DNA of 64,000 bases, from the NCBI RefSeq assembly GCF_048593235.1, contig NC_133622.1, forward strand, positions 242,513,198-242,577,197, read 5' to 3'. The translations under genes were made by a program, and so were the position numbers. The DNA comes from Sminthopsis crassicaudata (Eukaryota). This document shows positions 1-64,000 of the stretch, one piece after another; positions within the stretch are counted from its first letter, which is position 1, and each line of letters begins with the position of its first letter. The notes beneath the pieces were generated by a model that made no database searches, was not told the DNA's origin, and saw only the letters and a program-made list of their open reading frames with translations.

Positions 1-1599
1 TAATCTTTTTATAATAGGGTCATCAGCCGCAGCATTCCCTAAAGTACGTTCGGCAGTCTCTAGAAGTCTGCTTATGAATTCAGAATATTCCTCATCCTTT
101 TTCTGGCTGATTCTGTTTAAGGGCATAAAAGGAGAGCCAGTAACAGGGAGGGCCCGCCATGCCTTATGGGCAGCGTGATCAATTTGTTCTAAGAGTCCTG
201 TAGGAAATTTTTTCTGTTTTTTCTCTAGGGCGTATGGTCCTCTGCCTGTTAATTTCTCATAAGTCCAATCTTTATTTTTGGTTTTAAGGTTTCTTTTCTC
301 TATAATCCTACACTGGTGGTCAAATTCAGATTGCCAGTTTATGAACTGTCCTTTAGTCAATACCGATTGAGCAACTTTCACCCATTCGGTAGGGGTCAGT
401 AGACCACCTCTTTTAGCAGCTTCTAAGGCCGACAAGGTAAAGGGAGCATTAGGGCCATAATTTTTAACAGCTGAAAGAAGATCTTTCAAATTTTTAAATC
501 GGGGTTTGACAAAGTCTGTTTCTTCCTCAGAATCCGTCCCTCCCTCATTTTCTTCTATTTTTTCCTCATTTTCTTCCTCATCTGTCCCTTCATCAGTATT
601 GTCTGCTTCTTCCTCCTCACTCCCCTCTTGCGCCGCATCGGCGCCATGAGTGGCTTTTTTCTTTCTAGTAATGACGGGAAAATTAAAGGAGCTACGTTGT
701 TTAGCTTTTGTAGGGTTATTCCTAGGATCCTTTTTAGGGCTAGAGTTGTGTTTGGCTAAAGTCTGGGAAGGCGGGGCCAGATTTTCAAGATTGAGCAAGG
801 GGGAGGTTTGAAGGGAGGCTTGTAAAGCCGAAAATTCCTTTGTCATTTCAAGATATTGTTTCTGTAAATCTAAGGTTTTCCGCAAGGCAGACATGCGTTT
901 GGTAATATCCTCCTGGACTAGACTAAGATCTGGAGTAACAAAGGGGTGAGAAAGGGAATTCTTAAGGATAGGAGGGGCCGAAGGATGTTGTGAGACATGC
1001 ACCCCACAGGGATCGTAAGCAGCGGCTTCCTCTTCAGTGAGACTCTCACTGTCTTTTCTATTTCTTGGCTGGTTTTGTTTATAGGGAAAAACAGGAAAGG
1101 CCAGGAGGGAACCTTCCAAAGGGGGCAGGGGGGATGATGAGATGGGCGGATATATGGATTTAGGTTGGTAGGGGGGCATTTCAATAATCACAGAGGGAGC
1201 CTTTTTAGGGACAGATTCTGGTGGAATAGAGCTATGTGACACGGCATGAGACAAAGGACGCAGGCAAGACTCTGCTTCTATAAGTAATTGTCTAATTTTG
1301 CCACTATTGTTTGAATCTTCTACAATGTCATTAATTAATTTCCAAAGGGTTAAAACCTTCTGGGGGACGCTTTCTCCTCCCTGGATTTCTTTTTTAATGA
1401 GTTCGTTTAGGTCTTGTCCTACCTTTTGCCATTTTCCTGGATGAATGTCAGGACCGTTTATTATAAACCAGGGGCAAACTTTATCAATATAGATAAAAAA
1501 ATTTATAAGTTCCTTCTTTTTAACTTTAATACCTCTCTCTTTAAAATTTTCTTTAAGCTCTCTAACAAAATTTTCTTCCTTACTCAACTTAGATCCCAT
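1..1599 (-). CDS. gag: Retroviral Gag polyprotein (MA-pp-p12-like-CA), at least 533 aa, 3'-truncated by the window
   Basis: Hand translation of the minus frame from ATG 1599 to position 1 gives no stop. N-terminus MGSKLSKEENFVRELKENFKERGIKVKKKELINFFIYIDKVCPWFIINGPDIHPGKWQKVGQDL is a betaretroviral matrix with myristoylation Gly2. Also present: PSAP late domain (984-973), CA-like YGPNAPFTL..LTPTEW..WQSEF..LTGRGPY..AWRALP, and major homology region ISQKKDEEYSEFISRLL (~112-61). Confidence 0.95.
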   Translation of the reverse strand, partial: MGSKLSKEENFVRELKENFKERGIKVKKKELINFFIYIDKVCPWFIINGPDIHPGKWQKVGQDLNELIKKEIQGGESVPQKVLTLWKLINDIVEDSNNSGKIRQLLIEAESCLRPLSHAVSHSSIPPESVPKKAPSVIIEMPPYQPKSIYPPISSSPLPPLEGSLLAFPVFPYKQNQPRNRKDSESLTEEEAAAYDPCGVHVSQHPSAPPILKNSLSHPFVTPDLSLVQEDITKRMSALRKTLDLQKQYLEMTKEFSALQASLQTSPLLNLENLAPPSQTLAKHNSSPKKDPRNNPTKAKQRSSFNFPVITRKKKATHGADAAQEGSEEEEADNTDEGTDEEENEEKIEENEGGTDSEEETDFVKPRFKNLKDLLSAVKNYGPNAPFTLSALEAAKRGGLLTPTEWVKVAQSVLTKGQFINWQSEFDHQCRIIEKRNLKTKNKDWTYEKLTGRGPYALEKKQKKFPTGLLEQIDHAAHKAWRALPVTGSPFMPLNRISQKKDEEYSEFISRLLETAERTLGNAAADDPIIKRL

Positions 1600-1618
1600 G
1601 ATATCGACAGACGCGAAC

Positions 1619-1626
1619 ACTTACCT
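1619..1626 (-). promoter_or_regulatory. Proviral major splice donor
   Basis: Perfect consensus AG|GTAAGT about 25 nt upstream of the gag ATG. Confidence 0.7.
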
Positions 1627-1749
1627 CTTTTTACTTTCGTTTCACGGAGCTCCGTAACGCCAGCAGCCTGGGGGAGCGAAATCGTCTCTGGGGGTCCGGA
1701 CGGGCGGGGGGAGCGTTCTGTCGGGTCAAAGTCCCTATTTTTGAGCCTT

Positions 1750-1763
1750 CACGTTGGGCGCCA
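1750..1763 (-). promoter_or_regulatory. Primer-binding site, tRNA-Lys1,2 type
   Basis: TGGCGCCCAACGTG matches the first 14 nt of the canonical Lys1,2 PBS TGGCGCCCAACGTGGGGC, then reads AAGGCTC. Confidence 0.9.
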
Positions 1764-1766
1764 GTT

Positions 1767-2217
1767 TGACCTGTCCAGCAGGTCTTCAACGTGGGTCAAA
1801 AAAAGAAGGACATAGACCGAAATTAAGGCAAAAGCCTGCGGGGGCTAAGACAGCCCGGGAACAGGATCTAGAGAGAGAGAGAGGGGAGACTACTCAAAGT
1901 AATGGTCAAGCATGTCTCGTTTATTAGCTTACAGTTACAGAATTTATAGGCAGAAAACCGCAATGCCATGTATGCATAAGGATTGGGTAGCATGATAGAT
2001 GAGTCAAATATTTTTGTAACATTTACCAGGTGCAGATTATGAGACGGTTAGGGGCCCAAGGACGGGGTGGAATAACGTAGTTTTGTCTATTCCATATCAG
2101 TTCTGGGAACTGTGGTCTTGACATTCCTCAGAAATCATCAGCCTCAGGGCCGTGGTGACCTGGGTTTGTTCAAGAGGGGGGAAGAGCAAGGGGAAAGGTT
2201 GGGGAAGGTTCCTGACA
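1767..2217 (-). mobile_element. 5' LTR (451 bp) of the provirus
   Basis: Starts TGTCAGG, ends CAGGTCA three bases before the PBS. Contains CCAAT (~1985), TATAAA (1948-1943) and AATAAA (1925-1920); the close TATA/polyA spacing implies a short R region as in betaretroviruses. Confidence 0.9.
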
Positions 2218-3095
2218 GGGATTCAACATGGGGATCACAGCTATGTAGAATACAGAGAGCACCTTGTGGAGATCCAGAGAGAAGCTTGCTCTAGGCTGCA
2301 CATAATTGAAGAAGAGGGTCCCATAAAAGATGCTGGCAGCAGTTAGATGGCAAGAGCACGTAGAAAAGGCTTTATGCCTTCCCTCGGCAGAACCGATTCT
2401 GATGTTGGCTATGAGGTTGTAGATATAAGATGTGATGATCATCAGACTACTAAATATTAACATTGACCCAGCCATGACAAAAAGGACCATCTTGTTGACT
2501 GAGATGTCGGCACAGATGAGAATTAAGAGAGGTGAGATGTCACAGAAGAAGTGATTGATGACATTTGGGCCACAGAAGGGGAGCTGCAAAGCACCAGTGG
2601 TATGATTCATGGTGCTGGTGAAACTTGCAGCATAGGGGCCAGACTCCATCTGGATGCAGAGTCTCTGGTACATGGCCACAGAGTAGAGAAGGGGGTTAAA
2701 GATCGCTACATACCAGTCATAGGCCACAGATGCCAAGAGGAAGCACTCGGTGGTGGCCCCCAAAAAGCCAAAGAACCATTGATGCAAGGCACAGCCCAGA
2801 AAAGAGATGGTCTTCCTCTCCTCAAACAAGTCTCCCAGCATCTTTGGGATCACTACAGCAGAAAAGCCGATGTCCACAAATGATAGATGACTGAGGAAAA
2901 AATACATGGGGGTGTGAAGGCGGGCATCAATTCGCATAAGGAAGATCATTCCCAGGTTGCCTGTTGGATTAAAGAGATAAAAGGACAGAAACAACACAAA
3001 GAGGGCTACTTGCAGCTTAGGATGATTATCCTAAATATCCTAAATAACCAGAAAAATGAACTCAGTGCCCCTAGTGTAGTTTCCAAGAGTCTGTA
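2218..3095 (-). pseudogene. Olfactory receptor pseudogene, OR5G-like, interrupted by the provirus after PMLNP
   Basis: OR motifs [30 protein letters not shown]. Two in-frame TAG stops (3042-3040, 3033-3031) lie in a 9-bp tandem duplication ATCCTAAAT x2. MAYDRY is decayed to VAYDWY and AIC to AIF. The sequence switches to LTR immediately after NP. The OR5G assignment is from recalled similarity (WFFGF..TECFLLAS, CDISPLL, SFSL..K). Confidence 0.9.
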
Positions 3096-3302
3096 TTCCT
3101 CGAGTTTTCTGTTGAGAAAAAGACCATAAGACAATACATTTGGAATTGATGCCTTCAAGCATGAATGACACTCAGAGACACATCTTGATAAGACAGTATC
3201 TGACATTCCAATAGCTTGGGATGGGGAGAGGCATTCTGATATTGTAAAACATGAGATCTATTATCCTTATCAAGTATTCTGATAAAGAGGGAGGGGAGAT
3301 TT

Positions 3303-4840
3303 TGTGGAACTGAGAAGCAGGACTGAGTCAGGATAATTAGGGAAACTGATTCAGGACAATAAAAAAGAACTGTGGCATAACAAAATTATCTTAGGATTTC
3401 AGACTAGTGATAAGGTTTATAATTAGGGTACCTAAATGAAATTAGGTTTAATTGAGATCTCAGGGTACAGGGAGTCAAATAGAGCTCCCCTCTAACTCCT
3501 TTAGATTTGGCACAAGGATACAGAGTTAAATGAGGTCTAGTGGTGGCACAAGAGTCCCCAGTAAAAGAATTTACAGCCCGGAAAACCTAGATTGATAAAA
3601 GAGCTTTATTATGGGATTTGGAAGTAAAGCCCAGTTAGGTAGAGATAAAAGTTGAAAGTAGAGAAAAAAGGCACTGGACCCAGAGTTCCAGTGGGCAGAA
3701 ATCCTTTGACATGGCAGGTGTAAGGTTGCCGTGTTTGTGACCTCTGCAAATAGAGGACTTCAGCTTGGCTCTTTTATAATAGGGGATTTTGGCTACAAGC
3801 TGAAGGGGCTTGTGGGTGCAATCCCAGGTTGGCTACAGGCTGGCTTTCAGCCAGGTTTAGAATTTGAATTGAATTTAGTGGGTTTCCAGACTGAGCCAGA
3901 TAACAAAGATGAAACAGTTTGTGCTTAGGGTGGAGTCCCCTCCCTGAGGCAGAGTCCAAGGAGGTTTTCTCTTTTAAGGATTTTTCAGAGTTTTGGGGTT
4001 TCCTCCTCACTAGTACCATAAAGTGTCTAAAAGAATGTGTAGGCTCAGACCTTCTCAAAATCACTTAGCAAAGATTTTATTAGTGTGCTATTGACCACTA
4101 AGGCAGGTTAACCATTGTGGCATTTAGTAAGTCAAAGGAGTTAGCTATAATCAGGAGAAAGATGTCATATAAGATAATATCCCTAGAGTACTTGCTGCTA
4201 TAAGGTGGGTAGTTCCTAATGAACTTGTATTGCTATCAGGAGAGCTAAATTCCTAAAAAGCTTATCTGGGAAATACATCATTGACTGCCAGGCTAATCCT
4301 AAAAAAGGGAGTTAGCAGGGAAATGAGGTTCAGATTTGTTCTTTTGTCTCAGAGTAATGACCTGAGGGATTTCCATCAAAACTTGGCCTTCTGATTGGAT
4401 ACAGTAATCATAGGGTTTGTCAGGAATTGAATAAGTAATTCAACCAGGACCTACTGTAATAAAGGCTTACTTTGGATAACAAAAGGCCCATTTAAGTGAC
4501 AATCTTGTCTGTGCTTGTGCTTACTTCAGGGAATAGCTTAGACAGTAATTCAGGTCTCCAAGGTCAATGTCCATCTCTCTACTAAGAAGCAAGGACCTGA
4601 TAAATTCCAAGAATTAGGTGGAACGAGACTCTTTATTATCTCCAGTGTAGACAAGAATATAGGGGTCATTTGCCCAGTAGACTTTCTGTGCCTGTTAGAA
4701 AGTATTCAACAAAGTAGTGAGAGCTACTTAGGAAAGGGAGCCCTTCAGGAGCAGCTCATGATGAAAATCCCTCTTAGCTTCTCATTAGTAGCTTAAGAAG
4801 GGAGAAGGAAAAGTTTCCAGTTTTGACTGGGCAGCAGACA
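3303..4840 (-). mobile_element. Older LTR/ERV-derived segment (LTR ~4840-3562 plus short leader)
   Basis: Minus strand begins TGTCTGCTG at 4840, has a TATA-like ATTATAAAAG (~3779), AATAAA (3611-3606) and then TGGGGACTCTTG (3560-3549; 9/12 match to the Pro PBS TGGGGGCTCGTC). GC is higher than the flanks. Boundaries are uncertain and this may be more than one element. Confidence 0.5.
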
Positions 4841-6098
4841 ATGTTTCTTTATCTTTCACATGTGATAATTTAGGGACAGGTTTAGAAGATCAAAATGCAA
4901 CTTTGATACAAAATAATAAAAAAGGTGTTTGTTTTTTTTTAATACAACTTATGAATTTCATAATATAAATGGACCTTCTAAGGTGATTGAGGCTCTTTGA
5001 CATTTATTTTCCAACTTGCCATTTTATTGTTCCTAGAATGAGGAAAAACTGAAGTCCTTGTCTAGAATGAGAAAAATAAAAATAATTTGTGATTAGCATA
5101 TCAATGTCTCTGCAAATAGTTTTTTTCAAATATGAGGAGGCTCAATATATTTTTCTTTTATTATTGTTTAATTCTTATTCAAAGGCTAAATATATTTTTG
5201 GATTAGCAATCTCTACTCTCTTTTAAATATTACAGTAAAATTTAAGCTAAATCTGTAATTAAATTAGAAATTCCAATAAGGTCAGTTAAACATTTGCCAA
5301 ATTCTGTCATTTCGAGTTTTATAATGTCTTTTCATAGTCTATGACACTCAATCTGTTTCTACTTTACTAATAAAAGAATGATAAAAGAGATATCCATGAG
5401 GAAAATTACTTTGTCACTGAGATAAAGCATGTCCTGTTTTAGAAATGATGGGAATACTGGAGACTGAAATACTACTCAGAGGTTATTATTTTAGTCTTAT
5501 TGACAGGTGATAAAATCTTTAATTAAATCAGTCACAGTTGGAGTAAAAAGGAAGAGTTGGCTTTGTTTAAATGAGATAATATATATAAAATGCTTTACAA
5601 AATGCAAAGTGCTAAAGCCATCTATTATGATAATGATTGTTATTATGATTATTAACAGAACTGAAATGATAAGGTAATAATATAAAGATAAAAAATTGGG
5701 AAAACTGAAAATCATATGAGTCAAATAATCTGAGATATTTCATATGATTTTATAAATTTATTGATTCTTGTCTTCTGTTCCATGATGTACAAAATTTCCA
5801 CTGCATTAAGTATTATTCTTCCATGTTTGTAGATAAGGACATATGCAATTATACAGCCATATCATCACTTACATGATCATTCTTATGACTCTTCTTTTTA
5901 AAATTTTTATTTCATTCAGAAATTAGCAAACCTATGATTTTTTTTTTTTTTTTTAAATCTCAAAAGAGAATCTTTTTGCCTTGGCTTACATTTAGTGTAA
6001 ATAGAAAGTTAGAAATAGTGTCTATATATCAGGGCTATAAAGACTATGCAAACTTATCTACTAGTTCATAAAAGTGAAAAGGTAATAGATTAGCATTT

Positions 6099-7037
6099 TT
6101 ATTTAGTCAAAGATTTTCTTCCAATTGCTTTGCTCAGGGCATCCTTCACATCTTTATTCCTGAGACCGTAGATCATGGGGTTCAACATGGGGATCACTGT
6201 TGTATAAAATACAGCTACCATTTTACCCTGCTCTACAGACTCTTCAGTGGGACGTCTTAAATGCATACAGAACAGGGTTGAATAGAATATGGTGACTACT
6301 GTGAGGTGGGACCCACATGTGGAGAAAGCCTTGCGCCTGCTCTCAGCAGAACGACTCCGGAGGATGGCCACAAGAATGAACATGTATGATGTAAGAATGA
6401 TCAGAAGGGACTGGACATTGCTATAGCCAGCCACTATATACATGGATAGCTCTTTACTATATGTATCAGAACATGCTAGTTTGATGAGAGGTGGGTCAGC
6501 ACAGTAGAAATGATTAATTTCATTAGCACCACAGAAAGATAGATTGTAGGTCCTCAAGGTTTCCATCACACTGAGAAGGAATCCATAGACATAGGGAATG
6601 ATGACTAACCGGATACAGATGCTCTTTGACATTTTACTACTGTATAGTAGTGGGTTGCAGATGGCCATATAGCGATCATAAGCCATGACAGCCAACATAC
6701 AATGTTCAGTGAGCACCACAGCAATCACAATGTAACATTGGACCAAACAACCAGTGTAGGAAATGGTTTTCTCAGCTGATAAGAAGTTTTCAAGCATCTT
6801 TGGGGTGACATTTGTAGAGAAACATAGATCCAGAAAAGATAAACTAGAGAGAAAAAAATACATGGGAGTGTGAAGTCGAGAATCAATTTTGATTAAAACA
6901 ATCATTCCAAGATTCCCTACCACTGTGACCATGTAGATCATGAGAAATAGCACAAAAAAAGCAGTGCGCAGCTCGGGACGACTGGTTAATCCAAGAAGAA
7001 TGAATTCAGTCACTTGAGTGTAGTTCCTTTTGGACAT
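6099..7037 (-). CDS. Olfactory receptor, OR5M subfamily (312 aa, intact)
   Basis: Single-exon ORF with NYT sequon, [72 protein letters not shown]. Confidence 0.95.
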
Positions 7038-8149
7038 TTCCTGGATTCCACTTGAGGATCATTGGTTCTGTTATTTAACAAAGAGATAAAGACAAATAAT
7101 GAGTACTCTTTTGCCCTTGTTTCATGACTTTCCTACAAAGAGTCAAAAGCCTTCATTTGTATGATCTCAACAACATTCATATTAAAACAATCAGAAAAGG
7201 CAAAGTTTAACACAACTCATTTAAAATTCCATAGCTATATCACCAAGAATTACTTATATCACATCAAATAAGCTTTCCTTCTCTTTTGAAAGATGAAGGA
7301 CAGGATTGTTCCTTTGTGTCTCATAAAACACATTGTTGATCTTTTAGCATCATTCTACTGCTTTGGGGTTAGGGAAAGATAACCTGCCTTCCTAAATTGA
7401 AGTATTCAAGTAGTTTGTCTTCATTTGTTGCCTTAATGTGGACATATGATCTTCCCCTCCACGTGAATCTCTATTCTCTCTGTAATATAAACTCATGAAC
7501 ATAAGATTTTGGAGGCAAGTCCATATAATGCCCATATAATGAATTCCACTTTTAGCATCTTCTGCCAGTGGCCCCTCAGCTTCTGGCTGAGCACTGGCAG
7601 AAATGGCAAGCCCACTGTCTAACTCCAAAGCCAACCCACTCCGCTTTGGCATAGCTACAGTTATAGGGATATTTTTGTTTTTCCTTGATTTGAATCAAAA
7701 TTTCTCACTATAACTTCTCCCAGTGTTGGTCTTTTCTAGGTACTCCAGGACCAAGCAGAATAAATCTTATCTTTCCCATTACAATTAAAATATTTGAAGA
7801 AATTTATCACTTCCATTGAATCATTGCTTCACAATACTCCAACTAATCCTTTATTCTTGTGTAAAATGTTTTTGTTTTTGTTTTTTATCTTCTTACCATC
7901 CTGGCCAAAATACTCCAAATCTACTGCAACTGGTCAATTTCCCTTTCTAAAATGTAGTACTTCAACTGAATATAATGTAGCAGGATTATTGCTTAGTGTG
8001 TAAGCAATACAGAATACCCTTCTTGGTCCCTGCTTCCCTGGAAAAATATATGAGAAATCAACTCCATTTCAAGGCCACAATACATTTTTTAAACATTTTA
8101 CATATACTACTAAGTTATCAGCACATTTGTCAAGCATGATAATTTTTTT

Positions 8150-8300
8150 TTAATTTAATTTTTATTTTATTTTATAATTATAACTTTTTTTTTGACAGAA
8201 CATATGCATAGGTAATTTTTTACAACATTATCCCTTGCACTTACTTCTATTCAGATTTTTTCCCTTCCTCCCCCAACCCCCTCCCCCAGATGGCAGGCAG
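8150..8300 (-). mobile_element. L1 3' end fragment (marsupial type), antisense
   Basis: T-rich tail followed by catatgcataggtaattttttacaacattatcccttgcac...cctcccccagatggcaggc; the same motif recurs at ~26430-26570 and ~51665-51870. Confidence 0.75.
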
Positions 8301-10059
8301 TCTTATACGAAGCATGATAAAATTAAAATTATAAAAGAAATGAATTTTGGTTTTATTCCCTACTTCTCTTTCTGTGTGCCATTTCTATGTCCCTTTCCTT
8401 TGCCCTCACAGGGACCTTCTCATTGATCTCATCTCCTTATTTACTGTTATATTCATGTTTGATTTTTATTATTTTTAAAGCCTGTGACTTCATCCTACAT
8501 AGGGGTCTTGCAGTATGAAAACTTTTTGTTCCATTGCAAATGGCAGAAGATTTGGTGAGTTTCTTTGGCAAATAAATAGTCAAGAGTTTTACAAATAATC
8601 AGATAATTAGTTTGTATCAAAAGTAGGATGTAAACCAAAATGTTCCTAGCAGCAAGGCTGGCACCCTATTTGTTCTACTATACTACTTTGCTAACCTGTT
8701 TATTTTATCAACTTGCCTTCCTCTCTGTATATAACTTTATCTATTTAAAGTAAGGGTAATCCTATCACACAAATTTATATATAAGGCAAGACAAGTTAAT
8801 CATAAAATTACAAAAGCAAATTATCTAAAAACAACACCACACAACAATCTACTATTTCTGGCAAGAAACTTTAAAAAAAATAAATTTTAATATATTAAGG
8901 ACTTTCTAAGCCAGATCAAGAGAAGATGAGTAAGATTTAAAAACACAACTTCCTGGAAAAATTTCTTAGCCTTGAGGATTTAAATGCTAATCCAATCATA
9001 AGACTAGTCATACTCATAGAGTGAATAGTTGAGCACATAAAGTATGTCCCAATATGCTCTAAAAAATGCTTTGTGAAAAATTAAAATCACCACTCTATTC
9101 ACATATTGGTTTAAATTCCAGAAATTCTGCCAATAGACATTGCAAGGGAGCTAATAGTTCTGGGAGTTTATGCTCTAATAAGGAGTTCCATTGAATGTGA
9201 TTTGGGAAAGTGCTATTTTTGTGAAATGGTCATTAGTAAACTCTGAAACATTTTAAAGGTAGAAGAGATTATCTTAGAAAGAAAAAGATGGAGAAAGGAA
9301 AAATTTGGAAAGGGAGTAGGGGAAGATGGAAAAAAGATGGTATTGAGAGAGTTACAATTAATAATCATACTATTAAAGAGAGAAGGAGACTGAGAAGCCA
9401 GAAGCTGTAGTCAGACTAAAGAAAATGAGCTAAAGAAGGAAAATTATTCAGCTGCAAGAAGCCAAGAACTAGGCTGCTTGGTCTCATTATCACTACTTTC
9501 TTCCTCCTCCATCCCTCATTCCCCACCTCTGTGTCTCTTGAAAAAAGTAGACTTGGAAACTGATAGTTCTAATTAAACAGAAGATGCTAGATTCCCTTTC
9601 CCAAAAAATTGGAAATCATAGAAATAAGCTTAAATCCATCATCCTGTTGGCAAATTAATTCTATCTGTAATTTGCTGAAGATTTTAAACTTATAAATATT
9701 TCAGCATTGGTTACCTTCTCTAGTATTTTTATTATCTCTGTAAGCTAGACAAAGTAAGATGATCTGCCTCACAGAAAAGGAAATAAAGATCTAGAAAAAA
9801 TGAAGCAAATGTGTGACTTTCTTCAGATTGTACACTGAATTGATATTATAATTTAGAAGGAAAATAGAGAGACCTAGTCTTGAAGAATTCATAAATTCAT
9901 TTTCAGTTCAATTGGCATAAATCCAAGGACAGTTCAGAAAGCAAAACTCATACCTATAAATGAATCAGTGAGTGATATTAGATTTTTTTAGAAAAAAAAA
10001 AAATTACATTTTCAAGTCTTTAATAGGAGACAGTGCCAAAAAATGGACTCCTGTTGAAG

Positions 10060-10275
10060 ACCTTAATGTAAAAAGGCCAAGGTCTCTCTTTTCATCCAGA
10101 GCCATCTCCAGTTGTCTTAATCTATAGCTTGCCATTGGACCCAGATAGATCTATAAGAGAAAGTGAGGCAGGTGACCTTTCACAGCCTTATCTCACTTCC
10201 ATCCAATTCACTTGCATGGTATGGCATCCCCTTCCTGAGGTCATGGTCATCTTCAAGAATAAAGGACAAACAACA
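10060..10275. mobile_element. MIR3/L3(CR1)-related marsupial SINE-like fragment
   Basis: gtgaggcaggtgacctttcacagcc...tcacttgcatgg...gtcatggtcatcttcaagaataaaggacaaac; a related copy lies at ~46985-47160. Confidence 0.6.
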
Positions 10276-11640
10276 AAACCAACAAATCGAGAGTCACAAA
10301 AACTGAGTTTGAGTCTTGGCTTTGTTACTTGTGATTACTTGGACAGGTTATTTAAACTCTCTGAGCATCAGTTTATTCATCTGCAAAATAAGGAAGTTGG
10401 TCTACAGGACCATCAATGTTCCTAAGCTTTAGATCTTTTGATAATCTAAGCAAAAATAGTTTATAAAAGTATTATGCCCTTGGTAGAACTCCCATTGGAC
10501 AGTAAATAGGAGCTGGGGACATGAACTACCTGAGAAGAGAATGTTAGAGAGAGAGTAGACAGTAATTGCTGCATACATTGGAGATCCACTCTATCTGTTT
10601 AGACCAGTTATTTGCCCTCTATAAGTATCTGTTTCATCTTTTGGAAAAAGAGAGCAATAAGACCCACACAGTCTGTCTTATGGTGAGAAATTTACTTTGT
10701 CAGTTTCAAATAATATGAAAATGTTTCATCATCATTATCCAATGCAAATTTTTCTACAAAATGAATGGGATGGATGATCTCTAAGGTTCTTTCTTTCTCA
10801 AGTTATAATTTTTGTAGTTCCAAAGAACTGTACAGATAATATTCTAGAAACTATATAATAAAACTCTCAGTGTCCTTTCCATTTTTAGAAATATTCTATT
10901 GAATGTGCACAATGTAAAATAATACTAGCATAAACAGTCCACTCCACTCCCCACCTCCCATTTTATAAATAAGCAGGTCAAAATGTAAAGAACAGGAGGG
11001 AAAAAACATCCTTTCCAGATAGTAGCATGGCATGACTAAAAGCTGTCTCTGATCTCTCCTCATCATCAGTTAACTTGTTATTTTCTATGAGCAAATCTCT
11101 TCCCTCTCTTCCATTTTCCCAATCCAATCCTGTACACATTAGAACACTACTCCATGGGATATAAATTCATTACACAGATTTCTTTTCAATCCTACCTGTG
11201 AAAGAAATGACATTTTCATAGTGACACTAAGGTCAGAAGATTGTCTGCTGAGGAAGCATTTATACCTAGTCTGATACTTGATATTTCATAAGATTTTCTC
11301 AAATGTATGAAGAAGGAGCAATTCAAGTGGGAAATCTTGAATATGCCCAGAGGATTTTGCCAATCAGTAGGATTGCATTGGGATTTGGAAATATGGGCCT
11401 GTTTTCTGTTATACTCACCATTACTTGTGTTGCATCATGGTTTTGTCACAGGTATACAGGGAAATCAGACCTCTGTATAGCACATCAATAAACTGTTAGC
11501 AGTTTTAGAAAAGAATAATACCCCTACCCAATGTGAGAGCTAAACATAACCCAGGAAGGTTTCTTATTGTGTAAGCATTGTCCCAACTATGAGAGATAAG
11601 AATCAATTTGAATACAATAAATAAAGCCTATATTTCTTTC

Positions 11641-12063
11641 ATGGCAACTAGGTTGTGTGATGGATAGAGTATCAGTTCTGAAGTCACGAAGACTCAATCT
11701 TTGTGAGTTCAAAACTAATCTCAGATTCTTACTATCTATATGATGCTGGAGAAGTCATTTTACCCTCTCTGCCTCAGTTTCCTACTTTGTAAAATGAGCT
11801 AGAGATGGATAATAACAAACCACTCCATTATCTTTGACAAGAAAATCCCCATGTGGTGTAATGCAGAGTAGAATATGTCTGAAATGACCACAGTAATGAT
11901 GTAGATGGTTAAAAAGAGGACAAAGAATAGGACCTGAAGTTCCAGGCGATGGGTTAGTCCTAGGAGAATAAACTGGGGATTTGTTGTGACATTCTTATTC
12001 ATCACTTCTCCAAAGGAGCTCCACATTCGTATTTCCTAATATATAAGGAACATACTGAAATAA
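11641..12063 (+). mobile_element. MAR1-type SINE whose tail is split by an inserted OR fragment
   Basis: tRNA-like head ggcaactagg...gatagag, core tcagtttcct..tgtaaaatgag, ccactccattatctttgacaagaaaatccc; tail tgaaatgac ends at 11888 and resumes actgaaataa at 12054. Confidence 0.7.
11887..12053 (-). pseudogene. 167-bp copy of the 5' end of the OR5M8-like gene
   Basis: Matches 14698-14873 with 3 substitutions and one 9-bp deletion (cttggtttt); explains the ORF 11799-12026. Confidence 0.9.
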
Positions 12064-13877
12064 ACTGGCAGGTAGTCAGTAAATACTTGTAAGAGATCCC
12101 ATATGGTACAATGATCAGAGCATTGACCTTGGAGACAAGACTTAGCTTTTTAAGTATTTGACCTAGGCCGCATCACTTTACCCATCAAGACTTCCTTTTC
12201 CTTTCTACAAAATGAAAGCCTCAAACTAGATAATTTCTACTGTCATTCCTTCTACTTCTGATCATGTATTTCACTTAATAGTCATTGTAAAGCTTGATTA
12301 TTACATATACTCAAGAATTTCATTGGTAGATAATTTCCATTTCTTATTCCTTGCTTACTATAACAGGCTCTTGACAATAATTCTTTTTACTACAAGTAAA
12401 TGAAATATTGGTAAGTAGTAAGGAACCAAAAAACAGTCCAACATTTTGTTAACTCACATACACATTTTGCTTTTTTATACAATACAAATAGTAGATATAA
12501 GGATATAGGGAACACATGTAATCCACTTAATCAACTCCTTAGCTCTAAGGTTCATTCAAGTACCAAGAGATGATGGAGAAAACATAATGATTCCAGTAAA
12601 TCATCTTTTCCATAGTTGCGTGCTTGTATTTAAGTAGATAGAAAAGTTCAAAGTCAATAAAAAAAGAAAAAAAAGAAGTTAGACTCTTTTTATAAACATA
12701 CCATTCTAAGCTAAAAAAAGAACCCAAGAAGTTCTGAATCCAGCAACCATGAAGAAATTGATTAAAGAACTATACAAGTGCTAGTGAATTTTCCTTTAGT
12801 TCTCACTGTATTATATCTTTAGATGTACCAGATATTCTAGGATTTTTTTTCTCTGCTTTTATCTCCTTTCCTCCCACTGGGGAAAATCCTCTGCTGACCA
12901 GAGATATTGTATGACTTGACATCACACCACTAGTGTGGGAATAAGTTCAGCATAATGCAGGAATTTTAAAAGAAATGGTTAATGAATCCAAGGATCAGGG
13001 AGGCATAGTGGACCTAAAATGCAATTTTCTTTAATGGTCACTTCATGGATGAAGAAAACTGGTGTCCAGAAAAAGGAATTGACTTTCTGAAGAGACCCCA
13101 CATGATCATGAATTCAGTGTATACTGTATATGCATACTAAAGTATCCATAGATCAGATAGTATAAGGAGCCAGTCATTAATCAATAAGAATCTGTGTTTT
13201 CAATTAAATAAAATTTTCTCTCTACAACGTCACTCACACCCAAGGAAAACAAAACAAAGCAAAAAAAAATGATAAATAAGCATAATAAAACAAAATAAAT
13301 TATCACTTGGGTTATATCGAAAAATATATCTCTTTCTAAAACCAGCCTATTTTGTTTACATTAGAAGGTGAGCAAAACTCATCACTGATTTTCTTAAATA
13401 ATTGGTCATTGTATTGATCAGACTTCTTAAGTTTTTTAAAGTTTGTCTTTACAATGTTTCATCAAGTACCTTCTAAATGTTAGAATCTGTGCAAGGTGCT
13501 AGGCATATGAAGACAAAAATCAAAGTCTCTAGATTTCAGAAGATTCTGTTTTGTTGGTATAATACACATATATAAGAACAGAAAAAAAACATTAAAGTAA
13601 ACAATCCAATAGCATTAAACATCATTATTATGTTCATATAGACAATTGTCCAATCTGTAATTTAGAATACCTGATTGAATTTTAAAATTCCAAAATTTAT
13701 TTAATTCTAATGATTAATTTAAACTTTAACTAGGAAAAATATTTAATTTTACAGCTGTTAAGTAAATATCAATCATTCTGATAAAAAGTGAAAAAAGACA
13801 AAACATAGATTTGAAGTTTTACTAACATTATTAGCTTATAAAATAATAAACTATTTTAGACAACCCAACACTGAAAT

Positions 13878-14837
13878 TTATTTAGAAAGTTCTTTTTTGA
13901 AGAGTTCTTTGCTTAAGGCTTCTTTAACATCTTTGTTCCTTAAGCTGTAAATCATGGGGTTCAACATGGGGATCACTGTGGTATAAAACACAGCTACCAT
14001 TTTCCCTCGTTCCACAGACTTCTCAGAGGGTGGTGTTAGGTACATGAAGAAGAGAGTTGCATAAAATATAGTGACAGCTGTCAAATGAGACCCACAGGTA
14101 GAGAAGGCCTTCCGTCTGCTGTCTGCAGAGCGAAGCCTGAAGATTGCTGGGAAAATGTACAAATAGGAAATGAGAATGATGAGCAGGGAAAAGGTGAGGT
14201 TAAATCCAGCAACAACAAACATTGATGTCTCTTTGTTGTAAGTACTAGAACAAGCTAATTTGATGAGAGGAGGGTCAGCACAGTAGAAATGATTAATCTC
14301 ATTGGGGCCACAGAATGATAAGCTATAGGTCCACATGGTCTCCATGAGGCCTGTGAGAGAGCCATAGACATAAGGCACTGAGATGAGAGAGGAGCAGACA
14401 GTTGGGGACATCTTACTGCCATAGAGCAGAGGATTGCAGATGGCCATGTAGCGATCAAAAGCCATCACAGCCAGGATGTAGATTTCCACATGGACCAAAG
14501 CAATAAAAAGGTAACACTGCACCAAGCAGGCTGAGTAGGAGATGGTGGTCTTTTCCACTATGAAAGTCTCCAGCATCTTTGGACTTACATTGGAAGAGAA
14601 ACAGAGGTCCACAAAAGACAAGTGACTCAGGAAAAAGTACATGGGTGTGTGAAGCCGGGGAGTGATTCTCACTAGCACTATCATTCCCAGGTTCCCCACC
14701 ACAGTGATGATGTAGATGGTTAGAAAGAGGACAAAGAATAGGACCTGAAGTTCCAGGCGATGGGTTAGTCCTAGGAGAATAAACTGGGGATTTGTTGTGA
14801 CATTCTTACTCATCACTTCTCCAAAGGAGCTCCACAT
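13878..14837 (-). CDS. OR5M8: Olfactory receptor OR5M8-like (319 aa; alternative start 14813, MSKNVT)
   Basis: Intact OR motifs. Diagnostic segments recalled from human OR5M8: [60 protein letters not shown]. Confidence 0.88.
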
Positions 14838-15742
14838 TCCTTGGTTTTGTATTTCCTAATATATAAGGAACATTAAATGAAAAAAAAAAATACTAATACA
14901 AATAAGAGAGAAAACTTTTATTTTAAAAATAAATGACTTCCATTTTCTTCCTCAACTTTCACTCTGGGCTTTTATTTCTGTTACTTCTATTCAAAACATT
15001 TCCTTGAATGAACAAGGCAGCTTGTGGTGGCAATTCCCCAATGGTGAGAAGCAACTAGGAGTACTAGACATGAATTAGGATAACCTCAATTAGTATCTTA
15101 GTGTATGAACACAGGCAAGTTCCATTTGACTTCTCCAAGCTTATCTTAAGTAGAATTTCAAAGGAAACAAATTATATATATATATTTTTTCCAATCCACA
15201 TTTAAAGATCCCTTGAAATCTATTTTTGAATTCCACAAGAGATCTGTGAGCCCCATTATGAACTACTCATAGAAAGCCTATGACATTCCTTCCCATTCTA
15301 ATTCTTATTCTGTATATGTGAAGTTGAATATTTTACCTAAATATAGAACTTTTACTTGTTTCCCATGAAATATCCTCTAAGTGTGTTTAACTCATTATAT
15401 TTGTTGATTGAGAAATATGAACTCTGTCTCTCAGGCTTCAATCTCTCTGTCCAACCTTTGGGCTATTTGAAAGTCTGAGAGGAAGCTTTGATTCCCTTAT
15501 TCAAAGGATTGTTAAAAGTGTTTGTTTGTTTGTTTCCCATTTAGTATTTTATTATTTTTCAAATCACATTTTCTAAATTCATTTTGTACTCTTCCCAAGA
15601 TAAAAAAGTTTACTAGCACAGAGACAAAGACAAATTCCAGAGAATTACATTATAACTACAAACGTGCATTTGATGTTGACTAATTAGTTAGTGCTCATTG
15701 GATCCAGGTAATCAACTAATTCATTCGACATTTTCTTGTCTT

Positions 15743-15988
15743 ATTGCTCAGTTGTTTCACTTAAATCTGATTTTTCTTGGCCCCATTTGATATTTTCTTG
15801 GCAAAAATACTAATGTATAGTTTGACATTTCTCCAGCTTATTTTATACATGAGGAAATTGAGACAAACAAAGTTAAGTTACTTGCTCATGGTCATACAGT
15901 TAGTAAATATTTGAGGGCAGATTTGAACTCACAAAGATGAGTCTGCCTCACTCCAGTCCAGGTCCTCTAACCACTGCACCAATTAGCT
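15743..15988 (-). mobile_element. MAR1-type SINE, antisense
   Basis: ttttcttggcaaaaatact...gaggaaattgagacaaac...agatttgaactcacaaagatgagtct...ccactgcacc. Similar copies at ~18925-19125 (+), ~32220-32460 (-), ~41830-42075 (-) and ~56730-56975 (+). Confidence 0.7.
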
Positions 15989-17062
15989 ATTATAATTTAG
16001 TTGATCCCTTTTCATCTCATTCACAAGCATAGCATTGGAGACTTTTATCAGACTCTGCTTAAATGTAAGTATCTTATGACTTTAGGACAAACTTTTCTCT
16101 ATTCCTCCATCTTATTTACAGTTCAAGCCTTTATGGCTGGAATGTATTTCCTTTTTGTCTCCACCTCACTAAGTCCTTTTTATTGTTAAAAATCAATCTA
16201 AGAATCTTGTTCTTCAACAACCTATTCTTGATCTTTCCCAGCTATTGGTTTCCTCCCTTCTGGACTCTCAGATATTGGAACTACTTTGTATAGATATTTG
16301 TTTTCATTAAGATTTGTGTTGCATTACATTACCAGAATTTTCAGGTTACTTTAAATCTTTGATTATCTTAAAGTTGCCCTAAAACTTTTGGGGTATGTAT
16401 TTTTACCTATAAGTATAATATCCTTCCCCCTTTTTGAATGTAAACTTTCCATAAGTAGGGGTTTTTAAGCTTTCTTTCCATTTATATCTCCATCACCTAA
16501 CACTATGCCTGGAACAGAGTATATACTTCATAGATTCAGATTGATCGATTAGTCATAGATTCAGTTTAATTGGTGAATAAATAATTTGCAAGACTTATTC
16601 TTGAGGAAGCTCTTCTTGTTTCAGTAATCATTGTTTCTGATTCTAATTGCTATCAAATTATAATATTATTCCAAAATTTTGTCAGGAATAAAAATCAACC
16701 TTACTTTTCTATAGACTACAAAATATGCTTTAAAAAATTAAATTAGGAACACCTAATCTTTTTTTTTTTTCAATTTGCTTCCAAAAATAATTTAAAGACT
16801 ATCTAGAGTGACATTAGAAACACAATTACAAATTCCTTAAGTGTTGTAGGAGTTCATTCATCTAGGACTGATAAGTATAATTCACTGGGTCAATTAGAGG
16901 TTGCCTTAATCACCTTATTTAATTTGGGTTTCCACTTCTGAACTACTTTTGTTCCATTCTTCCTCATGGAAAAAATAATTTTACATTGATAAGAAAACAG
17001 AAGCAAACTGAGAATTAAATATTTTAATCTTTAACCTTCTTCCCACCCCATCTCTGATGGTC

Positions 17063-17230
17063 NNNNNNNNNNNNNNNNNNNNNNNNNNNNNNNNNNNNNN
17101 NNNNNNNNNNNNNNNNNNNNNNNNNNNNNNNNNNNNNNNNNNNNNNNNNNNNNNNNNNNNNNNNNNNNNNNNNNNNNNNNNNNNNNNNNNNNNNNNNNNN
17201 NNNNNNNNNNNNNNNNNNNNNNNNNNNNNN
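17063..17230. other. Assembly gap (N run)
   Basis: Run of N next to a purine-rich low-complexity tract. Confidence 1.
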
Positions 17231-17879
17231 AAGGAGAGAAGGAAGAAAGTTAGGGAAGAGGGAAAGAAGGAAGGAGGGAAGAAAGGGAGAGAGGGTAGGA
17301 GGAAGAAAGAAAAAAGGTAATAGCAACAATATCTTTTTCATATAATTGCTGCAGAGATAATATTTTGTAAACTGTAAAACATTGTAATTGTTATGATATG
17401 TAAGAAAATAAATGAGAATTATTTTCATAATGGTACAGAAAAAGAAAGATAAAAAACAAATACTCAGCCTGATTTCCCTTTATAAAAAAAATATTTCATT
17501 GAATCTTACCGGTAGAAAAAAACCTCATAGATTATAGTCAGAATTTTATAGCCTGAAGGAACATCGATGTCAAAATTCCATTATTTCACACAGGAAAATA
17601 TTGAGGAGTCAGTGGCAAAGAAAAGACTAGAATCGAGCTACCTCTCTCTTAGGATATTGTTGTCTCTTCTACAATCTTGGTTATCATTTTCTGTACAAAA
17701 CTCCCGAATCCCTTTTCCCTTCCTCCTTTTCTCAAACTTTAGCATTAAAATGCCACATTATAAAATCAATGAAATTTAATGGGGAAAAAAAAAATCAGCA
17801 TGTGTGAATAAATTTCTGACTTCTTTTTTCAGAACCAAAATAACAAATTATTTTGTTTGTGAAGGAAAATGTATTTTTA

Positions 17880-18020
17880 TAGTAATGAGTTCCAATAAAG
17901 ATCTGAATAAGAAGGATTTATAACAGGGATAATAATGAGAAGTTTTGTCCCTGAGGAATTTCTAGACTCACCTAGAAAGTAAATTCAAGGGGGAATTCTT
18001 GTATGTCCCAGGTGAGAGAA
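17880..18020 (-). promoter_or_regulatory. Candidate 5' non-coding exon/promoter of the OR5M8-like gene
   Basis: Minus-strand donor AG|GTGAGT at 17971. O/E-like sites TCCCTGAGGA (17948), TTCAAGGG (17984) and TCCCAGG (18006), and TAATGA at 17883 and 17933. About 3.1 kb upstream of the ATG. Such motifs are common by chance in AT-rich DNA. Confidence 0.35.
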
Positions 18021-18250
18021 GCTAACTGATAGGATTATACATATCTTTTCCTTTTTTTTTTTTTTTTTTGTTTAAAGGGATTCAGAAATGTTGCCAAATC
18101 TTGCTTTTCATTACTTATGTCACTGCTCCCAGTTGAAAACAAAAGTCAAATAGTAACATCTACCTTATGTTGAAGTGTGTGTGTTTTGTTATTGGCATCT
18201 AAAAGAATTAGAGTGGTATTGTTGTCCCCAAGAAACAATTAAAAACTTCA

Positions 18251-18411
18251 GGGGCAGCTAGGTGGCGCAGTAGATAGAGCACCAGCCCTGAAGTCAGGAG
18301 GACCTGAGTTCTAATATGATCTCATAAGCACTTAACATTTCCTGACTGTAAGATCCTGGGCAAGTCACTTAACCCCAAGTGCCTCAGCAAAATAAAACAA
18401 AAAATAAAATA
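18251..18411 (+). mobile_element. WSINE1-type short SINE with A-rich tail and TSD
   Basis: ggggcagctaggtggcgcagtagatagagcaccagccctgaagtcaggaggacctgagttc...aagtcacttaacccc; TSD AAAAACTTCAG at 18241-18251 and 18412-18422. Confidence 0.85.
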
Positions 18412-19673
18412 AAAAACTTCAGAAACAGTAGAGCAATCCTTATTTGGTATCTTTGGTTCTTATTATATGGATCTGATATAATTAATATATTTCATAGATA
18501 TCTAGAATAAAAGGTCAACTAAAATCATAGGAGACACTTTAGACTATATAACATCGAATGCCAGAATAGACAAAGAGATGTTAGAAATCTATTGAATCCA
18601 ACTCTTTCATTTTATAATAAAATGAACTGAGGCCAAGAGGTCAAAGCGTCAAAGCACTCAACTATCAAATTATTTTGAACCTGAAATGAGGTCATCAATA
18701 ACACCTCCTATTCCTTTATTTTATGCTTTATTGACTCCGTTCCGATCTCTAAATTGGAGCATTTCACCAATTCCCACATCTGTCCCAAGGGATCTGTTTG
18801 TATTTCTTTGCTGAAGCCGGCTATCTTTTGAGATTCCCAATAACTTTGCAAACAGTCAGGGAAGATATGGCTTACACTGACTTGTCGTCTTTGGCTATTA
18901 CTTTTGCCATTCAAGAAAACTCATTTTTTTTGAGTTCATATCTGGCCTTAGATACTTATTAGCTGTCTGATATGGGCAAGTCACTTCACCCTGCTTGTAT
19001 TAGTCTCCTCAACTGCAAAATGACCTGAAAAAAGGAATGGAAAACCACTCCAATATCTTTGCCAAGTAAATCCTAAATGAGATCACAAAAAGTAGGACAC
19101 GATAGAAACAAATGAGCAACAGCAAGAAGGGACATGCCTAAGAACATATATAAGGTGTTGGGGATTCAAAGGAGCAAAACATGAAATTGCCAGTGCTGTT
19201 AAAAAGCTTATATTCTATTGAAATGAGAAACCATTTTGGATGCTTTGAAATCCCAAAGTGTTTGCTTATTCTAGCCACAAATAAATGGGGAAACAGGTTT
19301 CTCTATATGCTCAGGATGTAGGAATTAATCTTCCATGAACAGGTAAGGGAAAGCTTTACATAGGTACATGAAAAAAATCCCTGGGGCATGGGTAAGGTAG
19401 CTAATACTATATTCATTTCACAGATGAGAAAACCAAAGCTCGGGTGAGAGGTTTTCCAAAGATGCATAGGTAGAGAGTGTCAACACTGAGTTTCTGACTT
19501 CAATGTTTTCAGTCTATGTTAATTTTTCATTCTGGGGCAGCTGTATTGTGTCCCCTAAATACATAATAGAATATTTCCAGATGGCCATCTTTTTTTTCCA
19601 TAGAAAATTGAAACAAAATGAATAAAATAAATTATTTACTTCAGTGTAAATTTCTTTAATACTGTTCAACAAA

Positions 19674-19985
19674 TGTGTCACAGGAGCCATCTGACAATGG
19701 CTGCTAGAGATCCAACCTAGACCTGCAGAATGGAGCTCCTCATGTGAAAGGATGATACAAGGAGACTGAGAGGCAGTTGCTGTTCTCTGACCTCCCTCCT
19801 CCTCCCTCTACCTCCAATTTATTTCATTTCCAGTCCACAAGCAACACCTGTGTCAGTAAAGGCTGCTCCTCAACTCCCTTAAGTGTCACAATCCACACCT
19901 GGCAACTCCCTCAAGTGTCACAATCCACAGCTGCTGAAGCTCCCAGAGAATGACCTGCCCTTTCACCCAGGCATGGTCTTTAACA
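19674..19985. mobile_element. Solo LTR (312 bp)
   Basis: TG...CA termini flanked by AACAAA on both sides (19668-19673, 19986-19991). Internal 27-bp direct repeat caactccct(t/c)aagtgtcacaatccaca at 19871 and 19903. Confidence 0.7.
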
Positions 19986-22397
19986 AACAAACATTAAGTA
20001 CTGTTTATGTGTAAAGTTTTATACCAAGTTCTGTGAGTGTAAAGATTAAAATTTTTAAGTGACATGGTCCCCTTTCTTCAGGAAGCTTGAACTCTAAAAG
20101 GTAATCATTTGTTTTATTATTATGATGTAGATATATAAATAGACAACTATTTCAATATAATGTATTTTATTTTAAAACTAAACATTTAATTTTTGCTTAA
20201 AAACATTCTAAGACTAGACCATCTATCTAGTCCAACCCTCTCACTTTACAGATGAGGAAACTAAGGACCCAGAGGTAATGACTTGAACTCCTAGATCTGA
20301 TTCCATGTCTCCTAAGTCCAAATCTAATGATGCTTCTAATATTTCACAAAGGATTGTACAAATACAAAGAAGTAGTTATGACTGATTTAACATTGGAACA
20401 TGCCTTTATGGGAAGATAGACGTTCACTTCACTGGGGTCTCTTTAAACATCAAATAGACATCCATTTTCTCTAAATTGTTTAGATCCTGACCAAACAGAC
20501 TTTGGGTTAATAATATACTCATACTATATTATTATTTTAACTTTTATAATTATACATATATAATTTATTTTATTATAAAATGTTTTATTTAAATTATATA
20601 TGATATATTATACACATAATTATTTTAAATATTTAAAATATGTATATTGATATATTTTTTTTATTTCTTATAGCACAATAGTATTATTCCCCTTTCCCTT
20701 CCCAGAGACCATCGTCGTATATGAAAATATTTTTGGAGACACCAAAAGAGGGGGAAAATCAGCACAACTAATCAAAATAATAAGAAAATTTGAAAATGTG
20801 TGCATTGTTTAAGATCTGTGGATCTTCCACTTCCAGTAAAGGTAGGTTGGAAAAGTTTTCTCTTATTTCTCAATATGATTCTCACTTGGTATATATAATT
20901 TTGTTACTTTTACTATTGATTTCTTAGTTTGTCATTCTTTCTATGTAAAATGCTATAGTTACTGTTTCTACATTCACTTATTCATACTGATATCTCTCTT
21001 TAGTAGTTCATATTGATATTTCATTCATCACACTCATCATTTCTTACAGCACAATAATATTCCATTACTTTCAGTACCGAGATTTGTATAGCGATCTACT
21101 TTGTTTCCAATCGTTAATTATCTATCAAAAAAGGGCTATTATAATTGTTTGGGAGCATATGTATGCTTTTTTCTCATTAGTGATCTCCTTATAATATAAG
21201 ACCTAGTATAAGGTCTATAATGAAGTCTCTGATTCCATGGTTTTAGACATTTTAATCACTTGATATGTGTAATTCCAAATTGCTTTCCAAAATTTTGTAC
21301 CACATCACAGTGATCTGTGAATTTTTTTGATTGTAATTTCATTTTTTTTCTAACAAATTTTGGGCTCTTCTCTTCTTTTATTTATTTCATTATGGTGTTG
21401 GGGCTTTTTTTATCCCTTTTATTCTTCTTGAAGACCTATGACCCTTAGGTTGTGTCTGTGCAAACTGCAATTTTAGCATATTTTGACTGCATGGTGAACA
21501 TATTTTCACTTACTTCCTAATTCCCTCCACTCTGATGGTAGTTTCCATAGGGGATGGATTTTAAAACATCCCATCCTCCTCCATCTCTAGACAATTCATG
21601 GTCTTTGTCCCCAATGACTTTTGTGTGCTTAGAACTAGCCCCAATTTGATGCTCAGACATAGTGGAATATTATTCTATCCTATATAGCTTCCTACATTCA
21701 CTATATCCTTTCCAAGAGAACCATGCCAACTCTCTCTATTGCTCAGTTCTCTAGCAATTTCAAGCCTGCTTTCTCTAGGATCAGTGCTTCTGGGTTGCAG
21801 CCTTTAGAAGGCTTTTGTTCCCCAAGAGCCATGGCTAAGGTGTTGGCTAAGCCAAACTTCCATAGTTTAGACTTGAGATTTCTTTGGCATTAGAAAAAAA
21901 GAGGAGGTGGGGATAAGAGAGTGAAGAAAATGTGTGTTTGTGTCTATTAATGCAGCCTTGCTGTCAGTACTGTAAGAGATCCTAAAGATTGCTAAGTAAG
22001 CTCATTGTCAGTGAGCATCAAATCATGGATTTTTAACCATTAGGATTCTTGGAGTCTTAGATGTAGAAGGCCACAGATAGTGGGAGAACTCTAGGCTGAA
22101 GGGTCTTATACCTTACCCAGAGTTCCCTAATTATCTGTGGCCCTCTACACTAGACTTGGGAACTCCTGAAGTTACTTTTTCTTTGGTATATAATTTCTGT
22201 CTTTGAGAGATCTGAAAAGTTATGGGGATCAGAAAACTATCTAGTTGGCCATTGAATCAGTCTTATTTCTACTCCTTACACTCTTAAAATTATTGAATAC
22301 CCCAAAGAAAGCTTTTATTATATGGGCTATATGTATTAATATGAGGGTTGAAATTGAAATATTTTCATGGATTTATCAAAATAGTTTTAACTTTATA

Positions 22398-22640
22398 GGA
22401 GAAAGGATTAAAGAAAGAAGGAAAGATTAAAAAGGAAGCAAGAATAAAGCAGAGGGTAGAAGGAGAGAAAGAATAGAGGAAGAAGGGAAAAAAGGAGAAA
22501 GAGAGGGAGGAAGGAAAGGAAAAGAGAAAAATGGGAGTAGAGAAAAATGGGAGTAAGAAAGGGAAGGACAAAGAAATAAAAAAACAACAACAAAAAGGAA
22601 GCAGTTTGAAGGAAAGAAAGAAAAAAAAAGAAAGAAAGTA
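22398..22640. repeat. GA-rich low-complexity tract
   Basis: Almost pure A/G run; source of the F/S/L-rich spurious ORFs. Confidence 0.85.
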
Positions 22641-23334
22641 AGAAATAGGATTATGATGATCATCATCATAAAAAACTTATATTTAAACAATGCTTTGAAG
22701 GTGGCAAAGAACTTTAAACACTTTATATCATTTGAGTCTCCAAAGAGTTTTATGACATCGTTGCTATTATTAACTTTACAGAAGAAATTGAATCTTGGAG
22801 AAATACAAGGCTGGTTTTCATGTTAGTGAGTTTTTAGTTATCTCAGTATTTTATAATTATGTCTTTAAAATTTCCTTTTTTTCCAGGATAATTTAGGTAA
22901 CACTTAATTACAAGTCTTAAGATTTTCCCCATATCCAAGAGACTTGTTAGAATTATAAATCCATGTAAGCCCAAGTGACTTTTCATAAACATTTGGATTT
23001 TATTGGACCAATTGATTTTACAAATTTATAACAAGAAAATAACTACCTACTTTAATTTGTCAGTGCAATATTATCCTGAATCTCTAAAACAAACAACAGT
23101 TGAGTGTTTGTTTGTTTGTTTGTTTATTTGGAAGAGGAGAAGGGTACATCAAGTCTATGTTTTTACATAAGTAATGTGATGCACATACTTGAAATGGTAA
23201 AAAGTTCCATGAGGTGGTGTGTTCCATCCAGATCCTTGATGTCTTATCTTCTTGTCTCCGATCCCTCTTTCTATGACACTATGTGGTATAGCTTTTAGAA
23301 TCACTGGAATACTATGAACAAAAATGACTAAGAT

Positions 23335-23430
23335 TTATTTAGAGAGATCTTTTCTGAAAAGTTCTTTACTTAAGGCCTCTTTCACATCTTTGTTCCTTAA
23401 TCTATAGATCATGGGGTTCAACATGGGTAT
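23335..23430 (-). pseudogene. 96-bp 3' remnant of an OR5M8 paralog
   Basis: Translates [31 protein letters not shown]; about 11 differences in 95 bp versus 13878-13973. Confidence 0.85.
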
Positions 23431-24008
23431 TTAAACTTCAATTTAAGTGTTCTTTGTGACTTCAAATTAAGTGTTCTTTGGAATCTCTGCTAATTTATTA
23501 TCCTAGGTAGGAAGTTACCTGTGATGGGGCCCACTTAGTACAAAATGGAATAGAATCTCTCCAGTTGACTAATTTCACTTTTATCTTCACAGAAAACTGA
23601 ATCAAAATTAATAGAATTAAGTTTCTGCAAAAAGAGTCTTAATTTCAATATTTATTTCCCTAATACAATTCCACAAACACTGATTTAGTGCTACTTATGT
23701 GTAAAACAGTAAGCTATATTCTGAAGGTACTAAGATTTTTTTTTTAATCCCACAATCCTTGCCTTCAAGAAATGTATATGCTAAGATTTAGTTTTTAATC
23801 TGAGAGTTCTTATTTTTTAAAAAATATTTTGATAATTTTATTTAATATAAATTGGTTTCACTTGTAATCCTGAATATTATGTTGTGCGTGTTTAAAACAT
23901 ATGTTTAAGATTACAGGTGATAAAATCAAATGCTAAGTGAGTACTGACTTGTCCAAGGTCATGTAGCTAGTTAGCAATGTCTGAGTTAAGATCTCTTGAC
24001 TCCAAATC

Positions 24009-24588
24009 TGTTTCTTGAGGGTCTGCATGATGCAAGGAGGCGGGAGTCACTAATTTAACACTGGAATAAGTTATTTTGGGAAGACTGAAGCCTCACTTCA
24101 TTGGAGCTCTTTTAGCATAAGACAAACACCACCACCTTCTTTGAGTGATTTATTGTAATGTGCTGTTGTCTCCAGAAGCTGCAGATCGCTCTCTGGGAGG
24201 AGATCTGCTGTGTCAACTCAAATCTCTGGGACAGATTCTTCTTCCTATAGAGAACCGTTGTCTCCAGACAGTTGCCGTTAACTGTTGTCCAGAGAAGTGA
24301 CTTCCCTTCCTGCAGAGAGCCGCGTCAAGCCTGATGTAATGCAGAGACTTCTCCTATCTCTGGAGTGCTGTCCTCTTTTATCCTCCCAGAGAATGGGCGT
24401 GGGATAATGCAAGGGCTTTTGGGAAGAAGTACTCCAACCAATGAACTTGCTCCTCTTAGAATTCCTAAGGTGTAAACTCCCTTTAAAGGCCCAAACCAAA
24501 GGTCTGAGTCAAAGAACTGTCAAGTCAACCTGAGTTCTCACCTTGTAATTGTCCAGACAACCTGAGTTCTCACCTAGTAATCCTAACA
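24009..24588 (-). mobile_element. Solo LTR (~580 bp)
   Basis: Minus strand starts TGTTAGGATTACTAGG, has a GATAAAA box (~24380) and AATAAA (24154-24149), and ends in CA. Internal 17-bp repeat aacctgagttctcacct (24528, 24559). No clean TSD seen. Confidence 0.7.
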
Positions 24589-24904
24589 TCTTATAATTTG
24601 ACAAGACATATCTTGGAACCCAACAATGTAGCACTTTCATTATATTAGAAATCATGGAAGAACCAAGAGGAAGCTTTTCATTGTACGAATTACATCCCTC
24701 TGTATTTACTATATTCAAAATGAAAATAATTGTCATAAAATTAATTTTGAGCTTCTGGAGTTCTTACAAGGGTCTTGGGTACTCCCACGTTGCCTTGATC
24801 ATATTTTGAATACCTCTGATATGGCATCTTCTACCTAAAAGAAAGGTTCCGATAGAAAGTTTTTCCTGAAAGGAAAGGTTATATTTCAGATTCATTTATC
24901 TACA

Positions 24905-25250
24905 TAAAATATGAATTTGAGTCCATCAATTGGAGAATGGTTGGGTAAATTATGGTATATGAAGGTTATGGAATATTATTGTTCTGTAAGAAATGACCAG
25001 TAGGATGAATTTAGAAAGGTTTGGAGATATTTACATGAACTGATACTGAGTGAAATGAACAGAACCAGAAGATCATTATACACTTCAATGCTGTATGAAG
25101 ATGTATTCTGATGGAAGTGGAAATCTTCATCATAAAGAAGATCCAACTCACCCCCAGTTGATCAATGATGGACAGAAACAACTACACCCAGAGACAGAAG
25201 TCTGGGAATTGAGTGTAAAATGTTAACACTACTGTCTATCTACCCAGGTT
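24905..25250 (+). mobile_element. L1 ORF2 end/3' UTR fragment
   Basis: ccatcaattggagaatggttgggtaaattatggtatatgaa...gaaatgaacagaaccagaagatcatt, a typical L1 3' region. Confidence 0.8.
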
Positions 25251-26329
25251 AAAAATGAAAGTTTTGGGTGTCTTATAGAAAAGATTAGTGTGTTAATGCA
25301 CCTTCAAGATACTTCAAATCATCAATTTTCTTCATCTTCAAATGAGGAAGAAATAGGAAAGTATAATATCTTCATTTTTACAACTAATTATCCAGGATTG
25401 TCAATCATTTGAGGGAAAAGGGATCCTAAAAATAGCTAACATTCTACATATAAAATCAACTCTTCTTTTGGGAACATACCAGTCAAATCTGGGAAGGACC
25501 CTTAGTTACCATTTAATTTTAACTAGTTCATTTTAGCCAAAAGGAAATCAAAACAAAGAAAAAAGTGATTTTACCCAAGATAGTAAATATTAAAGGCAGG
25601 ATGTCTTCTATTGCTAATCCTAGTTCAAATTTTACTGAACGATTAGAATTTCTATCTAATCACTAATGAATCACTAACCTCTAATTTCTGCTAGGACAGG
25701 AAAGATGTCAGAACCAGCAATAATATCTGCTTCTAATTTCTGGTACAAAGAAGAATACAAAAATAATGGCCACTTCCAAGGAGCCCCAATGTGCTCTTGA
25801 ATGAATTAAGGAAGGATTATGCCTGAATTTATACTTCTGAACTCTTTCCCCTAAAGAATTTATCCAACATACTAAACTGTAGCAATTAAAGGATGTTCCT
25901 CTAATTATTTATGGGAATTCTTAATTGACAGAATAACAGTTTATCAGGGGAATTAGTCTCTTTATCTTCCTCATGTTCCAATTCTCTGTATCTTGAGTGT
26001 GTCTATTTACTTTATGTTTTTTTTTTTCTATGCTCCCTTCAGTAAAATATACGATTGAAAACGAAAATGATTTTTGTTTTTGTATTTCTAATTCTTCTCA
26101 TAGAGCAGCCTACCATTAATACTTCATGTATGTTGACTATAATATATGATATAAATTGTACATTTGCTTGTATAAATTTATATATTTATAAACGCACCAT
26201 GCAAAATCATGTCTATATGCATGTATGCATCTGCACATATATGTAAACTATATGTTTACAACATATATAATTGTTATTGCTATTGCTATTTCTCAATAGC
26301 ATTTTATTTTTTCCCAAATACATGTAAAT

Positions 26330-27115
26330 ATAGCTTTCAACATTCATTTTTTTTCTTTCTCTTCTTTTTTCTATTTTATTTTTATCTATATTTATTTATA
26401 TTATTATTATTTATTTAATTATTATTATTTTTTTTTTATTTACAATACATATGCATGGGTAATTTTTCAACATTGCAAAATCTTCTGTTCCAACTTTTCC
26501 CCTTCTTCCCCTCACCCCTTCCCTTAGATAGCAGGTAGTCCTATACATGTTAAATATGTTAAACTATATCAACATTCATTTCTGTAAGACTTTGTGTTCC
26601 ACATTGTGCAAAGCAATAGCAAGATTATACAATGATCAATTTTAACAGACATGGCTCTTTTCAACAGAGAGGTGACTCACACTTCCAGTGGTCTTGTGAT
26701 AGAGAGCTATTTGTAGCTCTTTTTTTGGGAACATCCCAGTCAAATCTGGGAAGGACCCTTATTAACCATTTAATTTTGACTCATTTCAGCCAAAAGGAAA
26801 TCAAAACAAAAAGAAAAGTGATTTTACCGAAGATAATAAATATTAAAGGCAGGATGTCTTCTATTGCTAATCCTAGTTCAAATTCTACTAAATGATGAGA
26901 GAGGACTATTGGATCTGAATGTGGATCACCACATAGTGTTTTCATTTTTTTTTTGTTGTTTGCTTGCTTTTTGTTTTCTTTCTCATTTGTTTCCTTTTTG
27001 ATCTGATTTTTTTATGCAGCATAATTGTTAAATGCGTATAGAAGAATTGTACATGTTTAACATGTGCATGCATATTGAAAATATTTTTTCCTTTATCAAA
27101 GAAGTAATGTGTGGG

Positions 27116-27155
<40 letters not shown>

Positions 27156-28620
27156 ATGTATATACACCCCCATATATATATGTACATATTTTCCTAGTGA
27201 CTGTGCTGTCTATCCTTAAAAAAAAAGACTTTGTGTTCCAAAATTTGCTCTCACTTTTTTACCTTGTCATGTTGCACAAGATAAAAATAAAACCACAAGA
27301 AAGAAAAAATTTTTGAAAATACTATGCTTTGATCCATACTTCTCTCTGTGGATATGATTGCCTTTTTCCAGCCTAAGTTTATTGGAATTGCCTTGAATCA
27401 CTGCATTGTACAGTGTTCCATTATATCATTACATTCATATACCACAACTTGTTCATCTATATTCAGTTGATGGACATCCTGTCCCTTTCCAGTTCTTTGC
27501 TGCTACAAAATGAGCTGCTATAGATACTTTGGATCCTTTTCCCTTTTTTTGTGATCTCTTTGGGATGGTATTAGTGGTAATGATGGATCAAAAGATATGT
27601 CCTAGTTTAATTGATATTTAGGCATAGTTCCAAATTGCTCTCCAGCATGGTTGAATCTATTCATAGGTTCACAAGTGGTGTACTGAAATTCTGATTTTCC
27701 CACATCTTCTCCAAAAATTATTATTTTCTTTTCCTGTAAGACTAGCCAATCCAATAGGTGTGAAATGGTACCTCAGAGTTAATTTGTTTGCATTGATCTA
27801 ATTGTCCATCATTTAGAACACATCATATCATTACAGATAGCTTTGATTTCCTCATCTAAAAACTACCTGTTGATATCCTGTGACTACTTATCAATTGAAG
27901 AATGATTTGCTTTCTTATAAATTTAACTCAGTTCTCTATTTGCTAGAAAAATGAAGCCTTTATTAAGATGCTTTCTATAAAAATTGTTTCCTGACTTTCT
28001 GTTTTTCTTCTAATCTTGATTATATTGATGTTGTTTATGCAAGTTTTTTAAAAACTTAATATAATCAAAATTATCATTTTTCATTTCTTAAAGATTTCTT
28101 CCTTTTTTTGGCTCTAAACACTTCCCTTCTTCATAGATCTGGTAGGTAAACTATTCCTTGTTCTCCTAACTTACTTATAGTATCACCTTTTATGCTCAAG
28201 TCATGTACCCATTTTGACCTTTTCTTAGTATATATATGGGATATTGGTTTATGTCTATTTTTCTGGCATGCTATTTTCCAGTTTGCCCAAGAGTTTTTGT
28301 CAAGTAGTGAGGTCTTACCTCAGAACTTGAGACTTTGGAATTATTAAACAATAGATTACTATAGTTATTTATTACTATATCTTGGGTATCTAATCTTTTT
28401 CACTGATATACCACCACTGTATTTCTTAGGGAGTACCAAATAATTTTAAATAAAAATGATTCATTTTAATACTTAATTTAATAGTTTTATATCACACTTA
28501 CTAAGCCACTTTCTCATGTATTTTTTTTTCATTAATTCCCTTGATATGTTTAACCTTTTGTTCATCCAGATGAATGTTGTTATTATGTAGTTTGGTAATT
28601 CCAAGAAGGACATGACAGTG
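26330..28620. mobile_element. Composite of L1 fragments (antisense tail, sense 3' UTR, antisense ORF2) with a (TA)n at ~27117-27154
   Basis: L1 3' UTR motifs at 26630-27075; antisense ORF2-type text 27330-28560 (gatggacatcc, ccagttctttgctgctacaaaa, ggtgtgaaatggtacctcagagt). Confidence 0.7.
26717..26889 (+). repeat. Dispersed direct copy of 25460-25636
   Basis: About 175 bp, roughly 92% identical by eye, inside an L1 3' UTR fragment. Confidence 0.9.
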
Positions 28621-30794
28621 TTTACTTTTCCCTCATATAACTTCTCTAGCACAGAGAGGGGTAATGTATGCAATAATAACAATGATACATACCTGAATGA
28701 TAGTGAATTCTCCCTGAAACACTAAATATATAATCATGGGCAAGTTGATTAAACTTTTTCTTTAATTTTCTTCTCTATAAAATGGGAATAATGCATTTAG
28801 GATGTTATAACCACTTTAAATCTCAGTCACATAATAGTGTGTTATACAAATCCTAGAAGGGTAAGTGCATCTATGTACCATTTAACAGGGAGATGACCTT
28901 ATTGACAGATTATAAGGAAGTAGCACTTTATGTCCCTAGAACTCCTGAAGATGATTAAATATACTCTATAACTAAAATTTGGCATGAAATGGCCCCAGTT
29001 AATACATTCAAATTTTAAAATACTTATCCGGGTTCTTAAGATTTTATTTCACATTCTAAATGTAAAAGGACTTTCCATACAAAATAGGAAAAAAATAGGG
29101 AAATGATAGTTTATAAACATGCCAAACAACACAATAGCTTCATTGTGATAAATGGTTTACTGTAATTACTTATACATAAGTACCATATTTTTTGCCATAC
29201 TTGTGAAAAATATAGTTTTATTCAAGCGATTCTTTGCCTTGGAGCCTCCATTGATGATTTAAGTCTCGTTGTTCTGTAGTGGTCTTTTAGTATCTCATAA
29301 TCTGTACCAGCAGAATATAAAAACGTCCAGTGATAGACCAGAGATTAGCTATCTTACATATATGAGCCAACTTTCAATGAGGCTTAGCACCAGGTATATG
29401 GGGATGATTTATTCATGCATACATCAAGGATCAAACTTACCCTTTCTTTTTGTAGATCAGTGGTTAGTGAGACTGTTTCAGAGAGTGATCAATAATAAAA
29501 TCAATTTTATAAGAATATTAAGATATTTTAATTTCTAACTATTAACTATTATTAACTATTGTTAACTATTGATAGATGTAATCCAACTAAACAGAATCTG
29601 TTTGGAGTCTTCAGTAATTTTAGTGTATAAAGAGATCCTGAGATCAAAAAGTTGGAAAATTTTGATTTTTAGAGTGCTCTCTCTATATAGGAATTGTAAA
29701 GTGTCTGACAAATGAATAGTCATCACAGATTTTGCCTATGATCTTATATTAAGGGCACTGTCTCTAAGACTATTATTACACTTTGGATCATCGCCTTAGA
29801 GTTAGAAGAGGTTTTGGAGAATTGCTTGTACTATATTATTTTATAAATGAGGAAACTGAGACAGAGAAAGCAGAAGTCACTTGACAAAGGTTACATTATC
29901 AGTAAATTACAGAGCTAGAATTCTATTCTGCATCCTCTTGAAGGCAAGGTTTACTATTTTGTCTTTTTTATTATCTCTTGTACAAAGCATAGTTTCTGGG
30001 ATTTGGTGAGCACTTGTTGGCTGACTCAGTGTTTCTAAAGTCAATGATCTCAAGATTCAGATAGAAAACTGATGGACTCAAAGGAATTAAATATACCTTA
30101 TCAGTCAAATAGTCCAAACCTCTTGTCTCATAGGTGATGATGTTGACTTACATTTTCTCTGGAGGTTACTGTATAGCAGAGAGTGTTGACCATGAAGACA
30201 GGATATTTTAAGTTTAGATTCTGACTAAGACAATTGCTTCTTGTGAAATTCTGGTAACTTCACTTAATCTCTATCATCATTTTCCTCATCTGTAAAATGG
30301 AAATAATACTGGCACCTGTTCTCCAAGGTTGCTTTGATGATCAAAAGAAATAAAGCAAATATGTAAGATGCTTTGATATCCTTGTTATAGTATAATAAAT
30401 ATTAAGTATTAATGGTTATTATTACATAAAATATTTTAAGGTTTACAAATATTTTACATGATCTCATTTCATCCTAACAATCCTTGTTCATACAAGTATT
30501 ATCACACATAGATTTTATTGATATGGAAACCAAGTACTGACTACCAAAATCATTGAATTTGGAGTTATAGGACATGAGTTTAATATCCAGCTTTATAGTA
30601 ACCTAACTCTGTGACTTTAGACATTCCACTTAAACACTTTTCACCTTGGTTTCCACTTTTGTCAAGTAAGAAGCTATTTATAGTCCCTTTTCATTTTAAT
30701 CTGTGGTCTTCAGGAACAACAACAACAACAAAAATAAGACCCAAACAAAAGTCTCCTGAATCTAACCTTAGTGTCCATTTTAATATGACTAAAA

Positions 30795-31553
30795 AATTGG
30801 GTTTTTTGTCTCCCTTCCCTCAGAATGTTTCAGCCATATCATGGCAGAAGATAAATATGTCATATGTTGATAATTAAAATGCTCCTGAACAAAAAGTCTA
30901 TTGGAGTAAATTTTGTTATCATTGTCATTGTCATTGTTGTTGTCTTTGACCAGCTCTTTCAGTGCTTTATTTTTATTAAAAGAGTTTCAAAGTACTGGTT
31001 CATAGTATTGTGTCTGCAAAGAACAAATTGAATGCCAGTCTTGGTTGAGAGCATACATACAGAAAGCAGCAACCAGATAAATGTGGATCTCTTTTGGCAT
31101 GATGCTATATCCATTTGGCTTGGACATGACCATGTATTTATTATAAGTTATTGTAACGAAGATATAATGCCGAACAAGAAGCAGTGTACTGCATGCGTAG
31201 CCCTTAAGAAAGTAACCAGAAAAGAAAACAGAGATATTTTCAGATAAAATGTTCACCAAAATCTTGGAGGTGATATTTGAGTAACAGTATAGGTCCTCAA
31301 CTTCCAAGTTACTGATGAGAAAGTGAATCCAAGTAAGAAGATAGTAGTCAGCACTAATCTGTACAGTCATTCCAAGATTTTCCACTAGAGGGAGAGCATA
31401 ATTCCCTAGAAAAACCATAAACAAGATATTCTTTAGCTCAGGACAATAAGCCAGTCTCTGTAGAATTGCAGTGCGTTTTATACCGAATCTTTCCATCTGA
31501 GCGAAATTTTCTATAGAAATAAAAGCAAAAGAAATCAGGAACAAAGAGGACAT
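30795..31553 (-). pseudogene. Heavily decayed OR5M-type pseudogene
   Basis: ORF 30987-31553 has eroded motifs (PELKNILFMVFL, ENLGM, DLYCYSNITSKILVNILSE, YNKYMVMSKP); a SAMIWLKHSEGR-like relic lies at ~30800-30860. Confidence 0.75.
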
Positions 31554-32689
31554 TATTGTTCTGTTTGTTTTTGTTGTTGTTTGTTTTGGAGTAAGGGAGA
31601 TGATTCACACAATTTGCCTTCTTGAAGGAGTCACAGTCTCACAGGGCTTCAGTTTCTTCGCTGGTGAAACAAGTGTTCTACTAGATGTGTCTTGTGTGTC
31701 CTTATCTGTTGCAATACTCTAATTCTATAATGCTATGATCAACAAAAAGGTGCTATTGAGTTCATCCCAAAGAGTATGGTAAGCAAAAAACAAAAAAACA
31801 AAAAACAAAATAAAACAAACAAACAAAAAAAAACAACAACACTGTTTCCTCATGTAATAATTGAAAATAATGGTGTGAAACCCAGTTACAATTAAAGCTA
31901 GATGGCATGCACTTCTACATGTGTTATCTCTGTTTTAATCACATCAAGAGGAATGGGGCAGGTAGAGCAAGCTTGGTTTAACATTATTTGAAAGCGAAAA
32001 TTTTATCTGTTGTTGCTCAAGTTAGGTAAAATATCTAGGTCCCCATTTACTTTCAAGATTTTCATTTATAAAATGGAAAGAAAAATACCTGTGGTATTTA
32101 ATCTGAAGGGTTGTTGTAAGAATTAACTGATAATAATATGTGTAAAATGTTTTAGACATAAATGCTATACAAATGTGTACTTATGCATGTATACACACAT
32201 ATGTGTGAATATCATTTATTCGTTTCAGACATGAGTGACTCCATGATCCCACTTGATATTTTCTTGGCAAAGACACTGGAATGATTTGTCATTTCCTTCT
32301 TCTGTTCATTTTACATATAAGAAAACTGAAGCAAATAGGGTTAAGTGACTTTTCTATGGTCATACCACTAATAAATATCTGAAGCTGGATTTAAAATTAT
32401 AAAGATAACTTTTTCTGATTCCAGGACTCACACTCTATCTAATGTAACACATAGATACCCATATATACAGGCATATATGCTTACATGTGAATATATAGGT
32501 TCAGATATATATGAACCTATATATTCACATGTAAGCATATATGCCTGTATATATGGGTACCTATATATATACATATACATATATATGTATATGTATACAT
32601 ATATATGTATATATATATGTATTAAAAGAAATATAGGTATACATATTATACTGTTTTATTTAATAGCTATTTTTCTAATCAATTTAGAA

Positions 32690-33730
32690 ATATTCTTTCA
32701 TAATCTTCTTTCTTAGGCTGTATATAATGGGGTTCCAACATGAGTCTCACAAAGAAATAAAATAAATCTAGGTTGCTCAAATCAGGATGACTGACTTGTC
32801 AATGATGGTCCAACATATATACAAAGTTAGGCTCCACCAAACACATCATTGACATGGGACTAGATCTACATATAGAGAACCCTTTGTACTGCATTCTACA
32901 GAACACTTTTACAAGCTGCTGATGAGAATGAAAATAAAGTAGATAAGGAAGATGAAGAAAGAATTGAAGACAATAAATTTTGCAACAGCAAATAGAGATG
33001 TATTTATATGAAAATATGACTATTTCTGTATGATAGACTGTTTAGTGTTGTTCTATAAGAGCTGAGTTGAAATTGTTCTATTTCTGACATGGACTGATTA
33101 TTCGACCATGTGCAAGTCATCAATCCCCTCAGTGCTGCAAGCTAGCACTTGCTAGCTTTTTTTTTTTTAATTTAGACTTTTAATTTTTAATTTTAATTTA
33201 GACATGTTTAGCAAGATAAATTAAAATTAAAAAGAACATAGATAATGAAAACATGTGGTTTCCTAAATCAATATGTCAGCGTGAGGGATCCTTATGTACA
33301 GTTTAATGACCCTGGTTTTCTGAGTTGATATCACTGTTCCAAGAATCTCAATTGTAGAGAAAGTATAGACTTCCTCCTCTAGATGTTTCCTTTATCAATG
33401 AAATCACAGGCCCAGGTCCTGTGAGATCCATCGGTTGTTATTATTATTAAATGAGAACAAAATCCAATGCATAACAATGCAAATAATATAATATGTATAC
33501 TTATANNNNNNNNNNNNNNNNNNNNNNNNNNNNNNNNNNNNNNNNNNNNNNNNNNNNNNNNNNNNNNNNNNNNNNNNNNNNNNNNNNNNNNNNNNNNNNN
33601 NNNNNNNNNNNNNNNNNNNNNNNNNNNNNNNNNNNNNNNNNNNNNNNNNNNNNNNNNNNNNNNNNATAGATATGTTCCCAAGTGCTTCTTCTATGTGACA
33701 TTTCAGGAAATAATATCTAACATTATATTC
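32690..33730 (-). pseudogene. Decayed OR5M5-like pseudogene with an internal ~385-bp insertion and an N gap
   Basis: 32690-33000 aligns to 35255-35570 ([29 protein letters not shown] relics). Alignment resumes at 33381, with AGATGT at both insertion ends (32996, 33381). A weak NVT relic lies at ~33690. Confidence 0.75.
33506..33665. other. Assembly gap (N run)
   Basis: Run of N. Confidence 1.
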
Positions 33731-35215
33731 ATCTTTCTTCAAGGTTGTATATAACTAGAGTGATAGTTCAAACACATTTCCCCCATTTCTTCTCCTGATT
33801 TCCAGATAGTTTATCTCTATGGATTTAATTTTTCTTTTAAATAAAATAAGTATTTAAAGCTTGATCAAGCTCACTATTAATTATTGAAAGAGTTAATATT
33901 TGAAAGTGAATCTCTTTAGAGATGAAGGGAAGCATTACTTGATGCTTGTCTCCAGGGTGAGGGGGAAGCTTGAGGATATGGGACAGATCCTCTACTAGAC
34001 AACAGTGGGTAATTCCTCCTAAACTTCAAGGAGAAATGCAAAGAAGTAGTCATTGTCCACATGTCATTGAAAAGCCATTTTGCATTCTAAGGCTCTATGT
34101 TCCACCTTTGATCCAATGTATACTGCTGGTCCTTTGAAGGCCAAAACGCATGTTCTTTATGTTCATGTTCTTTATGTACATTGAGCAAGACTTTGGGATT
34201 CACATAAAGCAGTTATTTTAATTCACTTCATTAAAGTGTTTGAAAAAAAAAACACCTCTAAGTGGAAAAGACAGCTATCTAAGAAATCTTATGAAGAAAT
34301 CACATTTTGGAGAGTGAGTGTGTAATTTTTATATTAATGAATAGGGCTATATTTTTAATGATTTATGTTATCACTGTAGAAAGACGCAGAGAAACTTTGG
34401 AATGATGGCCTCAATAAGAATATATACCTGTCTTTGTCTCTATGTAATAATCTAGTCATTGAACATATGAGAACAGCAAGACTGAGAGAAACAGGTCATG
34501 CAAGATCAAGCTGCTAGTAAGCATTAGGGTTTTTAAATTTAATTCCAAGTATTCTGACTTTAAATCATATACCATTATTGCTGAAATGTATATTATAAGA
34601 TTCATAGATTTAAAGAGCAAAAACAACTTGGAGTCTAATCTAGGATAAACCTGAGTTCTGGCATGATGAACAATTTTACCCAAGGTCACCCAAGTTGTAA
34701 GTAAGAAATAAAGGCTTTGAACCCAAGTACTATGATTCCAGAGCCATATCTGTTTCCATTGACCAAGTGTGTGTGTGTATGTCTGCATGTGTTTGCAAGG
34801 GCAGATTAGAATCATAACAGGCATGAACCATGTGAAAATCAAATCAAGTTCTCCATTCTCATAAATGTTTATTTGTTTTGCAAAAATAAATACATCTTTT
34901 TAAAGCCTATTTCTTGAATCTATTAAGTTTTATGTTCTCATTCAAGAACATTTGGCTAGCAAAGGAGATGTCAGCTCTGAAATAAGATGATAGATGAAAA
35001 AGGAATAGCCTATGTAATGTATTGATATTGATCTAATGGGAAAAGAACACAAGGAAGATCCTCAACAAATTGGGAGGACAATCTTTAGATTATTTAGGAA
35101 AAGTCATTTGTAAAAATGACAGTAGAGGATGAGAGAGGTTACAAGATGTACCAGTATGGTAATTGGTAATCATTGATGAGATCATAGATCTTTCAGAGTC
35201 TCAAAGTAGCCTATG

Positions 35216-36172
35216 CTATTTAGACAGGACGTTTTTTCTGATCAATTTACGAAATGCTTCTTTCACATCCTTGTTTCTTAGGCTGTAAATGATGGGGTTC
35301 AACATAGGACTCACAAAGGTATAGAAAACAGCTATAATCTTCGACTGTTCCACTGATTTGTCAGTGGGTGGTCTAACATACATGCAAAATAAGGTCCCAT
35401 AAAATACAGTCACTGCCACGAGATGAGACCCACAAGTAGAGAAGGCTTTGCGCCTACCTTCTGCTGAACGCATTCGCAGGATGGCAATGACAATGAAGAT
35501 ATAGGAGATAAGGATGACGAGGAGAGAGTTGGAGAGATTAAATCCTGCAACCACAAACATGGATGTTTCTTTGATGAAGGTATCAGAACACGAGAGCCGT
35601 ATGAGGGGCGGGTCAGCACAATAAAAATGGTTGATAATGTTGGAGCCACAGAAAGTCAAACGGTATGTCCACATGGTTTCCATCAGACCACTAAGGAATC
35701 CATAGATATATGGTCCAGCAATCAAGCGAATACAGACGGCTTTTGACATCTTGCTACTATAGAGTAGGGGGTTACATATAGCCATGTACCGGTCATAGGC
35801 CATAACTGCTAGCATGTAATATTCAGTAATCACCATGGCAATGAAGAAATAACACTGAACCAGACAAGCAGGGTATGAAATGGTTTTCTTCTCTGATAAG
35901 AAGTTCACTAGCATCTTGGGGGTAACATTGGTAGAATAGCATAGGTCTAGGCAAGATAAACTAGCAAGAAAGAAGTACATGGGAGTGTGGAGGCGGGAAT
36001 CTATCCTTATCAACACCATCATTCCAAGGTTCCCTCCTACAGTGATGAGGTAAATTACTAGAAATAGCACAAAAAGGATTGGTTGTAGCTCTGGACGATC
36101 AGTTAATCCCAAAAGAATAAATTCAGTCACCAGTGTGTAATTCCCTCTCTTCATTTCTTTAGAGATCAGCAT
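35216..36172 (-). CDS. OR5M5: Olfactory receptor OR5M5/Olfr1030-like (318 aa from [13 protein letters not shown])
   Basis: Intact ORF. Near-identical to recalled mouse Olfr1030 ([74 protein letters not shown]). Pyrimidine-rich acceptor AG at 36180-36179 just upstream of ATG 36172. Confidence 0.88.
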
Positions 36173-36294
36173 TTTCCACTTAGATAAATTAAAATAAATA
36201 ATGGAGGAGAATGAAAAACAAATTTCCAAGTGTCTCTTTTTCCATATCCCACTCTACTCTTATTCTGTATCTTTGTCTCTGTATCTCTCTTACA

Positions 36295-36434
36295 NNNNNN
36301 NNNNNNNNNNNNNNNNNNNNNNNNNNNNNNNNNNNNNNNNNNNNNNNNNNNNNNNNNNNNNNNNNNNNNNNNNNNNNNNNNNNNNNNNNNNNNNNNNNNN
36401 NNNNNNNNNNNNNNNNNNNNNNNNNNNNNNNNNN
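36295..36434. other. Assembly gap (N run)
   Basis: Run of N. Confidence 1.
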
Positions 36435-36855
36435 TTCTAGAAACACATAATCTAAGCTGTTCATAAATTCATATAGATCATTACAGATCATCTCCTTCTT
36501 TCATAAGTATTTCATGAATAATTTCTAAAGAAGTTACATGATTCACCTTAGGAAACAGAAGGATTTAATGATGGACCAGGGAGTATCTATAGAATCCAAA
36601 TTTTTTTAGTGACAACCTAATGTTATTTTTGTTGCACCTTAAAAACTCACTTTGTCAGAACTTTAGTAACAGGAAATTATTACCTAATGGATCTAAGGGC
36701 CCAAACTATTGATCATTCAGCATGTAGAAGCAAAGTGAAATGACTCTGGTCCCACTTTCATTAGAAATCAAGACAGCAATGTTTCATAGAATCTTATTAA
36801 TGCTAAGTTCATCTATTCTAACTCCTACACAAAACATGATCTCCCCCCCCCCCCC

Positions 36856-36984
36856 AGGCTGGGGTTAAGTGACTTGCCCAGTGTCACACAGCCAGGAAGT
36901 GTTAAGTGTCTGGGACCAGATTTGAACTCGGGTCCTCCTGAATTCAGGGCTGGTGCTTTATCCACTGCACCATCTAGCTGCCCC
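36856..36984 (-). mobile_element. WSINE1-type SINE, antisense
   Basis: Reverse complement of the 18251 element (...gctggtgctttatccactgcaccatctagctgcccc). Confidence 0.85.
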
Positions 36985-50812: not shown

Positions 50813-53800
50813 TTGTGGTCTTCTGACATCAAGAGAAACAAAAGAGAAATGAATTAAAAATGATGTAATATAGCTCTTTGCATTTCAGAAACTATTTCCT
50901 TCTCCCTTAAGCAACAGAGAGAACTACTGTGATTACTTCATGGACAAGGAAACTGAAACTCTTGAGATATACAAGACCTGCTCAGTAGGTCAGAGTAAAA
51001 GTATTTGAAATTCTGTATAGGGCTTTTGGCTTCAAATATCATATTAATCTATTAAAGCAAAATAACTTTCTTATTGAAGGAATTTGAGGATTTTTTGTGT
51101 TTCAGATTGTCATTCTCTCATCCAAAAGCTTTTTTTTTTTTTAATCTAAACAAAGATATATGTAAAAATACCTAAAAATGGGTAACTTCTTGGACATATC
51201 TTCCCCAAATCTACAAAATATTGAAAATAAAATATTAATAATTTCTAGTCATTCCCCCTTCTCTTGGCAACATATTTAGATGATCAATCAGACAATCAAG
51301 AAGAATTTATTTTTCTATGATGTGACAACACACAAACACCCACATACACATAAAGGACCAGTAGCATTTAAAGTTAATACATAAAATCACAGAATTATAG
51401 AACTGGAAGGTGTCTTGCAGCTTTTCTAATGGCTCAGAATTGAGCTTTGGGGAGAAGAAGTAACTCCTCAAAATTCATGCAACTAGCTAATCAATTTGTA
51501 ATTAATCAATTAGTCAATCATAAAAGGTGCCCTGACTTATAATACAGAATGCTTTCCACACTTTAGATATACTTATATTTAAAGAAAGGATGATAAGAGT
51601 AGAAAGAGCATTGGATTTAAAGTCATGGTAGCCACACATAAGTCTCAGTGTTCTCATTGACAGTTTTTTTTTAAATTAACTTTATAGTTATAATTTTTTG
51701 ACAGTACATATGCATGAGTAATTTTTTTACATCATTATCCCTTGTATTCACTTTTCCAAATTTCCCCTCCCTCCCTCTACTCCCTCTCCTAGATGACAGG
51801 CAATCCCATATATATTAAATGTGTTACAGTATATCCTAAATACAATATATGTGTGTAACACCAAATTTCTTGACACTCTGTTTCTAAAATGGAATTAATG
51901 AATGTCTGAAAGTATCAGTTTTCTTTTTAAATAATATTCTTTTCACCATTCTCTATGTCTCTCTGTCTCTCCCTTTGTCACTCTCTTTGTCTCCCTTTCC
52001 TCACCATATCTCTTTCTTTGTTTCTTTTATTTAAATAGATTGCATGACTTTCTGTAAATATAGTAAAAACAGTTTAATTATCTCATTTGTATAGCAGCCC
52101 ATCACCTCCTTTTTCAGAAGTAAAGACATCATTTTCTCTCTTTCTTTTTCTATCCTTTATGCATTGTACAATCATTCTATATAGTTATTTTAATGATGAC
52201 TTTGAAGGCCTATTTATTTTTTTTCAATATTTAAGATTTGTTTTCATTTTAAATATTTATAAAATAGGTACTCGACTAACTATACCTCATTCCCAGGTAA
52301 ATCTTTTCCTTAACCAGTCATGCAATGTCCTTCTCATCAATTTAAATCTAGGAGTGAAGGAGAAAGATCTTCTTTCTGTAGACTTTGAATGTCCACAGCT
52401 CCTTACAAAGAAAAAGAAAATTCTGTCTGAATGTGCCCAGTAGAGCATTTTTACTTGTATTTGAGATAGTTGGAATTTTCCTCTGGTATTCTTGTGATGT
52501 TAGGGTAAAGTGATGATTTATCTGGTGCAACTTACTGTGGATATTATGGGAAAATACAATAGAGGACAAGAACAAGAACCCTACAGAATACATAGGAAAG
52601 GATCAGTTAGAATCTGCATTATTACAGGAAAAATAATATTAATAAGATTACAAAAGTAGATATTTGTTTTTTAATTTAAATGGACAAACCAAAAGAGCAG
52701 TAATTTGCTCAATGTACGTTTAGAAGATGGTATTCAGTAAAGATCCCCAGTGAAATAATTTTGTCTTGGGCATTTAAAAAAATTACTTTGGATAAAGGCA
52801 GTCATGATATTCTTATACAATTTTCAAACACTAGCTGTCAAGGACAACTAAATTATTACATTAAAAAGTCAGAAGTCTAAAAAAGACTAGAATATTTATT
52901 TGAATAGAATAAGATTAAGTTATAAGGAATAAATATAAAATCTTACATTTTGGGCTAAACAATAAAATTCACAAAAATCCAAATTTGATTAAAAAATATG
53001 GAATAACTACAAATCCACAAAAGAGTGGAAATGGTAGTATGGTATTTTAATTTTAAAATATCTGAGCATAATTCAAAATAAATATGTCAATTTTGTGATA
53101 AGATAGCCAGTTAAATAAGTGAATAATTTCTTTGTTATGAAGTGCAATATATTAGAAATGAAAGAAAGGGCGCTTCTGTGAATTTCCCAAGCTTTACAAA
53201 ATCAAAAGAGGCTTTATGTTTTTTGCTTGTATTTTGTTTTCTTTCTCATTTTTTTCTTATTTGATCTTATTTTTCTTGTTCAACAAGGTAATTGTAAAAA
53301 TAAGTACACATATATTGGATTTAATATGAAAATTTTACATGTCTAACATATATTGGATTAGTGGACATTTAGGAGACAGGTGGAGGGAAAGAGGGCAAAA
53401 TTTGGAACACAAAGCTTTGCAAGGGTCAATGTTGAAAAATAACTCAGGAATAAGTTTTAAAAATAAAAATCTTTAATAAAAAAAAGGGTATTCAATTTTG
53501 GACACCATTTTTCAAGAATGTTAGTAATTGGTTCAAAGGAGCACAATCAAGAGTGTGTAGAGCCTTAAGTTCATGCCATGTAAAGAATGGTCAGAGGAAC
53601 TTAAAATATTTTTTTGTGTAAAGGGAAGATTTCATTTTAAAAAATTGAGTGTTCTCTTTCACTATTTGGAGGACTTTCATGTAGACAATAAAGTAGAATG
53701 ATTTTGATTAGCCACAGAAGACACAACAAGAGGAATCTTATTTAGGTTTGATGTTAAGATATTTTAAAATTAGAGGTATTCAAAAGCAAAATGAACTGCT

Positions 53801-55744
53801 TCACTAAGGAAAAGGTTCTACCATTTCTTTCATTATGTCAAATTGAGTTCAACAGGCAAATTTGTGCTATAGTTCAAATACCAGTAGGCTTGCTTAGAGT
53901 CAGTTATTTTAAGTTCTAGTGGTAGTACTTCCTTTAACTTGTGATAAAATTTTGGACCATTACTTGAAAACTTATAAATTCTACATTTTTGCTATAAAAA
54001 AGAAAGGATTTGTTCATTTTTCACAAATAATATTTATTCAAGCTGTAAAATGCTGTAGGATTCTACTCAAATGCTTACCATCACTGATTTTACAAGAGAA
54101 ATCTTGGGAACATGAGAAAGAGGTGTATTTTCCTACATCTACCTCCTTCTCTTTATCTTACTCTGTGCATTTTGAGTGGCTGCCTCCAATCCCAAATCTC
54201 TTCAATCTCTTCCTGCCTGTCATCTTGCCAAATTATCCTTCAAGTTTCAAAATTGTAGCTTTTGCCTGAAGATATTCATCTTCCCTTATCTAAGCAAGTT
54301 TTCTCTGAGACACTCCTTTATTTCTCCTACTTACTTTCACTCATATACAATATGACATTAAACTGTGAATTTCTTGAAAACAGGTATAATTTAATTGGTT
54401 GGCTTGTTTGGTTTGTGCCCACCTTGATATTTACAGCTCTTCACATAAAAACTGAAAAATGATGAGAACTTTTTTGGTATAGTAAGCTTACTTTTGAGTC
54501 TAATCTTATATTTTAATATAATCTGGTCAAAGATAATGGAGTGATTTACCATTTACTTCTCCAGCTCACTTTATAAATGAAGAATCAGAGGTAAATAGGG
54601 TTAAGTGATTTGTCCAGAGCCACATGACATATTTGTAGGTCCTGACCCCCAGAACTTCATCCATTGTACTAGCAATTTGCCCTACCCTGCCCACTTTCAT
54701 ACCCTTAACAGCACTGAGGCTCAGAGAGTTAAGAGATTGGCTCAAGATCTAACAGATTATAAGTATCTGAGGCCACTAGACAGTAGAATTCCTTTTGAAT
54801 CACTCAAGGCAAATTTCCCTTTTATTTGGCGTTTGCATGTTTTCCTCTGAAGTTCCAACAGTATTCAATTCCATTGGCATGCCCTTCCAACTTCTGCAGA
54901 GATATCACTCACTTACCCTATTACCACATAACTGCTGCTTCAAATGAATGAAGACAGGCCAGAGAGCTGAAAAGTTAAAGTATATAATGCTCCAAAGGAC
55001 CCAACGTACCTGAGCACTCTTCTTAGAGACCTCTAAGTTCTGGGTAAATCTGTGTGGATGACTTATAACTCTCTGGCAATTTGAGGACTTTTTCCCTGAA
55101 GTATTTCTCTAATACCTTCCAAGGAAACAAGAATCACTTGGGTAAATGTCTCCAAAGAATAACCATAATTGGTGAAACCATATTCACAAACATGAGTTTG
55201 GTTTGGGTGATATAATTCCATTTACTGTTTAATTTTAATTTAATTGGAATTGTGTAAATATTTTTGTGGTGTTTAAATAGGATGCAATATGTCAAAATAT
55301 TTCTTCAGATTGCATCATGGACAATCTTTTATCTCAAATATATAGTTGACATGGAACAAGTCAAAAGATATACAGAACTATTAGATTTTTAAAACAGAAT
55401 ACATTTTATACTTCATAGAGCCTATCTCATAATAAGAATGAGGCATCTGAACAAGAAGTTACTCAAGAAAGATGGCATTATGGGTTAATGTTAGAGCTTT
55501 GACTAGAACACGCTAATTCTTATTCCTAGACATGTGTATTTCCCCTGTTTTATAATTTATGACATTAAAAACGTTCATTTTGTGCATGATCTTATTTCCT
55601 TTATCTTTTATTGTACCTTCTCACTATACATGTGTATGTAATTCATATATTAGATATCCTCTGTGTGTGTCAATTTCCATTACACTTGCAAAACTATTTG
55701 ATTTCATAGATGAGGGTTCCCCCAAATTTAAAGGATTTTCAATC

Positions 55745-56117
55745 NNNNNNNNNNNNNNNNNNNNNNNNNNNNNNNNNNNNNNNNNNNNNNNNNNNNNNNN
55801 NNNNNNNNNNNNNNNNNNNNNNNNNNNNNNNNNNNNNNNNNNNNNNNNNNNNNNNNNNNNNNNNNNNNNNNNNNNNNNNNNNNNNNNNNNNNNNNNNNNN
55901 NNNNNNNNNNNNNNNNNNNNNNNNNNNNNNNNNNNNNNNNNNNNNNNNNNNNNNNNNNNNNNNNNNNNNNNNNNNNNNNNNNNNNNNNNNNNNNNNNNNN
56001 NNNNNNNNNNNNNNNNNNNNNNNNNNNNNNNNNNNNNNNNNNNNNNNNNNNNNNNNNNNNNNNNNNNNNNNNNNNNNNNNNNNNNNNNNNNNNNNNNNNN
56101 NNNNNNNNNNNNNNNNN
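55745..56117. other. Assembly gap (N run)
   Basis: Run of N. Confidence 1.
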
Positions 56118-56238
56118 GTTAAGGGACTTGCCCAGGGTCACACAGCTAGGAAGTGTTAAGTGTCTGAGATCACATTTGAACTCGGGTCCTCCTGAATTCA
56201 GGTCTGGTGCTCTATCCACTGCACCACCTAGCTGCCCC
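56118..56238 (-). mobile_element. WSINE1-type SINE, antisense, abutting the gap
   Basis: Same sequence family as 36856-36984. Confidence 0.85.
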
Positions 56239-58668
56239 CCTTTTTCTTAAGTTTCAATTGTTGTTGTTCAGTCATTTTATCATGTTTACAATTCGTGGTC
56301 CCATGTGCCATAGTATGCAAGGCCCTTCCATCTTCCCCTATTTCCCAAGTGATGTACTTGTTGATGTTCCTTGCTTCTGTGTTACTATCTCTTCATGTCA
56401 TCCTCTACTGTCCCCCTTTTCATTTGATTTCCCCCCAACATCAAGTTCTTTTCCAGTCAGCCCTGTTTTCTCATATCCAAAATATGCAAGCTTCAGCTTT
56501 AGTACTTGAACTTCCAGGGAATAATCTGAATTAAGTTTTAAAAATATTGACTTATTTAATTTACTGCATTGATTCTTCAGGATTTATCCTTACTCAAAGG
56601 CCAATTTTCTTAGCTACACATTGCTACTGGAAAAAAACAAAAACAAACAACAAAAAAGAAAACATTGGTTTGATTCAAATCTGGGGGAGAGAGAGAACCA
56701 GTGTAATAATTTGTCAGGTATATTATGCAGCTAGGTGATCAAATGGACAGAATATTGGCCTAGTGTAAGGAGGAACCTATTTCATGAATTCAAGTATGGC
56801 AATGAATACTTACTAAGTGTGTAAATTGGGTAAGTCACTTACTTAACTCTGTTTCCCTCAGTTTCCTTATCTGTTAAATCATCTGGAACAGAAAATGGCA
56901 CACCATTCCAATATCTTTAAAAAAATGCAAAACAGGATTATGAAGTCATAAGTGATTGAAAAACAACTGAACAATGGATTCCATGAAATATAAGAAAAAT
57001 TTCTGTTAATAAAGAATCCTACTTCCTATTGAAATTTTCCAAATCTTTCTTTCTTGCCCCAACAACCATGTGAGTATTGCAGAATGTAAATATCCAGAAC
57101 AGAATTCTCCCAGCCCATAGATTCAAAATATGTTTTGTGTTTATAACATTTTCCTGGAGATGTTAACATTGATTTCCTTGAGCTTAACTTCTAAGCTTCC
57201 ATTATATGCTACTTCCTAAATGGCACAAAAATAGCCTATAGAGAAGGAAAACTGCACAATGGCCAGACCTACATTTGAGCAAAGGCAAGCTTTAGTCTGA
57301 TACACGAGCAATGCTCATTGAGTCTCGTTGGATAATGTTATTCGTTCCTGGCAACTTGACACCATCCTTTTAAAAATATTTTCTAGTCTAGTTCAAAGAA
57401 TTAAAAAGTAATTTGGGCAAATATCTTCAGAGAGAAACAATAATTGATGAAAGCCTTTCTATCAAAAACATTGAATTAGATTTGTGATATTAAAATTTTT
57501 GTTTTCTGTTTTAATTACTTATATTTAATTTACTTATAATTTAATTTATTTTTAAAATGTATATTTACTTTTATATTATTTTAATATTAAACATTAATTA
57601 TGTTATTTTATATTTATAAATTTAATTATAAATTATATAAATTAATTATATAATTATATTTATAAATTTACTTATAAAAATTGAAGTAGTTCTATTTGAA
57701 ATATTTTATCATGTTTCAGTTGGAGTCATTATGTTCTGAACTACTCCTTCAAGTTGTATCATAGATCACCCTTTATACCAAAAATATAAAAATTAAAAAC
57801 AAGTCCTCAAATACATAAAACAATGAAATTTCAAATGTGGAAAGAACTTCAAGCTACAATTCAATTAAAGTCAACATTTATTTAATCATTATTTTGGGTG
57901 CTAGAAATACAGAAATGAAATAGTCCATCTCTTCAAGGAGCTATTCTATTATGGGAGAAAACAATATGATAATGCACGCAAATATATGCATATGTGTATT
58001 GATTTATTAATGAATACATATATATATTTGTCTTGTATTTATATAGGCCTATTTGCAGGGCCATATATGAATTGTTTATATGCATATAAACACATTGATA
58101 TAAGCATGCATATGTATGTGTATGTATGCATTCATATTTCCCCTGTATCCTGCATTCCAGATTTCCTCTATAATGCCTCTGCCCTTTAGTCTGAAACTTC
58201 ATCCTTCTCTAGAATACAAATATTGAAATATCTTCCACTGCTATGGCATATCCCTCATTGGAAAATACAGAAGCCAGTCATGTCTCAATCTTCTTTTCAA
58301 CTTCCCTTTAATTGCTTCTACATTTAAATGTAAGTTTTTTGAAGTATGGACTACATTGCTTTCTACTTATATAGATATTCTCAGAACTTTCCATTTTTAT
58401 TTGAATTATCATATAGAGCTTATTAAATCCTGGTGAACTGTTTTGACATATTGACAAACTTTGCAAAATAGATATGGAGTAAACAATATATGATTCTGGA
58501 GGAAAGAAAATTGCATTTAGAGAATTAGAAAGGTCTTCTGGAGGATTCAGTACCTGTTCTGAGATTTGATGAGAGATATGGTATTCTAAAAGGTAGAGGT
58601 GAATAGCATGCATGATAAAAGGATGTATAAAATAATTTTACACACATACATATACGTATATATATATT

Positions 58669-58849
58669 TTTTATCATGTTTCAGTTGGAGTCATTATGTT
58701 CTAAACTACTCCTTCAAGTTGTATCATAGATCACCCTTTATACCAAAAATATAAAAATTAAAAACAAGTCCTCAAATACATAAAACAATGAAATTTCAAA
58801 TGTGGAAAGAACTTCAAGCTACAATTCAATTAAAGTCATTATTTTGGGT
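58669..58849 (+). repeat. Dispersed direct copy of 57704-57899 inside a (TA)n tract
   Basis: One substitution (ttctgaac/ttctaaac) and a 15-bp deletion between two TCA triplets; TA repeats on both sides. Confidence 0.92.
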
Positions 58850-59632
58850 TTTATATATATATATATGTATATATTTACATATTAATTTGTGCCTAATGGT
58901 GCCCTAATATCTAGGGCAGGAAGAAGGGAAAAATAAATAAATCTACATGATAACTTCATTGTATATTTAAAAGGAACAACACATTAAATTTGCTAGTTTA
59001 TGTGTAATCATCTCTTTCTAAATTTAACTATGCTATGGAAATACTTCTTTTTTCATGAATTGAAAATAAAGTACATTAAAAAATTATTTTAAAAGGAATG
59101 AGGACATGCAACAAAGGAAGAAAGAAAGAACCAGGATGTATTTGCTTAGACCATTGAGTTTGCAAAAGGGAATTACATAGTTAACATATTATATAATAAT
59201 AATATAATATAATAAAAAATTAATAAGTAAAATAGTAAAATTAAAAAATAAAATAGCCAAGTTGGAAAAGTGGTTAAAGACTTTAATTTCCAAATACAGA
59301 ATTTTGTGTTTTATTATTGAATGAATGAGATACAGCAGGATTTCATAGAGAAGGATTTCATTATTTTGGGAATATTCCTAATACACTAAAAATATGAAAA
59401 GGTTCTATTTGCAGATGGATTTTTCTCTTCTAGGAATTGAACCAGAATCATTTAGGGCAGATTCCTTATTAATTATAAAAAATCTGGTATGAAATAACAT
59501 TTATCAAAGGAGCAATTTTTGTATAATTTCAGTTCCCATCCATTATGAAAGAAATTGAGACTTTGGCACAGTAAAAACATTACTTATCCAATGTCTCCAA
59601 GTATAGGGCTATTTGATTCAAATAAGCAGGGT

Positions 59633-60592
59633 TTATGATATATTTGAAACTGACTTCTTCAGTAGGTTCCTCCTGAGTACATTTCTCAAAGCTGCTTTCA
59701 CATCTCTATTTCTTAAACTGTAGATGAGTGGGTTCAGCACAGGGCTCACAAAAGTGTAGAACACAGCTATGATTTTGGATTCCTCAACACTTTTTTCAGT
59801 GGGTGGCCTCACATACATGCAAAAGAGAGTTCCATAAAACAAAATAACAGCCATTATGTGAGAGCCACAGGTAGAAAAAGCCTTCCACCTTCCCTCAGTA
59901 GAGTGCATACGGAAAATGGATGCCAGGATTAAAGCATAGGAGATGAGGATGATGGCAAGTGAGTTAGAGAGGTTGAATGTAGCTGATATGGACATGGCAT
60001 ATTCTTTGATGTAGGTATCAGAACAAGACAACTTGATGAGAGGGGGATCAGCACAGTAGAAGTGATTGATGATGTTGGATTTACAAAAGGACATGCGAAA
60101 TGTCAGGATGGATTGGAGAAGACCATCAGAGAAACCATAGATATAGGGGAAGGTGACGAGACAGATGCAGACTCTCTTGGACATTTTCACAGTGTAGTGT
60201 AGTGGGCTGCAGATGGCTACATAGCGATCATAAGCCATGGCAGCCAGCATGTAAAACTCAGTGAGCAGTAAAGCAATGAATATGTAACATTGCACAAAGC
60301 AACCAGCAAAGGAAATGCTCTTCCTTTCAGATAAGAAGTTTGCCAACATCTTGGGGGTTGCATTGCAAGAATAGCACAAGTCTACAAAAGCCAAATTAAT
60401 AAGAAAAAAGTACATGGGAGTGTGAAGGCGAGGCTCAAGTTTGATCAATACAATCATTCCAAGATTTCCTAACAGGGTAAAAATGTAGATTATAAGGAAA
60501 ACCACAAACAGTATATATTGTAGTTCAGGACGATCTGTGAGTCCAAGGAGAATAAATTCAGTAACTCTAGAGCTGCCATTTTGACTTGGCAT
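59633..60592 (-). CDS. OR5M11: Olfactory receptor OR5M11-like, copy b (319 aa from MPSQNGS)
   Basis: Intact ORF and close paralog of 49844-50812. The 5' flank (ttctgacatcaa.agaaaca..agag.aaatgaattaaaaa) is also shared. Upstream in-frame codons to 60655 look like the intron acceptor tract. Confidence 0.82.
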
Positions 60593-62984
60593 TTGCCCAA
60601 GTTTCTGTGGTCTTCTGACATCAATAGAAACAAGAGAAAAATGAATTAAAAACATGTAATATGGTTCTTTCCATTTTAAATTACATTTCTTTGATCAAAG
60701 TTCAAAGAAAGAGTGTTAGTGTGACAATTTTAACAAGAAGAAAACTGAGACCCATGAGAAATAAATGATCTGCTCAATATGACATAATAAAAACACATGG
60801 AATTCCATGTAGGGTTTTTGTCTCCAAATATCTTATTTATCCATTATTTCACTTTCTGTTTTTAATTGAAAACTGAAGATTATTCTTTTCTTTCAGTTTG
60901 TCAATATGAATTCCTATAGATTTTCTTTTCTAAGCACACTCACGTACACACACACAAACACTCCTACACATTATCATACATTAAAATACACACAAAATAA
61001 TGAATCATAAAATTTGCTCTTAAACAGCAAACTCTTAAATGGTTTTGAGAATTCTGATTTGCAAATTTAAGCGTTATCAGGGATTATAAACCCACTATTA
61101 CAAATCAATAATATGGCATAACAGTCAAGAAATTATATAGAAAAACATCCAAAGTGTCCTACACTAAGGAGAGTAAATCTAGTCATGACTCCTCTTGAAT
61201 ATTATGTTAATTTCTACATATTTTAGGAAGAATAGGATAACCAGAATCCTAAAAAACATTATATTATGTAGATCCATTCAAAGATTATTAGACTAGGGAA
61301 GAAAAACATTGAGAGCATGATAGTTATCTTCAATTACTTAAAAGATTGCTATGTGGAAGAGTATTGCTACTAAGCCTAATTATTTAATTTTGTTTCTATC
61401 TGCCCCAGAACAATGAAAAGGAATAATAGATATAAGGGAAAAAAGGAAAACTTACAATTTTCAGAATATTGAAAGACTTCCACGAGAGGTGATAGGTTTT
61501 TCTTCAGTAAGAGTCTTAAATCCAAAACTCAATAATTATTTGTTCGTAAAGGAGAACATTTTTTTTTAACTAAAGGTGAGACTATACATCTTCCTAAATC
61601 TTTTTCAGGTCTGACATTCTATGACTGCATTTGTAGTACAAATTAATTCCCTGACCTGGTTTTATGTTTGCTGATTTACCACACCTTGATAGAATTTTAA
61701 ATTTATTTCAGAAAGGGACCTTAGGAATTATTGAAAAGAGAAAAAGGAGTTTCATCAAGTCAACATGATTTGTCAGAGATCATATAGGAAGGTAATAAAA
61801 TATCCAGGTCTAAAGACACAATAGAAAATATTGGTTGTTTTATTGTTGTTCTCATTGTTGTTGTTGGTTGTTTTTTGTTTGTTTTTTACTTATTCATTGT
61901 GTGACTTTGGAAGGATGATCATCAGTTAAATCATAAAATGAGTTAATATATGGGAATAATGATTTTACTCCTTTCCTTACCTTATATATGTAATTAGGGC
62001 CAAATGAAAGGTAAGGCACTAGGTGACTGGCAAACTTCACAATTGAAACTTTCCCTAAAGATTCATATTTGCAACTATGAATATTATGGTTTTAGGAGCT
62101 ATTTGGATCCCTGAGGGATTAAACAATTTGCTCATCATCTCATAATTCATATATGATAGATGTTTACTTGAATTCTGATGTTTTCATCTCTGAGACTTCA
62201 TGTATCTATCTTTTGTGGAACACTTCCTTTCTGAATTGTTTTACAACATAATATTTTCTTTGACTTCCACATGCATAAGTTTTATCCTCTTATCTATAAG
62301 ACATTTGATTAATTGGTTGGGAAGACATGGGCTTAGCAGCTCTCTAAAAAGGCAATAGTAGAGCAATGACACTATTATACAATTACAACCAAGACATTAC
62401 AGTTCTCTTAGATCACATATGGGATTCATTAAAAGTCTACTATTAATAGTTATTAAGTCACAGCTTATCTTAGACTTCAGAGGAGAATATAGAGTGATGG
62501 GGCAGATGGAGACAAAATTAACCAGATTTGTGTCTCTATTCTTCATGATAATCATTCCTTTGCTGCTACACTAAATCTTTGTAATTTAATAGAAATAGTG
62601 AAATTAGTGCCAGATTAGAAGCTAAAGGCTCCCTATTCCTTCCTAAGAGTTAATCTTGTAGAATCTGGAACCCTAAGTTTCTCTAAAAGGAATGGAGAAT
62701 GTCTCTCCTCCAAAGGAGGAGATTTTACTGTCTTCTTTTTATTTCTTTGAGTATCTTATAGGAAATACTTTGGACTGGGCTTGATGGAAATCTAGATTAT
62801 ATGTTAAATATAAATATTAGAATAAAGTCATCATCATGTTATTCTAATATTATAGAACTACTTTAGATATCATTTCATCCAATTCTTCTGTTTTATAAAA
62901 GGAAGAATTAAAGCCCAGAAAGCAATATTTAATAGGAAATATTTTTAAAGCTAAAAAAGGAACGGCAGATCATTTGTCTAACCT

Positions 62985-63480
62985 CTTCATTCTACAGATG
63001 AGATAATTGGGAGTTGAAATGATTTAGCCAAAGTTAAACTGGCAGTTAGCATCAGAGGCAGCATTTGAATCCAATTCTTCTCACTCTAAAGACAGAGTCC
63101 TGATAACATAGTGGTACAGCTAGTTTTTGGATTGATATCTTCTAGATTCAATAATGTTCTTTCCATTACAGTAAACTCAAACATATCTAAAAGGATATTA
63201 CATAAAACACAAAGAAAACCATGGTTATGGAGTTTATACTTTGGTTGTGAGCATAATACTGGAATAAAGTTGCATGAGAGGTCAGGATGCAGAAGATGGA
63301 GGAAACTCAACTTCTCCTCACCAGCCCTCCTGCAATATAGGCTTATTGTTTCTACTTTGAGACTCAAAGCTAGTCCAAATCCTAGAGAACTGCTGACAAG
63401 GTAAAGATCTGAGGCAGTGCAGGAATAACAAGAGTGTTCAATTCTGGCTGCTAGTAAGACTCTTCCCCCCAAACCTCAAC
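62985..63480 (-). promoter_or_regulatory. Candidate promoter/first exon block upstream of OR5M11b; paralog of 40300-40790
   Basis: Possible donor CTG|GTGAGG at 63321. The 22-bp invariant core agttgcatgagaggtcaggatg (63268-63289) equals 40578-40599. Confidence 0.45.
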
Positions 63481-64000
63481 ATCTCTGAGCTTACTCTTAC
63501 ATTTCAGAAACAAATAATTTGAGCCTATTCATGAAATTATACTTACTGCTGTTAAAGTTCTAATTCTTCCAAGAATTTTTGTACTGATTTTGATGTCTAA
63601 TCCTTCTAATTATATATCAATAAATTATACATTTCATTTCATCTTTTAGTTAAGCCCCAAATAAAAATGCTAAACAGCAGAGAACCAAGAACGTGTAGAC
63701 TTCTTTCAAAATTTACTTACTATCCTTCTCTTCCTGAGAAATGAGACCTCTTTTCCAAGCTCTCACTGACCTATACTTATAGTTACTTTGTGTAAGAAGA
63801 TGAGCCTGTTGGTTCTTGAAACAAGAATGTATTACTGATTCGAGACTATTCTCTTATGGGAAGATCCAAAAGATTCTCTCCTTTATCCTTTGAATATCTT
63901 TTTCCCCCTAAAGTTTTCCACTTTTTTTTCACTCTCTAATATGCAAATATTCTAATTCCTTGTAATGGAATGAGAAGAAATTGATAACCCTTTTGTAACA

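Follow-up and report, generated by a model that had tools for sequence, protein, structure and literature searches.

A young, env-deleted MEBrv 1 provirus, probably polymorphic, in an olfactory-receptor pseudogene of Sminthopsis crassicaudata

The window analysed here is a stretch of 64,000 nucleotides of the Sminthopsis crassicaudata genome (contig NC_133622.1, positions 242,513,198 to 242,577,197), which opens, at its left edge, with the 5' part of a provirus. A first-pass annotation took this element for a young, coding-competent, betaretrovirus-like provirus in a cluster of olfactory-receptor (OR) genes. The locus raises the question of whether the element can make its own proteins and, if not, how it came to be inserted there. 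Our reading, which we hold with a probability of about 0.85, is that it is a young MEBrv 1 provirus that has lost most of env, has broken reading frames, is flanked by a 6-bp duplication within an OR pseudogene, is likely polymorphic and was likely made with the help of other copies.

Structure, insertion site and age of the provirus

The provirus is 8,109 bp long and lies on the minus strand, as do all of the features of this locus described below. Positions 1–2217 of the window correspond to its 5' part, the rest being located to the left of the window. The 5' LTR (1767..2217) and the 3' LTR, 7.66 kb leftward, are each 451 bp long, start with TG and end with CA, and align with 0 mismatches and 0 gaps. 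The 5' copy of the 6-bp target-site duplication (2218..2223) is followed, after the 3' LTR, by its identical counterpart. As annotated, the LTR contains a TATA box (TATAAA, 1943..1948, LTR position 270) and a polyadenylation signal (AATAAA, 1920..1925, LTR position 293), the latter 23 nt past the start of the former and likely part of U3, before a short R of putative position. The leader carries the sole match of the provirus to the splice-donor consensus (1619..1626), a candidate donor recognized, as in the first-pass annotation, from its sequence. The CpG observed-to-expected ratio is 0.53 in the provirus versus 0.11 in the remaining 62 kb of the window, in agreement with the reported retention of CpGs against depleted flanks.

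The primer-binding site (1746..1763) had been described as an intact lysine site. It is probably of the Lys type, and comparison with other copies and with scERV5476, the MEBrv 1 representative, revealed agreement with the scERV5476 form over 14 nt, but divergence thereafter. The scERV5476 form is presumably the complement of tRNA-Lys1,2. The variant is common to most copies of the family, a minority of which harbor the scERV5476 form. Three forms of the site coexist among the family copies, and the non-variant form is present in 2 of the 8 copies that share the env deletion of this provirus, a pattern that replacement of the site by the primer tRNA in the course of reverse transcription would produce.

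The gag frame is open over its first 533 codons (1..1599) and continues past the window edge, where it enters the dUTPase part of pro without a change of frame. It encodes a matrix domain with Gly2 (1321..1599; PF02337, Gag_p10, E = 6e-18), which also matched M-PMV matrix structures, and a capsid N-terminal domain (142..498; PF00607, Gag_p24, E = 1e-30), both above the Pfam cut-off. The translation contains a PSAP late-domain motif at residues 206–209 (973..984), and the open gag with Gly2 and PSAP seen in the first pass was thus recovered. The major homology region, which had been called intact, is present (52..111, aligned to the solved capsid 6hwi) but reads QKKDE in place of the QGPDE of M-PMV-type capsids, with a lysine at the position of the glycine. 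Alignment also revealed an acidic stretch (514..627) just past the predicted start of the capsid (F|PV, a putative cleavage site). A long acidic stretch after the predicted capsid Pro1 was present in 20 of 20 rows of the clade to which this Gag belongs (marsupials, tenrec, lemur, gerbils) and in 0 of 4 outgroup rows, the JSRV-like rows of the alignment being devoid of it. M-PMV is not known to have such a stretch. Its length differs by 12 nt among copies of the family.

Reading the 6 kb to the left of the window overturned the claim of coding competence, since env is mostly deleted and three frame breaks are present in the sequence as assembled, at the end of gag, inside pro and inside the integrase. 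Such breaks in pro, pol and env were among the outcomes that the first-pass annotation had named as speaking against its reading. A total of 1,463 bp is missing from env, of which only a short initial part and a piece encoding the TM end (PF00429) are left. The pro region comprises dUTPase, protease and G-patch domains (PF00692, PF00077, PF01585), encoded by a single frame of 316 codons in most other copies. In this copy the dUTPase half is in frame with gag, the protease is in another frame and the integrase core is distributed over two frames.

The OR-cluster setting held, and the insertion point of the provirus falls within the coding sequence of an OR. The interrupted OR (2218..3030; PF13853, tail translation and alignment) is cut in TM7, its last 26 codons lying beyond the 3' LTR, outside the window. 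Ahead of TM1, a short tandem duplication independent of the provirus introduces two in-frame stops (3031..3042); there is no in-frame start ahead of TM1, and the DRY motif is altered. Because of the stops, the missing start and the changed DRY motif, the OR was likely dead before the insertion. The possibility that the insertion caused the loss of the OR was ruled out, as the stops and the missing start are located upstream from the provirus. The prior loss of the OR may explain why the provirus has persisted. Elsewhere in the window, five OR frames on the minus strand (6102–60694) are open between stops over 319–353 codons, and positions 30990–31604 correspond to an OR-like fragment.

The absence of differences between the LTRs (0/451) agrees with the recent insertion that had been proposed. 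It sets a 95% upper bound of approximately 0.7% on LTR divergence and, at an assumed substitution rate of 2–5 × 10^-9 per site per year, an age below approximately 0.7–1.7 million years. Eight aligned copies with the same env deletion display 1 mismatch across their 8 LTR pairs, which corresponds, at the same assumed rate, to a mean age of roughly 30–70 thousand years.

The first-pass annotation had also raised the possibility that the insertion is polymorphic. One contig of sequencing run X1 joins the flanks across the duplication (positions 1500 to 9616 of L001, the locus with the whole element), skipping 8,115 bases, and the six letters of the duplication fit either side of the joint. This evidence for an empty site consists of one contig with 30 letters on its short side, compared to a bridging guide of 31 letters, and no such joint was found in the other three of the four runs compared. 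In runs X3 and X8, contigs of the flank break off at the duplication and leave 7 letters unaligned, as an empty site could also produce. The flank occurs only once in the genome assembly, the next best match being 68–83% identical, and a paralogous OR was therefore ruled out, within the assembly, as the source of the contig. Contig depths were not taken as copy numbers, and four runs with a share of 0.00 from two other organisms were not taken as absence. No RNA dataset figured among those listed as containing the sequence. These observations indicate that the insertion is likely polymorphic, some chromosomes of the species being without it.

The MEBrv 1 family and the loss of env

Among the papers listed in literature searches, a single one deals with this family (Harding et al., 2024; PMC11334065). 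According to the accessible part of its text, MEBrv 1 is a type D element of 9.5 kb with an LTR of 453 and a gamma-type env; its gag and pol are nearest to those of TvERV, whose env belongs with MEBrv 2 and not with MEBrv 1; and it is intact, with identical LTRs, recent and possibly circulating. By-eye comparison with the scERV5476 sequence in the supplement of that paper indicated that the LTR of our provirus differs at 3 of 451 bases (approximately 99% identity) and that the leader and the start of gag are the same. The longest copies in the genome are 9,595–9,619 bp in length versus 9,613 bp for scERV5476, and the gag-pro-pol-env layout, the combination of beta-type gag and pol with a gamma-type env, and the recent insertion with identical LTRs are shared with it. 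In contrast to scERV5476, which is 9.6 kb long, has the non-variant primer-binding site and is annotated with all frames open (PMC11334065), this copy is 8.1 kb long, is missing 21 nt in gag as well as the 1,463 bp deleted from env, and harbors the three frame breaks. Judged by these comparisons, the element almost certainly belongs to MEBrv 1. The family of near-identical copies may nevertheless be narrower than the published clade, since the devil Gag is only 43% identical. The accessible text of PMC11334065 offers no per-locus census, and the words 'polymorphic' and 'olfactory' are absent from its main text; the accessible portions of PMC12866920 and of its preprint contain no discussion of this element.

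The exact 25-nt pattern of the LTR start was found at 95 places in the genome, and the capsid pattern at 24. Approximately 69 loci were examined (hand tally): two direct LTRs are present at 25, and a further 22 consist of a solo LTR with a duplication, a solo-to-provirus ratio near 1 that is a sign of youth. The remaining loci comprise 5 elements with a U3 end at both extremities, 3 that end at an internal CA, and 14 that are truncated or incompletely resolved. The LTRs are identical in 14 of the 24 two-LTR copies scored, and mean divergence is 0.7% among 22 aligned copies, an alignment from which L028/029, L033 and L039 were excluded as rearranged. The copy count, which the first-pass annotation had called for, reveals a family with many near-identical members, in line with its idea of a possibly still-active family. 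Segmental duplication was rejected as the source of the copies because their target duplications and flanks differ, except for one pair with the same 6-mer. Two loci located 122 kb apart, L026 and L027, have the same target duplication and likely result from a segmental duplication. At another locus (L022 1–627), the 3' LTR is followed by another primer site, as in a tandem provirus.

Among the 22 aligned copies, env is kept in 8, carries the deletion of this copy in 8 and carries other deletions, of at least five further sizes, in 6. The exact junction of the shared deletion was detected at 9 loci genome-wide, and the middle of env at 10 loci with 98–100% identity. A second, more distant group of env-related sequences (68–73% at the nucleotide level) is present at approximately 11 loci. 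The gag, pro and pol frames are open in 4 of the 8 env-bearing copies and in 7 of the 14 env-deleted ones. The ends of the shared deletion are not GT-AG, which excludes cryptic splicing as its origin, and display a 2-nt microhomology. Both features suggest a single origin of the deletion through template switching, after which it would have spread.

In the copy tree, which is weakly supported, copies with the shared deletion do not form a single clade and are interleaved with env-bearing copies. All four combinations of the 12-nt gag indel and of the env deletion occur. For 17 young copies, 259 of 378 pairs of informative sites are incompatible, and incompatibility does not rise with distance (37/61 pairs under 500 nt and 147/215 beyond 3 kb); part of it may result from recurrent mutation or from gene conversion. 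Together, these results indicate that copies of the family look recombined. Since the markers assort across env classes, the deletion may have spread through co-packaging and recombination with env-bearing genomes.

We lean slightly toward helper-assisted spread of the env-deleted copies. The env-deleted RNA genome would have been packaged and reverse-transcribed with proteins from other copies; the provirus described here would be a dead end for its own proteins, yet would have kept in cis its LTRs, primer-binding site, leader and polypurine tract. A competing explanation, to which we grant less than even odds, is that the env-deleted lineage spreads alone in germ cells, without a helper envelope, as an emerging retrotransposon of the IAP/MusD type. 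Type D capsids assemble in the cytoplasm, which counts for autonomous spread, as do the lack of most of env in 14/22 aligned copies, the presence of one deletion at 9 loci and the open gag, pro and pol frames of half of the env-deleted copies. Conversely, copies with the shared deletion are scattered among env-bearing copies and have markers in common with them, the various deletion sizes indicate that env loss recurs and is not the mark of one lineage, and the Gag of this copy has retained Gly2. Autonomous spread also has a precedent in the env-less intracellular route described for MEBrv 3, of which thousands of fragments are reported in the accessible part of PMC11334065. The family resembles MEBrv 3 and mouse IAP in that env has been lost, and gag and pol kept, in many copies, but differs from them in the coexistence of env-bearing copies (10 loci) and in its small size (95 LTR-start matches versus the thousands of MEBrv 3 fragments). 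Autonomous and helper-assisted spread can both hold.

The breaks in pro and in the integrase are private to this copy in a comparison with 11 other copies, and that at the end of gag recurs in one or two others. We consider it possible, but unlikely, that all three are assembly errors and that the locus holds an env-less provirus competent for gag, pro and pol. Two of the three breaks are located in homopolymer runs, the identical LTRs leave little time for the acquisition of three indels, and no other copy among the 12 compared has three such breaks. However, one break is outside any homopolymer, the gag-end break is also present in two other copies, and the five adjacent OR frames are open over 319–353 codons, indicating that the local assembly is not generally noisy; errors of reverse transcription, in addition, require no time after insertion.

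Relationships with other retroviruses

Protein searches scored approximately 8,000 candidates each, and quick trees were built from 24 of 37 Gag rows and from 30 of 121 Pol rows plus one cluster member, picked by name or high identity. The betaretroviral assignment of the first-pass annotation was borne out: Pol groups with betaretroviruses both in the matches and in the tree, the matrix and capsid are of the beta type and are accompanied by two zinc knuckles, the dUTPase, protease and G-patch domains belong to a separate pro frame, and the TG...CA LTRs are flanked by a 6-bp duplication, as in class II elements. The Env encoded by an env-bearing copy is of the gamma type (PF00429), with best matches in devil (57%), Apodemus (50%) and shrew (45%), and its full env frame gave MLV/FeLV-type matches, in agreement with the gamma-type envelope of a type D element. 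M-PMV and the other type D simian retroviruses share the matrix, the capsid, the dUTPase-protease-G-patch organization of pro and the gamma-type env, but are only 55–56% identical in Pol.

The six best named matches of Gag are all marsupial (possum, 49%; antechinus, 46% and 44%; bilby, 43%; devil, 43%; wallaby, 41%), followed by mouse lemur and tenrec at 39% each, the best named placental matches. In the Gag tree, the provirus is sister to a cluster of brushtail-possum ERVs (SH-aLRT 99) that contains AAF36393.1, which we take to be TvERV-D. This cluster has the same acidic stretch and is 73% identical in the capsid, but only 49% identical over the whole of Gag. Both are located in a clade of nine rows whose named members are all Australian marsupials, koala included. 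The wallaby sequences BCW03410 and BCW03412 and the ERVK-like Gags of devil, antechinus, bilby and koala belong to the same Australian marsupial clade but, at 41–46% identity in Gag and 69% in Pol, represent separate families. The nearest match of Pol (76%) is an unnamed protein, followed by the wallaby cluster (69%), with named placental matches at 57% or less; the fork uniting the provirus and wallaby has a support of 80, which is weak. The position of Gag next to the possum cluster and the 76% Pol match to an unnamed protein are what the TvERV-like gag and pol of MEBrv 1 would lead one to expect. A wider Gag clade includes rows from tenrec, mouse lemur and gerbil, and one Gag belonging to it bears the species name of a mite (P0018, Leptotrombidium), in a 1.9-kb contig that likely results from host contamination.

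The first-pass annotation had inferred possible cross-species transmission from the resemblance of the matrix to placental Gags, and had stated that clustering with long-known marsupial ERVs would remove the novelty. The element does fall among marsupial ERVs that were already known, and marsupial and placental members have the matrix motif in common. A recent jump of a betaretrovirus from a placental host to this marsupial appears very improbable: the matrix motif shared with tenrec, mouse lemur and gerbil Gags, the rodent and shrew env matches that follow devil, the argument that the MEBrv 1 env was imported (accessible part of PMC11334065) and the restriction of near-identical sequence to one organism among the matches listed (20/24 rows) are outweighed by the nesting of Gag among named Australian marsupial members only, by Pol identities of at most 57% for named placental matches versus 69% for the wallaby cluster, and by the lack of a close placental relative for any gene in these searches, in which the best Pol match was the unnamed one at 76%. 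This reading is largely refuted for gag and pol.

Aberrant integrants and activity of the family

Five elements (L018, L035, L036, L037 and L038) have the U3 end at their start and an inverted piece of the U3 start, of 15 to approximately 47 nt, at their finish. They range in length from 480 to 3,523 bp and are flanked by perfect 6-bp duplications. In L037 (3810–5738), approximately 1.9 kb of AT-rich DNA foreign to the family separates the primer site from the inverted U3 end, possibly as captured host sequence. Three other elements (L042, L048 and L070) end at an internal CA, in place of an LTR, followed by a 6-bp duplication. The end of L048 resembles the U3 tip over 7 nt. These internal ends suggest the use of cryptic attachment sites. 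From their sequences, both groups look like aberrant reverse transcripts that were integrated, in the case of the double-U3 elements through two U3 ends, a mechanism that remains putative. Among the papers listed in literature searches on double-U3 proviruses, none clearly addressed them. The env-loss census, the recombination and the double-U3 integrants do not appear in the accessible text of PMC11334065 and may be new at the level of the family.

The single locus is of little weight in itself, since the copy there is defective, belongs to a published family and occupies a dead OR; it would serve at most as a presence/absence marker. At the level of the family, we put forward only tentatively, and as doubtful, the view that this dunnart branch of MEBrv 1 represents an ongoing invasion of the germ line, a second case resembling KoRV, in a marsupial bred in the laboratory, seen as it passes from infection to env-less spread, together with a so far undescribed class of integrants in which each extremity carries a U3 attachment site (5 of approximately 69 loci), one of them with 1.9 kb of non-family DNA. 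The identical LTRs, the empty allele and the presence together of env-bearing and env-deleted copies suggest that germ-line activity of the family is ongoing or very recent in Sminthopsis crassicaudata. If the family is active, endogenisation, env loss and integration errors could be traced in pedigrees, which is hard to do in koalas.
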